Assembly (NCBI GenBank): GCA_964540445.1
Contig: CAZIMF010000001.1
Location: 1-56,899, forward strand
Direction of reading: 5' to 3'
DNA from: an uncultured Candidatus Saccharibacteria bacterium
GTDB lineage: Bacteria; Patescibacteriota; Saccharimonadia; Saccharimonadales; 2-12-FULL-41-12
DNA: 56,899 nucleotides
In this document: positions 1-56,899 of the stretch, piece after piece
Layout: every line of letters begins with the position of its first letter
Numbering within the stretch: position 1 is the stretch's first letter
Notes under the pieces: generated by a model
What the model saw: the letters and a program-made list of their open reading frames with translations, nothing else
The model's database searches: none
Told to the model about the DNA's origin: nothing
Position numbers and translations under genes: made by a program

Positions 1-7
1 AGGACGT

Positions 8-39
8 ACACTCTTTCCCTCACGACGCTCTTCCGATCT
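8..39. other. Illumina TruSeq-type sequencing adapter remnant (technical artefact, not biological)
   Basis: acactctttccct-cacgacgctcttccgatct matches ACACTCTTTCCCTACACGACGCTCTTCCGATCT with one base missing; located at the extreme contig end. Confidence 0.9.
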
Positions 40-1116
40 CACTTAGCGCTCCTGCTTGCAGAAGGCCTAAGTGACGAAGGGGTAGATGTAACTCTGTTTA
101 GCCCGGGGCCAGTTGCTACCCGCGTTCGAAATATAAATGCAGACTTAACGTACTTTCAAAACGAACTAGACAACCGCGGTGACACCTACCTAGAGCTGTT
201 AAAGAAACACCCGTTTACTTTTGTGACTCTGGCGCGTCAGGTCCAAAGCGAATTGCTAGCAAAAGCTTTTGAAATGGCAAACCAAGGAGAGCTCGATATT
301 GTACACGTTTATACTAATGAGGAAGATAATGGACTTTCTTTTTCTAGACTGTGTGCTAAACCCGTTGTTTTTACTCATCACGATCCATTTAATTTTCTTA
401 TTAAATACAAAAGTGTTTTCCCTAAATACAAACATTTAAACTGGCTATCGATTTCTATGTCGCAGCGTAGCAGTATGCCTGTTGATACTAATTGGGTTGG
501 AAATATTTATCATGGATTGCCAGAAAATTTATACACACCGGCGACGCGCCCCAAAAATAACTATATTGCCTATTTTGGACGAATTATTGAGCCAAAAGGA
601 GTTCATTTAGCAATTGCAGCTGTTAAAACATACAACAAACTACACCCTACAAAACCGTACACATTAAAAATTGCCGGTAAGCATTATTCTGAAAGCAAAA
701 AGGATAGTTACTGGCAAACGCGTATTTATCCTGAATTAGACGACCAATACATAGAATATGTTGGTTACCTTGATACAACAAAAGACAAACAGTCATTTTT
801 AGCAGATGCAGCCGCTTTAATAATCCCTTCGACCTGGGACGAGCCTTTTGGTATGGTCATCATAGAAGCATTAGCCTGTGCAACCCCCGTTATTGGTCTG
901 CGTTCAGGAGCTATACCAGAAATTATTAAAGATAATAAAACCGGCATATTAGTTGATAAGGCCAATGATGAGACAACTACAATAGACAATCTTCAAAAGG
1001 CGCTGGTACGAATTAATTCATTATCCAGAGATACTTGTAGAGCAGATTTTATAGCACGATTTACGCAAACTCGAATGTGCCAAGAACATATCGAAGTATA
1101 CAAAAGTCTAATTTAG
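40..1116 (+). CDS. Glycosyltransferase family 4 (GT-B fold), 5'-truncated by the contig end
   Basis: Frame 1 is open from base 1. LALLLAEGLSDEGVDVTLFSPGP is a typical GT4 N-domain strand-helix. The C-domain has EPFGMVIIEALACATPVIG...KTGILV (E-x7-E-like motif). The listed Met at 223 is internal. Confidence 0.85.
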   Translation, partial: HLALLLAEGLSDEGVDVTLFSPGPVATRVRNINADLTYFQNELDNRGDTYLELLKKHPFTFVTLARQVQSELLAKAFEMANQGELDIVHVYTNEEDNGLSFSRLCAKPVVFTHHDPFNFLIKYKSVFPKYKHLNWLSISMSQRSSMPVDTNWVGNIYHGLPENLYTPATRPKNNYIAYFGRIIEPKGVHLAIAAVKTYNKLHPTKPYTLKIAGKHYSESKKDSYWQTRIYPELDDQYIEYVGYLDTTKDKQSFLADAAALIIPSTWDEPFGMVIIEALACATPVIGLRSGAIPEIIKDNKTGILVDKANDETTTIDNLQKALVRINSLSRDTCRADFIARFTQTRMCQEHIEVYKSLI

Positions 1117-1922
1117 AGAATTACAAGTGGAGCTTTAATGTGTGGCAAGGCCTGATAGTTTTCGAGGACAAAATTTTCGGGCGTAAAATCATCGATAGTG
1201 GCTACCTTACCAACTATTTTAAGAGTAGGGAACGGTAGGGGTTTTCGTTGCACCTGTTCTTTGGCCTGTTCAATTTGATTTCTATATAAATGAGCGTTAC
1301 CGATAGAAATAATCAGCTCCCGCGCCTCTAGCCCCGTTAGATGGGCGACCATATGTAAAAGCATAGAATACTGAGCAATATTAAATGGTAATCCCAAAAA
1401 TACGTCTGAAGAACGTTGATATAGTTGCATACGAAGTTTGCCTTTAGTTACCTCAAACTGGAACATGGTATGGCAGGGAGGTAAGCGCATTGCTTCTAGG
1501 TCAGCCGGGTTCCAGGCACTAACTAAAATAGCTTTGGAATGCGGATTATTTTTAATTTCATCAATGGCCCACTGTAACTGATCAATTGTTCCGCCTTTTG
1601 GGTCGCGCCATTTACGCCACTGCACACCGTAAACCGGTCCAAGGTTTAAATCTTTGTCGGCGAATTCATCCCAATAATGAATATTATGATCTTGTAGATA
1701 TTGTATGTTTGAGCTGCCCGAGACAAACCACAATAGCTCGTGTAGCAAGATATTGAAGGGCATTTTTTTAGTAGTCAACAGAGGAAAACCCTGGCGCAAA
1801 TCGAAGCGTAATTGATAGCCAAAAATAGACTTAAGCCCATGAACACCGCGTGATGGTTTGCTTTTACCGTTCTTAAGTATTTCGGCTTGTAGTTTTAAGT
1901 ATTCGTACTCCGGATGTGCCAT
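1113..1922 (-). CDS. thyA: Thymidylate synthase ThyA (folate-dependent)
   Basis: LPPCHTMFQFEV catalytic Cys motif, DVFLGLPFNIAQYSMLL with the Asn that specifies dUMP, 269 aa full length. Confidence 0.95.
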   Translation of the reverse strand: MAHPEYEYLKLQAEILKNGKSKPSRGVHGLKSIFGYQLRFDLRQGFPLLTTKKMPFNILLHELLWFVSGSSNIQYLQDHNIHYWDEFADKDLNLGPVYGVQWRKWRDPKGGTIDQLQWAIDEIKNNPHSKAILVSAWNPADLEAMRLPPCHTMFQFEVTKGKLRMQLYQRSSDVFLGLPFNIAQYSMLLHMVAHLTGLEARELIISIGNAHLYRNQIEQAKEQVQRKPLPFPTLKIVGKVATIDDFTPENFVLENYQALPHIKAPLVIL

Positions 1923-2002
1923 TAGTTTATTCTATAGCGTCGCTTCATAATCATCAATGACTATTAAGTGATGCAATTTAGTTATAGTTTATACTTCATG
2001 CA

Positions 2003-3001
2003 ATGGACACTCGAGTGATAGAGCAAATTTTAGACAAGTATGGATTAGCGTGGTCTACCATTCTAGAAAGCACCAAAGGCTACCGTAACGAATCTTATCC
2101 AATAGCACTCAGCAATGGTGTGATGATCAACCTTATGCTGCATAAAGTTGAACCTGGCTCACAAAGCTTAATAACAATGGCAGATGCTGTATCGGATTAT
2201 GTGGCAAGACGCGGGCTCCCTACGAGGCAAATGTTTGATAGAAGAATTATTATGCTCCGTACCTCTAATAAGTCTCAATACGGAGCAATCTATAATTATT
2301 TGGATGGCGCAACAATACCGTGGGAAGCATACACGCAAGAACATATAAAACTGCTCGGCGAGTCACTCAGTAACCTACATGCGCAACTTAAGGATTTAGC
2401 TGATGCAAAAGAACTACCTCACGTTTCCAATCAATACTTTGTAAAGTCCGAGGAAATGGAAATATATTTTAGCGATATAGGCGTCCAGCAAGCCATGATG
2501 CAAAAACTTGGGCTACGGTTAACCCCAGCTATTTTTAAGCGTTATTATAAATTGCTGAAATTATGCAGTAGGCTACCCGAGCAACAAGCACTACATATGG
2601 ATTTTGTGCGCGGAAATATATTATTTAAGGGTAGTAAAGAAACATTACATATTAGTGGTATTTTGGACTTTGAAAAAACCGCTTACGGCCCTTCTGTTTT
2701 TGATATTGCTCGGACGTTGGCGTTCTTATTAGTTGACTGCAAATACAAAAAGGAGGATAAAATACGCAAATACTTCTTGGGGTCTGGCTACAATAAACGT
2801 GGACATAGCAATTTTACAGAGGTTAGCTTGCTTGAAGAATTAGTTAACTTATTTCTGGTCTATGATTTTTATAAATTCCTGCGACATAATCCTTATGAAT
2901 TTCTTGCCGAAAATGAACATTTTGTCAGAACAAAACAGCTCTTACTAAGTCGTCATATAGTTGATAGAATAGATAGTAAGATAAAGAAGGAAGGGTTTTG
3001 A
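2003..3001 (+). CDS. Aminoglycoside/choline/homoserine-kinase-like phosphotransferase (APH fold), substrate unknown
   Basis: Brenner motif LHMDFVRGN (HxDxxxxN) and ILDFE (DFG-equivalent). Confidence 0.75.
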   Translation: MDTRVIEQILDKYGLAWSTILESTKGYRNESYPIALSNGVMINLMLHKVEPGSQSLITMADAVSDYVARRGLPTRQMFDRRIIMLRTSNKSQYGAIYNYLDGATIPWEAYTQEHIKLLGESLSNLHAQLKDLADAKELPHVSNQYFVKSEEMEIYFSDIGVQQAMMQKLGLRLTPAIFKRYYKLLKLCSRLPEQQALHMDFVRGNILFKGSKETLHISGILDFEKTAYGPSVFDIARTLAFLLVDCKYKKEDKIRKYFLGSGYNKRGHSNFTEVSLLEELVNLFLVYDFYKFLRHNPYEFLAENEHFVRTKQLLLSRHIVDRIDSKIKKEGF

Positions 3002-3002
3002 T

Positions 3003-3560
3003 ATGGCTTCAACTTGGAAGAAACGTTTGATATCGCAGAGCGATCTTATGACCCTACACGATAAGTTAAAAGATAAAGACAAGAAAATTGTATTTACAGC
3101 TGGTTCATGGGATCTACTTCACGTTGGCCAAAGTCGTTACCTAGAACAGGCAAAAGCCCACGGGGATATATTGGTGGTAGGTGTAAGCAGTAATGATGCA
3201 ATCAGAAAAGTTAAGGGGCCCAACAAGCCAGTACTTGATGAGAAGTTACGTGCCGAAATGCTAACCTATATTCGAGCAGTTGATTTTGTGACCATCCTCC
3301 CCGAACCAAGCTGCCAACCTTCTCTTGGACTTTTAAAGCCAGATGTCTATATTACTGTCCAAGAAGATTGGACCGAGAACTATAAATCATCCAAAGAATA
3401 TAAAACCGTTACTAAGTATGGGGGCGAGGTTATTGTTGTTGCACGTCAATCTACCGCAGTCTCGACAACAAAAATCATCCAGAGAGCTATCGGCGGTCAT
3501 TTAGGTGAAGTATTCAAAGATTTTATGGAACTTCGGAAAGATCCGCTTAAAGAAAAATGA
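3003..3560 (+). CDS. Cytidylyltransferase-fold nucleotidyltransferase (RfaE domain II / RibL / TagD-like)
   Basis: FTAGSWDLLHVGQSRYLEQAK (the (T/H)xGH motif region), ILVVGVSSNDAIRKVKGPNKPV; start lies 1 nt after the upstream stop. Confidence 0.8.
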   Translation: MASTWKKRLISQSDLMTLHDKLKDKDKKIVFTAGSWDLLHVGQSRYLEQAKAHGDILVVGVSSNDAIRKVKGPNKPVLDEKLRAEMLTYIRAVDFVTILPEPSCQPSLGLLKPDVYITVQEDWTENYKSSKEYKTVTKYGGEVIVVARQSTAVSTTKIIQRAIGGHLGEVFKDFMELRKDPLKEK

Positions 3561-4516
3561 CATCCATAAGCCCTGAGGAAGAAAAAAAGCAACTACTGTA
3601 TCGTGATGCACGCCGGACTGGCGAGTATGACGACATATGGCAAAGTGTTGGCAAATGCGTCTTTTGTGACTTACGTGATAAATATATTTTTCATGAAGAA
3701 AATGGCATTGTTATGACCGTGAGTTTGTATGCCTACATTGATGGTCAGTTCATGATCATCCCGCGACGTCATATTCGTTCTGTTAAAGAGTTGACCGAAC
3801 TAGAGTGGGAAACCGTACGAAAATTTATGTACATTGCAAAAAAAATTATTAGGGAAGTCCATGCCATAAAAGGCACTCAATTTTTAATTCGTGATGGCGG
3901 TATCCAGGCGCAAAGTACAGTCGATCAGCATCTACACATTCAATGTATTCCATTTGATGCGCCTGATTTGTCAGTTTGGAATTATCGTCAGCTTAAGCAC
4001 ACGCCGCTAGAAAACGCCGATTTATACAAAAAGCTTGAACCAAAAATTATTAAGCATAGTAAAAAATTTACACAAAAATATAAAAACCAAACAGTACTAC
4101 CAGTACACTCTGACGCCATTATTACTAATGCGGCAAACGAGGTTCTTTTTATAGAAAGAAGCCAGGCAACCAGACTTGAGCAAAATTATATTACGCAACC
4201 CGGAGGTCGGGTAGATACTATTGCCACAAGCTTGGAGGAAGAATTATGTCGTGAAGTAGAAGAAGAAGTAGGCCTAAAAATCAAACCTGCTGACTTAAGT
4301 TTAGTCAATTCACAGATCGATCACGTGACTTATGCCGGCACACCTCCCATCGCCTTTCTTCGAAATTCATACATAGTGAATAATCTAAGCTTAAACATTA
4401 TTCTTACACCTGGTGAAGAATGTAATAAAATTCTATGGGTACCGGTACAGAAAATTCCAACTCACCCAAACATTTCCCCAGAGACCAAAACAATAATACT
4501 GAAAGTGTTAGGTTAA
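3557..4516 (+). CDS. HIT-superfamily nucleotide transferase/hydrolase domain fused to a Nudix hydrolase domain
   Basis: The N-half has CVFCD...IIPRRH...DQHLHIQCIP (HxHxQ variant of the histidine triad). The C-half has a Nudix box GGRVDTIATSLEEELCREVEEEVGL. ATGA overlap with the upstream gene. Confidence 0.8.
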   Translation: MTSISPEEEKKQLLYRDARRTGEYDDIWQSVGKCVFCDLRDKYIFHEENGIVMTVSLYAYIDGQFMIIPRRHIRSVKELTELEWETVRKFMYIAKKIIREVHAIKGTQFLIRDGGIQAQSTVDQHLHIQCIPFDAPDLSVWNYRQLKHTPLENADLYKKLEPKIIKHSKKFTQKYKNQTVLPVHSDAIITNAANEVLFIERSQATRLEQNYITQPGGRVDTIATSLEEELCREVEEEVGLKIKPADLSLVNSQIDHVTYAGTPPIAFLRNSYIVNNLSLNIILTPGEECNKILWVPVQKIPTHPNISPETKTIILKVLG

Positions 4517-4519
4517 GTA

Positions 4520-5527
4520 ATGGCAAGAGATAATTATCGCTTTGAATGGTCAGATGTGGCATTTGGCAGCAAAAAGCCGATTAATAATCTATCGGCTTAC
4601 TTTATTGCTGCCCCGCGTGAAATGTCTACTAAGCGATTTAGCCAGCTGATTAAAGAATATTTGCCTATGGGAAACGTCCTACTCGGATTGGCCGCTGAGC
4701 CCTTTATAGCCGGCTTCGAAGATCAGCCGCAGTTTAAATCTCTGGATCAAAGTAAGGTGCAAGCTATTATCGACAAAGTGAATAACAAGTCAGTCAATCA
4801 TAAAATTTATACACTACGCTACAGGCAATCCGATCTTCGCTTTATACTCGAAAAACTTACTGTTAAAAAGGTTATTTTAATTAACGGTTCATGGCACTAT
4901 GCTTTTCATACACAAGCTCCATTCTATGAAATAGCGAAGCAGAACATCCCCTACACTATGGTCAGCCCATTTGCCGATGAGCAAGAAGCAAAAGATTATG
5001 ATACTGCGGCGGCGGTAAAATTATCTCAGGAGATAACGATACCCGCTCCAGGCAGCAAGCTTACCGAACTAGAAATGCTTCAAGTGGCCCAAACAATTGC
5101 AAAACACTCCTTTGATTATAGTTTTCAAGCTGGTACAAGCGTGGGTAAAAAAAATAAAGATGGCACCTATACGCTTTTATTAGCAACGTATAACAAGGTT
5201 GTCCCTTACCAAACCTATGCCATGCATTTTGGAGCAAGCCGTGAAAAAAACTTCTCACCGCCACACGATTTGAATCATTATGATACCGTGCACGCCGAAG
5301 TCGCCATAGCAATAAAAGCCCAGGCTGAAGGCATTGATCTTACGGGTTCAACCTTATTTATTACGCTGCTGCCGTGTCCAGCCTGTGGCCGAATGCTCGG
5401 CGAAACACCAATTACAGAAATTGTGTATACAGCCGATCATTCCAATGGTTACGCTATCCAGATACTAGAAGCGGCAGGGAAGAAGGTACGTCGGCTTGTC
5501 CCACCTAGCGGGAGCTTAAGCACATGA
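4520..5527 (+). CDS. dCMP/CMP-type zinc deaminase with an uncharacterised N-terminal domain of about 180 aa
   Basis: The C-terminal part has VHAEVAIA (HAE) and LLPCPACGRML (PCxxC) zinc motifs. I recognise no motif in the N-terminal half. Confidence 0.75.
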   Translation: MARDNYRFEWSDVAFGSKKPINNLSAYFIAAPREMSTKRFSQLIKEYLPMGNVLLGLAAEPFIAGFEDQPQFKSLDQSKVQAIIDKVNNKSVNHKIYTLRYRQSDLRFILEKLTVKKVILINGSWHYAFHTQAPFYEIAKQNIPYTMVSPFADEQEAKDYDTAAAVKLSQEITIPAPGSKLTELEMLQVAQTIAKHSFDYSFQAGTSVGKKNKDGTYTLLLATYNKVVPYQTYAMHFGASREKNFSPPHDLNHYDTVHAEVAIAIKAQAEGIDLTGSTLFITLLPCPACGRMLGETPITEIVYTADHSNGYAIQILEAAGKKVRRLVPPSGSLST

Positions 5528-6021
5528 AAGTTTTTGCTATTGCTACTATTACAGCTGACGGTTTTATAGGGAAAACCGCTGATCACTTGGCAGACTGGAG
5601 TAGCCCAGAGGATAAAAAGTTATTTGTACGACTCACCAAAGAAGCAGGTGTTATGGTAATGGGTTCACGAACTTTTGCAACAATCGGACGAGCTTTGCCA
5701 GAGCGAAGAACAATTGTATATACCTCTAAGCCTGAGCTCATTACCATTGAAGGTATAGAGACCACCAACGAAGCACCAGCTGCACTACTGGCCCGTTTGG
5801 CCAAAGAGGGAGTAAATGGTGTAGCAATTTGCGGCGGTGCGGCAATTTATAGCATGTTTGCAGAAGCTAAACTGATAGAGGAACTATACATAACGGTTGA
5901 ACCAGTCTTGTTTGGGACTGGTATTTCGCTGTTTAGTAACGACTTAAATATACATCTCTCGCTAATAGACACCTCAAAACTAAACGATCACACTGTTTTA
6001 TTACACTACGCGGTCAAGTAA
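5524..6021 (+). CDS. folA: Dihydrofolate reductase-like protein (DHFR / RibD C-terminal fold)
   Basis: ITADGFIGK...MGSRTFATIGRALPERRTIVYTS parallels FolA [25 protein letters not shown]; ATGA overlap with the upstream gene. Confidence 0.6.
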   Translation: MKVFAIATITADGFIGKTADHLADWSSPEDKKLFVRLTKEAGVMVMGSRTFATIGRALPERRTIVYTSKPELITIEGIETTNEAPAALLARLAKEGVNGVAICGGAAIYSMFAEAKLIEELYITVEPVLFGTGISLFSNDLNIHLSLIDTSKLNDHTVLLHYAVK

Positions 6022-6087
6022 ACGTAAATAATACAATTGCTATAAACTCCTCATATATTGTTAAATATATGTATACAAGGAGTAGGC

Positions 6088-8397
6088 ATGACCCAGGGAA
6101 CATTTATTGTTATTGAGGGTACCGATGGATCTGGCAAGGAAACACAGTCACGCCTATTAGTTGATCGCCTTAAAAATGAGGGCTACGCAGTTGAAATTTA
6201 TGATTTTCCGCAGTACGGGAAGTCCTCTAGTTACTTTGTACGCGAATACCTAAATGGCAAATATGGATCTATTGAATCCGTTGGGCCCTATACGGCCTCA
6301 CTTTTTTATGCGCTTGATCGTTATGAGGCTGCTCCGCAAATTAAGGCCGCATTAGATGCAGGGACGATTGTAATAGCAAATCGTTACACCGGTTCAAACA
6401 TGGCTCATCAAGGCACAAAATTTATCAACCCTGAAGAGCGGAAGGGTTATTATTTATGGCTCGACGCAATTGAATTTCAAATGCTTAAGATTCCTCGTCC
6501 GGATATGTCCTTAGTTCTCCGTGTGCCGGCTGAAACAGCTCAAAAATTGGTTGATAAAAAAGAGAAACGAGCATATACCAACAAAAAACGCGATATTCAT
6601 GAAGCAAGTCTGGAGCATTTACAAAAGGCAGTTGAGGTCTACGACAATTTGTGTGAACTTTTTCCAAAAGACTTTAAACAACTAGATTGCGTAAGGGATA
6701 ATAAATTATTAGAGGTTGAAGCAATTCATAATTTAATCTGGGAGACAGTTAATCCTATGTTACCATCGAAGAAAAATAAATCCTCAACCAAAAAAGATAA
6801 TGAAAAAAAACGAGAATCTGATTATTTAATTGACGGCAAACATGGTCTTGAAATTACTGCAGCCGGTAACAAAAAACTAGAGGAGTTTGTTACCAGCACT
6901 ACAAACAATGTGTATGGCTTTAATGAATCGGTTAGCCCGCAGATAATCGCAGCAGCTATGGCTCGACTATGTAGGCGCCGCGATGATATGCGCATCACGC
7001 TGTTAGATGAATTTATAGATGCAACTGACGATACAGAGCTTCTGCAGCGCGTAGTTACAGCCTTTGGAGATAATTCAGTAAAGCAACTGCTTGGCCAACA
7101 CGTAATTGTAGAAGGGGCCAGTAACTTACTCACTAAAAAACTAGAGTGGGGACGATTGGCTGCTTACGCGGAACAATCGACAAGATATATATATTTTGAT
7201 GAAAAAGACAAAGACGGGTCATACAAATACTTTGTACCCGCACAATTAGATACTAAAACCAAACAATCATATATTGAAACTATGGATACTATTTTTGATA
7301 CCTATTCAAAGATGGTTCATAAGCTAACCGATTATGTCCAAACGCATTCTTCTGTACCAAAAAAAGAACAAGACGAAGCGTGGCAAAATGCCACTCGTGC
7401 CCAGGCGTGTGATGCCGCCCGACCAGTGCTACCGGTAGCTACTAAAGCCACAGTAGGAATTTTTGGTTCAGCCCAAGCGCTCGAAAGTCTTATTACCCAT
7501 CTCCAAGGTGATGCACTGCCTGAAGCACAAGATACCGGAAGTAAATTACTAACAGAGCTGCGAAAAGTTTCTCCAGCATTTTACGAAGGCGTTAGCAATT
7601 CTGCTAATGGCAATGCGTTACTAGCGTATAGAGCAAACACCGCCCAGTCAGTTAAGAAGCTTGCGGCATCCACACTCTCCGAGAACTATAGCTCTGAAAG
7701 TGAAGCCGTCACACTTAGTGCAGTCTGGCCACGCAATGAGCTTGATATCGTTGCAGATATGCTGTACGAGCACTCCGGACTATCATTACATAAAATCACG
7801 TCAGAAGTTGCAACCTGGTCATATGATAAAAAATTAGAAGTGTTTGAATCGTATGTAGGCGAACGATTAAACAGACATCATCGTCCGGGGCGTGCTCTTG
7901 AAAAGGTACATTATTCATGGGATTTAATGTGCGATTATGGTGTTTTTCGAGATTTACAGCGACATCGAATGGTTGATGATTTAGAGTGGCAAACACTTAC
8001 ACCACGCTATGGTTATGAGACTCCAAAATTAGTAGAGGATGCAAAACTTACCGATGAATTTGAAGTTTGCTTTGATTTAAGCTTGAAACTATACAGTATT
8101 CTGCAGGGCGCAGGTTACGAAAACGAAGCCCAGTACGCAACATTACTGGGTCATAAAATGCGTTGGAAAGTAACTATTAACGCCCGTGAAGCCTTTTTGC
8201 TCCTTGAATTACGTTCAAGCCCGCAAGGACACCCCAATTATCGTAAGCTCACTCAATTAATGCATCAAAAAATTGCAGAGGTGCACCCACTGTTAGCCAA
8301 TGCCATGAAGTTTATAAATAAAGACGAAGATCCCGAGTTAACACGCTTAGCAGCAGAGAAGGCAACTCAGTCTAAGCTTCAGCAACTGGGTCAATAG
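6088..8397 (+). CDS. thyX: Fusion protein: thymidylate kinase (N-terminal) + flavin-dependent thymidylate synthase ThyX-like region (C-terminal, about 540 aa)
   Basis: FIVIEGTDGSGKETQ P-loop and ANRYTGSNMAH (Tmk). The C-region has GRLAAYAEQSTRY and LQRHRMVDD...PRY, which resemble the ThyX RHR..S.RY signature. ATG at 6088 follows AAGGAG (6077-6082); the TTG at 6058 is unlikely to be the start. Confidence 0.8.
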   Translation: MTQGTFIVIEGTDGSGKETQSRLLVDRLKNEGYAVEIYDFPQYGKSSSYFVREYLNGKYGSIESVGPYTASLFYALDRYEAAPQIKAALDAGTIVIANRYTGSNMAHQGTKFINPEERKGYYLWLDAIEFQMLKIPRPDMSLVLRVPAETAQKLVDKKEKRAYTNKKRDIHEASLEHLQKAVEVYDNLCELFPKDFKQLDCVRDNKLLEVEAIHNLIWETVNPMLPSKKNKSSTKKDNEKKRESDYLIDGKHGLEITAAGNKKLEEFVTSTTNNVYGFNESVSPQIIAAAMARLCRRRDDMRITLLDEFIDATDDTELLQRVVTAFGDNSVKQLLGQHVIVEGASNLLTKKLEWGRLAAYAEQSTRYIYFDEKDKDGSYKYFVPAQLDTKTKQSYIETMDTIFDTYSKMVHKLTDYVQTHSSVPKKEQDEAWQNATRAQACDAARPVLPVATKATVGIFGSAQALESLITHLQGDALPEAQDTGSKLLTELRKVSPAFYEGVSNSANGNALLAYRANTAQSVKKLAASTLSENYSSESEAVTLSAVWPRNELDIVADMLYEHSGLSLHKITSEVATWSYDKKLEVFESYVGERLNRHHRPGRALEKVHYSWDLMCDYGVFRDLQRHRMVDDLEWQTLTPRYGYETPKLVEDAKLTDEFEVCFDLSLKLYSILQGAGYENEAQYATLLGHKMRWKVTINAREAFLLLELRSSPQGHPNYRKLTQLMHQKIAEVHPLLANAMKFINKDEDPELTRLAAEKATQSKLQQLGQ

Positions 8398-8941
8398 AAG
8401 AAATTCCAATAATAGCTACTCGAAAATGCTCGGCCGGCAATGCTTGCAATGAACTATAGATTTGCTGAGCAGCAGCAGTTTCAGCTTCGGTAAGATTCAA
8501 GCCAGCTTCAACGGCGATGAAGGTTAATCCATCATCTTTTGAAACTGATGCTTTTCCTAATAATTGGATCCTGTCGAGTGCCGCTTCTGTGTCTTCAGAA
8601 GTTTTAACTGCCATATTAACGTCTATATGCCCGACATCATTACACCAAAATTCGACAGCGGAGGCAGCAACAGCCTTAACAACTGATCGTAACTTTTGTC
8701 CGGGAAGCTCAAAACAACTGGTTGGATCACTAACTCGAGGGGTTAAAACGTCAAAGCCCGTGTTGGGTGCGCTTAGTCCGGGCTTGTTTAGCGTCTCATC
8801 CAGTATAGTGTGAGCAATATCGGCTGAGCCGGCAGTCACATGCGGTAGAAATATTGTCCGATGGTTGTCGCGTCGCAGCGCAGTATAAACTGGACCGCGT
8901 CGCCTAGTATACTCTAATTTTTGTTCAATCTCCGGTGTCAT
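8372..8941 (-). CDS. Hypothetical protein (189 aa), no recognisable motif
   Basis: Long ORF with balanced composition, preceded by its own promoter and leader. The 3' end overlaps the thyX stop region by 26 nt (convergent). Confidence 0.5.
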   Translation of the reverse strand: MTPEIEQKLEYTRRRGPVYTALRRDNHRTIFLPHVTAGSADIAHTILDETLNKPGLSAPNTGFDVLTPRVSDPTSCFELPGQKLRSVVKAVAASAVEFWCNDVGHIDVNMAVKTSEDTEAALDRIQLLGKASVSKDDGLTFIAVEAGLNLTEAETAAAQQIYSSLQALPAEHFRVAIIGISSIDPVAEA

Positions 8942-9118
8942 AATAATTCTCTTTTAATTTAAAAAGCTCCAGCTGGTTGCCTGGAGCCCTCTTTGATTCG
9001 TTATCGTTCGTTACTGTATGAAAAGAGTTCCAGGCCTTACGCCGCAATCACGTCAATAATGCGCTTTGAGGCACAAGTTACTGGACGATTTTGCATGTTG
9101 TGGTGCTGGGTTTTCACA
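8942..9118 (-). promoter_or_regulatory. Candidate cis-regulatory leader RNA (attenuator or riboswitch-like), or a small RNA of about 155 nt
   Basis: It lies between a consensus promoter and the ATG. CCUGGAACUCUUU (9034-9022) can pair with AAAGAGGGCUCCAGG (8994-8980) and so compete with the terminator stem. Confidence 0.5.
8961..8987 (-). terminator. Intrinsic terminator hairpin inside the leader of the 8372-8941 gene
   Basis: Minus-strand RNA reads GCUCCAG-GCAACCAG-CUGGAGC followed by UUUUU, ending 19 nt before the ATG. Confidence 0.7.
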
Positions 9119-9125
9119 AGTACAA

Positions 9126-9153
9126 ATTATAACCCTTTCTAGAACTGTGTCAA
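9126..9153 (-). promoter_or_regulatory. Sigma70-type promoter (TTGACA-16 nt-TATAAT) reading leftwards
   Basis: The reverse complement reads tttgacacagttctagaaagggttataatttg; both hexamers match the consensus exactly. Confidence 0.7.
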
Positions 9154-9172
9154 ATTTTTTACGCAATTACTG

Positions 9173-9201
9173 TTAACAAATCAGCTAGCACATGGTATAC
9201 T
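9173..9201 (+). promoter_or_regulatory. Sigma70-type promoter for rplJL (TTAACA-17 nt-TATACT with TG extension)
   Basis: ttaacaaatcagctagcacatggtatact; back-to-back with the minus-strand promoter. Confidence 0.6.
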
Positions 9202-9207
9202 AATTAT

Positions 9208-9373
9208 TAGTTACCGAAGACAGTAGCGATGAGTCAAGTCAAAAGGCTTAATCATTTAAGAATGCTACCGAGGAAATGCATATTTTGTATTTTATAGTCT
9301 TTGGTTACGAACCAGAGACTTTTTTAATGGTCGATGTAAGTCATCTGGATAAAAGTAATCAAAAGGTACCAAA
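9208..9373 (+). promoter_or_regulatory. rplJ 5' leader (candidate L10 autoregulatory leader)
   Basis: 165-nt UTR with helix GUAGC (9223-9227)/GCUAC (9264-9268) flanked by CCGAAGACA and CGAGG, plus an internal terminator-like hairpin. Confidence 0.5.
9296..9325 (+). terminator. Attenuator hairpin in the rplJ leader
   Basis: agtctttgg-ttacgaa-ccagagact followed by ttttt, about 50 nt upstream of the rplJ ATG. Confidence 0.6.
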
Positions 9374-9901
9374 ATGGCTTTAACTAAGCAGAAGAAACAA
9401 GAAGTAATTGACGAAGTAGCTAAGCTGTTAGCTGAGTCTAAACTAACTGTTGTTGCCAAGTATACTGGTACTACGGTTAAACAAATACAGGCGCTCCGCC
9501 AAGAAGCCAAAAGTAATGATACGGTTGTTAGAGTTATTAAAAACCGTCTTGTTATCCAGGCTTTAAATGGCAGTGAACTGTACAAAGATGCAGATAAGAG
9601 CGAACTTACTGCTCAATTGCTCTACGCTTTTAACAGCGCAGACGAAGTTGCCCCCGCTAAAGTGCTGGCAGACTTTGCTAAGAAGAATCCCAGTATTCAA
9701 TTTGTCGGTGCCTATACCACCGATGGTTTGTTTGTTGGGGCCAACGAAGTAAAAGCGCTAGCCGCCTTGCCAAGTAAGAATCAAATGCTGGCTGGTCTTA
9801 TCTACACGCTTAACGCACCGCTAAACGGTGTAATGAGCGGTTTGAACAGCAATCTACATGGCTTACTAAAAGCACTTGAAGCTAAAGCAGCAACTAACTA
9901 A
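9374..9901 (+). CDS. rplJ: 50S ribosomal protein L10
   Basis: Typical L10 N-terminus ([31 protein letters not shown]) and position upstream of rplL. Confidence 0.93.
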
Positions 9902-9918
9902 TAATAAGGAATGACATC

Positions 9919-10302
9919 ATGGCAACAGATTTAAAGAAAATAGCCGAACAACTTGTGAACTTAAGTGTTCTTGAAGTTAACGAACTTGGCACAATATTAA
10001 AAGATGAATACGGCGTAGAACCAGCTGCGGCAGCTGTTGCAGTTGCAGCATCTGCTGGCGGCGCAGACGTAGGCCCTGCCGAAGACGCAAAAAGCGAGTT
10101 CGATATTGTACTTAAGGATGCTGGTGCTCAAAAAGTAGCAGTTATCAAGGCAGTAAAGGATATCACGGGACTTGGTCTTGGTGAAGCTAAGGCTCTTGTT
10201 GACGGAGCGCCTAGTACTCTTAAGGAAAAAGCTCCTAAAGATGAAGCTGAAGCAGCCAAAAAAGCACTAGAAGATGCCGGCGCAACTGTAGAACTTTCAT
10301 AG
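9919..10302 (+). CDS. rplL: 50S ribosomal protein L7/L12
   Basis: Ala-rich hinge, [27 protein letters not shown]... Confidence 0.95.
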
Positions 10303-10313
10303 TTTTGCATCAT

Positions 10314-10350
10314 AAAAGAGACTTAGCCATTTGGTTGAGTCTCTTTTTTT
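10314..10350 (+). terminator. Rho-independent terminator of rplJL
   Basis: aaaagagacttagcc-attt-ggttgagtctctttt stem followed by a T-run. Confidence 0.8.
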
Positions 10351-10364
10351 ATTACTAAATTTAG

Positions 10365-10411
10365 TACTATATCTCGGTTTCATTAAAAAATAATGAAGCA
10401 GAGATATAGTA
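10365..10411 (+). repeat. Conserved 45-nt intergenic hairpin, copy A
   Basis: tactatatctcggtttcatta-aaaaa-taatgaagcagagatatagta forms a 19-bp stem; about 40/45 identical to the copy at 40549-40592. Confidence 0.8.
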
Positions 10412-10571
10412 GCGGAATAGGTGAGTATCCCGGATGCTATTACGTATTATCCACAGATCTAACGGTGGTTACTTTACTTCATAAACCATTCGTGATACTC
10501 TTCGGGAGAAAGTGTAACAATACAAAAAGTAATGTCACTGTAGAGTTTAGAGTATAATAGAGACTGAAAAT

Positions 10572-11081
10572 ATGGCAGATGTTCCTGACAAACAAATAAA
10601 AAGACTCCGAGCACTTATAGTAGAGGCCGAAACTAGCCTGGCTGCCGCTAAGGAGCTGTTGCTTAGTCTTCTTGGCGAAGACCCGGTTGCAACGGCTACC
10701 AATAAAGAGGAGAACATCGGTAAGGTTATCGAAGGTGTTTTCGATGGTCAAAACATGGTTGGTAGCGATAGCAAAACCTATCCAGTCCCCGCAAATTACG
10801 CCAGTAAGTCCAAGCTTGTTCAAGGTGACATTCTTAAGCTCACTATTGCCGACGATGGTACATTCTTATACAAACAAATTGGCCCCATCCCTCGTAAACA
10901 AGTTGTTGGCACCCTTGAACTTCAAGACGGTCACTATTTTGTAACCGTTGGCGATCACAAGTACCGCGTTTTACTTGCCAGCGTAACTTACTTTAAAGCC
11001 AAACCAGGCGATCAGGTAAGCGTTAATGTGCCACAAGACGAGGTGGATGCCGAGTGGGCAGCCCTCGAAGCTGCTTTGTAA
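10572..11081 (+). CDS. Hypothetical protein (169 aa)
   Basis: Clean ORF with a TATAAT box about 15 nt upstream of the ATG; no recognisable motif. Confidence 0.6.
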   Translation: MADVPDKQIKRLRALIVEAETSLAAAKELLLSLLGEDPVATATNKEENIGKVIEGVFDGQNMVGSDSKTYPVPANYASKSKLVQGDILKLTIADDGTFLYKQIGPIPRKQVVGTLELQDGHYFVTVGDHKYRVLLASVTYFKAKPGDQVSVNVPQDEVDAEWAALEAAL

Positions 11082-11130
11082 TTAATACATTCGGAATTAC
11101 ACCAACTAGCTACTTTAATAAGTACTAGAC

Positions 11131-12594
11131 ATGGGAAAAGCTCTCTACCGACAGTACCGGCCTTCCTCATTTGAGGAGGTTATCGGTCAGGATCATATTA
11201 CTACCACGCTCAAGAACAGCTTGAGTGCCGGGTCGATTGGTCATGCCTATCTGCTTACCGGCCCACGCGGCCTGGGTAAGACAAGCGTAGCCCGTATTCT
11301 GGCGTACGCAGTTAATGATTTACCATATCAAAAAGACAGTACCCATATGGATATTATCGAGATTGACGCGGCCTCAAATCGCCGGATCGACGAAATCCGC
11401 ACCCTACGGGAACGTGTAAGCACAGCACCGACAAGCGGGAAGTATAAAGTCTATATTATTGATGAAGTGCACATGCTTACCCGTGAAGCCTTTAACGCCT
11501 TGCTTAAAACACTCGAGGAGCCGCCAGCACACGTTATTTTTATATTAGCGACAACCGAAATTCACAAACTTCCCGACACCATCATTAGTCGTTGCATTAC
11601 GTTTACCTTTCGACCTATCGATCATGATGGCATGGTAAAACATTTAGCCTATATTGCCAGCACAGAGAAGCTTGATATTGATACTGGCGCACTCGAACTG
11701 CTAGCCCGTCACGGCGATGGCAGCTTCCGCGATAGTATATCTCTGCTCGATCAGGTAAAGAATGTTGGCAAAAAAATAACCGTCAATGATATTGAGTTAG
11801 CGCTTGGCCTGGCTTCACAAGAAGTAGTCCAAAGCATCCTAGAAGCAGTAATGAGTGGCCAACCACAAATGCTGGCAGCAGCTCTCGAAACAGCTTATCT
11901 GTATGGCGCAAGCGAGACTAACCTCAGCAAGCAAGTAGCCGCGCAACTTCGTAACGATCTGTTAAGCGGAAGTACCAGCTTTTCTTCCGAGGATGCACTC
12001 CGCATGCTTGCTGAGTTATTAACAGTTCCAGCATCGCCTAAGCCCCGTGCAAAACTCGAATTGTGCTTGCTGAATCAACTTTTTCGTGTGCACCCGCTGG
12101 TTCAACAATCTCCTGCTTTTTTGCCAGAAGCACCTGCTGCAGTAGAGACTGTATCAGAACAAATAGATACAATAGAGACCAAAACACCGCTTCAAAATCC
12201 TCTAGATCATGTCCGTCATGAGGAGCATCCTCAGGTGCTTTCAGCTTCAGCTGAAACAATCGAGTCAGCAGAAAGTGAGCTATGGGATGAGGTATTGCAA
12301 AAACTTAAAATTCAAAATAATACACTGTACGGTATTGCGCGTATGGCACAAGCCGAACAAACTCGAAATAAATTATTATTGAGCTTTAAATTTCCGTTTC
12401 ATTTTCGTCAAGTTAATCAACCCAAAAATAAATCAATTATTACCGCTATCCTTGAAAAACTTAGCTCAAACAATATTGAGTTAGTCATCATCCAAGCAGA
12501 TGGTGCAAAAAAAGCGCCTAAGCCTATCGGGACAGATAAAACAATTTCAAACATAACCAATATTTTTGGTGACAGTGAAGTGTTAGAATCCTAG
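11131..12594 (+). CDS. dnaX: DNA polymerase III subunit gamma/tau
   Basis: GHAYLLTGPRGLGKTS Walker A, YIIDEVHMLT, SRCITFTF sensor motifs. Confidence 0.95.
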   Translation: MGKALYRQYRPSSFEEVIGQDHITTTLKNSLSAGSIGHAYLLTGPRGLGKTSVARILAYAVNDLPYQKDSTHMDIIEIDAASNRRIDEIRTLRERVSTAPTSGKYKVYIIDEVHMLTREAFNALLKTLEEPPAHVIFILATTEIHKLPDTIISRCITFTFRPIDHDGMVKHLAYIASTEKLDIDTGALELLARHGDGSFRDSISLLDQVKNVGKKITVNDIELALGLASQEVVQSILEAVMSGQPQMLAAALETAYLYGASETNLSKQVAAQLRNDLLSGSTSFSSEDALRMLAELLTVPASPKPRAKLELCLLNQLFRVHPLVQQSPAFLPEAPAAVETVSEQIDTIETKTPLQNPLDHVRHEEHPQVLSASAETIESAESELWDEVLQKLKIQNNTLYGIARMAQAEQTRNKLLLSFKFPFHFRQVNQPKNKSIITAILEKLSSNNIELVIIQADGAKKAPKPIGTDKTISNITNIFGDSEVLES

Positions 12595-12596
12595 TA

Positions 12597-13958
12597 ATGG
12601 ACCCAAAAACTGCAAAATTACCACCACAGAATCCAGAGGCTGAAGCCAGCCTGCTTGGTGCCATTCTAATTGATAGCGACGCGATCGTTAAAGTTGCCGA
12701 TATTATTACCCGAGATGATTTTTATGATGAACGCCACTCACATATATATGATGCGCTTAAAAACCTCTACGAAAAACATAGCCCAATCGATGTATTAACG
12801 CTTTCAAACGAACTCCGCAACAACGGATTAATTGATACTGTAGGTGGAGCATCCTACCTAACTGAATTGACTAATTTTGTACCGAGTGCGGCCCATGTTA
12901 TGCAGTACGCTGAGATTGTTTCAACTAAGGCAATGCGACGCCGACTCATCAAAGCTAGTCAAGACATCATTAACTTAGGTTACGATGAGTCAGAGGGCCT
13001 ACAGTCTTTAGTTGAGCAAGCAGAAACACGTCTGTTTGAAGTAAGCCAAAAGCAGGTTAAGCAAGATGTGGTTAGTCTTGAGCAAGTTTTAGGCGAAAGT
13101 TTTGAACGGCTTGATGAGCTTCATAAAGACAAGGGAACAATTCGTGGCATTCCTACTGGCTATAAAGACCTCGATAATATTTTGGCAGGCTTGCAGCGGG
13201 GGGATTTGTTTGTATTGGGTGGCCGGCCTAGTATAGGCAAAACCGCAATGGTCTTGAATCTGGCGCATAATGTGGCAGTAGCTGCCGAACAGCGTGTGCT
13301 TATTTTTAGCCTAGAGATGGGCAAAGAACAGTTAGTCGACCGTATGTTAGCACGTGAATCGGGTGTAGATGCCTGGGCGCTGCGTACTGGAAATCTTACC
13401 GATACTGATTTCGAAAAAATTGGTCAGGCCATGGGAACTCTTAGCGAAGCGCAGATTTATATTGATGACAGCCCCGGTCTTACCGTCAGTGATATGCGTA
13501 CTAAAGCCCGTCGTGAAGCACATCAACACCCACTAGGACTTATCATTGTAGATTACTTACAATTAATGAGCGGTGGTAGTAAATTTGGCAGCGATGCGGG
13601 CAACCGTGTACAGGAGATTTCGGAAATTTCGCGGGGGCTTAAAGGTATAGCTCGTGAACTTAATGTGCCAATACTGGCTCTAAGCCAATTGAGCCGTTCG
13701 GTTGAAAGTCGCAGCCCGCCTATCCCAGGACTGGCCGATTTGCGTGAATCTGGATCAATCGAGCAAGACGCAGACGTGGTGGCGTTTCTTTATCGTGAAG
13801 AATACTATAATCCCGAAACTGAACGTAAGAATATAATGGATGTTTTCATCAGAAAACATCGAAATGGTCCAACTGGTGCGGTAGAGCTTTACTTTGACCG
13901 CGAGAAACAGCGTATTCGTAGTGTTGATAGCCGCCATAGCACACCATTCGACAATTAG
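12597..13958 (+). CDS. dnaB: Replicative DNA helicase DnaB
   Basis: PPQNPEAEASLLGAIL N-terminus, GGRPSIGKTA Walker A, IIVDYLQLM, ALSQLSR. Confidence 0.95.
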   Translation: MDPKTAKLPPQNPEAEASLLGAILIDSDAIVKVADIITRDDFYDERHSHIYDALKNLYEKHSPIDVLTLSNELRNNGLIDTVGGASYLTELTNFVPSAAHVMQYAEIVSTKAMRRRLIKASQDIINLGYDESEGLQSLVEQAETRLFEVSQKQVKQDVVSLEQVLGESFERLDELHKDKGTIRGIPTGYKDLDNILAGLQRGDLFVLGGRPSIGKTAMVLNLAHNVAVAAEQRVLIFSLEMGKEQLVDRMLARESGVDAWALRTGNLTDTDFEKIGQAMGTLSEAQIYIDDSPGLTVSDMRTKARREAHQHPLGLIIVDYLQLMSGGSKFGSDAGNRVQEISEISRGLKGIARELNVPILALSQLSRSVESRSPPIPGLADLRESGSIEQDADVVAFLYREEYYNPETERKNIMDVFIRKHRNGPTGAVELYFDREKQRIRSVDSRHSTPFDN

Positions 13959-13995
13959 TGATCGAATCACCTCTGGTTTGCTACAATAAGACAGT

Positions 13996-15195
13996 ATGAA
14001 AAAACCTAATGTTGTTATTCCGCGTCTTGATGATATTGCCGGCATTGTTATTAGCCCACTGATACTACCAACTATAATCGGTATAACTGCGCTGGGGCTT
14101 CTTGGATACCATCTATTGCGATTAGTGCCCTTCGGGCCCAACGAACAAGCCCAGCACCTTGGTTCAGCTACCATGAGTGCTATTAAGAACGACATATCAT
14201 TTGGCCCCCTTAAAGGTGCCCAGATAACTCTATTAAAAATTACAGAAAATGATATTTACATGCGGCTGGCGTCGGTAGCCGTTGCATTGGTGGCTGCCCT
14301 CATCTTGTACGCAATGCTCCGAAAATGGTATACCGCTCGAGTTTCATTCTTAACTTCTATAATGTTTATTACTTCCAGCTGGTTTTTACATCAGGGAAGA
14401 CTAGTAAATCTTGACGTCCTTTACTTGATAACTGCGCCGGCCGTTCTGGTTGCCTTTATGCTGCTTATTTCAAAGCGTAACAGCAGAAAACTTCCTATCG
14501 TAGCTATTTTGCTTGCTCTAACACTGTACACACCGGGAACTTGGCCCTTTATAATCTTTGTAGCAGTAGTCCTGCGAAAGCATATAATTAGTGCATTAAA
14601 AGTTATTAGTAGAAAAGTAAAACTTATCAGCGCGGGGTTGTTTTTAGTAATTTTAGCTCCACTTGTATATAGCTTTGTTGTAAAGTCAGAACAGATTGTC
14701 AGATGGCTCGGGCTCGATATACATCAAACTTTTTCAGCTCATGCCATAGGCTCTCATTTGCTGGCGATACCAAAACAGCTACTTTATCATGGTCCAGCCG
14801 ATGCGGGCATTTGGTTGGTTGGTACCCCTGTATTTGACATAATGACGACGGCACTTATTGTGCTTGGCTCATATGCCTATGTAACGGGACATTACGCATC
14901 TCGGCAGACGTTAGTATTTGGCATGCTGATCATTGCAGTCATACTTATTGGTATCGGAAATGTAACTACTCTTAGTTTACTCATACCAGTACTTTACTTA
15001 GTGGTTGCAAACGGAATTGCCTATATGCTCCAGAGTTGGTTTACCGTATTCCCGCGCAATCCTGTGGCTCGTCCAATCGGGCTTGCTATACTGTGCATCG
15101 TGATTGCAGGTTCATGTTTTTACCAGCTCAATCGATACTTTGTTGCGTGGCCACACGCCGCCAATACCAGACAGGCACTACTCTCTGAGCGCTAA
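13996..15195 (+). CDS. Polytopic membrane protein, possibly a GT-C (ArnT/PMT-like) glycosyltransferase
   Basis: About 10 hydrophobic segments and loose resemblance to GT39/GT83 N-regions; no catalytic motif verified. Confidence 0.4.
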   Translation: MKKPNVVIPRLDDIAGIVISPLILPTIIGITALGLLGYHLLRLVPFGPNEQAQHLGSATMSAIKNDISFGPLKGAQITLLKITENDIYMRLASVAVALVAALILYAMLRKWYTARVSFLTSIMFITSSWFLHQGRLVNLDVLYLITAPAVLVAFMLLISKRNSRKLPIVAILLALTLYTPGTWPFIIFVAVVLRKHIISALKVISRKVKLISAGLFLVILAPLVYSFVVKSEQIVRWLGLDIHQTFSAHAIGSHLLAIPKQLLYHGPADAGIWLVGTPVFDIMTTALIVLGSYAYVTGHYASRQTLVFGMLIIAVILIGIGNVTTLSLLIPVLYLVVANGIAYMLQSWFTVFPRNPVARPIGLAILCIVIAGSCFYQLNRYFVAWPHAANTRQALLSER

Positions 15196-15231
15196 TCTGT
15201 TACAATATAATCAGAAATAGGAGACATACCC

Positions 15232-15525
15232 GTGAATAAATTTGACCAGGCAAAAATGCTTATGAAAGTTAAAAAGATGCAGAAAGAGCTGCAAAAACAA
15301 ATTATTGTTGTATCGGCTGGCGATGATGCAGTAACTGTCGAAATTACTGGCGAACAAAAAATTAAACGAATTCATATAGATCCAGAGCGGGTTGATGTAG
15401 ATGACATTCGAACCACTGAAAAATACGTAGAAGAAGCAGTTAAGCAAGCTATCGCTAAAAGTCAGCAGGTTGCAGCCGAAAAGATGCAGCCAATGATGGG
15501 CATGCTTGGTAACCTCGGTTTGTAA
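15232..15525 (+). CDS. ybaB: Nucleoid-associated protein YbaB/EbfC
   Basis: KMQKELQK...VTVEITGEQKIKRIHIDPE pattern, GTG start, position upstream of recR. Confidence 0.85.
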   Translation: MNKFDQAKMLMKVKKMQKELQKQIIVVSAGDDAVTVEITGEQKIKRIHIDPERVDVDDIRTTEKYVEEAVKQAIAKSQQVAAEKMQPMMGMLGNLGL

Positions 15526-15542
15526 GAGCCTGTTAATTATCT

Positions 15543-16148
15543 GTGAGCGTACTTCCAAAAGCACTTGAAGATGCCATGTCGGCGCTGGGCGCATTGCCTG
15601 GTGTTGGCCCGCGTAGCGCTGAACGCTACGCTTATTATTTACTTCGAGCAGATCGCTCTAAAAGCCACCAAATTGCTAAAGCACTCGAGCTTTTACATGA
15701 AAATGTTAAGTATTGTCCTCGAACTTTCGCTTTCATTGACCCTTTAGATGATCTGTCGCCCCTATACACAGATCCCGCCCGGGACAAAACAGTTGTGGCT
15801 GTTGTCGAAGATCCGTTTGATATTGTTGCGTTAGAGCGCACAGGGCAGTTTAAGGGGACATATCATGTTCTTGGGGGAATGATCTCGCCTATCGACAATA
15901 TCGGGCCAGAAAAACTACATATTAAAGAACTGTTAACTAGAATCGATGAAGATGGAGTAAAAGAGATAATACTAGCTACCAACGCCAGTGTTGAAGGTGA
16001 ATCAACTGCGCTGTTTCTTCAGCAGGAAATAGGGAACCGTAAGGTCAAAGTTACCCGTCTCGCCCGCGGCCTGCCTATCGGGCTTGATATAGAATACGCC
16101 GACCAGATAACACTTAGCAGAGCACTCGAAGGCAGACAGGCCTTCTAA
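15543..16148 (+). CDS. recR: Recombination protein RecR
   Basis: LPGVGPRSAERYAYYLL helix-hairpin-helix, Toprim region VVEDPFDIVALE. Confidence 0.93.
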   Translation: MSVLPKALEDAMSALGALPGVGPRSAERYAYYLLRADRSKSHQIAKALELLHENVKYCPRTFAFIDPLDDLSPLYTDPARDKTVVAVVEDPFDIVALERTGQFKGTYHVLGGMISPIDNIGPEKLHIKELLTRIDEDGVKEIILATNASVEGESTALFLQQEIGNRKVKVTRLARGLPIGLDIEYADQITLSRALEGRQAF

Positions 16149-17176
16149 TGCCTCAGGAGCAAGCAATTCAGACTATAGTTGCCGATGCTAATAGTATTGT
16201 TATTGTGCAAGCTGATAATCCTGACGGTGATAGCTTAGCGAGCGCTTTAGCGCTCGAACATATTCTCGGCGACTTAGGCCGCGAGGTCCATTTATATTGC
16301 GGTACAGTTATACCAACCTATCTCCGCTATCTGGACGGCTGGGATCGGGTACAAACTGAATTGCCAATTGGTTTTGATGCCAGTATTATTGTTGACGCCA
16401 GCGCCATTATTTTATTAGAGCAATTGCAAAAGACAGGCTCAATTAGCTGGTTAAAAGCTAAACCATGTATTGTGCTCGATCATCATACTGCCGGTGCTGC
16501 TACGATTGATTTTGCAACCATAATGCACATCCAAGAAGCGGTTTCCACTGGTGAAATTATTTATGAGTTAAGCCAAGAATTTAACTGGAGCCGCAGCCAG
16601 CAAGCCAATGAGCTACTTATGACCTCGATGATGTCCGACAGTATGGGGCTTACCACCGAAGCCACTACTGCACGTAGTATTGCTATAGTGTCAGAGCTGG
16701 TTGCTCAGGGTGTGAGCATACCAGCCCTCGAAGATAAACGCCGGGCAATGCATAAAAAGAGTCCTGAGCTATTAGCCTATAAAGCTCAATTACTAAGCCG
16801 CGTTGAGTACAGCGAGGATCAACACCTTGCCTTTGTCACTATCCCCTGGGAAGAAATCGAAAAATATAGTCATGAATACAACCCTTCGATTTTAGTCCTC
16901 GATGAAATGCGGATGGTAACCGATGTACGCCTTGCTATTGCATTTAAAACCTACCCCGACGGAAAAGTGACAGCAAAACTGCGCGCTAACTATGGCTATG
17001 GTATAGCCTCTGACCTAGCAACGCATTTTGGGGGAGGCGGTCATCCATATGCGGCAGGATTTAAAGTTACCAACGGGCGATCGTTCGCAGATATAAAAGC
17101 AGACTGCATAAAAACAGCAACCGAATTACTTGCTACACTAAAAGCAAAGCAGGACAAAACTGATGAAACTACATAA
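16148..17176 (+). CDS. DHH-family phosphoesterase (NrnA-like oligoribonuclease/pAp phosphatase)
   Basis: DNPDGDSLASALAL, VLDHH, GGGGHPYAAGF (DHHA1) motifs. Confidence 0.85.
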   Translation: MPQEQAIQTIVADANSIVIVQADNPDGDSLASALALEHILGDLGREVHLYCGTVIPTYLRYLDGWDRVQTELPIGFDASIIVDASAIILLEQLQKTGSISWLKAKPCIVLDHHTAGAATIDFATIMHIQEAVSTGEIIYELSQEFNWSRSQQANELLMTSMMSDSMGLTTEATTARSIAIVSELVAQGVSIPALEDKRRAMHKKSPELLAYKAQLLSRVEYSEDQHLAFVTIPWEEIEKYSHEYNPSILVLDEMRMVTDVRLAIAFKTYPDGKVTAKLRANYGYGIASDLATHFGGGGHPYAAGFKVTNGRSFADIKADCIKTATELLATLKAKQDKTDETT

Positions 17177-18563
17177 TACGCTCACTCGACAAATTGAAGA
17201 TTTTACTCCACTAAACGACAACCAGATTCGTCTGTATTCCTGTGGCCCAACAGTCTATGACAATCTGACGGTTGGTAACTGGACTGCGTATGTTCGCTGG
17301 GATGTACTTGCACGCACTCTTCTGGCAAGCGGCTATGCACTTGATTGGTATATGAATATTACCGATGTAGGCCATTTGGTTAGCGACGGTGATGAAGGCG
17401 AAGATAAATTAGAAAAGAGTGCCCGACGCGAGGGCAAAACAGCTTGGGAAGTAGCAGAATATTATACGAAGGACTTTTTAAACGGACTTGATGCATTAAA
17501 CATTTCTATGGATCACAGCAAATTGGTTAAAGCTACCGACCATATCCCCGAGCAAATTGCGCTTATTCAAGTGCTTGAGTCAAAGGGCTATACCTATATC
17601 ATCGATGATGGCGTCTATTTTGATAGTACTAAGTTCCCGGGTTACGGGAAAATGGCTAAGCTCGACTTAGCAGGTCAGCAAGCCGGTAAGCGAGTAGACA
17701 TTGGTCAGAAAAAGCACCCTTCAGATTTTGCACTCTGGAAGCTTTCACCGAAAAACAAATCACGTGATATGGAATGGGAAAGCCCCTGGGGAACCGGGTT
17801 TCCCGGCTGGCATATTGAGTGCTCGGCAATGGCTATGAAGTACCTCGGTGATACTCTAGACATACACACAGGAGGCATTGATCATATTCCGGTGCATCAT
17901 ACCAACGAAATTGCCCAAAGTGAAGCTGCCACCGGTAAACAATTCGTACGGTACTGGGTGCATGGTAATTTTATGCAAATTAATGGAACTAAAATTGCAA
18001 AAAGCTTAGGCAATGGCTACACCTTGCATGACCTTACCGAAAAAGGTTTTTCGGGAGATGATTTTAGAATGCTTGTTCTGCAAAGCCAATATCGAACCGA
18101 GGCCAACTTTACATGGGAGGCAATGAGTGCAGCTCAAAGCCGTCTCAAAACACTTCAGGCATTTGCTGATTTACGGTTTCAGCCCCTAAATGTGTCTATA
18201 AATCCCTCGACGGCCGATTTACAGCAAAAACAAACTGAGATCCTAGGACATTTACAAAACGATCTTAATACACCACGAGCCCTTGAAACGTTAGCGCAAG
18301 TCATTAATGGTTTCCCGAGCGGCATAGCTTTATCAGAGGTAAAGGAATTTACTGATTTTATTCTTGCCATTGATTCGTTGCTTGGCCTGCAACTGGGCAC
18401 ATCAATGGATATTACGGCAGCTCAAAAAGAGTTACTTCATACTCGACGCATAGCCCGCGAGAACAAAGACTGGAAGGCATCTGATGACATCAGGGACACC
18501 CTACTTACAGAAAATATTGCTGTTCGTGATACCGATCAAGGACCAATTTGGTACCGAGCTTAG
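17163..18563 (+). CDS. cysS: Cysteine--tRNA ligase
   Basis: CGPTVYD, GWHIECSAM, KIAKSLGN (KMSKS-like). Confidence 0.95.
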   Translation: MKLHNTLTRQIEDFTPLNDNQIRLYSCGPTVYDNLTVGNWTAYVRWDVLARTLLASGYALDWYMNITDVGHLVSDGDEGEDKLEKSARREGKTAWEVAEYYTKDFLNGLDALNISMDHSKLVKATDHIPEQIALIQVLESKGYTYIIDDGVYFDSTKFPGYGKMAKLDLAGQQAGKRVDIGQKKHPSDFALWKLSPKNKSRDMEWESPWGTGFPGWHIECSAMAMKYLGDTLDIHTGGIDHIPVHHTNEIAQSEAATGKQFVRYWVHGNFMQINGTKIAKSLGNGYTLHDLTEKGFSGDDFRMLVLQSQYRTEANFTWEAMSAAQSRLKTLQAFADLRFQPLNVSINPSTADLQQKQTEILGHLQNDLNTPRALETLAQVINGFPSGIALSEVKEFTDFILAIDSLLGLQLGTSMDITAAQKELLHTRRIARENKDWKASDDIRDTLLTENIAVRDTDQGPIWYRA

Positions 18564-19648
18564 GTTTCTTTGACAGTTCGATTAGCCCTGCTAGCAAAAT
18601 ACTCTTCAACTAAAATCTTGATACAACCGGCAGCCGGAATAGCCACAAAAGCTCCCAGTATACCACCAAAGCCAACGCCCAGTAAGGCGGCGATAAATAC
18701 AATGAGCGGGGTTAAGTTGTTACCGCGAGACTGGATATAGGGCTGAATTGTAACATTCTCAATTTGCTGATAGACGATAAAATAGATGGCTATCGCAAGG
18801 GCTAATGGCGCAGAGACCAACAGACAGGCCAGTACAACCAGTACGGCACCTATTGTTGTTCCTATGAGCGGCAACAGAGCAAACAGCGTAATAATGCCTC
18901 CAAGTGCGATAGCGTTGACTGACGCATCAAATACTTGACTGAGTATAAAGATCATAATAGTAGCAAATGCACCGCCTATAGCAGCAATCAGAACCTGGCC
19001 GTTGACATAATTGGTCACTACTTTATACATACGCGCCGCAATACGTTGTCGATGCGCCCGTTTAGAAGCAGCTTGAATTCCCCAAAATCGTTGAACCCAA
19101 ATCGGCCCTTCAACCAGCATCATAAATGTCAGAACCAGAACAATGATAGTGTTAGCAACCGCAGTACCAATAGCCCCTGCGGTTGAGAGGACTGGCTTAC
19201 CAACATCTTTAAATCGATGACCAAAGTCGTTTGTAAAGGCATTTACTTGATCTTGCAGATTATACCGTTCGATAAAATCATTAACCGGTGAATTATTGTT
19301 TTTATAGTCTTGAATCGTGCTCGGCACCTCTTTTACAAACTCAGCTGTTTGTTTTATGAGGGGAGGGAATACAAAAGAAATAAAAGCTACCAGAAAAATT
19401 AGAACAAGAATATATGCCATGCCAGTGGCGTGAGTTCGGCTTTTATTTGGCAACAAGCTGGCAATTTTTGCGACAGCTGGGTTAAGTGCCAAAGCAAGTA
19501 AAAATGACACAAAAACTAGCTTAAGAGGAGTAACGACTGTATGGATAAATCCGATGACGAGCAAAACAGCTAAGATTATACCGAGAATCCTGAGAACTGT
19601 TTTGGTCTCTATGTTAACAGTTAAACGCTTATTACCTAATATACTCAT
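18560..19648 (-). CDS. AI-2E family transporter (PerM/UPF0118) membrane protein
   Basis: Multi-pass topology with family-typical segments YVNGQVLIAAIGG and IENVTIQPYI. Confidence 0.8.
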   Translation of the reverse strand: MSILGNKRLTVNIETKTVLRILGIILAVLLVIGFIHTVVTPLKLVFVSFLLALALNPAVAKIASLLPNKSRTHATGMAYILVLIFLVAFISFVFPPLIKQTAEFVKEVPSTIQDYKNNNSPVNDFIERYNLQDQVNAFTNDFGHRFKDVGKPVLSTAGAIGTAVANTIIVLVLTFMMLVEGPIWVQRFWGIQAASKRAHRQRIAARMYKVVTNYVNGQVLIAAIGGAFATIMIFILSQVFDASVNAIALGGIITLFALLPLIGTTIGAVLVVLACLLVSAPLALAIAIYFIVYQQIENVTIQPYIQSRGNNLTPLIVFIAALLGVGFGGILGAFVAIPAAGCIKILVEEYFASRANRTVKET

Positions 19649-19660
19649 ACTTGCTGCTTA

Positions 19661-20794
19661 TTATCGACTGATTCGGCGTGTTTTGCAAGACTGGTATAAA
19701 TTTAGTAATGTATTGGCCACAACTGCTGTATCGAATTGCTTTACATGAGCCTGCTGCAATGTATGCAATTCATGTCTCTTTTTAGGTTGATTAATTAGAT
19801 TTAGTAGTTGTTCAGCAAAAATTTGCGGCTTGTGCGCATTGATAATGGTGTCAGGGACAGGCTGCAGTACGCTTCGATAACCCGGATTGTCGCCCCCTAG
19901 TACCACGCCACTGCCAGCCGCCATCGCCTCAATGAGCACAATCCCAAAACTTTCACCTGAAAGTGATGGGAATATAGCAATATCGGCCTCTTGCATGTAT
20001 TTAATTTTCTCTTCTTGGGTCACAAACCCTTTAAAAGTTACCATTTCAGACATTTTTTGCTGTACCACATATTTTTCAAGCGCTGGGCGGAGCGGGCCAT
20101 CTCCACAGATAATTAACCGTACTCCAGATGGTAAACTATTGTTTTGATTTAGAATGGCAAGTGCTTTAAGTAGCTGCTGGCAACCCTTCCTGTGGACTAA
20201 TCGTCCTAAAAATAACAAATCTAGTGTGTCATCAGAGCGCTTTATAGGTTCTGTCGGTTTAAATTGCTCAATTGGTACCGAATTTGGAACAATAGTACTA
20301 GAAATTTTGAATGTTTCTTTAGCAAAAACAGCAGCGGGCTCCGACACACTGACAAATGCATCAAAACGCTTTAATGAGCGACGAAGCCACACACCAAGTC
20401 CATGACTGCCAATCCGTGACCACATGTCATATGGCAATATGTGATACGTACCAACAACTGCTGTTTTTGAATCAGCTAAGTGCACAACTTTTGCACCAAA
20501 CAGCGGGCTATACGGCGTTTGCACATGCAGCACATCAAAATTTTCTGCAGTCAACATTTTTTTTATGGCACGAGATGATGCGGGCAACGGGATCGATAGC
20601 CGGTTGCCGTTAAAACGAACTTTCATGTTTCTGGCTAATGAATAAACTCCTGGAATGTCAGTGCGTTTGGTTTGGCCAACAAGATATCGTACCTCATGAC
20701 CGTGCTGTTGATACCATTCCCCAAGCGTCAATATATACTGCTGAACCCCGTCAGGCTTATCAAGACCATCATCAAGCACAAACCCTATTTTCAT
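19661..20794 (-). CDS. Glycosyltransferase family 4
   Basis: GGVQQYILTL N-domain, FPSLSGESFGIVLIEAMAAG C-domain motif. Confidence 0.88.
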   Translation of the reverse strand: MKIGFVLDDGLDKPDGVQQYILTLGEWYQQHGHEVRYLVGQTKRTDIPGVYSLARNMKVRFNGNRLSIPLPASSRAIKKMLTAENFDVLHVQTPYSPLFGAKVVHLADSKTAVVGTYHILPYDMWSRIGSHGLGVWLRRSLKRFDAFVSVSEPAAVFAKETFKISSTIVPNSVPIEQFKPTEPIKRSDDTLDLLFLGRLVHRKGCQQLLKALAILNQNNSLPSGVRLIICGDGPLRPALEKYVVQQKMSEMVTFKGFVTQEEKIKYMQEADIAIFPSLSGESFGIVLIEAMAAGSGVVLGGDNPGYRSVLQPVPDTIINAHKPQIFAEQLLNLINQPKKRHELHTLQQAHVKQFDTAVVANTLLNLYQSCKTRRISR

Positions 20795-21927
20795 AGTATG
20801 TGTCGATTATTCTTTTTTGCATAGGCAGCCTGATAAATCTTCATGTATTGATCAATTATATTGTTATAGTCATATTTCTGCACCTCTATTGCTGCCCATT
20901 CCCGCCAAGCGCTACGTAGCGTCTCATCAAATGTTAATAATGATAAGCGTCGGGCAAACTCTACAGTGTCTTTGGGATTAATAAGTGAAAGTTGGCCCCG
21001 AGCTTGTAAGACGCCTTCGTAACCTGTGTTGTTACCGGCAACAACTACGCAGCCGCTTGCCATTGCCTCTAGCAAAACAATGCCAAAACTTTCTCCGTAT
21101 AGAGCGGGAGAACAAAATATATCTGCTTCATGCAACATACGTAGCTTGGTTGATTCATCAATATACCCTAAGAAGGTAACGTGCTTAATTTTATTTTCTT
21201 TAACATAATCTTCAAGCCGCTTACGTTCTGGCCCGTCGCCGCCAATAATTAAACGAAACTCGGGATGAACTTTTTGTAACAATCCAAAAGCTTGCAGAAG
21301 ATAGTGTAATCCTTTTCTTTTTTCGAGACGGCCGACGTAAAATATTGTCTTTTGCGTATGCTTAACAACAGGCTTGTTCGGAAGCGTATATTTGCTCAAG
21401 TCAATTCCATTACCAATGATGTTGAGCTTACGGTGGGTTAATGTCCTGACGTAATTAGTTGCCGTATTTGATACCGCTGTCATCACATCAACATATTTAA
21501 TAATAGATTTTGTATAAGGTGTAATTACTTTTTCAACTGTTCGGGAGGTACGCCGTTCGCCCATAGCTGCATGAAAAGTCGCAATATGAATTGCGTTAGA
21601 ACGCATCATAATCTGCAAAGACAACATTGGATTCCATGGTTCATGAAAGTGCAGGATATCGAACTGTTCACGCTCGAGTAATGCATCAAGTGCCGACAAG
21701 TCCCGGCTGGCTGAAATATCACCTTGGGTGCGTGCGGCACGAAAGGGCATGGAGCCGCCTACAAATAAGACATTCTTCGGTGGTTTTGCTGGTGAGTTAC
21801 GGGGCTGAGGAGTGATAATATATGCTTCGTGACCACGTGCCTCAATACCGTCGCGCAGCGCCAAAACAACTTCTTGAACACCACCTCCCCGAAACATGTG
21901 GTAGGGACAAACTAAGCCAATTTTCAT
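20791..21927 (-). CDS. Glycosyltransferase family 4 (paralogue of the adjacent gene)
   Basis: RGGGVQEVVLAL, CSPALYGESFGIVLLEAMASG; 4-nt overlap with the downstream GT4. Confidence 0.88.
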   Translation of the reverse strand: MKIGLVCPYHMFRGGGVQEVVLALRDGIEARGHEAYIITPQPRNSPAKPPKNVLFVGGSMPFRAARTQGDISASRDLSALDALLEREQFDILHFHEPWNPMLSLQIMMRSNAIHIATFHAAMGERRTSRTVEKVITPYTKSIIKYVDVMTAVSNTATNYVRTLTHRKLNIIGNGIDLSKYTLPNKPVVKHTQKTIFYVGRLEKRKGLHYLLQAFGLLQKVHPEFRLIIGGDGPERKRLEDYVKENKIKHVTFLGYIDESTKLRMLHEADIFCSPALYGESFGIVLLEAMASGCVVVAGNNTGYEGVLQARGQLSLINPKDTVEFARRLSLLTFDETLRSAWREWAAIEVQKYDYNNIIDQYMKIYQAAYAKKNNRHIL

Positions 21928-21990
21928 AACTAAAATTAATAATACTTTCGTTAATTACTGTTAATTATAGCAACTTATAGTGTATTTACG

Positions 21991-22908
21991 TTAACCGAGT
22001 ATCTTACGTAGCCGTTTTGGAATATAAGGGAGCGCTTCTTTGGCAGTAGCAATAATAGTTGGAGCATGGTTAGACATGTCACTGGAGATTAATTCAAGTG
22101 ACTCAAAAACAATATGCATATGCTGTTCAACGATTTTATGATCAAAGTACCGATCTTCGGTTGCTGTAACATGATAGCCCTGCGTTTTAACTTTTTGATC
22201 ACAAACGTCAAGGGTTAACATCAGGGTGATGGTGCTGGCCCTGGTACGCAGATCATTAATCTTCCATAAGTTTATTTCGAAATCGATCCTGCGCTGCAGC
22301 TCTAGCTCTGTCTTGGCGTCCTTCATTTTTTTATGGCTACCGCTCACAGAGTTATAAACAAGCTTAATGACGGGTTTATTGAGCAGCAGTGTGGTGAAAA
22401 TAGCAGCCGGTATTTGGCGTGAAAGAATTGCGGTAAGTGTACGTAAACCCCAATACTCCCACTTATTAAAAATAAAGTCATCTCTATGAGCAAAACCTGA
22501 AATGCTTACAACAGAATCAACCCGCCGGGCTAACTCAGGATACTTCTGTAGGGTTCGGATAATAAGCGGTACTGAAAAGGACATGGCAACAATAGTAAAG
22601 CGTCGGCGTTTATATCGAAGCTTCATAAGTGATGCAAGATAATCTGCATAGTTATCTAGCGTCGGTTTTTCTTTTATTTTATAAAAGCTGTCCATGCCGC
22701 CGAATCCTGGCAAATCCGGCATAGTGACTGCACCGTGCTTATTTAAAACTTCGGCGATGCCAAACATCCGTTCAAGGCTTGAGTGATGACCATATACAAG
22801 GAGTATTTCGCGTTTCTTACCCTTAACTGCGGGCATTCTCAATAAGCGGCCATTCATGCCATTTACATAAAGTGCATTGATATATTTTTCTGCCTGAGTG
22901 TGCACCAT
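21991..22908 (-). CDS. Alpha/beta-hydrolase-fold protein
   Basis: LLVYGHHSSLERM, nucleophile-elbow-like VAMSFSV; weak. Confidence 0.55.
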   Translation of the reverse strand: MVHTQAEKYINALYVNGMNGRLLRMPAVKGKKREILLVYGHHSSLERMFGIAEVLNKHGAVTMPDLPGFGGMDSFYKIKEKPTLDNYADYLASLMKLRYKRRRFTIVAMSFSVPLIIRTLQKYPELARRVDSVVSISGFAHRDDFIFNKWEYWGLRTLTAILSRQIPAAIFTTLLLNKPVIKLVYNSVSGSHKKMKDAKTELELQRRIDFEINLWKINDLRTRASTITLMLTLDVCDQKVKTQGYHVTATEDRYFDHKIVEQHMHIVFESLELISSDMSNHAPTIIATAKEALPYIPKRLRKILG

Positions 22909-22920
22909 ATTCTACCTAGA

Positions 22921-23820
22921 CTATTCTGTAACTGCGTCTTTGCCAACCCATACATATTCCCATGACTCAGGATCCGGGCCTTGGTTGCCGGTACCTTCAG
23001 GGTAACTTGGTATCCAGCCATACATTTTAGCATGCTCATAATTGTTAACGCTCAACCACTTAAAACAGGTCGTATTTAGAAACGAGGTGGTCGGCATACT
23101 TAAGCAAGCAATGTCAATTGTGTAGCCGGTGTGGTGACGAGAATAGCCAGGGATTGCCGTGGTACGTAATACCTGCGAAATTTCGGCATCACGTCGTCCA
23201 GCCGCTATCTCTTCGATTGGGATGCCTAGTTGGGACAAGCGCCCAACAAAAATTACTTTCTGATCTTCAGCAGAGCGATAGGCGGCTGTTAAGCCAATTT
23301 CAATATTATCTTTTTTGGCAGCAGCAACCATATCAAGCCAAGGTTGAGCAGCTCGTTGCTGTAGCTGGTAGTCACCACCAACATTCTGGAAGGCATTAGT
23401 GACTGGTGCGCTCCTACTTTGATAACCTCTGGCAATTGCCACCTTACGAATTTGAGCATCAGCTTGTTCGTTTCCGGTAATAGGCGTGTTCTCATTAATT
23501 GGCGCCGTATTGGGGTAGGCAAATGTATTGTATAAATCTTTAAACTGTTGACCAGTAAATATTTTAAGTGTGCCTTTTTTAGATGTGTCTGTAATATTTT
23601 GATTAACGGTGGTGCTTGAGATTTTAGTTTGGCTTGGTGCCCCGGTATGATCTGCCTTAAGTAATATATACAAACCACTGCAAATTACAGCAATTACCAT
23701 TACTACGATTAGTGGTTTATGGGAACGCTTTTTCTGCTCCGGCAGGGGCTTTCGCCTGTGATCTATAACATGCATAATAGCTATGCTTAAAGTATAGCTA
23801 ACTACTGGCTTTTGCGCCAA
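22921..23820 (-). CDS. Membrane-anchored D-alanyl-D-alanine carboxypeptidase (peptidase M15B/VanY-like)
   Basis: N-terminal TM helix, AYRSAEDQ, GYSRHHTGYTIDI, ESWEYVWVG zinc-site motifs. Confidence 0.85.
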   Translation of the reverse strand: MAQKPVVSYTLSIAIMHVIDHRRKPLPEQKKRSHKPLIVVMVIAVICSGLYILLKADHTGAPSQTKISSTTVNQNITDTSKKGTLKIFTGQQFKDLYNTFAYPNTAPINENTPITGNEQADAQIRKVAIARGYQSRSAPVTNAFQNVGGDYQLQQRAAQPWLDMVAAAKKDNIEIGLTAAYRSAEDQKVIFVGRLSQLGIPIEEIAAGRRDAEISQVLRTTAIPGYSRHHTGYTIDIACLSMPTTSFLNTTCFKWLSVNNYEHAKMYGWIPSYPEGTGNQGPDPESWEYVWVGKDAVTE

Positions 23821-23876
23821 AGTTTCAAAATTGCTACAATACAGCTCTGTCGTAAACAGATACTACAACAGTACAA

Positions 23877-23951
23877 TGGGGCGTCGCCAAGTGGTAAGGC
23901 ACCAGTTTTTGGTACTGGCATTCGGGGGTTCGAATCCCTCCGCCCCAGCCA
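23877..23951 (+). tRNA. tRNA-Gln (anticodon UUG), CCA encoded
   Basis: TGGGGCGTCGCCAAGTGGTAAGGCACCAGTTTTTGGTACTGGCATTCGGGGGTTCGAATCCCTCCGCCCCAGCCA; cloverleaf folds, close to E. coli tRNA-Gln. Confidence 0.95.
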
Positions 23952-23989
23952 ATTAAAATGACATCAGCGCAAGTTGATGTCATTTTAAT
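23952..23989 (+). terminator. Perfect 15-bp hairpin directly after tRNA-Gln (likely terminator or processing signal)
   Basis: attaaaatgacatca-gcgcaagt-tgatgtcattttaat. Confidence 0.55.
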
Positions 23990-24108
23990 TACTGAGGAGG
24001 GTTCCGAAACCTATAGAATGAGCGAAGCGAATGATGGGTTAGGTGGAGCGAGGACGCGCGCAAAAGTTTACTTTGAGCACGTCTGAGCGGAAAAGCACGA
24101 AGTGCGCT

Positions 24109-24125
24109 ATCCCTCCCCCCAGCCA
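24109..24125 (+). repeat. Direct repeat of the tRNA-Gln 3' end (att-like scar)
   Basis: atccctcc-ccccagcca versus atccctccgccccagcca at 23934-23951 (17/18). Confidence 0.7.
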
Positions 24126-24261
24126 AACAAAATTCGAACTAACAGGTTCAAACGAGGGGCTTCTGTGGAGGTCTTTTTGTTTGGGTTTAAAGGTTTGGTT
24201 TAAATTGGACAATCCAAAATACGCGCCTATACTTGAAGATAGTTTAACTAGAGGGGCAACT

Positions 24262-24522
24262 ATGAAAGAAGTTGATAAATTTAATCAATCTAGGTTCTCG
24301 CATTGGATTAACAGCACTTCTGGACGTATTTTTCGAATCGGTGCCGGTATATTTTTCTTAGTCATTGGGATTATTTTCCGCCACGATGCTCTTGGCTTAG
24401 CCTCTATTATTTGGAGTTTTTTCCCGCTTAGTGCCGGGTTATTTGATTGGTGTTATATAAGCGCTGTATTGGGTGGCCCATTGCTTGGCTCAAAAATCCG
24501 TAAACAACAGTCAGAGCTTTAG
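24262..24522 (+). CDS. Small membrane protein, DUF2892 (YgaP-like) family
   Basis: GRIFRIGAGIFFLVIG...LSAGLFDWCYISAVLGGPL; ATG at 24262 preceded by GAGGGG. The upstream part of the listed ORF (from 24043) is non-coding-like. Confidence 0.65.
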   Translation: MKEVDKFNQSRFSHWINSTSGRIFRIGAGIFFLVIGIIFRHDALGLASIIWSFFPLSAGLFDWCYISAVLGGPLLGSKIRKQQSEL

Positions 24523-24636
24523 AATTTTAATGAATTAACTGATGGCATACTAGAGCAATGGGTCATAGTTCTAGACCTATTTGTTCAGCCAATGCTTCCC
24601 AAAATATCTGTCTTGTTAAGAATAGACTGGGCTGGG

Positions 24637-24864
24637 CTAGTCTTTTTTTACAAGGCGGTTTGTCAGCTTAGCAGCCAACGGTGCGATAACGAGTACGCAG
24701 GGAAAAGCAATTAATAAGCTAATGCCCCACCTCTCTAGCGTCGTCAAAGTAAAAATTGCTGTAGTGCCCCTGGCAACAAGTGTATTTATAGCCGTAACAA
24801 GTCCTGTCATTGGCAGCACAAGCAAAAAACTTTGTACATACCGGCTATATCGCTTATCTAGCAT
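24637..24864 (-). CDS. Small membrane protein, DUF2798-like
   Basis: 75 aa with two hydrophobic helices and an SFLLVLPMTGLVTAINTLV...WGISLLIAFP pattern. Confidence 0.55.
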   Translation of the reverse strand: MLDKRYSRYVQSFLLVLPMTGLVTAINTLVARGTTAIFTLTTLERWGISLLIAFPCVLVIAPLAAKLTNRLVKKD

Positions 24865-24933
24865 TGCTACAATATAACAGCAGAATCGGTAAAAGAGTAT
24901 ACTTTTACTATTACCTAATTAGGAGTATTAGCT

Positions 24934-25317
24934 ATGGCACAGAACAAATCAAATGAGGCAGTAATAGAACGACTTATTGCATGTATTAATGAGCGCAAAA
25001 TAGAGGTAATGGACGAGTTGTTCCTTGATGACGCCGTCATGGACTGGCCCCAATCTGGCGAAAAAGTTGTCGGAGCTGAAAATCGGAGGGGGATATACCA
25101 GTCGTTTCCACAGCTTCCGACGATCACGCCTCGGCGCATGATAAGCGATGGCGACTTAGTAATAGCAGAAGCCGCACTTGATTACGGTGGCCCGGTAGCG
25201 TCTAAAACAGTATTCATTTTTGAATTCAAAGACGGAAAAATTGCTAGAGAAACTGCGTATTGGAGCGAGCCTTTCGAAGCACCCGCCTGGCGAGCTAAAT
25301 GGGTAGAAGTGAGTTAG
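24934..25317 (+). CDS. NTF2-fold SnoaL/ketosteroid-isomerase-like protein
   Basis: Length and pattern (VIERLIACINERKIEVMDELFLDDAVMDWP...FEFKDGKIARETAYW); AGGAG RBS. Confidence 0.65.
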   Translation: MAQNKSNEAVIERLIACINERKIEVMDELFLDDAVMDWPQSGEKVVGAENRRGIYQSFPQLPTITPRRMISDGDLVIAEAALDYGGPVASKTVFIFEFKDGKIARETAYWSEPFEAPAWRAKWVEVS

Positions 25318-25378
25318 TTAACGCTCCAAAAATGGGCGCACACCTGCAACCTCAGGCAATTGCACTAACGTTGCCAAT

Positions 25379-27226
25379 ATGCCTATTTTATGGTATGTTA
25401 TTAGTATGTCTGTTCCTTCGGTAAGAGGATTAAAAGAAACAGCTCCAGAAGCTGCCGTACATGCCATAAATCCTCAGCAAGCCGTACTACTTCAAGACGT
25501 TCTGGCGTCTAAAGGTGTAGAGCCGCATGCTATTTCGGCTCTTACTTCACATGCCGTGATGGGAACACTTTTGGATGCATATTTTTTAGGAAATTATGGT
25601 GCGCATGCATATCCTGAGCGTAAAGCTATGAAACAAGCCCGAGTCCATTTAAATAGAATGGCTATAATTGCTGCCGAAGCAGTTGAAAATGGTGCAGTTG
25701 GTACATATACAGGCAGCCCGGTTGAAAATGAGGCAATTATTCACGGTGACTACGGTACTATCGATGATTATGATCGCCCAGGCCAAGGGTTGCGGCAATT
25801 TCGGCGTAACGGTGCAAGCCGGCTCTTCAGAAGCGGGCTAGTTACTGTTAGTAGAGCAGATGAGGCATTCGGCACTACCTTTGCACCGATAGCTATTATT
25901 GGCGCTGGTCCGGCCGGAATATTAACAGGCAGAACATTACGTGCGGCGGGTTTCCGCAATGTCACTATATTTGATCGCAGCGGTCAGGTTGGAGGAATTT
26001 GGCGACGCAATGATGTTGCTGGCGGAACTAAAAATAACCCATTTACTATTAGGTATGACAGTACTGTTATGCGCCCGCCCGGTAAAGGTGACAGTAATGG
26101 GATGCGACGGCCCGAATGGGATGGAGTTGAGGGCACAGGCCAAGATGTATTTAGGTTTGTTAACACTCTTCGCGGGTATGGCGACAACAGACACGATGCA
26201 CGTCTACGTGTAGCAAAGGCCTCGATTGAAAATTTAGAACCAGGTGATCTTAACCATCGTCTTACAATTACTTCTAATGGTACGACTGAGCTAAAAGAAT
26301 ATCCTATTGTTATCTATGCTTCAGGCGTGGGTAAACCTGTGCCGCTTTCTGATCCGGCTCGCATGACTACACCAAACACCCCTAAAGAAGCTGGTCGGCG
26401 CTGGCAACAACAATTAAGTGACGAGGAGCTACGACAGTTAGTAGGTAAGAAGATAATACTGAGAGGCCTGGGTAATAGTACGGCTGAAATGCTTTATCAG
26501 TTTCAGAAATTTGAAGACAAAGAGGGCGTATCCATTGATTATACTGTTCTCACGCATTATCCTCACGCTGCACTACAAACGCCTCGTCAAAGCATAAATG
26601 GGTTTGAACAACTATTCCGTGATACCTCGAAGCCAAATTTAGTAACATTAGCGGGTGACCTTAAACATATTGAGGCGCTCTATTGGCGGGCCATGCACCA
26701 AGGTAAAATTGTTGGTGACGTTACACATTGGGTACAAGACGAAGGTGAATGTCGCGTAACGTTCCGCAATGGCGAAACGGCTTCATTCCCAGTAGATAAA
26801 TCATACACGCTAATCGGTTACCGCCAACGACCCGAGGGTCTAGCAAAAATGGGAATTCAGGTCATTGATGAGCGGCTTGGCATTGGCGCCTACGATTTTG
26901 ATGGCGAGGTGCAGCAAGCTCCCGGCGAAGAAGGTCGTAATCGCCTGTACCCCGGTTATTTCGCAATTGGCCCCATCGTAAAAACACCCTATAATCCAAA
27001 TGCAATGGTAATACCAGGCATACAGTACCAACTTAATGACTTACTAACCACAGTCACTATGCGGGCAGCCGAATATGCCTTACGAGATGAAAGTCGAGCA
27101 CCGATTAGGGCTGCCAAGCGTGCATACTATGCACATGTTATTAAGCGTCAGGCGTTTATTGGTTACGAGTCCTTTGCTGCTCCGGCCAATGGGCGCAGCC
27201 CGCGTAGCGTTCCAAGTCGATATTAA
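25379..27226 (+). CDS. FAD/NAD(P)-dependent class-B flavin monooxygenase-like protein with an N-terminal extension of about 170 aa
   Basis: IAIIGAGPAGILTGRTL...FDRSGQVGGIW (FAD site), ILRGLGNSTAEM (second dinucleotide site); start codon uncertain. Confidence 0.7.
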   Translation: MPILWYVISMSVPSVRGLKETAPEAAVHAINPQQAVLLQDVLASKGVEPHAISALTSHAVMGTLLDAYFLGNYGAHAYPERKAMKQARVHLNRMAIIAAEAVENGAVGTYTGSPVENEAIIHGDYGTIDDYDRPGQGLRQFRRNGASRLFRSGLVTVSRADEAFGTTFAPIAIIGAGPAGILTGRTLRAAGFRNVTIFDRSGQVGGIWRRNDVAGGTKNNPFTIRYDSTVMRPPGKGDSNGMRRPEWDGVEGTGQDVFRFVNTLRGYGDNRHDARLRVAKASIENLEPGDLNHRLTITSNGTTELKEYPIVIYASGVGKPVPLSDPARMTTPNTPKEAGRRWQQQLSDEELRQLVGKKIILRGLGNSTAEMLYQFQKFEDKEGVSIDYTVLTHYPHAALQTPRQSINGFEQLFRDTSKPNLVTLAGDLKHIEALYWRAMHQGKIVGDVTHWVQDEGECRVTFRNGETASFPVDKSYTLIGYRQRPEGLAKMGIQVIDERLGIGAYDFDGEVQQAPGEEGRNRLYPGYFAIGPIVKTPYNPNAMVIPGIQYQLNDLLTTVTMRAAEYALRDESRAPIRAAKRAYYAHVIKRQAFIGYESFAAPANGRSPRSVPSRY

Positions 27227-27236
27227 GGATAAATGT

Positions 27237-27863
27237 ATGATTACGCGAGAACTATTACACCCAAAAGAATTAAACCGCGATGAGTGGCGACAACTGCAGG
27301 CTATATCAAGAGAGGCTTTTGGTGGCCAACTTGACCGCTCACAAGCAGAAATCGATCATTTTGTTGCATGGCACGATCCGGAAAGTTTTTATAACTCTCA
27401 TGTTGATCCTAACGCTAACGTTGGCACACGCCTTAATCCTAATCAAAGTTTTTCAAGCCCCAAAGTTGCGGTAGCCACCCATGGCGATGAATTGATTGGC
27501 TTTGGCTATGCGGCCAATAATGTATCAGGCAGTACTCGAGCGCAACGGTTAGTAAAGATGATGGGCACCCAAAAAAAGTATCTTTGGCTGAGCACCGTTG
27601 CAGTACATCCTGAATACCAAAGGTATGCTATCGCAACGAACCTAAGCAGAATGCTACTTATGAGTGGCTCACCATTCCAGCCTGTTTCTGCCTATATCTG
27701 GCCAGATGAAATACGTTTTATGCCTGACTTGCTTCGTAGGCTAGCGTTTGTGCCCACCGGAGAACAGTCAGTTGCGGTTTTTGGTGATGAGGCTGAACGG
27801 GTTCGTCAAGTACGTATGCAGGCCCCATCAACATATGCAGTGCTGAAGCAACTCAATCAGTGA
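27237..27863 (+). CDS. GNAT-family N-acetyltransferase-like protein
   Basis: LWLSTVAVHPEYQRYAIATNLSRMLL resembles GNAT motif A. The Met at 27237 avoids the 150-nt overlap implied by the listed ORF start. Confidence 0.55.
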   Translation: MITRELLHPKELNRDEWRQLQAISREAFGGQLDRSQAEIDHFVAWHDPESFYNSHVDPNANVGTRLNPNQSFSSPKVAVATHGDELIGFGYAANNVSGSTRAQRLVKMMGTQKKYLWLSTVAVHPEYQRYAIATNLSRMLLMSGSPFQPVSAYIWPDEIRFMPDLLRRLAFVPTGEQSVAVFGDEAERVRQVRMQAPSTYAVLKQLNQ

Positions 27864-27898
27864 TCTAACTATGTAACTAACACCGGTCTGTGGATGTA

Positions 27899-27927
27899 TT
27901 GACCAAAGATTGTTTTTACCGTATAAT
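27899..27927 (+). promoter_or_regulatory. Sigma70-type promoter (TTGACC-17 nt-TATAAT) overlapped by a 13-bp inverted repeat
   Basis: ttgaccaaagattgtttttaccgtataat; inverted repeat taccgtataataa-6 nt-ttattacacggta spans 27917-27948. Confidence 0.6.
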
Positions 27928-27959
27928 AAGTTAAATTATTACACGGTATCCAAAAAATT

Positions 27960-28547
27960 ATGAATGCAGTTTTAGCTCTTAATAGCGGCAAAAATGAACG
28001 CGGTGAATTAACACGCGAAACAGCGAATCGTGTTAACGGTGCTATGCATTTCGCTATAGCTCAAGAGACAGACATAGTTGTAATGGTCGGCGGCGATGCG
28101 GATAGTATGTGCGACTATGCAACTGAACATTTTCCAGATGGACCGCGAGCAATCGCAGAGAATGGGTCAAAAGACACAGTTGAAGGTGCCCATTATGTAA
28201 AAATGGATGTTCTGAATCCAATGGGCATACGAAGAGTTGATGTATTTACCAATGATTTTCATGTTCCACGGACTAAATGGACATTCTTAAAAGTACTTGG
28301 TGATGACTTTGACACTACGGTTCATGGGATCGAGACTGACTACATTACAGCTAAGAAAATGCAACTCGTAAAACGGCGGGAACAGGCTCAACTTGCAATA
28401 GTAAAGCTTAAACTTATTGGCATTAGCCCAAATGATGATATGTGGCGAGAGCAACGACTGGCTCGTTTTCGTTTTAGAGGGGGAACGAGTATTATTGCGC
28501 GCCTACTTATGAAATTTGATAATGCAACAAATATAAATCGTGATTAG
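27960..28547 (+). CDS. DUF218 (YdcF/ElyC-like) domain protein
   Basis: IVVMVGGDA...VFTNDFHVPRTKW pattern. Confidence 0.6.
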   Translation: MNAVLALNSGKNERGELTRETANRVNGAMHFAIAQETDIVVMVGGDADSMCDYATEHFPDGPRAIAENGSKDTVEGAHYVKMDVLNPMGIRRVDVFTNDFHVPRTKWTFLKVLGDDFDTTVHGIETDYITAKKMQLVKRREQAQLAIVKLKLIGISPNDDMWREQRLARFRFRGGTSIIARLLMKFDNATNINRD

Positions 28548-28639
28548 ACTTATTATCTAACTAGCGCTCATTAACTGTCATCTGCACAATATGCTATCGT
28601 ATTAACATAACTAATTAAGTCGTTTAGGGGAGAATATCA

Positions 28640-29209
28640 ATGTTAGCACGAATTATTACAGAGACAACAGATGCAGTCGTAGCCGCCGTTCAAGGGGTTG
28701 ACGATATTTTAAGTGCCGTTACCGACACAGTGAAAGATCAAGCTGTTGGTGTTATTAAAGCCGGTGGCGAAGTTGGTGGTAGTACATTCGAATCTATTGC
28801 TTCAGTAGCTGACGGCGCTATAAAGGGCGCTGGGCAAATTGGTAGTTCAGTCAGCGATGTCGCTTTTAATACTATGGGCGGTATTGTAAAAGGTGTCAGC
28901 GAAGTTGGTGGTGACGTAATAGATGCTGTCCGTGCAAGTGCTGGTGGCATCGTAAAAGCCACAGCCGAAACCGGCGGTGACGTTGGTGGTGCAGCTGTGG
29001 CCGCAGTCGAAGGTGCCATTAAGGCAGCCGGTGATATTGGTGGCGACACTGCAGAAGCAGCTAAAGCAGCCGTTGGTGGTGCACTTGATGCCGCTACTGA
29101 CGTTGGCGGCGATGCTACGCAAACTGTTCGCAATGCACTATTATCTGCAGCAGCACTTCCTCGTGACCTTATCGAATCAGTTATTCGTGGTAGCGACGAA
29201 CAAAAATAG
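28640..29209 (+). CDS. Gly/Ala/Val-rich protein with six tandem 22-residue repeats
   Basis: Units such as AVGVIKAGGEVGGSTFESIASV / MGGIVKGVSEVGGDVIDAVRAS / EGAIKAAGDIGGDTAEAAKAAV; GGAG RBS upstream. Confidence 0.65.
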   Translation: MLARIITETTDAVVAAVQGVDDILSAVTDTVKDQAVGVIKAGGEVGGSTFESIASVADGAIKGAGQIGSSVSDVAFNTMGGIVKGVSEVGGDVIDAVRASAGGIVKATAETGGDVGGAAVAAVEGAIKAAGDIGGDTAEAAKAAVGGALDAATDVGGDATQTVRNALLSAAALPRDLIESVIRGSDEQK

Positions 29210-29276
29210 AATATATCTTCTGGATTAACCATACTAGCTGTTGCTTATGCAGCGCCTTTTAAGTGTATGCCTAGTT

Positions 29277-30416
29277 CTAAACTATAACTTTTGCGATTGT
29301 CGGGACTAACCGCTCGTCCATTACTGATGGAATAATTTCTTCCGGAGTTGGGCTATCAACTAGACTGGCGATAGCTTTGGCCGCTGCGATTTTATGATCG
29401 TCGGTTATAAACTGAACTCGATTATCAAGTGCGCCCCTAAAAATTCCAGGAAAAGCCACAGCGTTATTTACTTGGTTAGGGAAGTCACTTCGACCAGTTG
29501 CCACAACAGCTGCGCCGGCTTGGCGAGCTAAATCGGGCATAATTTCGGGCACGGGGTTAGCCATGGCAAAAATAATGGCATCTTTTTTCATTGTTTTTAT
29601 CATGTCAGCCGTTAAAACACCGGGCTGCGAGACACCAATAAAAATATCGGTATCAATTAACGCCTTGGCTAAATCGCCGCCATCTTCAGCAAAAATAATA
29701 TGATCTGCTATTAATTGCTGTTTTGTCGTATTAAGATCATTTCGCCCGCTCCAAACAATGCCTTTACTATCAACAGCTATGATGGTTACACCGGGAGCAT
29801 ATTTTTTTAGTAATTTCATAACTGCAACACCAGCTGCGCCAACACCGCTTACCGTTACTCTGCAGTCATTTAAGTCTTTGTTAACGATCGTAAGGGCATT
29901 GATGAGCCCAGCGAGTGTTACTACGGCCGTACCATGCTGATCGTCGTGAAACACAGGAATTGGCAGTTCAGCTTTAAGACGTTCTTCAACCTCAAAACAG
30001 ATAGGTGCTGCGATGTCTTCGAGGTTAATACCCCCAAATGAAGGTGCAATAGCCTTAACGGCTGCCACAATGTCGTCGGCTGAATGTACGTCAAGAATAA
30101 TCGGCACCGCATCAATCCCCGCAAAGTGCTTAAAGAGCATAGCTTTGCCTTCCATAACCGGCAACGAACCATACGGGCCAATATTACCCAGACCAAGAAC
30201 AGCAGAACCATCACTTATCACAGCAACACAGTTGTTAAGCCACGTGTAGTCACGAGCTTCTTCGGGGTGCTCAGCGACATAACTGCTTACCGCACCAACT
30301 CCCGGTGTGTAATAAATCGATAACTTGTCTTTTGTGTCTAGTTTATCTTTCAGCTCAACCGAGATTTTACCCCGTAGTTCTTTATGTTTTTCGAGTGCCT
30401 GTTTTTTATAATCCAT
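29277..30416 (-). CDS. NAD(P)-dependent malic enzyme (short bacterial type)
   Basis: LSIYYTPGVGAVS, FHDDQHGTAVV, VSGVGAAGVA. Confidence 0.92.
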   Translation of the reverse strand: MDYKKQALEKHKELRGKISVELKDKLDTKDKLSIYYTPGVGAVSSYVAEHPEEARDYTWLNNCVAVISDGSAVLGLGNIGPYGSLPVMEGKAMLFKHFAGIDAVPIILDVHSADDIVAAVKAIAPSFGGINLEDIAAPICFEVEERLKAELPIPVFHDDQHGTAVVTLAGLINALTIVNKDLNDCRVTVSGVGAAGVAVMKLLKKYAPGVTIIAVDSKGIVWSGRNDLNTTKQQLIADHIIFAEDGGDLAKALIDTDIFIGVSQPGVLTADMIKTMKKDAIIFAMANPVPEIMPDLARQAGAAVVATGRSDFPNQVNNAVAFPGIFRGALDNRVQFITDDHKIAAAKAIASLVDSPTPEEIIPSVMDERLVPTIAKVIV

Positions 30417-30490
30417 TCAGTTAGTTTAAAGCTAAACCGATGAGATGCATAATGCTATAGTTAATAGAGTATTTTAAATAGAGGTAGACT

Positions 30491-32104
30491 ATGCGTCCAA
30501 CTGATCAGCCTGTCTGGCAGCAATTAATTGACTATCAAAAGGACTTTAAAGGCCGTTCATTACGTGAACTGTTCGCCGAGGATCCCGATCGTGGCACACA
30601 CCTGAGCCTCAAGGCTGATGACATTTTTCTGGACTACTCAAAAAACTTAATTGATACTCAGTCATTAAAGCTGCTGTTTGAACTAGCCAGAGCTCAAAAC
30701 GTTGAAGCAAAACGAGACGCCATGTTTAGCGGACAGCGGATCAATACCACCGAAAATCGACCGGTATTACACACCGCACTGCGCAATTTATCCGGAGAAC
30801 CGGTAATTGTTGACGATACAAATGTCATGCCTAATATTTCGGGTGTACTGGTTCGAATGGCAGAACTCAGTAATGCAATTCGAAACGGCACATGGCTTGG
30901 ACACACTGACAAGCCGATCAAGAATATTATTAATATTGGCATCGGAGGCTCTGACTTAGGCCCGGTTATGGCCAGCGAAGCACTCAAATTTTATAGTAAC
31001 CGTGATTTAACTGTGCGCTTTGTCTCGAATATTGACGGCACCCACTTGGTAGAAGCCACCGTAGACCTTGACCCGGCAGAAACATTATTTATTATCGCCT
31101 CCAAAACATTTACCACTGACGAAACGATGACAAACGCAGTCTCTGCTCGTAATTGGCTACTAAACACGCTCCACGACGAAACAGCTATTGCCAAGCATTT
31201 TGTTGCCCTTTCTACCAACACGCAGGCTGTAACAGAATTCGGTATAAAACCCGAGAATATATTCGAGTTTTGGGATTGGGTAGGCGGCCGATATTCTATG
31301 ATGAGCGCCATTGGACTATCAGTTATGATTTCAATTGGAGCCGAAAACTTTAAAAACATGTTAAGCGGTTTTTATGTAATGGATCAACACTTTAAAACTG
31401 CGCCGCTAGAGCAAAATGCTCCCGTAATTTTGGCTCTACTTAGTGTTTGGTATAGCAACTTTTACGGCGCAGAGACAGAGGCAGTGCTGCCATACGAACA
31501 GTATCTGCATCGTTTACCGGCCTACTTGCAACAAGCAAGTATGGAGAGTAATGGTAAAAGTGTTGATCTGGATGGCAACCCAGTCAATTACACTACCGCG
31601 CCAATTACTTGGGGCGAACCAGGCACCAATGGTCAGCACGCATTTTATCAACTGATTCATCAAGGCACCCATATTATCCCCAGTGATTTTATTGGTTTTG
31701 CGAAATCCCTTAACACTATTGGCCAGCATCACACAAAGCTTATCGCTAATATGTTCGCTCAAACCGAAGCGCTAGCTTTTGGCAAAACAGCCGATGAGGT
31801 TCGAGCCGAAGGCATCCCTGAACCGCTTATAGCCCACAAGGTCTTTACGGGTAACAAGCCCAGTAACACACTACTGATGCCAATGCTCGATCCAAAAGCC
31901 CTTGGCCAACTAATAGCTTTATACGAACATAAAATATTTGTACAAGGCGCTTTATGGAATATTAATTCATTTGATCAATGGGGGGTTGAGCTCGGTAAAG
32001 TTTTGGCTAAAACAATTTTTACAGACTTACACGATAAAACTCAAATAGCTAATCATGATAGCTCAACCAAAAACTTAATGAATATGTACCAATCATGGCA
32101 GTAA
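30491..32104 (+). CDS. pgi: Glucose-6-phosphate isomerase
   Basis: [35 protein letters not shown] signatures. Confidence 0.95.
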
Positions 32105-33243
32105 AGAAAAAGAAAATTCAATCAAAAAATAATCTACGAAAACCCACGGGTGCCTCGCTATATCTACTAATTTTTAGTCTTATTATAGTTACGGGTGGCG
32201 CGTTATTATACTCTTCGCTTAGTAAGCCTGTTCAAACGCCAACCTTACCGCAACCGGCCTTAAAAGAACTGGCGAATCGGAAGGGCATCGATATAGGTAA
32301 CTTTGCAATCCCAAATCGTATTGACGAAAAACCATATCACGATATTTTGACACAGCAGTTTAATGTCGCACTGCTAGACAATACCCCCAACTGGCATTTT
32401 TCTGATTACGATTTGCGGCCTTCGCCAACTGAATTTGATTTTAGTAAAATTGATGCGCTCGTTGAGTACGGCCAGGCGAACCATATGAAAATGCAAGCCC
32501 ACCACTATGTATGGGGTGAGCAAAAATGGCTGCCAGACTGGTTAAAAAACGGAGACTTTAGCAGTCAACAACTACTTGATATTATTCACAATCATATCAA
32601 TACCGTCGGCAAACGCTACAGCGGCAAAATTCAGGAATGGACTGTTGTAAATGAGGCGTTTACACGCCAGCAACACTTTTTTGATTTGCATGATTGGTGG
32701 GCAGATAATATTAATGATCAACAAGCATACTTAGACAATTCATTTATCTGGGCCAGGCAAGCCGATCCTAAATCTGTACTAATACTCAATGATTTTAACA
32801 ATGAGAGCATCAATGACACCTCAAATGCCATGTATGACTACATAAAAGGAGCTAAGGCACGCGGTGTTCCAATTGATGCTATTGGAATGCAGATGCATAT
32901 TGACGGTGGTCATCCACCAACGAAAGATGAAGTTATTTCAAATATGAAACGCTTTGCTGCATTAGGCGTTAAGGTTTATGTAACTGAATTTGACGTTAAT
33001 ATGAATGATCTAAAAACAGATGCAAAGGCAAAAAATGAGGTGGAGGCAAATATTTACTACGAAATGATGCGAGCCTGCGTTGAGTCACAAGTATGCCAAA
33101 GCTTTTCAGTACTCGGCATCACCGATAAAGAGACATGGTACAACCACATTGGCTTAGCTGATCCGCGACCATTGCCATTTGATGAGCAATACCGTCCTAA
33201 GCCAGCTTTTTACTCGCTCCGCTGGGCGTTAGAACAGGAATAA
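32095..33243 (+). CDS. Membrane-anchored glycoside hydrolase family 10 (endo-1,4-beta-xylanase-like)
   Basis: N-terminal TM helix, WTVVNEAF (acid/base Glu), VYVTEFDV (nucleophile Glu). Confidence 0.85.
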
Positions 33244-33924
33244 ATGATATACTCTACAGCAATGAAGTTTGTCCATGCATCCTCTGAAGTAGCGATTTCT
33301 AAAATTGCAAGAGCAGTGAATAAAGCACTGGATAGTGGTTCGGTTTTATTGCTTGTTTCTGGTGGATCAAACATCAACCTAGCAGTAGAGATCCGCCACA
33401 AACTAGCACTAAACAATCAACTAACAGTTGGATTAATCGATGAACGCTATGGACCAGTTGGCCACCCTGATTCTAACTGGACACAGCTAATGAAGGCAGG
33501 TTTTAACACCCAAGATGTAAATTTGCTGCCTGTCATGCACGACGAACGATCGCAAGAGGCAGCCACTGCTGATTATCGTGACCGGCTGCAAGCTGCGGTA
33601 AATGAGTGCACGCTCGTTATTGGTATCTTTGGTATCGGTACGGATGGTCATACATCCGGAATCTTACCCGGGAGCCCAGCAATTGACTCCAGCGATACGG
33701 TAACTCATTTTATTGGTCCCGACTTCCCAAGAATCACGACAACACCTCTATTTATGCCAAGCGTCAATCAGGCTTTCTTGGTCAGTTACGGTGAAGCAAA
33801 ACATCAGCAATTAGCTCGCCTGCGCCATGAACTTCCGGTTAGTGAGCAACCAGCTCAAACACTCAAACAAATTAGCGATTTGACTATATTTAGTGATTAC
33901 GACGAGGGGCTAAGTCATGAGTGA
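33244..33924 (+). CDS. pgl: 6-phosphogluconolactonase
   Basis: LLVSGGS, GIGTDGHTSGILPGSP; sits between pgi and zwf. Confidence 0.85.
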   Translation: MIYSTAMKFVHASSEVAISKIARAVNKALDSGSVLLLVSGGSNINLAVEIRHKLALNNQLTVGLIDERYGPVGHPDSNWTQLMKAGFNTQDVNLLPVMHDERSQEAATADYRDRLQAAVNECTLVIGIFGIGTDGHTSGILPGSPAIDSSDTVTHFIGPDFPRITTTPLFMPSVNQAFLVSYGEAKHQQLARLRHELPVSEQPAQTLKQISDLTIFSDYDEGLSHE

Positions 33925-35368
33925 ACTAGTAGAGAAACCTCTTTTGAATGATGGGATTTTTGTTATTTTTGGTATTACCGGTGATCTAGCAAAACGAAAA
34001 TTATTGCCAGCCCTATATGAACTAGTTGACCTTGGGTTGCTGAGTGAGCGATTTCGAATTGTAGGCACCACTCGAAGAGAAACTGACGTAGAAGATGTTA
34101 TTTCGTTCATCCGCGCAGCCGTCGATGATGTCAATGAGGAAACACTAAATAAAATTCGCAGTATTGTACGCATGGTGTATATGGATATTGGCAAAAAAGA
34201 AGATTACGAATTGCTAAAGCAAAAACTGGATGAAGTAGAGGATGAAGTCGGCATATGCCTTAACCGATTATTTTATATGGCGGTGCCTCCGCAAATGTTT
34301 GAACCGGTAGTTCGTGGTCTTAGCGGTTATGAACTAAATCATGGCTGTCAACATGGTCACGCTGAAAGTCGCCTACTCATAGAAAAGCCGTTCGGTAACG
34401 ATACTGCATCAGCGCTAGCGTTAATTCAACATGTGGAGAAAGTATTTAACGAAGATTCCATATACCGCGTTGACCATTATCTAGCAAAAGAGACAGCTCA
34501 GAATATTTTAACTTTTAGGTTACATAATCCAATCTTTCGGGCGGTATGGGATCGTAAATCAATCGATCATATTCTTATTACGGCCAGCGAAAAAATAGGT
34601 ATCGAAGGCCGGGCTAACTTCTATGAGGGCATTGGCGCGTTGCGTGATTTAATCCAGAGTCATCTTTTGCAGCTACTAGCATTAACAACTATGGAAGAAC
34701 CTGTTACTAACTCTGCTGAGGCAATTCATGCTTCAAAGCTGGCATTACTGCATGCGATACAGCCAATTCAACCAGATGAGATAGATCAAAACACGGTTCG
34801 TGGCCAATATGATACGTATCGCAGCGAGGTAAACAACCCGAATTCAATTACTGAAACGTATGCTGCGGTTAGACTCTCGATCGACAACGACCGTTGGCGT
34901 GATGTACCAATTTTATTACGAACAGGTAAGGCGTTGGCCGAAAAAGTAACTGAGATTACTCTTGTTTTTAAAACGCGAGCTGGCCAATCTGACGACCGCA
35001 ATATGCTAACTATTCGCATCCAGCCAAACGAAGGCATTGTTCTAAGTTTTTTGGCTAAGAAGCCATCCCTTGCTAATGAAACTGAGACTGTGCAGATGGA
35101 ATTCTGCTATAACAGTTCATTTTCAGGCAAACAACCCGACGCCTATGAGCGTGTTTTGGTTGATGCAATCAGAGGCGATAAAACGTTATTCACAACTGAT
35201 AAAGAAGTACTTGCATCATGGAAAATTATTGAATCAATACTACAAGCATGGTCAACCAACGGGGATTCATTGATACGCTATGCGCCCAGCTCGTGGGGTC
35301 CACTCGAGGCAGATGAATTAGCCGCAAAAGCTGGAGCAAGCTGGTTAACCGGTCAATTACAAATTTAA
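33917..35368 (+). CDS. zwf: Glucose-6-phosphate 1-dehydrogenase
   Basis: FGITGDLAKRKLLPALY, RVDHYLAKE, IRIQPNEGI. Confidence 0.95.
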   Translation: MSELVEKPLLNDGIFVIFGITGDLAKRKLLPALYELVDLGLLSERFRIVGTTRRETDVEDVISFIRAAVDDVNEETLNKIRSIVRMVYMDIGKKEDYELLKQKLDEVEDEVGICLNRLFYMAVPPQMFEPVVRGLSGYELNHGCQHGHAESRLLIEKPFGNDTASALALIQHVEKVFNEDSIYRVDHYLAKETAQNILTFRLHNPIFRAVWDRKSIDHILITASEKIGIEGRANFYEGIGALRDLIQSHLLQLLALTTMEEPVTNSAEAIHASKLALLHAIQPIQPDEIDQNTVRGQYDTYRSEVNNPNSITETYAAVRLSIDNDRWRDVPILLRTGKALAEKVTEITLVFKTRAGQSDDRNMLTIRIQPNEGIVLSFLAKKPSLANETETVQMEFCYNSSFSGKQPDAYERVLVDAIRGDKTLFTTDKEVLASWKIIESILQAWSTNGDSLIRYAPSSWGPLEADELAAKAGASWLTGQLQI

Positions 35369-35473
35369 TCCGTTCAAACTAAGTTAAAAACCGTAGTTCA
35401 GCGTGCTGCAACATATTTAACAGTAATTGCTTACTTCTTTGCGTATAGTTATTTATACCCAAGGAGCGTATTG

Positions 35474-35959
35474 ATGGCAGATAATGATAAAACCACCGGC
35501 GTTCATCCTGCACGTGAACATTCAGTTGAAGAAATTAAAGAAGCAAAGGCAGAGTTACGTCAGGCAATACATGGATCGTATGAAGTATTAGCCACAGCAA
35601 CGACAGTTTTCCCGTTCACTATCTTTCCCGATACAGTTACCGTCGATCGCGCAAAGTTAACTATTGCTCACCGCAGTTTTTTTAGAGTCGCAGAGCTTAT
35701 GAGTATACGGATAGAAGACATTCTAAATGTTACAGCGAACGTTGGGCCAGTTTTTGGATCATTACACATTGTTAGCCGGGTGCTTAACAGCGATAAACCC
35801 TATGAAATTAAATTTTTATGGCGAGACGATACCTTAAAATTAAAACGGATATTGCAAGGGTACATTATTGCGATTCAAAAAGAAATAGACTGTTCGCCAT
35901 TAAAAACAAAAGAGCTGGCTGACATGCTTAACGAACTTGGAAAAGATGACCATGGATAA
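35474..35959 (+). CDS. Hypothetical protein, possibly a bacterial PH-like domain
   Basis: ATG 7 nt after AAGGAG. The segment TVDRAKLTIAHRSFFRVAELMSIRIEDI resembles bPH/YdbT-type domains (weak). Confidence 0.5.
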   Translation: MADNDKTTGVHPAREHSVEEIKEAKAELRQAIHGSYEVLATATTVFPFTIFPDTVTVDRAKLTIAHRSFFRVAELMSIRIEDILNVTANVGPVFGSLHIVSRVLNSDKPYEIKFLWRDDTLKLKRILQGYIIAIQKEIDCSPLKTKELADMLNELGKDDHG

Positions 35960-35998
35960 GGGGTTGTATTTTTAACATTGTTTATGTAAACTTCGCAT

Positions 35999-36562
35999 AT
36001 GACAGACGTTAACTCTTTTGTAGAGTACTACAATAACGTACAACGTCTACTTTTGCGTTCAAAAACCGAAGCCGAACTACATAAACTAATTGTTGATGCT
36101 CCATTTCACAATAAATTGCATACAACTTCACTTGATCTAGGGATGATTGTATTCGTACTAGTTAACCCCGATAGTCAGTTAATCGAACGCCAATCGTATT
36201 CAAACACTCAGCCGGCAATTGATGCCGTAAGGGCTTCTCCAAAAAAATTTAGAGAGATTAAAATTCAACTTAAAAATAATGAAAATATTACGGCAAAAGC
36301 AATCAGGAATGGGAAATCATATAAAACATCTGACTGGCATTATCTATTTACACCCTCACTTAGCCCTGAAGCTGCTCGATTTAACCAAGCTGAGGCCGGC
36401 ATTGGGTGCAGCTATGTCTACCCGTTAGTGGGAGCACGAAAAAAGGGCGCCCTAATATATAGTTTTTATCAAACGATTGACATGATACATGCCGATCATC
36501 ACGCGTTTATGGAGAGTTACGCTAACTTTGTAGCTAATCAACTTAATACGACTCTGAAGTAG
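35999..36562 (+). CDS. Hypothetical protein (187 aa), GAF-like at best
   Basis: Clean ORF; no firm motif. Confidence 0.5.
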   Translation: MTDVNSFVEYYNNVQRLLLRSKTEAELHKLIVDAPFHNKLHTTSLDLGMIVFVLVNPDSQLIERQSYSNTQPAIDAVRASPKKFREIKIQLKNNENITAKAIRNGKSYKTSDWHYLFTPSLSPEAARFNQAEAGIGCSYVYPLVGARKKGALIYSFYQTIDMIHADHHAFMESYANFVANQLNTTLK

Positions 36563-36603
36563 AAATACATTATTAAATTGCTAAAACAGCTATAATAATT
36601 ATA

Positions 36604-37644
36604 ATGTCTAAGTTTTTATACCGAAATGTCAGAGGCCGCGATTTACTCGACTCGTTTTTAATTAGCGCTATCTCAAGCTTACTGCTACTTCGTTTTTACT
36701 TGTACCTGACCGGATACCCACAATTGGGTGGTGGGCCGCTCCACATTGCTCACATGCTTTATGGCGGAGTTTTAATGATGATAGCCCTGGTAGTATCGTT
36801 TATTTTTATGGGTATCCGCTCGAGGCAAATTAGCGCCATTGTAGGCGGTGTCGGTTTTGGAATATTTATTGATGAGCTTGGAAAGTTTATTACTGAGGAC
36901 AACAATTACTTCTTTCGACCGGCTGTAGGCATTATCTATGCTGTTTTCGTGTTACTTTATCTTTTATTTAGCCTGCTGACCCGAACCCAACACCTCTCAT
37001 CCCGGGAATACCAAATTAATGCCTTAGCAGAGCTTGAGGAGGCAGTCGCCCAAGACTTAGACAGCTCTGAGCGCGCACATATTTACCGACTACTTGATGC
37101 TAGCAAGAAGGACAGCGCTATGACCCGGCATCTGCGTGAATTTGTTGATACTATGCGAATTACAGCCGACGTAAAACCAAGCCGAGTTCGACTACTTATT
37201 CGCAAAGTAGACGACATCTATATGCGGTTTTGGCAAAAGCGGGGTTCAAATATACTTGTTCGGTTAGTATTTATAGCTCAGGCCACAGTTTTGGTTGCAG
37301 CTGTCATGTTTACTGTCTATAACAACATCGATGACATAACGGCAGTCCTAAGCGGCTCTCTTACTTACGGCAGGGAATTAATTGTTGCCCAAGTTATGGC
37401 TTCGATAGTTGCCGGTGGCTTTGTTCTGTATGGCTTATCAAAATTAACTTCTTCGCGGTATGATGCATTTGAGCAATTTAGACGAGCGACCTTGATTAAC
37501 ATTTACATGATTCAGCTCTTTATTTTTGTCAGAATTCAGTTCCAAGCGCTGCCTGGATTTGTTGCCAGCGTAGTACTACTCATCTTAATCATGTTCGTAT
37601 TACGTCAAGAAAGAAGATTAGGTCGGGCAAGTGATATCAGTTAG
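36604..37644 (+). CDS. Hypothetical polytopic membrane protein
   Basis: N- and C-terminal clusters of TM helices around a charged soluble insert. Confidence 0.6.
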   Translation: MSKFLYRNVRGRDLLDSFLISAISSLLLLRFYLYLTGYPQLGGGPLHIAHMLYGGVLMMIALVVSFIFMGIRSRQISAIVGGVGFGIFIDELGKFITEDNNYFFRPAVGIIYAVFVLLYLLFSLLTRTQHLSSREYQINALAELEEAVAQDLDSSERAHIYRLLDASKKDSAMTRHLREFVDTMRITADVKPSRVRLLIRKVDDIYMRFWQKRGSNILVRLVFIAQATVLVAAVMFTVYNNIDDITAVLSGSLTYGRELIVAQVMASIVAGGFVLYGLSKLTSSRYDAFEQFRRATLINIYMIQLFIFVRIQFQALPGFVASVVLLILIMFVLRQERRLGRASDIS

Positions 37645-38020
37645 TGACACTCAGTTCGATAAAATGATATCGGAGGCGCTCGATAGTCTTTCGGCCGATC
37701 AGGTTAAGGGGCTTAAAAATATTGCGATTACCTACGCGGATGAGCCGACAGCCGAGCAGCGCATTAAGCTAAAACTTCGGTCCTTTCAAACACTCTATGG
37801 CCTCTACGAAGGGACACCGCTAACTAGCCGTCCGGCTGCCGACAGCATTCTAAATAGCAGTGCAATGCGTTTACCAGACAAAATTACTATTTTTAAACTT
37901 CCAATTACCCAGAATGCTCAAACACTTGATGAGGTCAAAGAGCAAGTACGACACACGCTATGGCATGAAATTGCCCATTACTATGGTCTTGACCATAACC
38001 GTATCCACGGGCTTGAGTAG
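37631..38020 (+). CDS. Small zincin-like metallopeptidase family protein (DUF1025 type)
   Basis: C-terminal LWHEIAHYYGLD (HExxH), family-typical size; GTG start overlaps the upstream gene by 14 nt. Confidence 0.7.
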   Translation: MISVSDTQFDKMISEALDSLSADQVKGLKNIAITYADEPTAEQRIKLKLRSFQTLYGLYEGTPLTSRPAADSILNSSAMRLPDKITIFKLPITQNAQTLDEVKEQVRHTLWHEIAHYYGLDHNRIHGLE

Positions 38021-38067
38021 TAATTGACGTTACTTAACTGCTTATGCTTTAATGCCAACAGTTCATT

Positions 38068-38622
38068 ATGAAACAAAAACACCCGCACTGGCTTAAAAAC
38101 AGCCTTGTCCGCGTTGCTAAGATGCAGCTCGCTTTAGTGATTTTGTATATCGCCCAGATTATTGCTTTCGACTCGTCAAAGCTAATAACTCCTGAGGTTT
38201 TATTGTGGCGTTGGTATGCAGTTGCTGGGGTTGCAGTTGTATCTGTCGTAGTATTATATCTGGCACGGAGCAAAATCACCCACCCCGATCATTATAAAAT
38301 ACTTACTTGGTTGTTGATTGTGGCAGACATTGCCTTTGCGGCATTTAACGTATATACCCAGCGAGGTATGGCCAGTCGATCAGTCGCCCTATTCTTTATA
38401 CCAATTATCATTTCTGCAATTCTACTCAGTAGGGTAGCGCTATTTACTACCGCTACTTTATGCGTTATTGCATATACTACTGCCGCCGTGGCGTATTTTG
38501 TTAATTACTTTAACGAGGGGTATAAGATTGAACTTTACGGAGAAGTATTTTTCTATTGTGGCTTATTCTTTATTGCCGCTGGCATACTCTGGGCAGCTTT
38601 TAAAACTAAACGTCATAGTTAG
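38068..38622 (+). CDS. Hypothetical membrane protein (about 5 TM helices)
   Basis: Hydrophobic periodicity only. Confidence 0.55.
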   Translation: MKQKHPHWLKNSLVRVAKMQLALVILYIAQIIAFDSSKLITPEVLLWRWYAVAGVAVVSVVVLYLARSKITHPDHYKILTWLLIVADIAFAAFNVYTQRGMASRSVALFFIPIIISAILLSRVALFTTATLCVIAYTTAAVAYFVNYFNEGYKIELYGEVFFYCGLFFIAAGILWAAFKTKRHS

Positions 38623-38623
38623 T

Positions 38624-39178
38624 TCAGCTGCGTTTGATCCACTCAATCGAACCGTCCTCGTGTAACTTACCTAATTTTGATGGTGCATCATTCACTGGGC
38701 CCTCAATGTATACGTCAACGTCCCTTAGCTGTTGCATAATCTGATTTATGTCACTGGAGATAGGCTTTCCCGCACGATTAGCGCTGGTTGCTATCACTGG
38801 TCCTGTTTTATGAATAATCTCGCGTAGCCACAGCCTATCCGGCATGCGAAAGGCCAATGAATTAACTCCGCGGTGCAAATAGCTAAGGCTTTCTTCGCGG
38901 CAGGGCAAAATTATACTGACAGGACCTGGCCAGATTTTTTCAAGAGCTTCGATTTGTTGTTCATTTAATTCAATTGAGAACGCGTGCAATTGCGATAGCT
39001 CACTAATCAATATAATGAATGGTTTGTCGTATGAACGACCTTTTATATTATAGATACGCTCAACTACATCTGGCTGATCAGCAGTTGCCACTAATCCATA
39101 TATTGTATCGGTAGGCATAACGCAAATTGCACCATTTTGAATTTTATCAGTTAAAAACTCGAGATCAGACATTTGCAT
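38624..39178 (-). CDS. tsaC: L-threonylcarbamoyladenylate synthase (YrdC/TsaC family)
   Basis: ICVMPTDTIYGLVA, KGRSYDKPFIILI, ATSANRAGKP. Confidence 0.88.
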   Translation of the reverse strand: MQMSDLEFLTDKIQNGAICVMPTDTIYGLVATADQPDVVERIYNIKGRSYDKPFIILISELSQLHAFSIELNEQQIEALEKIWPGPVSIILPCREESLSYLHRGVNSLAFRMPDRLWLREIIHKTGPVIATSANRAGKPISSDINQIMQQLRDVDVYIEGPVNDAPSKLGKLHEDGSIEWIKRS

Positions 39179-39227
39179 AAGGCTATATTTTAACGAATAA
39201 AGCTCGCTGTGTTAAGCATATTTTTAA

Positions 39228-40532
39228 ATGGTTAATAACTCCGTGGTTGACTATGCTTATGCTAGATCATTAGAATGGGGAGATATGCTTGAACCGACTC
39301 TTCAATTAGAATCACTCCGTTTTAATCCGGCGAAGCTGGCCGCTGCCTTTGCATACATCGAGCAAAAATGGCCGGAACTCACTAAAAGCCAAACCGTTGA
39401 AGACGGTACGCTCATTGGTTTGCCGCATCCATTCGTGGTCCCTAGCGTAGCAAATGAAACCGGGTTTGCTTTTCAGGAGATGTATTACTGGGACAGCTAT
39501 TTTATTGTCCAAGGATTACTAGCTGGCGGTCATGACGAACTAGCGGCCGGGATGCTTGAGAATCTTCTCTATATGTCTCGTCGCTATCATATTATTCCTA
39601 ACGCCAGCAGGACATATTTTAGTGGTCGCTCCCAGCCACCACTTCTTACAACTCTAATTTTTGATATTTATGAAAAGCAAGAAAAAGATGTAGGGTGGCT
39701 CACCGAACGGCTGCAAGTAGCTGAGCGTGAGTATCAAAATGTGTGGACGTTTTCTTCCCACCCAAACTGGCGCAATGTGTTCGAAGGCCTCAGCCGATAC
39801 TACGATATTAATCTAATAAACCACTTAGCAGAAGCTGAAAGCGGCTGGGACATGACTACCCGCTTCCAGGGTAACTGCTTGTCGTACATACCGATTGATT
39901 TAAATTGCTTACTGCACAAATATGAAAAAGACTTTGCTCGTGGTGCAGAGCTGGCCGGCGACAACGATAGTGCTGATATCTGGCGGCAGCGATCACAAAA
40001 ACGAGCACAAACGGTAACAAAATACCTTTGGGATGAAAAGAATGGTTTCTTCTTTGATTTTGACTATATAACTCACCGAAAATCAGACGTTTGGTCGCTA
40101 GCAAGCTACTATGCACTTTGGTCTGGTTTGGCAACAACCGAACAGGCGGACAAAATCGTGGAAAATCTTCACTATTTCCTACAACCCGGTGGTTTGGCGA
40201 CTACACGTAACCAAGATGAATATGATGGTGACGTGTCGACACAATGGGCCTATCCCAACGGATGGGCACCGCTACACTGGATTACTGCCGAAGGACTTCG
40301 TTCATATGGTTACTACTCAGAAGCAGAGCTGGTAGCTCGCACGTGGCTCACCAATAACCTGGTTCACTTTGAACAACATAATGTATTCCGCGAAGCATAC
40401 AACGTGGTAAATCCTGAGCTACCGCCTAAGCCCGGTTTATATCCACCACAGCTTGGCTTCGGCTGGACAAATGCCGTCTTTATAGATCTGGCTAAAAAAT
40501 TTCTTACCCCTGACGAACTTTTACTTGTCTAG
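39228..40532 (+). CDS. Alpha,alpha-trehalase (GH37)
   Basis: FQEMYYWDSYF (signature 1-like), QWAYPNGWAPLHW (signature 2-like), SQPPLLT. Confidence 0.88.
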   Translation: MVNNSVVDYAYARSLEWGDMLEPTLQLESLRFNPAKLAAAFAYIEQKWPELTKSQTVEDGTLIGLPHPFVVPSVANETGFAFQEMYYWDSYFIVQGLLAGGHDELAAGMLENLLYMSRRYHIIPNASRTYFSGRSQPPLLTTLIFDIYEKQEKDVGWLTERLQVAEREYQNVWTFSSHPNWRNVFEGLSRYYDINLINHLAEAESGWDMTTRFQGNCLSYIPIDLNCLLHKYEKDFARGAELAGDNDSADIWRQRSQKRAQTVTKYLWDEKNGFFFDFDYITHRKSDVWSLASYYALWSGLATTEQADKIVENLHYFLQPGGLATTRNQDEYDGDVSTQWAYPNGWAPLHWITAEGLRSYGYYSEAELVARTWLTNNLVHFEQHNVFREAYNVVNPELPPKPGLYPPQLGFGWTNAVFIDLAKKFLTPDELLLV

Positions 40533-40548
40533 GTCTTGTTTCCTAGCG

Positions 40549-40592
40549 CTATATCTCGGGTTCATTAAATGATAATGAAGTCAGAGTATAGT
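40549..40592 (+). repeat. Conserved 45-nt intergenic hairpin, copy B
   Basis: ctatatctcgggttcattaaatgataatgaagtcagagtatagta; same orientation as copy A. Confidence 0.8.
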
Positions 40593-40628
40593 ACATGAAA
40601 GCAATACGATTAACGGTATACTGTTAGT

Positions 40629-43600
40629 ATGTCGTTGTTTGATGATGAGTTCGCAAAATTAAATCATGCTCAAAAAGAAGCCGTTCAAGAAACTGAGGGG
40701 CCGGTTTTAGTTATTGCAGGGCCAGGTACTGGCAAGACACAGCTACTCAGTATGCGAGTTGCCAATATTATGCGTGTCAGCGACGCAGATGCCAGCAATA
40801 TTTTGTGCTTAACGTTTACAAATAAAGCAGCCACAAACATGCGTGACCGTCTTTTAAAACTTGTAGGGCCAGAATCAAATAAAGTTACTGTAAAAACATT
40901 TCATGGCTTTGCGGCCGAACTGATGAACGCTAACCCTGACTATTTTTGGAGCGGCGCTAAGTTGAGTACCGCACCAGATGCAACCCAGCTTGAAATTGTT
41001 CAAAATATTTTAGCTAAACTACCGCTAAGCAACCCGCTGTCTATTCGATTTGCTGGCCAATACACGGCAACAGATGATGTCTTAAAAGCCTTACGACTTG
41101 TAAAAGAAGCTGGTCTAACTCCCGGCAAGCTCAAGGCAATACTTACTTCAAATACTGCGTATATTCAAGAAATTGAGTCACAAATGATTGAGTTGCTAAG
41201 CCCGACACTTAGTGCCAAAAAACTTGACGCACTGAAAGATTCTATGCAAACACTACCAGAGCAGGGAATTGACGCCGCGATTGCACCACTTTTGTCTTTG
41301 CGAACAGTTATACTAGAGAGCTTGGATTTTGCCATCTCACAAGATGACGGCAGCGGCAAAACTAAACATACCGGTAAGTGGAAAACCCGCTGGGTGCAAA
41401 CGCATAATGGCCAAAAGGGCATGTTTGATGAGCAAAAACGAAATAACTGGTGGGTGGCTTTTGGCGAAGTATATGAAGAGTATCGGACAACGCTCCATAC
41501 CCGTGGATACTACGATTACTCGGATATGTTGCTTGAAGTCATCGTGCAACTTGAACAACAGGCAGATTTGCGGGCAGATATCCAAGAACGATACCAATAC
41601 GTACTGATCGATGAGTTCCAAGACAGCAATGCTGCACAGCTGCGACTTGCACACTTAGTAGCCAACCACCATACCAATGAGGGCGCCCCTAATATCATGG
41701 CTGTGGGCGATGACGATCAGTCAATTTTTGGATTTAACGGAGCTGAACTTAACAATATGCTCTTTTTTGAGCGTAGCTACACTGCCCCAAAACGGATTGT
41801 ATTGCACGACAATTACCGATCCAGCCAAGCATTACTCGAAACTGCTGAAAAAATTATTAATCAAGCCGAGGATCGATTAGTAAACAGGGTAGAAGGTATT
41901 TCAAAAACGCTGATTGCACGTAATGAGCCGGCAGAAGCCGGTCAGATTCAACATCTCTCTTATAAGACACAGGAGCATCAGTACAGTGAAACAGCTCGTC
42001 TGCTTCACAAACTATACAACGAGGATACAGGCAGGATCGCCGTTTTGGCACGCAGCCATGAGAGTTTGCGGCAGCTGTCAGCACTATTGTTAGGCCTTGA
42101 CATCCCGATTAGCTATGAGCAACAAACAAATATTTTAGATCATGCGGTAATTAAACAAGTCATTATCTTATGCGAGTTATTGTGTGCGATTAATCAAGGT
42201 GATAAATATCTGGTAAACAAAAAAGTTGCCGAGCTTATTAAACATCCGATGTGGAAGTTTACCTCAAAAGAATTGTGGCAACTCGCAACCGATCAGTATG
42301 CAACACATAACCCTGATTGGTTACTAGCTCTACAAGCCAGTGATACAGCTCATGCCGGGCAACTTGCTAGCTGGCTGCAGTGGCTTGCACGTGAGTCCGC
42401 CGCCCAACCACTCTATATTATTCTCGAATATCTGCTTGGCCTCATTGCAGGCCAGCATATGACCAGCCCCATTCGCGAATATTATCTTACCAAACACGAA
42501 GTCACCAACGACTACCTGCACGGTTTGTCGGCTGTGCGTTTACTCCGCGAATTAGTAACTGAATTTAGCAGCGCCCCCACAGAGTCAGCCAGCAGGGTGG
42601 CTGATTTTGTTGACTTTATCACGATTAATAAACAGAACAATCGGGGCATAACCGATGAATCTCCGTTTGTTATGAGCGGACGCACTATTGAACTCTACAC
42701 TGTCCATAAAGCAAAAGGTCTCGAATTTGATCAGGTGATTATAATCGATGCGGTAGAAGATGCCTGGAAACCACGTACCTCCGGAAGAAAACCCCCAGCT
42801 AACTTACCGCTACAACCGCCTGGTGAGAAAGATGATGACTATATTCGTTTGTTGTACGTTGCAGCTACCCGAGCCAAACGTTCATTGTACGTAACATCCT
42901 ATCAGCTTGATTCAAACGGCAATGACATGCTTCCGACGCCGTTTATTAGACAGGCTATCCCGGAGGTGACAACAGCTTCTAAGGCCAGCGACCTTACCGT
43001 AACAACCATACTCGAAGAAAATCTGCGCTGGCCGCGCCTTGACACCTCGAACGAGAAAGCATTATTGCAACGCCGACTTACCGACTATAGTCTGAGCGCC
43101 ACACATATGCTAACCTTTCTTGATGTAGCCAACAACGGCCCAGAAATTTTCTTAGAAAAACATATTTTGGGCCTGCCTGAGGCAAAAACTCCACTACAGG
43201 GCTTTGGTATTGCTATGCACAGCGCTATGCAACTCGCGCAGAAACTCACTAATCAAGATGCCTTTAAGCTTGATGCCATACTAAAAGAGTACGGACGGAC
43301 ACTCCAACTTGAGCACTTACTTCGACTCGATTATGAGAAATATTTATTGCACGGACAGGACACACTGCGTACTTTGTTTAAAACAAAGGGTTACCGACTA
43401 CAAAAAGACAGTGTAGCCGAGCAGCAGTTTCGTGATATCCCAGCGGGTGAAGCAATCTTAAGCGGTACGATTGACCGGATTGACAATATAGACGGGGGAC
43501 TACGGATCGTGGATTACAAAACTGGTCAGCCACTGGCGAGCTTTACCACGCGCGATCAAACCAAAGCTGTCAAAGCTTGGCGTCATAAATATCAGTTGAT

Positions 43601-43865
43601 TTTTTATACACTGCTTGCCAGGCAGCATCCGGCGTACAGCAGTGCAGACGCAATCGATGCGCAAGTAGTGTATCTTGAGGCAGAGACTGAAAAAGAATTA
43701 ACTCGTGATTATCAGCCGAGTGATGAAGAAATTACGCGTGTTTACCAGTTAGTTCAGGTTATCTGGACTAAAATAAATAATCTTGATTTTCCAGATACTT
43801 CAGGCTACAGCAAAGATATAGCTGGTATTGCGCAATTCGAGGAAGACCTCTTAAAAGAACTGTAG
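40629..43865 (+). CDS. UvrD/PcrA/AddA-type SF1 helicase with C-terminal PD-(D/E)XK nuclease domain
   Basis: AGPGTGKTQ Walker A, LIDEFQDSN, TVHKAKGLEFD, C-terminal GTIDRID...IVDYKTG nuclease motif. Confidence 0.9.
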   Translation: MSLFDDEFAKLNHAQKEAVQETEGPVLVIAGPGTGKTQLLSMRVANIMRVSDADASNILCLTFTNKAATNMRDRLLKLVGPESNKVTVKTFHGFAAELMNANPDYFWSGAKLSTAPDATQLEIVQNILAKLPLSNPLSIRFAGQYTATDDVLKALRLVKEAGLTPGKLKAILTSNTAYIQEIESQMIELLSPTLSAKKLDALKDSMQTLPEQGIDAAIAPLLSLRTVILESLDFAISQDDGSGKTKHTGKWKTRWVQTHNGQKGMFDEQKRNNWWVAFGEVYEEYRTTLHTRGYYDYSDMLLEVIVQLEQQADLRADIQERYQYVLIDEFQDSNAAQLRLAHLVANHHTNEGAPNIMAVGDDDQSIFGFNGAELNNMLFFERSYTAPKRIVLHDNYRSSQALLETAEKIINQAEDRLVNRVEGISKTLIARNEPAEAGQIQHLSYKTQEHQYSETARLLHKLYNEDTGRIAVLARSHESLRQLSALLLGLDIPISYEQQTNILDHAVIKQVIILCELLCAINQGDKYLVNKKVAELIKHPMWKFTSKELWQLATDQYATHNPDWLLALQASDTAHAGQLASWLQWLARESAAQPLYIILEYLLGLIAGQHMTSPIREYYLTKHEVTNDYLHGLSAVRLLRELVTEFSSAPTESASRVADFVDFITINKQNNRGITDESPFVMSGRTIELYTVHKAKGLEFDQVIIIDAVEDAWKPRTSGRKPPANLPLQPPGEKDDDYIRLLYVAATRAKRSLYVTSYQLDSNGNDMLPTPFIRQAIPEVTTASKASDLTVTTILEENLRWPRLDTSNEKALLQRRLTDYSLSATHMLTFLDVANNGPEIFLEKHILGLPEAKTPLQGFGIAMHSAMQLAQKLTNQDAFKLDAILKEYGRTLQLEHLLRLDYEKYLLHGQDTLRTLFKTKGYRLQKDSVAEQQFRDIPAGEAILSGTIDRIDNIDGGLRIVDYKTGQPLASFTTRDQTKAVKAWRHKYQLIFYTLLARQHPAYSSADAIDAQVVYLEAETEKELTRDYQPSDEEITRVYQLVQVIWTKINNLDFPDTSGYSKDIAGIAQFEEDLLKEL

Positions 43866-43871
43866 CCTTGG

Positions 43872-44303
43872 CTAGTATCGTTTTTTGCTGGATTTTTTAA
43901 GTTCGGCCAGCTTAAGACGAACTGCTTGGCGATCTATCATAGCTTGCGCTTCTGCAAGAGAAACTGAATCGCCAGCTTTCTCTTTTAGTTCTTGCGCTCG
44001 TTTACGGGCTGTTTCGGCTTCTTGTTCAGTAATGTCGTCAGGTGTGTCAACTTCGTCAACCAACACACTAATAGTGTTATTAAGCACTTCAATTGTGCCA
44101 TTGTAAACGCCAAATTGCTCACGACCGCTATCGGGCGTTTGTTTGGTGTCGCGAATACTTAGAATACCGGGCGCAACGGCGCTCAGCAGAGGTGCATGGT
44201 CTTCGTTAATTACAATCTCGCCGGCTGTGGTTGGTACCAGCAATTCATAAATATCTTTGTCGACTTTAACGCCGGAAAGTGTAATTAATTGCAGGTGAAT
44301 CAT
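43872..44303 (-). CDS. atpC: F1 ATP synthase subunit epsilon
   Basis: Position after atpD; beta-sandwich plus helical hairpin pattern. Confidence 0.85.
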   Translation of the reverse strand: MIHLQLITLSGVKVDKDIYELLVPTTAGEIVINEDHAPLLSAVAPGILSIRDTKQTPDSGREQFGVYNGTIEVLNNTISVLVDEVDTPDDITEQEAETARKRAQELKEKAGDSVSLAEAQAMIDRQAVRLKLAELKKSSKKRY

Positions 44304-44317
44304 TGAAAATGAGGTCC

Positions 44318-45739
<1,422 letters not shown>

Positions 45740-45803
45740 CTAAGTTCTAAGTTTAATTTCTCTTTCATAGCTGCAAATGGCGTCATCTCATGCTGAATAT
45801 AGG

Positions 45804-46673
45804 TCACTGTGTTACTGCCTCCGCTCCGCCGACAATTTCAGCAATTTGTTGCGTAATAGCGCCTTGTCGAGCGGTGTTAAATACTAATGTTAGGTCGTCA
45901 ATGATGTCGCCGGCGTTGTCGGTCGCATTTTTCATGGCAATCATACGCATTGAATGCTCACTGGCTAAACTCTCTAAAATAGCCTGCCAGACCTGTAGTT
46001 CTATCAGGCGCGCAACGGTACTTTCAACAATAGATTCGATAGACGGTTCAAAAATTGCTACTTCAAGCGGAGACCACTCTGCCTTTTTCGCAAGATTTGT
46101 CGGCAACAGTTGCAGTTCGGCGACTTCTTGTTTAATACTCGATATATATTGCGTATAAATTATCGTTACGGCATCAACTTTTTCATCGGTGTATTCATCG
46201 ATAATTGTTTTTACAATAGGGCGAATGTCGGATGGTTGTGGCTGCCCGCTAAAAATAGGGTAGGCACCGACTAAATCAACTCCTTCGAGTCGTGAGACAA
46301 ACTGTGAACCTTTTTTACCAAGTGCAATTACTTTTGTTGCGATCTTTTCATCGCGATCTTTCTGAAGTAAGGCTGTTAATTGCTTTAAGACGTTTCCATC
46401 ATAAGCACCAGCTAACCCGGTATCACTAGTAATGATGAGCACCAGCCGTGAGTCTACCTTGCGTCGAACAAATAATGGATGATTCTTCACATCACTTACC
46501 CCACTTAAGCGACCAAGGATTTCGTGGGCTCGTTCGCGGAACGCACGCGAAGAAATAGCACGCTGTTGGGCGCGGCGCATCTTACTCGCTGCTACCAGTT
46601 CCATCGCTTTGGTGATCTGACGAGTGTTTTTTACACTTCCGATTCGCCGCTTTAGTGTGGTTGTATTAGCCAT
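45804..46673 (-). CDS. atpG: F1 ATP synthase subunit gamma
   Basis: IGSVKNTRQITKAMELVAASKMRRAQ, C-terminal ITQQIAEIVGGAEA. Confidence 0.93.
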   Translation of the reverse strand: MANTTTLKRRIGSVKNTRQITKAMELVAASKMRRAQQRAISSRAFRERAHEILGRLSGVSDVKNHPLFVRRKVDSRLVLIITSDTGLAGAYDGNVLKQLTALLQKDRDEKIATKVIALGKKGSQFVSRLEGVDLVGAYPIFSGQPQPSDIRPIVKTIIDEYTDEKVDAVTIIYTQYISSIKQEVAELQLLPTNLAKKAEWSPLEVAIFEPSIESIVESTVARLIELQVWQAILESLASEHSMRMIAMKNATDNAGDIIDDLTLVFNTARQGAITQQIAEIVGGAEAVTQ

Positions 46674-48205
46674 TATTGGACTTCGTATTCCTTAGCGATT
46701 TTTTTAGCAACACTAATGATAGTCTCTTTCATCTTATCGTCAGGCTTACCGCCCTCGTTTAAGGTGTCCATAGCTTTTCGATGACTATGTTTAAGCTCGG
46801 CAAGCAGAGCGGCGGCGGCATCACGTACTTTAGCGACAGGCACAACATCAAAAATCCCTTCGGTTGCTGCCATCAAAAGCGAAGTCTGTTCCCAGATAGA
46901 ATACGGTGAATATTGGGGTTGCTTAAGAAGTTCTGTTAACCGCTGACCGCGTTCGATGCGATGCTTGGTGTCAGCATCGAGGTCGGTACTAAACTGCGCA
47001 AAGGCTGCCAGTTCACGGAACTGAGCAAGATTGAGTCGAAGGCTACCAGCCACGCTTTTAACAGCTTTAGTCTGAGCCGATCCACCAACTCGAGACACAC
47101 TGGTACCAACAGCAATAGCCGGGCGAATACCTTGATAAAACAGGTTAGTTTCGAGAAAGATTTGACCGTCAGTGATAGAAATTACGTTAGTTGGAATGTA
47201 GGCCGAAATATCACCGGCCTGGGTTTCGATAATTGGCAGAGCAGTTAAACTACCGGCACCAAGTTTATCTGATAACTTAGCTGAGCGTTCGAGCAGCCGT
47301 GAGTGCAAATAAAATACATCCCCCGGGAACGCCTCGCGGCCCGGTGGACGTCGAAGCAATAAACTCATCTGACGGTATGAGTTAGCGTGCTTAGACAGAT
47401 CATCATAGATAATTAAGGCATGTTGTTTGTTATCGCGGAAATACTCACCAATCGCTGTTCCGGCATACGGTGCCAAGTATTGGATGGACGCCGGGTCAGC
47501 TGCCGAGGTACTAATGATGATAGATTGCTCCATAACACCTTCACGCTTTAGGCGGTCGACTAAACGGGCGACTTTACTGGCTTTTTGCCCAATAGCAACA
47601 TAAATATTGATAACGCCAGTTTTTTGGCGGTATTGATTAATCATAGTGTCGATTGCTACAGCTGTTTTACCGGTTTGACGATCGCCAATAATGAGCTCAC
47701 GTTGACCGCGGCCAATTGGCACCATTGTGTCAATGGCAGCAATACCGGTCATTAATGGCTCGTGTACACTTTTTCGAGCTAATACGCCGGGTGCAGTTTG
47801 CTCAATCGGAGCGCTTAATTTGGTGTTAATTGGACCTCTGTCATCCAGCGGCCGACCAAGCGGATCAATGACGCGACCAATTATTTCAGGGCCAACCGGC
47901 ACTTCAAGACTTCGGCCAGTAAGCGTAACTTTAGCACCAGCTTTTATGGTAATGTCGCTACCCAGCAGTACGGCGCCGATTTCATTCTCGCCGAGATTTA
48001 GAGCAAAGGCAGACACGGTCTGGCCATTCGTAGCTTCAATTTCAAGCACTTCATTAAAACCAGCTTCGCTCAAACCGTAGATCCAGGCTACGCCATCGCC
48101 AACACGGGTAACAATACCAACGTTTTCAATCTCTGGCTGCCGCTTAAGGTCTTCGATCGCTTTTCGGATGTCAGCTGATAGTTCTTTAATGCTTACTTCA
48201 CTCAT
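46673..48205 (-). CDS. atpA: F1 ATP synthase subunit alpha
   Basis: GDRQTGKTA Walker [27 protein letters not shown]. Confidence 0.97.
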
Positions 48206-48250
48206 ATAATTCCTTACTTAGTTGTTTTCTCGGATACTGCAGTCATAGGG

Positions 48251-48643
48251 TTAAACAGCACTCGCAAGACGATTTAATTTAGTTCTAATGCTCAGGTCAA
48301 GTTGGTGATGGGGCAGCAATAGCTTAACCCCACCTACCACCGATGTATCGATTTCGGAACGAATGACAACATTCTTAACACGTGGATATTGTTTGCGGGC
48401 CGCTGCTTCGATTTCTTGCCGTTCAATATCATTTAGTTCAAACGCACTGATTGTAGTTACCTCAAGAAATCCATTTGAAACAGCTCGCTCTTCAGCAACA
48501 TCACGTAGTAATGAATTGAGCTCGGAGGTTTTGCCCGTATCGATTAAATAGGCTGCAACATCTGTTGCAAGATTGGCGGGTGATTTCTTACTGCCAGATG
48601 ATTTTGCAATATAGGTTGCAAGTTTTGATCGTGAGAATGCCAT
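48251..48643 (-). CDS. atpH: F1 ATP synthase subunit delta (OSCP), unusually short at 130 aa
   Basis: Position between atpF and atpA; C-terminal VVGGVKLLLPHHQLDLSIRTKLNRL matches the delta C-domain. Confidence 0.75.
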   Translation of the reverse strand: MAFSRSKLATYIAKSSGSKKSPANLATDVAAYLIDTGKTSELNSLLRDVAEERAVSNGFLEVTTISAFELNDIERQEIEAAARKQYPRVKNVVIRSEIDTSVVGGVKLLLPHHQLDLSIRTKLNRLASAV

Positions 48644-49183
48644 TTAGCTTTGTCCCCGCAGTGCTTTGGTAATAAGAGCGGCATCCTTTTTAGGATCCAG
48701 CTTTTCCTGAACTAACACTTCTGTTGCCTCGGCAACCAAACCAACCATCTCGTGTTCAAGCTTACGGCGGGCACGAGCAGTCTCTTCCTCTACTTTCTTC
48801 TGGGCGTCGGCAAGAATAGCCGCTGTTTTAGCTTCGGCGGCGGCTTCGGCCTCTTTAACCATTGCCGTGGTTTGTTGATGACTAGCGGCAATAATTTCGT
48901 CGGCTTCTTTGCGCGCTTTTTTACGAATTTCAGTTATTTCAGCGTCAAGCTTTTCTTTTTCTTCAGTCAGCTTATTGGTTAGACTTAACCCTTCCTCGAT
49001 GGTGACACGACGCTTTTCTAGCAGCGCCACAATCCGGCCAAACACCCATCGTTTTAAGATATAAAAAACAAACAGGAATGTAATAAGCTGGATAATAAAT
49101 GCTTTAAGATCAAAACCAAGGGCTGCAAAGCCTTCTTTCTCGGCAGTTTCTGCCCCAAACCGTGTAATCATAGTTTCAATCAT
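48644..49183 (-). CDS. atpF: Fo ATP synthase subunit b
   Basis: Single N-terminal TM helix followed by a long charged helix; operon position. Confidence 0.85.
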   Translation of the reverse strand: MIETMITRFGAETAEKEGFAALGFDLKAFIIQLITFLFVFYILKRWVFGRIVALLEKRRVTIEEGLSLTNKLTEEKEKLDAEITEIRKKARKEADEIIAASHQQTTAMVKEAEAAAEAKTAAILADAQKKVEEETARARRKLEHEMVGLVAEATEVLVQEKLDPKKDAALITKALRGQS

Positions 49184-49219
49184 CTAATATCCGTTCCTTA
49201 TTTTCTGTGTAAATTCCTG

Positions 49220-49450
49220 CTACTTAACAATGAAGAAAGCACCGATGGCGACAATGCCAAAAAACTCAGCCATACCGACAAAGATGAACAAAGTGCTCAA
49301 ATATTTAGCTGCCTCTGGGTTACGACTGACTGCGTTCATATACGCTGCGCCCATTAGACCAAGTGCAATAGCCGGGCCAAGCCCACCAAGTGCGATAATA
49401 ATACCTTTTGCGATTACGGCAGTGTTAACTGCTTCTGCGAATACATCCAT
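49220..49450 (-). CDS. atpE: Fo ATP synthase subunit c
   Basis: Two-helix hairpin with a SRNPE loop and a carboxylate Glu in GMAEFFG. Confidence 0.9.
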   Translation of the reverse strand: MDVFAEAVNTAVIAKGIIIALGGLGPAIALGLMGAAYMNAVSRNPEAAKYLSTLFIFVGMAEFFGIVAIGAFFIVK

Positions 49451-49504
49451 CTGAAAACTCCTTATTTATATCTATTATATATCTATACCGTTCATTACAG
49501 CTAC

Positions 49505-50305
49505 TTACACGTGCGGAGCCTCCTCGTGTTCTTCGCCGGCATGGGAAGCGGTTGTAGCTGATAAGTAGGCCGCACACAAGACTACAAATATGTAGGCCTG
49601 CAGGGCACCAACAAAAATTTCGAGAAGAGTAAAAGGAAGCGCTGCCACCGATGCAACTGGGCCCCCCAAGTCTGCTGCAACAGAGATAAGAATTTCGCCA
49701 ACAGCAATATTTAAAAAGAGTCGTAGCCCAAGGCTGAATAGACGCGTAAACTCGGTAAAGATTTCGAAAGCACCAATAAGATAAGTAAGCGGATTAGCTA
49801 AGCTCATTGGGAAATAATGCTTGAAGTGGCCTTTGCCGCCTGATTCTTTAATTGCAACCACCTGAACCAAAATCATGCCGAATAGAGCCATAGCAATCGT
49901 ACCATTTAAGTCAGCGGTAAACGGCCTGAGTAATGGGTTGCCATTATATTCGATAGCCGGGCCAACGCCAGGCAATAAACCAAGCCAATTATTAAGCATA
50001 ATAAAGAAAAAGAGCGTCACAAAGATTGGTGCCAGCCGGACAGCTTTTTCTCGGCTTCCCAGGGTAGATTGTAGAAGATTCACAATAAATTCGGTGCCCG
50101 CCTCGACTACACCAGGGACACCGGTTGCACCTTTAAGCGACATTCGGCGGCGGGCCCAAATCAACAAGGCTATAAGTCCAGCGGCACAGATCCAGCCATA
50201 GAGCATCGAGTTAGTGATTGATATCCCACCAATTTCAAACAATTTATCGGAGGTAATCGTAATATGCGGACCTTCTTCGGCAGCAAAAAAAGTTAAAAGG
50301 CTCAT
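49505..50305 (-). CDS. atpB: Fo ATP synthase subunit a
   Basis: FSLGLRLFLNIAVGE (essential Arg) and operon position. Confidence 0.9.
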   Translation of the reverse strand: MSLLTFFAAEEGPHITITSDKLFEIGGISITNSMLYGWICAAGLIALLIWARRRMSLKGATGVPGVVEAGTEFIVNLLQSTLGSREKAVRLAPIFVTLFFFIMLNNWLGLLPGVGPAIEYNGNPLLRPFTADLNGTIAMALFGMILVQVVAIKESGGKGHFKHYFPMSLANPLTYLIGAFEIFTEFTRLFSLGLRLFLNIAVGEILISVAADLGGPVASVAALPFTLLEIFVGALQAYIFVVLCAAYLSATTASHAGEEHEEAPHV

Positions 50306-50568
50306 TTAGCTAGACCTCGTACAATATTTCGGACTACTAACGCAGCGCCCACCATTCCGAGGCCAAAACCGATGAGGGTGAATGTTTGGCCACTATCGGT
50401 TCGAGAATCAATGTAAAGACCAGCGAAGATTGGCAGCAACATAGCAACGGCCATTTTCCAACTTAAATCGAGCAAACCCAAAATAAAAGCGCGTTTGGCA
50501 TCACGCACTTTCTCATCTCTCGTCGTCTTCAAGGCGGCGGTTCGTATCATCTCCAGCCAGTATACCAC
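50302..50568 (-). CDS. AtpZ/AtpI-like small membrane protein of the atp operon
   Basis: Two TM helices, LPIFAGLYIDSRT...FTLIGFGLG pattern; GTG start, with an alternative ATG at 50550. Confidence 0.6.
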   Translation of the reverse strand: MVYWLEMIRTAALKTTRDEKVRDAKRAFILGLLDLSWKMAVAMLLPIFAGLYIDSRTDSGQTFTLIGFGLGMVGAALVVRNIVRGLAK

Positions 50569-50929
50569 CTCTGGCCGAGCTCAATCAAGCGCGATGGTCT
50601 CTCGTGCGTTTAAGCCAGCCTGAAAGGATAGGTGTTTTTTAAAATCTGCTCTTCATTACCTTCGCCTAGAAGTTTACTTCAAAATCTGAGTAAGGAAGCT
50701 CGTTCTTTCTATTTTTAAGATGTTGGTTGAAATACAAAATTAACACTTTAAAAATATTTTTAAGCACTTAAAAGTCTTGAATATGAAGTTAAAGGCAATG
50801 TTTATGATAAGAATTGTGCTGTAGCGCTTACATCAATATTGCTAGAGATGGAGCTAGATCCTGTGGTAATGCCGACGAAATGATAGCCGGCGTCCACGAA
50901 CTTCTAAAATTATAGTAAGCTGTAGATAT

Positions 50930-51499
50930 ATGGCTTTTGAGGATTATCAAACAAAGGACGCAGTAGTATTGGTATACACCGGTGAAGGCAAGGGTAAAAC
51001 CAGTGCCAGTCTTGGTTTGATGGCTCGAGCGCTGGGTAATCGTTGGGATGTGGCGTTTATTCAATTCATCAAGTACTGGGGAGTCAGTGAACATGTTTTT
51101 ATTCGCGATATTCAACCATTATACAAGGATCAGCTCTATTTTTATAAGGGTGGCAAGGGATTTTATGACGCTGGTGAGCTGAGCCCACAACACGTCACGC
51201 CAGCGCAGCATAAAGCAGCCGCCGCCGAAACCCTGGCCGAGGCGATGAAGGCCGCCAGCAGCGGGGAATACAACCTAGTCATTTGTGATGAGATAAATAA
51301 CGCTACCAATGAAGGCTTAATAACGGTCGCCGATCTAGAGCGATTGCTGGACGCCCGTGCGCCCACCACCAGTCTTTGCTTCACCGGCCGAAATTTTCCC
51401 AAAAAGCTACTCAATCGAGTAGATATTGCCACCGACATGACTAAAATCAAACATCACTTCGACGACAAATTCCTCGCAAACCCTGGCATCGACTATTAG
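50930..51499 (+). CDS. cobO: Cob(I)yrinic acid a,c-diamide adenosyltransferase (CobA/CobO/BtuR family)
   Basis: YTGEGKGKTSASLGLMARALG P-loop, FIQFIK, LVICDEIN. Confidence 0.88.
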   Translation: MAFEDYQTKDAVVLVYTGEGKGKTSASLGLMARALGNRWDVAFIQFIKYWGVSEHVFIRDIQPLYKDQLYFYKGGKGFYDAGELSPQHVTPAQHKAAAAETLAEAMKAASSGEYNLVICDEINNATNEGLITVADLERLLDARAPTTSLCFTGRNFPKKLLNRVDIATDMTKIKHHFDDKFLANPGIDY

Positions 51500-52249
51500 C
51501 TAACGAAGAGTAGATGGGTATGTTAACGCTTGGCGCGTGAACGAAGAGATTACTCGAGCCGGCAAGCCATTGCTAAAGTCATGCGCGGCAACGCGTTGGT
51601 CAAAATAACCAAGTGACAATGCCGTGTTTTGAACACTAATACTACCGATTGCTACACCTGTTTCTCTGCGTGTACGATAAAGGTTCTTAAGCATGCGCAT
51701 ATTTCTGACCTGAAAGATGTCTCTATCGAGTCCAGCGGAGACATACAGCGTAGCCCTACTAGTCGCAGGGCTATTATCGAGCACCGGCAGACAGGCGTCT
51801 TCACACGGAGGAAGCGTTTGAAGCTGTATACCATTAGTAACACCAGCGATTTCTTCCGGATCAGTTGTTGCAGCAATAACTTCAGCAACAAAAAATAAGT
51901 CCTTACCCTCTGATTGCATAATTGTTGCCATTTCAGCACAGAATTTTGGAACACTACGGGGTATCTCAAACTCCTCATGTAAGCCTGCAAGCTCGGGATC
52001 GATTTCTTCGTCAAGCTCTTCATCGTGCGGATGTTTAATTTTCAGATTCGCACCAACAACTGTTACTAAATCACCACTGCCAGGTCGTATAGCCACACCT
52101 ACGGCGCCAACCTCAAATTCACGATGAGATTCGGATTGCTCATAGGCCACATCACGAGCCAACTCAACATAGGATCCAAAATTAGCAATAAGATTGCGGT
52201 AGCCGGTTTGAATATCACCTTGCTCAAATTTACTTAATACATTGCTCAT
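51500..52249 (-). CDS. Divergent cytidine-deaminase-fold protein (249 aa)
   Basis: EFEVGAVGVAI...VVGANLK, FCAEM (CAE zinc/catalytic motif) and PPCEDAC (PCx3C), with an acidic insert and a C-terminal extension. Confidence 0.55.
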   Translation of the reverse strand: MSNVLSKFEQGDIQTGYRNLIANFGSYVELARDVAYEQSESHREFEVGAVGVAIRPGSGDLVTVVGANLKIKHPHDEELDEEIDPELAGLHEEFEIPRSVPKFCAEMATIMQSEGKDLFFVAEVIAATTDPEEIAGVTNGIQLQTLPPCEDACLPVLDNSPATSRATLYVSAGLDRDIFQVRNMRMLKNLYRTRRETGVAIGSISVQNTALSLGYFDQRVAAHDFSNGLPARVISSFTRQALTYPSTLR

Positions 52250-52277
52250 AAGTTATGTATTATATAACATTTTTGAC

Positions 52278-52985
52278 TTAGGGTCTAGAGCCTATGTGCA
52301 CCCACTGCGTTTTGCCCCACATAAGCGGATAATGGGTCATCCTAAAAATTCGCCTTGGAGAGATAGTAGCCTTCATAGCCTTACTAAAGCCGATACTACC
52401 ACCAGCCCGCTTAATATGTATTGATAAGTCCATATCCTCATGAACATCATTACGTAAGCACATCGAGTCTTTATGACCTTGCCAGAGTTCATTCCTCATA
52501 AACATATTCGATCCAAAAAGCGTATGATGACCTAAGAAAAGATAGCTACTCCAGAAGTAAACGACACGGTGCCCCCAGTACAGCATCATCTTGCCCCGCC
52601 AATCACGAAAGCTGCACGGTCCGGTATATGCTCGGTCTGACGGCATAGTAGCCGCCAAAGATTTAACGCTTTCTACCCAGTCAGGGCCAAGTTGCGTGTC
52701 TGCATCAATCCGGCCAATGAGATCTCCAGACGCTTTGTTGAAACCAGTATTTCGGGCATATACGATTCCTTGCCTGGGTTCTCTGACAACCGTCACAAAA
52801 TCATAGTTCCGAGCAATTTTTACCGTCTTATCGTTGCAGTTATTGTCAACCACAATTACTTCATCGGGTAAAACCGACTGACGAGCAATAGCATCCAAAC
52901 AAACAGCGATATAGTTTTCTTCGTTGTAAACTGGTATGATAATCGAAAGTGTTAATGCTTTTATAGCGTTAGGTTTTACAGGCAT
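52278..52985 (-). CDS. Glycosyltransferase family 2
   Basis: LSIIIPVYNEENYI, VIVVDNNCNDKT, GRIDADT. The Met at 52985 avoids overlap with the divergent gene. Confidence 0.88.
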   Translation of the reverse strand: MPVKPNAIKALTLSIIIPVYNEENYIAVCLDAIARQSVLPDEVIVVDNNCNDKTVKIARNYDFVTVVREPRQGIVYARNTGFNKASGDLIGRIDADTQLGPDWVESVKSLAATMPSDRAYTGPCSFRDWRGKMMLYWGHRVVYFWSSYLFLGHHTLFGSNMFMRNELWQGHKDSMCLRNDVHEDMDLSIHIKRAGGSIGFSKAMKATISPRRIFRMTHYPLMWGKTQWVHIGSRP

Positions 52986-53005
52986 ACCCCACAATCTTAG
53001 CAGTA

Positions 53006-54142
53006 ATGAAGAAACAAAGAAAAAGTCCATCCCAAAGCAAAAGAAAAGTCGCAAAAACGACTGGCCCGTTAAAAAATCTAAAAATTACGTGTACCGTACT
53101 TGGTCTAGTCTGGCCTAAAAACAAATGGGGCCGGCGAGTACTCATATCTGTTTTAAGTGTAGTGACTATATTTACTGCCTTAAATTATGTGGTGGCACGC
53201 ATCTATATTGCCCACCATAACAAAGAACCGTTTGTTTTTGGTGCGACATTCATACCAGACTACGCACGGTATTTAAACGTCGACCCAAAAGAGACTATGG
53301 ATGCAATGACGAATGAACTTGGCATACGACACTTCCGACTAGTAAGCTACTGGGACAATATTGAGGCGCAAAAAGGAACTTATAATTTTGATGAGCTTGA
53401 TTGGCAGTTTGCCAAAGCCGAGGCAAGCGGCTCGAAAGTTAGTTTAGCTATCGGGCTGCGTCAACCCCGTTGGCCTGAATGTCATGAGCCGGCATGGGCA
53501 AAAGGAAGGCCGGTAGCAGAATTTTATCCAGAGCTAAAACAGTATATGACTGCTGTGATTGAGCGCTATAAAACCAGCCCGGCCCTAGAAAGTTACCAAC
53601 TTGAGAATGAGTTCTTTTTATCGGTCTTTGGCGAATGCACCGATTTTAGCCGCGATCGCCTGGTTCAAGAATATGAAATGGTTAAAAAAATAGATTCTGC
53701 TCATCCTGTAATAGTCAGTCGCAGTAACAATATTGTTGGTATACCGCTGCGTGACCCACAGCCTGACCTGGCTGCCGTGTCGGTGTACAAACGGATATGG
53801 GATAAAGAATACACGTACCGATACATGGAATATCCGTTTCCGGCCTGGTTTTATTCTTCCCTCGCCGGCTGGGGCGAACTGTTAACAGGCAGGGATATGA
53901 TGATTCATGAGCTGCAGACCGAACCATGGTTGCCCGAAGAATACAGTATGCAAACTGCTCCAATTTCTGAATTTGATAAAACCTTAAGCCCTGAACGGCT
54001 AAAAGATCGGCTCGACTATGCCAAAGCAACCGGTATCAAGCGTATCGATCTGTGGGGCGTAGAGTGGTGGTACGCTCGTAAAGAAGCTCGTGGCGCTCCA
54101 AGCGTATGGGATACTGCAAAAGACGAACTATCAAAATACTAG
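53006..54142 (+). CDS. Membrane-anchored TIM-barrel glycoside hydrolase (clan GH-A, GH5/GH42-like)
   Basis: Basic N-terminus plus TM helix; RLVSYWDNIEAQKGTYNF, YQLENEFF (NE acid/base). Confidence 0.65.
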   Translation: MKKQRKSPSQSKRKVAKTTGPLKNLKITCTVLGLVWPKNKWGRRVLISVLSVVTIFTALNYVVARIYIAHHNKEPFVFGATFIPDYARYLNVDPKETMDAMTNELGIRHFRLVSYWDNIEAQKGTYNFDELDWQFAKAEASGSKVSLAIGLRQPRWPECHEPAWAKGRPVAEFYPELKQYMTAVIERYKTSPALESYQLENEFFLSVFGECTDFSRDRLVQEYEMVKKIDSAHPVIVSRSNNIVGIPLRDPQPDLAAVSVYKRIWDKEYTYRYMEYPFPAWFYSSLAGWGELLTGRDMMIHELQTEPWLPEEYSMQTAPISEFDKTLSPERLKDRLDYAKATGIKRIDLWGVEWWYARKEARGAPSVWDTAKDELSKY

Positions 54143-54729
54143 TTTCTTGTGTCTAAAATATAGACTTTATGCGTGAATACAAGATACGAACTCATGGCTC
54201 GCTCTGATTTTATGCGCACATTGCGTTCAGCAAAAAACTGTTTCCATTCTTTGTCAGTTTTATTATTGTGCGGGTGCCCGCGAAATTCCATATTGAGCAA
54301 GCTGTCAAACAAAAATGTCAGGCGTTTACGCAACCACGAGTCGTAGACATCTTCAATTATTACTATAGTTTTAGATACACGGGCGGTTTCATCAAAAAGT
54401 TGTTCGGCATTTTTGGCATGGTGTAACACTGTTATTAACAAGCCAACGTCGTAAGATTTGTTTTCAAAAGGGATATGATGTCCGTCAAATAGCAGAGGTT
54501 GCACGTTATTTTCCATACTTAAATTTTGAATATCAAGCGCCGTAACTGCATATCCCTCGTCGCTTAGCTGTTGCGCAATGTTGCAGACACCGGCTCCAAC
54601 ATCTAAAATTTTTGCTTTTTGAGGCAAGGCATCTTCGAAAAAAGAAGTTAAATAACGAGCCCTACTTCTGCCAAGCTTACACACGACGTTACGTAGTGGT
54701 GTAATTCTTTGAACCGCGTGAACAATCAT
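54139..54729 (-). CDS. Class I SAM-dependent methyltransferase
   Basis: ILDVGAGVCNIAQQL motif I, ALDI motif II. Confidence 0.85.
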   Translation of the reverse strand: MIVHAVQRITPLRNVVCKLGRSRARYLTSFFEDALPQKAKILDVGAGVCNIAQQLSDEGYAVTALDIQNLSMENNVQPLLFDGHHIPFENKSYDVGLLITVLHHAKNAEQLFDETARVSKTIVIIEDVYDSWLRKRLTFLFDSLLNMEFRGHPHNNKTDKEWKQFFAERNVRIKSERAMSSYLVFTHKVYILDTRN

Positions 54730-54759
54730 TTGAACAATTATAGCACTCGGTACAGCGGG

Positions 54760-55707
54760 CTAGCTTTGTCGGAGCAGGGTCCCAAGCAGTGGCGCAACAC
54801 GTGCTGGATTCGATTGTTCGTCGTTGTGGGTCGCCGTATCATGGCTTAGCCCAACTTTTATAGGAGTTACGTATGTTGTATCAATACCGGCGGCCACAAG
54901 TTGATGAAAGGCTTCTTGGATATGTGAATCTGGGTAGAGCGCATCGTTTGCATAACCAATCAACGCAATACGTGCCACGCCGGCTTGTTTAAATGGTTCT
55001 GGGTTAAAACCACTTTTTCTAGATAATTCCCAAACCTCACGAATGGTTCGTCTCATGCTGGCACGCATGTACTTAAAGCATGACTGTTCCATGTCACGGG
55101 CTTCATCATTAAACTGTTGAGGTCCGCGTGATTTCTCGGTCTTCATATTGCGCACATTACGCAGTGTCATCTTAAGCATGGACTCTTTGCTTGATATACC
55201 GCTAGGTGCTAGCATCGCCACCTGCGCACCCTCAAACACCGGATCACCGCTTTCAGCCATTTTTTGTACGACTAAACTGCCCATACTATGGGTCACGAAG
55301 TGAACGGTGCCTGTTCGACCGCTAATTTTATCAAGAATAGCGTGGTAATAGGTGGCTCGCGTTAAGAGTGCGTCTTGTTTTCCGGCAGCATTTTTTATAA
55401 TTGGACCGTCATAATAACCCGGGAGCACAACGTCAAACCCGGCCTGTGCCAGGGTAACCGCCAATGGCGCATTCGAAATAGGGTTCTCGCTAAAGCCAGG
55501 TACATAGAAAATTGTTTCTTTTACCTCAGTTGGCTTTGACGAATCTTCTTGCCCCTCAAACAGAGAATACTCTATCCCCGTATTGTTACCGTTTTCTAAA
55601 TACACAATATTGGGCTGCCGTAAGGCATCCATATGCTGCTCGGTTGCACCATGTTGATGGAGGTTGTTAACAAACTCTTGGCTTACTTCATGCCTCGGGT
55701 GTCTCAT
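54760..55707 (-). CDS. Alpha/beta hydrolase (esterase/lipase-like)
   Basis: FYVPGFSE, HFVTHSMGSLVV nucleophile elbow, C-terminal His region. Confidence 0.7.
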   Translation of the reverse strand: MRHPRHEVSQEFVNNLHQHGATEQHMDALRQPNIVYLENGNNTGIEYSLFEGQEDSSKPTEVKETIFYVPGFSENPISNAPLAVTLAQAGFDVVLPGYYDGPIIKNAAGKQDALLTRATYYHAILDKISGRTGTVHFVTHSMGSLVVQKMAESGDPVFEGAQVAMLAPSGISSKESMLKMTLRNVRNMKTEKSRGPQQFNDEARDMEQSCFKYMRASMRRTIREVWELSRKSGFNPEPFKQAGVARIALIGYANDALYPDSHIQEAFHQLVAAGIDTTYVTPIKVGLSHDTATHNDEQSNPARVAPLLGTLLRQS

Positions 55708-55766
55708 TTATTTTATTATAGCACAGATTGTAAATTTAGTCAATATGCTTCATACTAATACATCTG

Positions 55767-56225
55767 ATGAAGAACAATAAATCTCAGGTTAAGCGAATCA
55801 CCAATAAGCGCGCCAAATTTGATTACGATTTAGGCGATTCTATTGTGGCCGGCCTGGTTTTGACAGGGGCAGAAACAAAAGCTCTTCGATTAGGCCACGG
55901 TCACTTGCGCGGAGCGTACGTGGTCGTAAAAGGCGATGAGCTTTATTTATTAAATGCTACTATTACCGGTTTTAACGGGGTAACACTCGAGGAATCCGAA
56001 CAAACACGCAGCCGCAAGCTCCTTCTTAAACGCCGCGAAATCAATGATTTAGTGGCAGCAAAAAAACAAGGTAAAAGTATTATTCCGACCGAACTCCTTA
56101 CTCAGGGACGCTATATTAAGGTACGCATTTCAAGTGGTACTGGCCGCAAGCATTACGACAAGCGTGAAGTAATTAAAAAACGCGACCAAGACCGGGCAAA
56201 CCAGCAGGAGCTTAAAAGCCGCTAA
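55767..56225 (+). CDS. smpB: SsrA-binding protein SmpB
   Basis: NKRAKFDYDL, GAETKALR, SRKLLLKRREI, basic tail. Confidence 0.93.
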   Translation: MKNNKSQVKRITNKRAKFDYDLGDSIVAGLVLTGAETKALRLGHGHLRGAYVVVKGDELYLLNATITGFNGVTLEESEQTRSRKLLLKRREINDLVAAKKQGKSIIPTELLTQGRYIKVRISSGTGRKHYDKREVIKKRDQDRANQQELKSR

Positions 56226-56296
56226 GAATTTAATTAAAATTTAATATTTAGTGTGTAACATAAAGTTATGAGTACTCGCGCTAAAAAGATAGTCGT

Positions 56297-56617
56297 GTGT
56301 ATGCTGACAGAAAAGACTACCTAGTAGTTGCTGTTTTAAAACGAAGACGTGCTGTAAAATTAAAAGCTATTCAATATTTGGGCGGTTTCTGTAAATTATG
56401 TGGCTACAATAAGCATCCTGGTGTTCTAGACTTTCACCATATTGATCCTACGTCAAAGTTATTTGGGATAAGCAGCGGGGGACTTTCAAGATCATGGGAT
56501 AAAATCCAAAAAGAGCTAGATAAATGCATATTACTATGCGCAAACTGCCATAGAGAAGTAGAGCTTAGTGTAAGCAAGCTCCCATTGAGTGTTTACAGAA
56601 GTGATAGTAATAGTTAG
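56297..56617 (+). CDS. Small HNH endonuclease
   Basis: YLGGFCKLCGY...LDFHHIDP...KCILLCANCHREVE (CxxC...HH...CxxCH zinc/HNH core); GTG start. Confidence 0.8.
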   Translation: MYADRKDYLVVAVLKRRRAVKLKAIQYLGGFCKLCGYNKHPGVLDFHHIDPTSKLFGISSGGLSRSWDKIQKELDKCILLCANCHREVELSVSKLPLSVYRSDSNS

Positions 56618-56640
56618 AATAAGTGAGTTCACTAGAATGT

Positions 56641-56674
56641 TCCGGGGTAGCTCAGCGGTAGAGCGGGTGGCTGT
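56641..56674 (+). tRNA. 5' exon of an intron-containing tRNA (anticodon GU-, most like tRNA-Asn GUU)
   Basis: TCCGGGG-TA-GCTC-AGCGGTA-GAGC-G-GGTGG-CTGT parallels E. coli tRNA-Asn TCCTCTGTAGTTCAGTCGGTAGAACGGCGGACTGT. No anticodon-stem 3' strand follows within the window. Confidence 0.7.
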
Positions 56675-56899
56675 GAATACGCAGCTCTCGATGGCAACAT
56701 CGGGATGAAAATAGGGTGAATTGCGGGGAGCCTACGTGTGCAGTGCATATGGTAATCCGCAGCCAAGCCAAGGCTAGGTTAAAAGGCCTTGGAAGGTTCA
56801 GAGACTAGAGAGTGAGCCTAACAATAATCTCTCGGACAGCGCCCTACATCCCATGCGGATGATGATATAGTCCACGCCATTATGAAAATAATGAATACG
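56675..56899 (+). ncRNA. Group I intron in the tRNA anticodon loop; 3' end at or beyond the window edge
   Basis: P1 GCUGU/GCAGC with a U.G pair at the splice site. P2 cgatg-GCAA-catcg. P aattgcgggg (56719-28), Q aatccgcagc (56754-63), R gttcagagacta (56806-17), S gatatagtcc (56864-73). P3 tagggtg/cgcccta, P6 ccaaggc/gccttgg, P7 gacta/tagtc, P8 catcc/ggatg, P9 cattat-GAAA-ataatg. Confidence 0.9.

What the first reader, a model, noticed from the sequence alone, without database searches (positions are those of the whole stretch)
56641..56899. tRNA (probably Asn-GUU) interrupted by a group I intron in the anticodon loop
The tRNA 5' half reads cleanly up to C32-U33-G34-U35 and is then replaced by a sequence carrying every hallmark of a group I ribozyme. 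P1 pairs the exon end GCUGU with GCAGC, with the diagnostic U.G at the splice site. The four classic conserved elements are present: P (AAUUGCGGGG), Q (AAUCCGCAGC), R (GUUCAGAGACUA) and S (GAUAUAGUCC). Complementary P3, P4, P6, P7 and P8 strands are readable, along with GNRA-capped P2 and P9 hairpins. The bacterial tRNA group I introns I know of sit in Leu(UAA), fMet, Arg(CCU) and Ile(CAU) genes. An intron after position 35 of a GUN tRNA in a CPR-like genome does not match any of those. The octamer tgaatacg occurs both at the 5' splice site (56673-80) and at the very end of the window (56892-99). The intron may therefore be only about 225 nt long and end exactly at the window edge.
Basis: partly seen in the sequence, partly recalled or inferred. 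Interest (0 to 1): 0.72.

Follow-up and report, generated by a model that had tools for sequence, protein, structure and literature searches.

The report
Self-splicing intron in tRNA-Asn gene
The window ends in an asparagine tRNA gene split by a self-splicing group I intron, a class already catalogued in 2020 and common in uncultured bacteria; an HNH nuclease gene just upstream belongs to a family that travels with this intron.

Summary
Bases 56641-56674 are the 5' half of a tRNA, ending C32-U33-G34-U35. From 56675 to the window end runs a complete group I ribozyme core (Rfam RF00028: 78.3 bits, gathering score 50, E=3e-18).

The 3' exon lies off the window. Eight relatives with the identical 34-nt 5' exon continue with omega-G, then U36-A-A and the rest of tRNA-Asn(GUU). 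Covariation of the P9.0 helix indicates the window stops 2 nt before the 3' splice site.

The novelty claim does not hold. Williams (bioRxiv 2020) already lists an "Asn.4Ug" class. One capped scan found at least 120 species genomes, carrying about 20 different phylum- or class-level labels, with this intron at this site.

The fold is well supported on 58 homologues: 96% of cells pair, against 33-40% in slid controls, and 46 of 66 pairs show compensatory changes.

An added result concerns the small HNH ORF 24 nt upstream (56297-56617). Its family sits inside the P1 loop of this same intron in most sampled metagenomic relatives. In Saccharibacteria it lies free-standing beside the split gene, and in phage tRNA arrays beside intron-less tRNA-Asn genes. 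It is most likely the intron's homing endonuclease acting in trans, and here it may be decaying.

Verdict: an ordinary member of a known kind, with a modestly new mobility story.

The parts
56641..56674 (+). 5' exon of tRNA-Asn(GUU), positions 1-35: acceptor strand TCCGGGG, D arm, anticodon-stem strand GGTGG, then C32 U33 G34 U35
   Evidence: Sequence. The 34-nt exon is identical in L132, L151, L173, L193 and L244-L247, where it is joined to a tRNA-Asn 3' exon. The spliced construct is called tRNA-Asn(gtt) by ARAGORN.
56675..56899 (+). Group I intron without an ORF. 225 nt lie in the window; it is predicted to continue with U and G(omega) just beyond the edge.
   Evidence: RF00028 at 78.3 bits, E=3e-18, full model. 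77-87% identical to complete introns in relatives. Fold supported by covariation.
56670..56685 (+). P1: exon GCUGU plus intron G56675, paired with C56680 and GCAGC (56681-85, the internal guide sequence). The loop is AAUA. U56674.G56681 marks the 5' splice site.
   Evidence: The U.G pair is invariant in 58 of 58 homologues, and the +1 pair covaries (30 changes on both sides).
56688..56703 (+). P2 hairpin with GCAA tetraloop
   Evidence: All 6 pairs show compensatory changes.
56712..56718 (+). P3 5' strand UAGGGUG, which pairs with 56840-56846 (CGCCCUA)
   Evidence: 99.5% of cells paired, and 2 pairs covary.
56723..56760 (+). P4 (56723-27 with 56756-60) enclosing P5
56762..56797 (+). P6 and P6a (56762-64 with 56795-97; 56768-73 with 56787-92)
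   Evidence: all 6 P6a pairs covary.
56803..56807 (+). P7 5' strand GACUA, which pairs with UAGUC at 56868-56872 (guanosine-binding helix, pseudoknotted with P3)
   Evidence: Invariant in 58 of 58 sequences and always complementary. With no variation, there is no covariation evidence either way.
56808..56833 (+). Extra hairpin between P7 and the P3 3' strand (P7.1-like): GAGAG/CUCUC stem with loop UGAGCCUAACAAUAAU
   Evidence: All 5 pairs show compensatory changes. The same element is present in Williams' Asn.4Ug, Phe.2Ug and Lys.2Ug seed sequences. A few homologues lack it.
56840..56846 (+). P3 3' strand CGCCCUA
56847..56861 (+). P8 hairpin (CAUCC / GGAUG)
56868..56872 (+). P7 3' strand UAGUC
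56874..56899 (+). P9.0 5' strand A56874-C56875; P9 hairpin 56878-83 with 56888-93 and a GAAA loop; 3' tail AAUACG. G56899 is predicted to be the first base of the P9.0 3' strand (G-U, then omega-G off the window).
   Evidence: In relatives P9.0 columns 313-314 covary with columns 341-342 (34 and 9 changes on both sides). Relatives end ..ACGUG|UAAC or ..AAGUG|UAAC.
56297..56617 (+). Small HNH endonuclease ORF (106 aa counted from GTG), 24 nt upstream of the tRNA. Proposed free-standing homing endonuclease gene of the tRNA-Asn intron.
   Evidence: Pfam HNH 22.2 bits against a cutoff of 21.4. PHROG 2255, HNH endonuclease, 7e-30. All Cys4/His/Asn motif residues are conserved. Homologues are tied to tRNA-Asn genes and introns.
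56269..56296 (+). Likely original start of the HNH gene (ATG, MSTRA..), now out of frame. A 1-nt deficit in the A5 run at 56284-56288 separates it from the HNH body.
   Evidence: With one more A the N-terminus would read MSTRAKKDSRVYADR, matching relatives (MSTARKDNRKYADR).

Best explanation

How it should work. The gene is transcribed as a precursor. The intron folds into helices P1-P9 plus one extra P7.1-like hairpin. The guide sequence GCAGC pairs with the exon end GCUGU. An external guanosine attacks after the U.G wobble pair. Omega-G, held in place by the 2-bp P9.0 helix, then occupies the same pocket, and the exons, already held together by the anticodon stem, are ligated into a normal tRNA-Asn.

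Status of the steps. The fold, the 5' splice site and the tRNA identity are shown by sequence, covariance model and covariation. The 3' splice site and 3' exon of this particular genome are inferred from relatives. Catalysis is inferred from family membership.

Class. This is a member of the previously catalogued Asn.4Ug class, which is widespread in uncultured bacteria.

The HNH gene. The HNH gene 24 nt upstream is most likely the intron's cognate homing endonuclease sitting outside the intron. It would cut intron-less tRNA-Asn alleles. Repair from this locus would then copy the intron and the nuclease gene together (trans or collaborative homing). In this genome the nuclease gene may already be decaying through a frameshift at its start.
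For: Intron and splice site:
- RF00028 full-length hit at 78.3 bits, E=3e-18.

Distribution and tRNA identity:
- At least 120 GTDB species genomes carry the same tRNA/P1/P3 pattern.
- In 85 of 85 resolved loci the layout is omega-G followed by U36-A-A and a complementary stem.
- The identical 5' exon in L132, L151, L173, L193 and L244-247 is joined to a tRNA-Asn 3' exon.
- The spliced product is called tRNA-Asn(gtt).

Fold:
- On 58 homologues, 96.1% of cells pair against 33-40% for slid partners.
- 46 of 66 pairs show compensatory change, and 0 of 500 shuffles reach the observed values.
- P9.0 and the anticodon stem both covary.

Prior description: Asn.4Ug is in Williams 2020.

HNH link:
- Four of four homologues, chosen only by similarity and contig length, flank an intron-bearing tRNA-Asn.
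- 66 of 80 metagenomic homologue loci contain the intron.
- ARAGORN labelling puts 50 of those homologues inside a tRNA-Asn intron, plus 3 more inside split genes called Thr, His or Tyr.
- A separate test found about 61 ORFs abutting the ribozyme core, with the ORF running over the guide sequence into the ribozyme.
- 5 of the 80 sit upstream of a split tRNA gene (4 truly free-standing, L259/L260/L268/L305; L285 proved on inspection to be an in-intron copy followed by a second split tRNA-Asn gene) and 4 sit next to intron-less tRNA-Asn.
- In viral contigs 78 of 80 homologues lie within 400 nt of a tRNA gene, and the nearest tRNA is Asn in 36.
- Relatives L132 and L151 have smpB directly followed by tRNA-Asn with no HNH, so the HNH gene is an insertion in the window's lineage.

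Framework for trans and collaborative homing: PMC3984707 and PMC2790892.
Against: - The window itself contains no 3' exon and no omega-G, so a truncated or rearranged gene in this genome cannot be excluded.
- The source contig could not be extended: the exact 25-mer is absent from the metagenome collection, and four window proteins are not on record.
- No splicing or transcription data exist.
- The HNH specificity is untested.
- The window's copy has lost its ATG frame.
- Only 7 of 120 intron loci found from the intron side carry an HNH homologue in the DNA held, so most of these introns persist without it.
- Some family members sit beside intron-less tRNA-Asn or beside other tRNAs. The nuclease may therefore target tRNA-gene neighbourhoods in general rather than the intron insertion site.
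Confidence: 0.85

Rival explanations
1. The locus is a dead remnant: a tRNA 5' half plus an intron whose 3' exon has been lost or displaced, for example by an element integrated at the tRNA. On this view it makes no functional tRNA.
For: - The window stops before the 3' exon.
- In Saccharibacteria relatives the tRNA-Asn 3' end is a strain-variable integration point with serine recombinase genes.
- The neighbouring HNH gene carries a frameshift.
Against: - Every helix of the ribozyme and the whole 5' exon are intact and match functional-looking relatives position by position.
- The stop falls only 2 nt before the predicted splice site, which looks like a contig or window end rather than a deletion.
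- In relatives the variable DNA begins after the tRNA 3' end, not inside the gene.
Confidence: 0.05
2. The interrupted gene is another GUN tRNA (His, Asp or Tyr), or tRNA-Thr(UGU) with the intron two bases further 5', rather than tRNA-Asn.
For: - The third anticodon base is off the window.
- ARAGORN with intron search labels many homologues Thr(tgt), and a few Tyr, His or Asp.
- Williams' set contains Asp.4Ug, Tyr.4Ug and a 'Thr.2Ug'.
Against: - The Thr call is a phasing ambiguity, because these introns end in UG.
- The P1 U.G pair (invariant) and omega-G fix the junction at CUGU|UAA in 85 of 85 resolved loci.
- Relatives with the identical 5' exon all give GUU.
- The spliced sequence is called Asn.
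Confidence: 0.03
3. The HNH ORF is an unrelated neighbour: a generic McrA-like nuclease, or a free-standing selfish gene that homes to its own intergenic site beside tRNA genes. On this view it plays no part in the intron's mobility.
For: - Source annotations call homologues McrA or 'HNH restriction endonuclease'.
- In phages many homologues sit next to tRNAs other than Asn (44 of 80) and next to intron-less tRNA-Asn.
- Most intron copies lack it.
Against: - The same protein family is embedded in the P1 loop of this very intron in about 50-60 of 80 sampled loci, with its 3' end overlapping the guide sequence.
- Free-standing copies are interleaved with intronic ones in a rough neighbour-joining tree, at distances of 0.13-0.19.
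- Four of four unbiased picks flank the split gene in different genomic contexts.
Confidence: 0.25

Closest known systems
Asn.4Ug class of bacterial tRNA group I introns (Williams KP, bioRxiv 2020, doi 10.1101/2020.01.27.920355; seed sequence Pam37.Asn.4Ug)
   Same: - Same host gene and same insertion point (after the 4th anticodon-loop base, U35), with U-1 and omega-G.
- Shares the extra hairpin between P7 and P3' with its ..CCUAAC(C)AAUAA.. loop.
- Shares the stretch ACAGCGCCCnACAUCC..GGAUGAUGAnAUAGUCCAC.
   Different: - Pam37 has a different guide sequence (UGUA/UGUA), a second hairpin after P2 and a longer P6.
- The window's intron is a Saccharibacteria-type variant, 77-87% identical only to other Saccharibacteria copies.
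- The preprint does not analyse intron ORFs or neighbouring genes.
Classical IC3 tRNA introns: Anabaena/chloroplast tRNA-Leu(UAA), Azoarcus tRNA-Ile(CAU), Agrobacterium tRNA-Arg(CCU), cyanobacterial tRNA-fMet
   Same: [quoted passage not shown]
- P1 is formed with anticodon-loop bases.
- The exons are held together by the anticodon stem.
- They are small and mostly lack ORFs.
   Different: - Different tRNA and different position in the loop.
- The window's intron carries a P7.1-like hairpin between P7 and P3', which the IC3 seed sequences in Williams' alignment lack.
- Its core motif set (AGAGACUA ... AGCGCCC ... GAnAUAGUCC) is very common in viral contigs: at least 120 hits in a capped scan.
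- This suggests affinity with phage-type (IA-like) introns. That subgroup assignment is my inference and was not tested against a reference classification.
Synechocystis tRNA-fMet intron encoding I-Ssp6803I (Bonocora & Shub 2001, cited in PMC3984707)
   Same: [quoted passage not shown]
   Different: - That enzyme is not an HNH protein (from my own knowledge, not checked here) and is encoded inside the intron.
- Here the nuclease is an HNH protein and, in the window, lies outside the intron.
[quoted passage not shown]
   Same: [quoted passage not shown]
- The proposed outcome is co-conversion of intron and nuclease gene into intron-less alleles.
   Different: - Those cases are in phage protein-coding genes and were tested experimentally.
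- Here the host is a bacterial tRNA gene and nothing has been tested.
- Here the same nuclease family is also found inside the intron (P1 loop) in other lineages, so both states exist side by side.
Free-standing homing endonucleases in phage tRNA gene clusters (T4 SegB; PMC13096335, PMC2988022)
   Same: Nuclease genes embedded among phage tRNA genes. 78 of 80 viral homologues of the window's HNH lie within 400 nt of a tRNA gene.
   Different: - SegB is a GIY-YIG enzyme (from my own knowledge).
- The family here is HNH, prefers tRNA-Asn neighbours and is also intron-borne.

Membership tests
Group I intron (Rfam RF00028) | Covariance-model score above the curated gathering threshold over the catalytic core | tested here: met
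   78.3 bits against a gathering score of 50, model positions 1-253, E=3e-18
Group I intron (Rfam RF00028) | P1 helix between the 5' exon end and an internal guide sequence, with a U.G wobble at the 5' splice site | tested here: met
   GCUGU (56670-74) pairs with GCAGC (56681-85). The U.G pair is invariant in 58 of 58 homologues and the neighbouring pair covaries.
Group I intron (Rfam RF00028) | Conserved core helices P3-P8, including the P3/P7 pseudoknot | tested here: met
   All helices are present in the window. P2, P3, P4, P5, P6, P8 and P9 covary across 58 sequences. P7 is invariant but always complementary.
Group I intron (Rfam RF00028) | Omega-G as the last intron base | tested here: inconclusive
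   Off the window. Present in 85 of 85 resolved homologues. P9.0 covariation predicts U-G(omega) right after G56899.
Group I intron (Rfam RF00028) | Guanosine-dependent self-splicing | not testable with these tools
   Needs in vitro transcription and splicing, or RNA-seq
Asn.4Ug tRNA intron class (Williams 2020) | Host gene is tRNA-Asn(GUU) | tested here: met
   The 5' exon is identical to that of 8 relatives with complete tRNA-Asn genes. The spliced construct is called Asn(gtt). The window's own 3' exon was not seen.
Asn.4Ug tRNA intron class (Williams 2020) | Intron after the 4th anticodon-loop base (between positions 35 and 36), with U at -1 | tested here: met
   C32 U33 G34 U35, then the intron, as fixed by P1
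IC3 subgroup (classical bacterial tRNA introns) | Core architecture without extra helices between P7 and the P3 3' strand | tested here: not met
   A covarying 5-bp hairpin lies at 56808-56833 between P7 and P3'. The IC3 seed sequences in Williams' alignment have nothing there. No formal subgroup classifier was run.
HNH endonuclease (Pfam PF01844) | Profile match above the curated cutoff | tested here: met
   22.2 bits against a cutoff of 21.4. PHROG 2255, 'HNH endonuclease', 7e-30. No NCBIfam match.
HNH endonuclease (Pfam PF01844) | Catalytic His...Asn...His together with CxxC...CxxC zinc ligands | tested here: met
   C32, C35, H47, H48, C81, N83, C84 and H85 are invariant in 29 aligned homologues and present in the window protein
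Homing endonuclease acting with a group I intron (intron-encoded or trans/collaborative) | The gene lies inside the intron, or directly beside the intron-bearing gene, in unrelated genomic contexts | tested here: met
   Of 80 metagenomic homologues, 50 lie inside a tRNA-Asn intron, plus 3 in split genes called Thr, His or Tyr. Five of the 80 lie upstream of a split tRNA gene (one of them, L285, is really an in-intron copy), and so do the 7 contig places of three separately looked-up Saccharibacteria homologues; a fourth looked-up homologue (L248/L249) lies convergent. Upstream genes differ between loci (smpB, a LexA-like gene, Bro-N, an unknown gene).
Homing endonuclease acting with a group I intron (intron-encoded or trans/collaborative) | Presence/absence polymorphism among close relatives | tested here: met
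   smpB is directly followed by the split tRNA-Asn, without HNH, in L132, L151, L173 and L193. The window has smpB-HNH-tRNA.
Homing endonuclease acting with a group I intron (intron-encoded or trans/collaborative) | Cleaves the intron-less allele at or near the intron insertion site, while the intron-containing allele is immune | not testable with these tools
   Needs purified protein and cleavage mapping

The most novel reading that the evidence does not exclude
A single family of small HNH proteins may be the dedicated homing endonuclease of tRNA-Asn genes across phages and many bacterial phyla, occurring in three states.
1. Inside the P1 loop of the tRNA-Asn group I intron, with its last codons encoded by the ribozyme's guide sequence, P2 and sometimes P3-P5.
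2. Free-standing directly beside an ORF-less copy of the same intron, as in this window.
3. Free-standing beside intron-less tRNA-Asn genes in phage tRNA arrays.

Free-standing and intronic copies are interleaved in a rough tree, which suggests repeated moves in and out of the intron. That would be a natural series of intermediates for the 'endonuclease invades an ORF-less intron / collaborative homing' model of how mobile introns arise. I found no description of it in the literature I could search.
Probability: 0.5. Interest if true: 0.6.

Novelty: new member of a known kind. Interest (0 to 1): 0.38.

Why it matters
As flagged, the finding matters little. It is one more copy of a catalogued and very widespread tRNA-Asn intron.

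It is useful mainly as an annotation lesson. Standard tRNA finders miss or mis-phase these genes: ARAGORN misses this one, and it calls many homologues tRNA-Thr. Genomes such as this one may therefore wrongly appear to lack tRNA-Asn.

The HNH association is the part worth following. It offers many natural examples of the same nuclease family inside, beside and without the intron at one fixed target. That makes the origin and decay cycle of mobile group I introns testable by comparative and biochemical work in a bacterial tRNA gene.

Tried and rejected
1. Extending the contig. None of these attempts worked, so the window's own 3' exon was never seen.
- The look-up of encoding contigs returned 'not on record' for four window proteins.
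- The exact 25-mer from the window's 3' end is absent from metagenome contigs.

2. The repeated octamer TGAATACG as a functional element or an intron boundary. It is not enriched (4 copies against 1.85 expected) and is not conserved in relatives. Rejected as coincidence.

3. A remnant 5' exon upstream of the free-standing HNH gene, which would show that the ORF was left behind by an exon duplication. No match was found in the window or in L241, L243, L244, L259, L260, L268 or L305. L285 turned out to be two tandem split genes.

4. An integrated element as the reason the contig stops at the 3' exon. In relatives the variable DNA starts after the tRNA 3' end, not at the start of the 3' exon, so this does not explain the break.

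5. Similarity to annotated phage introns. Only partial core matches were found, 17-45% of the query. They are uninformative beyond showing a shared core.

6. PDB sequence search for the HNH family. It gave only weak hits, to a group II intron maturase En domain (E=0.0013) and to McrA.

7. A first broad core pattern, tried on viral contigs, was far too general: at least 120 hits.
Full report
1. WHAT IS IN THE SEQUENCE

The tRNA half. Bases 56641-56674 read TCCGGGGTAGCTCAGCGGTAGAGCGGGTGGCTGT. This is a clean tRNA 5' half: a 7-nt acceptor strand, a D arm (GCTC/GAGC), the 5' strand of the anticodon stem (GGTGG), and then C32-U33-G34-U35.

The intron. From 56675 onward the tRNA pattern is replaced by a group I ribozyme.
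- Rfam's Intron_gpI model (RF00028) matches 56665-56894 on the + strand over its full length.
- The score is 78.3 bits against a gathering score of 50, with E=3e-18 for the whole 57-kb window.
- The result is the same when only the last 500 bases are searched.
- ARAGORN finds only an unrelated tRNA-Gln in the window, because the 3' exon lies beyond the window end.

All are present at, or within one base of, the stated places.
- P1 is GCUGU (56670-74) with GCAGC (56681-85), with the U56674.G56681 wobble.
- The P, Q, R and S blocks are present.
- P2 has a GCAA loop and P9 has a GAAA loop.
- The octamer TGAATACG is at 56674-81 and 56892-99. It is not enriched in the window and is not conserved in relatives, so I treat it as coincidence.

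2. RELATIVES, THE MISSING 3' EXON AND THE tRNA'S IDENTITY

Attempts to extend the source contig failed.

I then scanned one genome per GTDB species for a degenerate pattern. The pattern combined the end of the D arm, CUGU, a short P1 loop, GCAG and the P3 block GGGUGAAUU.
- The hits carry about 20 different phylum- or class-level labels.
- These include Saccharibacteria and other Patescibacteria, Nitrospira, Binatia, delta- and gammaproteobacteria, Planctomycetes, Bacteroidota/Ignavibacteriota, Acidobacteriota, Chloroflexota, Actinomycetota, Omnitrophota and WOR-3.

A strict script then resolved complete split genes. It required omega-G, a fully complementary anticodon stem, a T arm and a complementary acceptor strand.
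- It resolved 85 of the 120 loci.
- In all 85 the 3' exon starts U36-A37-A38, giving anticodon GUU.
- The introns are 192-465 nt long.

The nearest relatives are Saccharibacteria/Saccharimonadales MAGs.
- They are 77-87% identical over tRNA plus intron.
- Eight of them (L132, L151, L173, L193, L244-L247) have exactly the window's 34-nt 5' exon.
- They continue after the intron with TAACCACTAGGTCGCTGGTTCGAATCCAGTCCCCGGAGCCA.
- Joining the window's 5' exon to that 3' exon gives a cloverleaf that ARAGORN calls tRNA-Asn(gtt).

ARAGORN's intron mode labels many homologues tRNA-Thr(tgt). This is a phasing artefact. The introns end in UG, so CU|GU...UG|UAA can also be read as CU + UGUAA. The invariant U.G pair in P1 and omega-G fix the true junction.

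3. THE FOLD

I aligned 58 non-redundant ORF-less tRNA-Asn introns, including the window, with the anticodon-stem strands attached (A3).
- RNAalifold recovers the anticodon stem and P1, P2, P3, P4, P5, P6, P8 and P9.
- 38 of its 54 pairs show compensatory changes.

I added three elements by hand: the P7 pseudoknot, a hairpin between P7 and the P3 3' strand, and P9.0. Pair counts on this full structure gave the following.
- 96.1% of cells pair, against 33-40% when partners are slid by 1-3 columns.
- 46 of 66 pairs show a change on both sides.
- The covariation score is 0.626, against 0.07-0.10 for the slid controls.
- 0 of 500 shuffles reach the observed values.

P9.0 is informative for the window edge. 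The two bases after GUCC (AC in the window, 56874-75) covary with the two bases just before omega-G. The window's last base, G56899, would therefore pair with C56875. A U and then omega-G should follow. The intron is thus about 227 nt long and runs 2 nt past the window, not exactly to its edge. Relatives end ...ACGUG|UAAC or ...AAGUG|UAAC.

The extra hairpin (56808-56833) covaries. It is shared with the Asn.4Ug, Phe.2Ug and Lys.2Ug seed sequences in the Williams alignment, and it is absent from the classical IC3 tRNA introns there. The core motif set is also very common in viral contigs, with at least 120 hits in a capped scan. I therefore suspect a phage-type (IA-like) affinity, but I did not run a formal subgroup classification.

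4. WHAT IS ALREADY KNOWN

- Williams (bioRxiv 2020) mapped 5292 intron-split tRNA genes and raised the number of settings to 21.
- His seed alignment includes Pam37.Asn.4Ug, with the same tRNA, the same position, U-1 and omega-G, along with Asp.4Ug and Tyr.4Ug.
- Together with my own scan, this shows the intron is a member of a known and widespread class. It is not an unprecedented placement.

5. THE NEIGHBOURING HNH GENE

The gene itself.
- Between smpB (55767-56225) and the tRNA lies a 106-aa ORF (56297-56617), ending 24 nt before the tRNA.
- It passes the Pfam HNH cutoff and matches PHROG HNH endonuclease families at 7e-30.
- All of its Cys4/His/Asn motif residues are conserved.
- In the closest HNH-less relatives, smpB is followed directly by the split tRNA-Asn. 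The ORF is therefore an insertion in the window's lineage.

Evidence from the protein side.
- The family has at least 805 members.
- Four homologues, picked only for similarity and long contigs, all flank an intron-bearing tRNA-Asn.
- Their genomic contexts differ. Three lie upstream on the same strand and one is convergent.

A search with an alignment of the family returned 80 metagenomic loci.
- 66 of them contain the intron.
- In most, the ORF lies inside the intron, in the P1 loop. The order is 5' exon ...CUGU | 3-50 nt | HNH ORF | guide sequence GCAGC | P2 ... core | omega-G | UAACC.
- The ORF's stop lies mostly 10-60 nt past the guide-sequence G in about 50 of the 61 in-intron loci, and up to about 230 nt past it in the rest. 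It therefore falls inside P2, P3 or P4/P5, or occasionally deeper in the core.
- ARAGORN-based labels: 50 inside a tRNA-Asn intron, plus 3 inside split genes that ARAGORN called Thr, His or Tyr.
- A further 5 are labelled upstream of a split tRNA gene (4 truly free-standing; L285 proved to be an in-intron copy followed by a second split gene), 1 is downstream, 4 sit beside intron-less tRNA-Asn and 1 beside another tRNA. The remaining 16 are unresolved, mostly on truncated contigs.

In viral contigs, 78 of 80 homologues lie within 400 nt of a tRNA gene. The nearest tRNA is tRNA-Asn in 36 of them, nearly always intron-less.

In a rough neighbour-joining tree the Saccharibacteria free-standing copies, including the window's, cluster together. 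Other free-standing copies are scattered among intronic ones at small distances. No relic of a 5' exon lies upstream of the free-standing genes.

The window's copy has its likely original ATG (56269, MSTRA...) out of frame with the HNH body. The cause is a 1-nt deficit in an A5 run at 56284-88. This could be early decay of the gene or an assembly error. GTG at 56297 remains a possible start.

6. HOW IT MOST LIKELY WORKS

Shown here:
- the group I fold;
- the 5' splice site;
- the tRNA-Asn identity (through relatives);
- the tight genomic coupling of the HNH family to this gene and this intron.

Inferred:
- guanosine-initiated self-splicing that yields a normal tRNA-Asn, with the anticodon stem holding the exons together;
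- mobility by homing.

For mobility, the most economical reading uses the framework of collaborative/trans homing and free-standing endonucleases (PMC3984707; T4 mobE, PMC2790892).
- The HNH enzyme cuts intron-less tRNA-Asn genes near the anticodon loop.
- The intron-bearing allele is immune because the site is split.
- Repair then co-converts the intron together with the adjacent nuclease gene, which lies only about 60 bp from the insertion site.

An alternative is that the nuclease homes to tRNA-gene neighbourhoods independently of the intron. This is not excluded, given the copies beside intron-less genes and beside other tRNAs.

7. VERDICT

- The structural interpretation is right.
- The novelty claim is not.
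- The intron is a new member of a known kind.

The HNH association was not part of the original finding. I could not find it described in the literature, and it is the only aspect with some novelty. It rests on genomic association alone.

Noticed in passing
window 56269-56300: The HNH gene's probable original start (ATG 56269, MSTRA..) is out of frame with the HNH body. One extra A in the A5 run at 56284-56288 would restore MSTRAKKDSRVYADR.., which matches relatives. This is either a decaying homing-endonuclease gene or a homopolymer assembly error.
   Followed up: partly
L250-L329 (e.g. L282:1931-2565, L310:945-1577): In intron-internal copies the HNH ORF sits in the P1 loop. Its stop codon lies mostly 10-60 nt past the guide-sequence G and up to about 230 nt past it in about ten loci. 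The last codons are therefore encoded by the guide sequence, P2 and sometimes P3-P5 of the ribozyme, and the conserved ..QLP.. tail coincides with GCAGCUUCC.
   Followed up: partly
L242, L245, L247 versus L243, L244, L246 (about 3675-3751): Sister contigs diverge immediately after the tRNA-Asn 3' end (..GGAGCCAAGAT|). One of each pair carries a serine recombinase gene there, so tRNA-Asn is an integration hot spot in Saccharibacteria relatives.
   Followed up: partly
L243:3444-3495, L145, L285: Some tRNA-Asn introns carry an extra hairpin-forming insertion of about 50 nt between GAAUU (J3/4) and the P4 strand, at the same position in unrelated hosts.
   Followed up: no
L121-L329; Williams seed alignment: ARAGORN's intron mode mis-phases many of these genes as tRNA-Thr(tgt) because the intron ends in UG. 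The seed sequence 'Pgr210.Thr.2Ug' in the 2020 preprint has P1 CUGUC/GGCAG. By the U.G rule that is also a splice after CUGU, so it may be the same mis-assignment.
   Followed up: no
L330-L409 (IMG/VR contigs): Homologues of the HNH protein are embedded in phage tRNA gene arrays. 78 of 80 lie within 400 nt of a tRNA gene, and the nearest is tRNA-Asn(GUU) in 36, usually with the HNH gene directly upstream.
   Followed up: partly
L064 (IMGVR_UViG_3300032782_000001, 436 kb): A very large 'viral' contig carries a match to the window's tRNA 5' half plus intron (68% identity) and two HNH homologues. It could be a jumbo phage or a misclassified CPR genome.
   Followed up: no
window 9196-9334 and 23877-23951: Other RNA features in the window: a ribosomal protein L10 leader (RF00557, 61.1 bits) and tRNA-Gln(UUG).
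   Followed up: no
L285:140-1222: Two tandem tRNA-Asn genes, both split at the same site. The first carries the HNH ORF in its intron and the second has an ORF-less intron.
   Followed up: no
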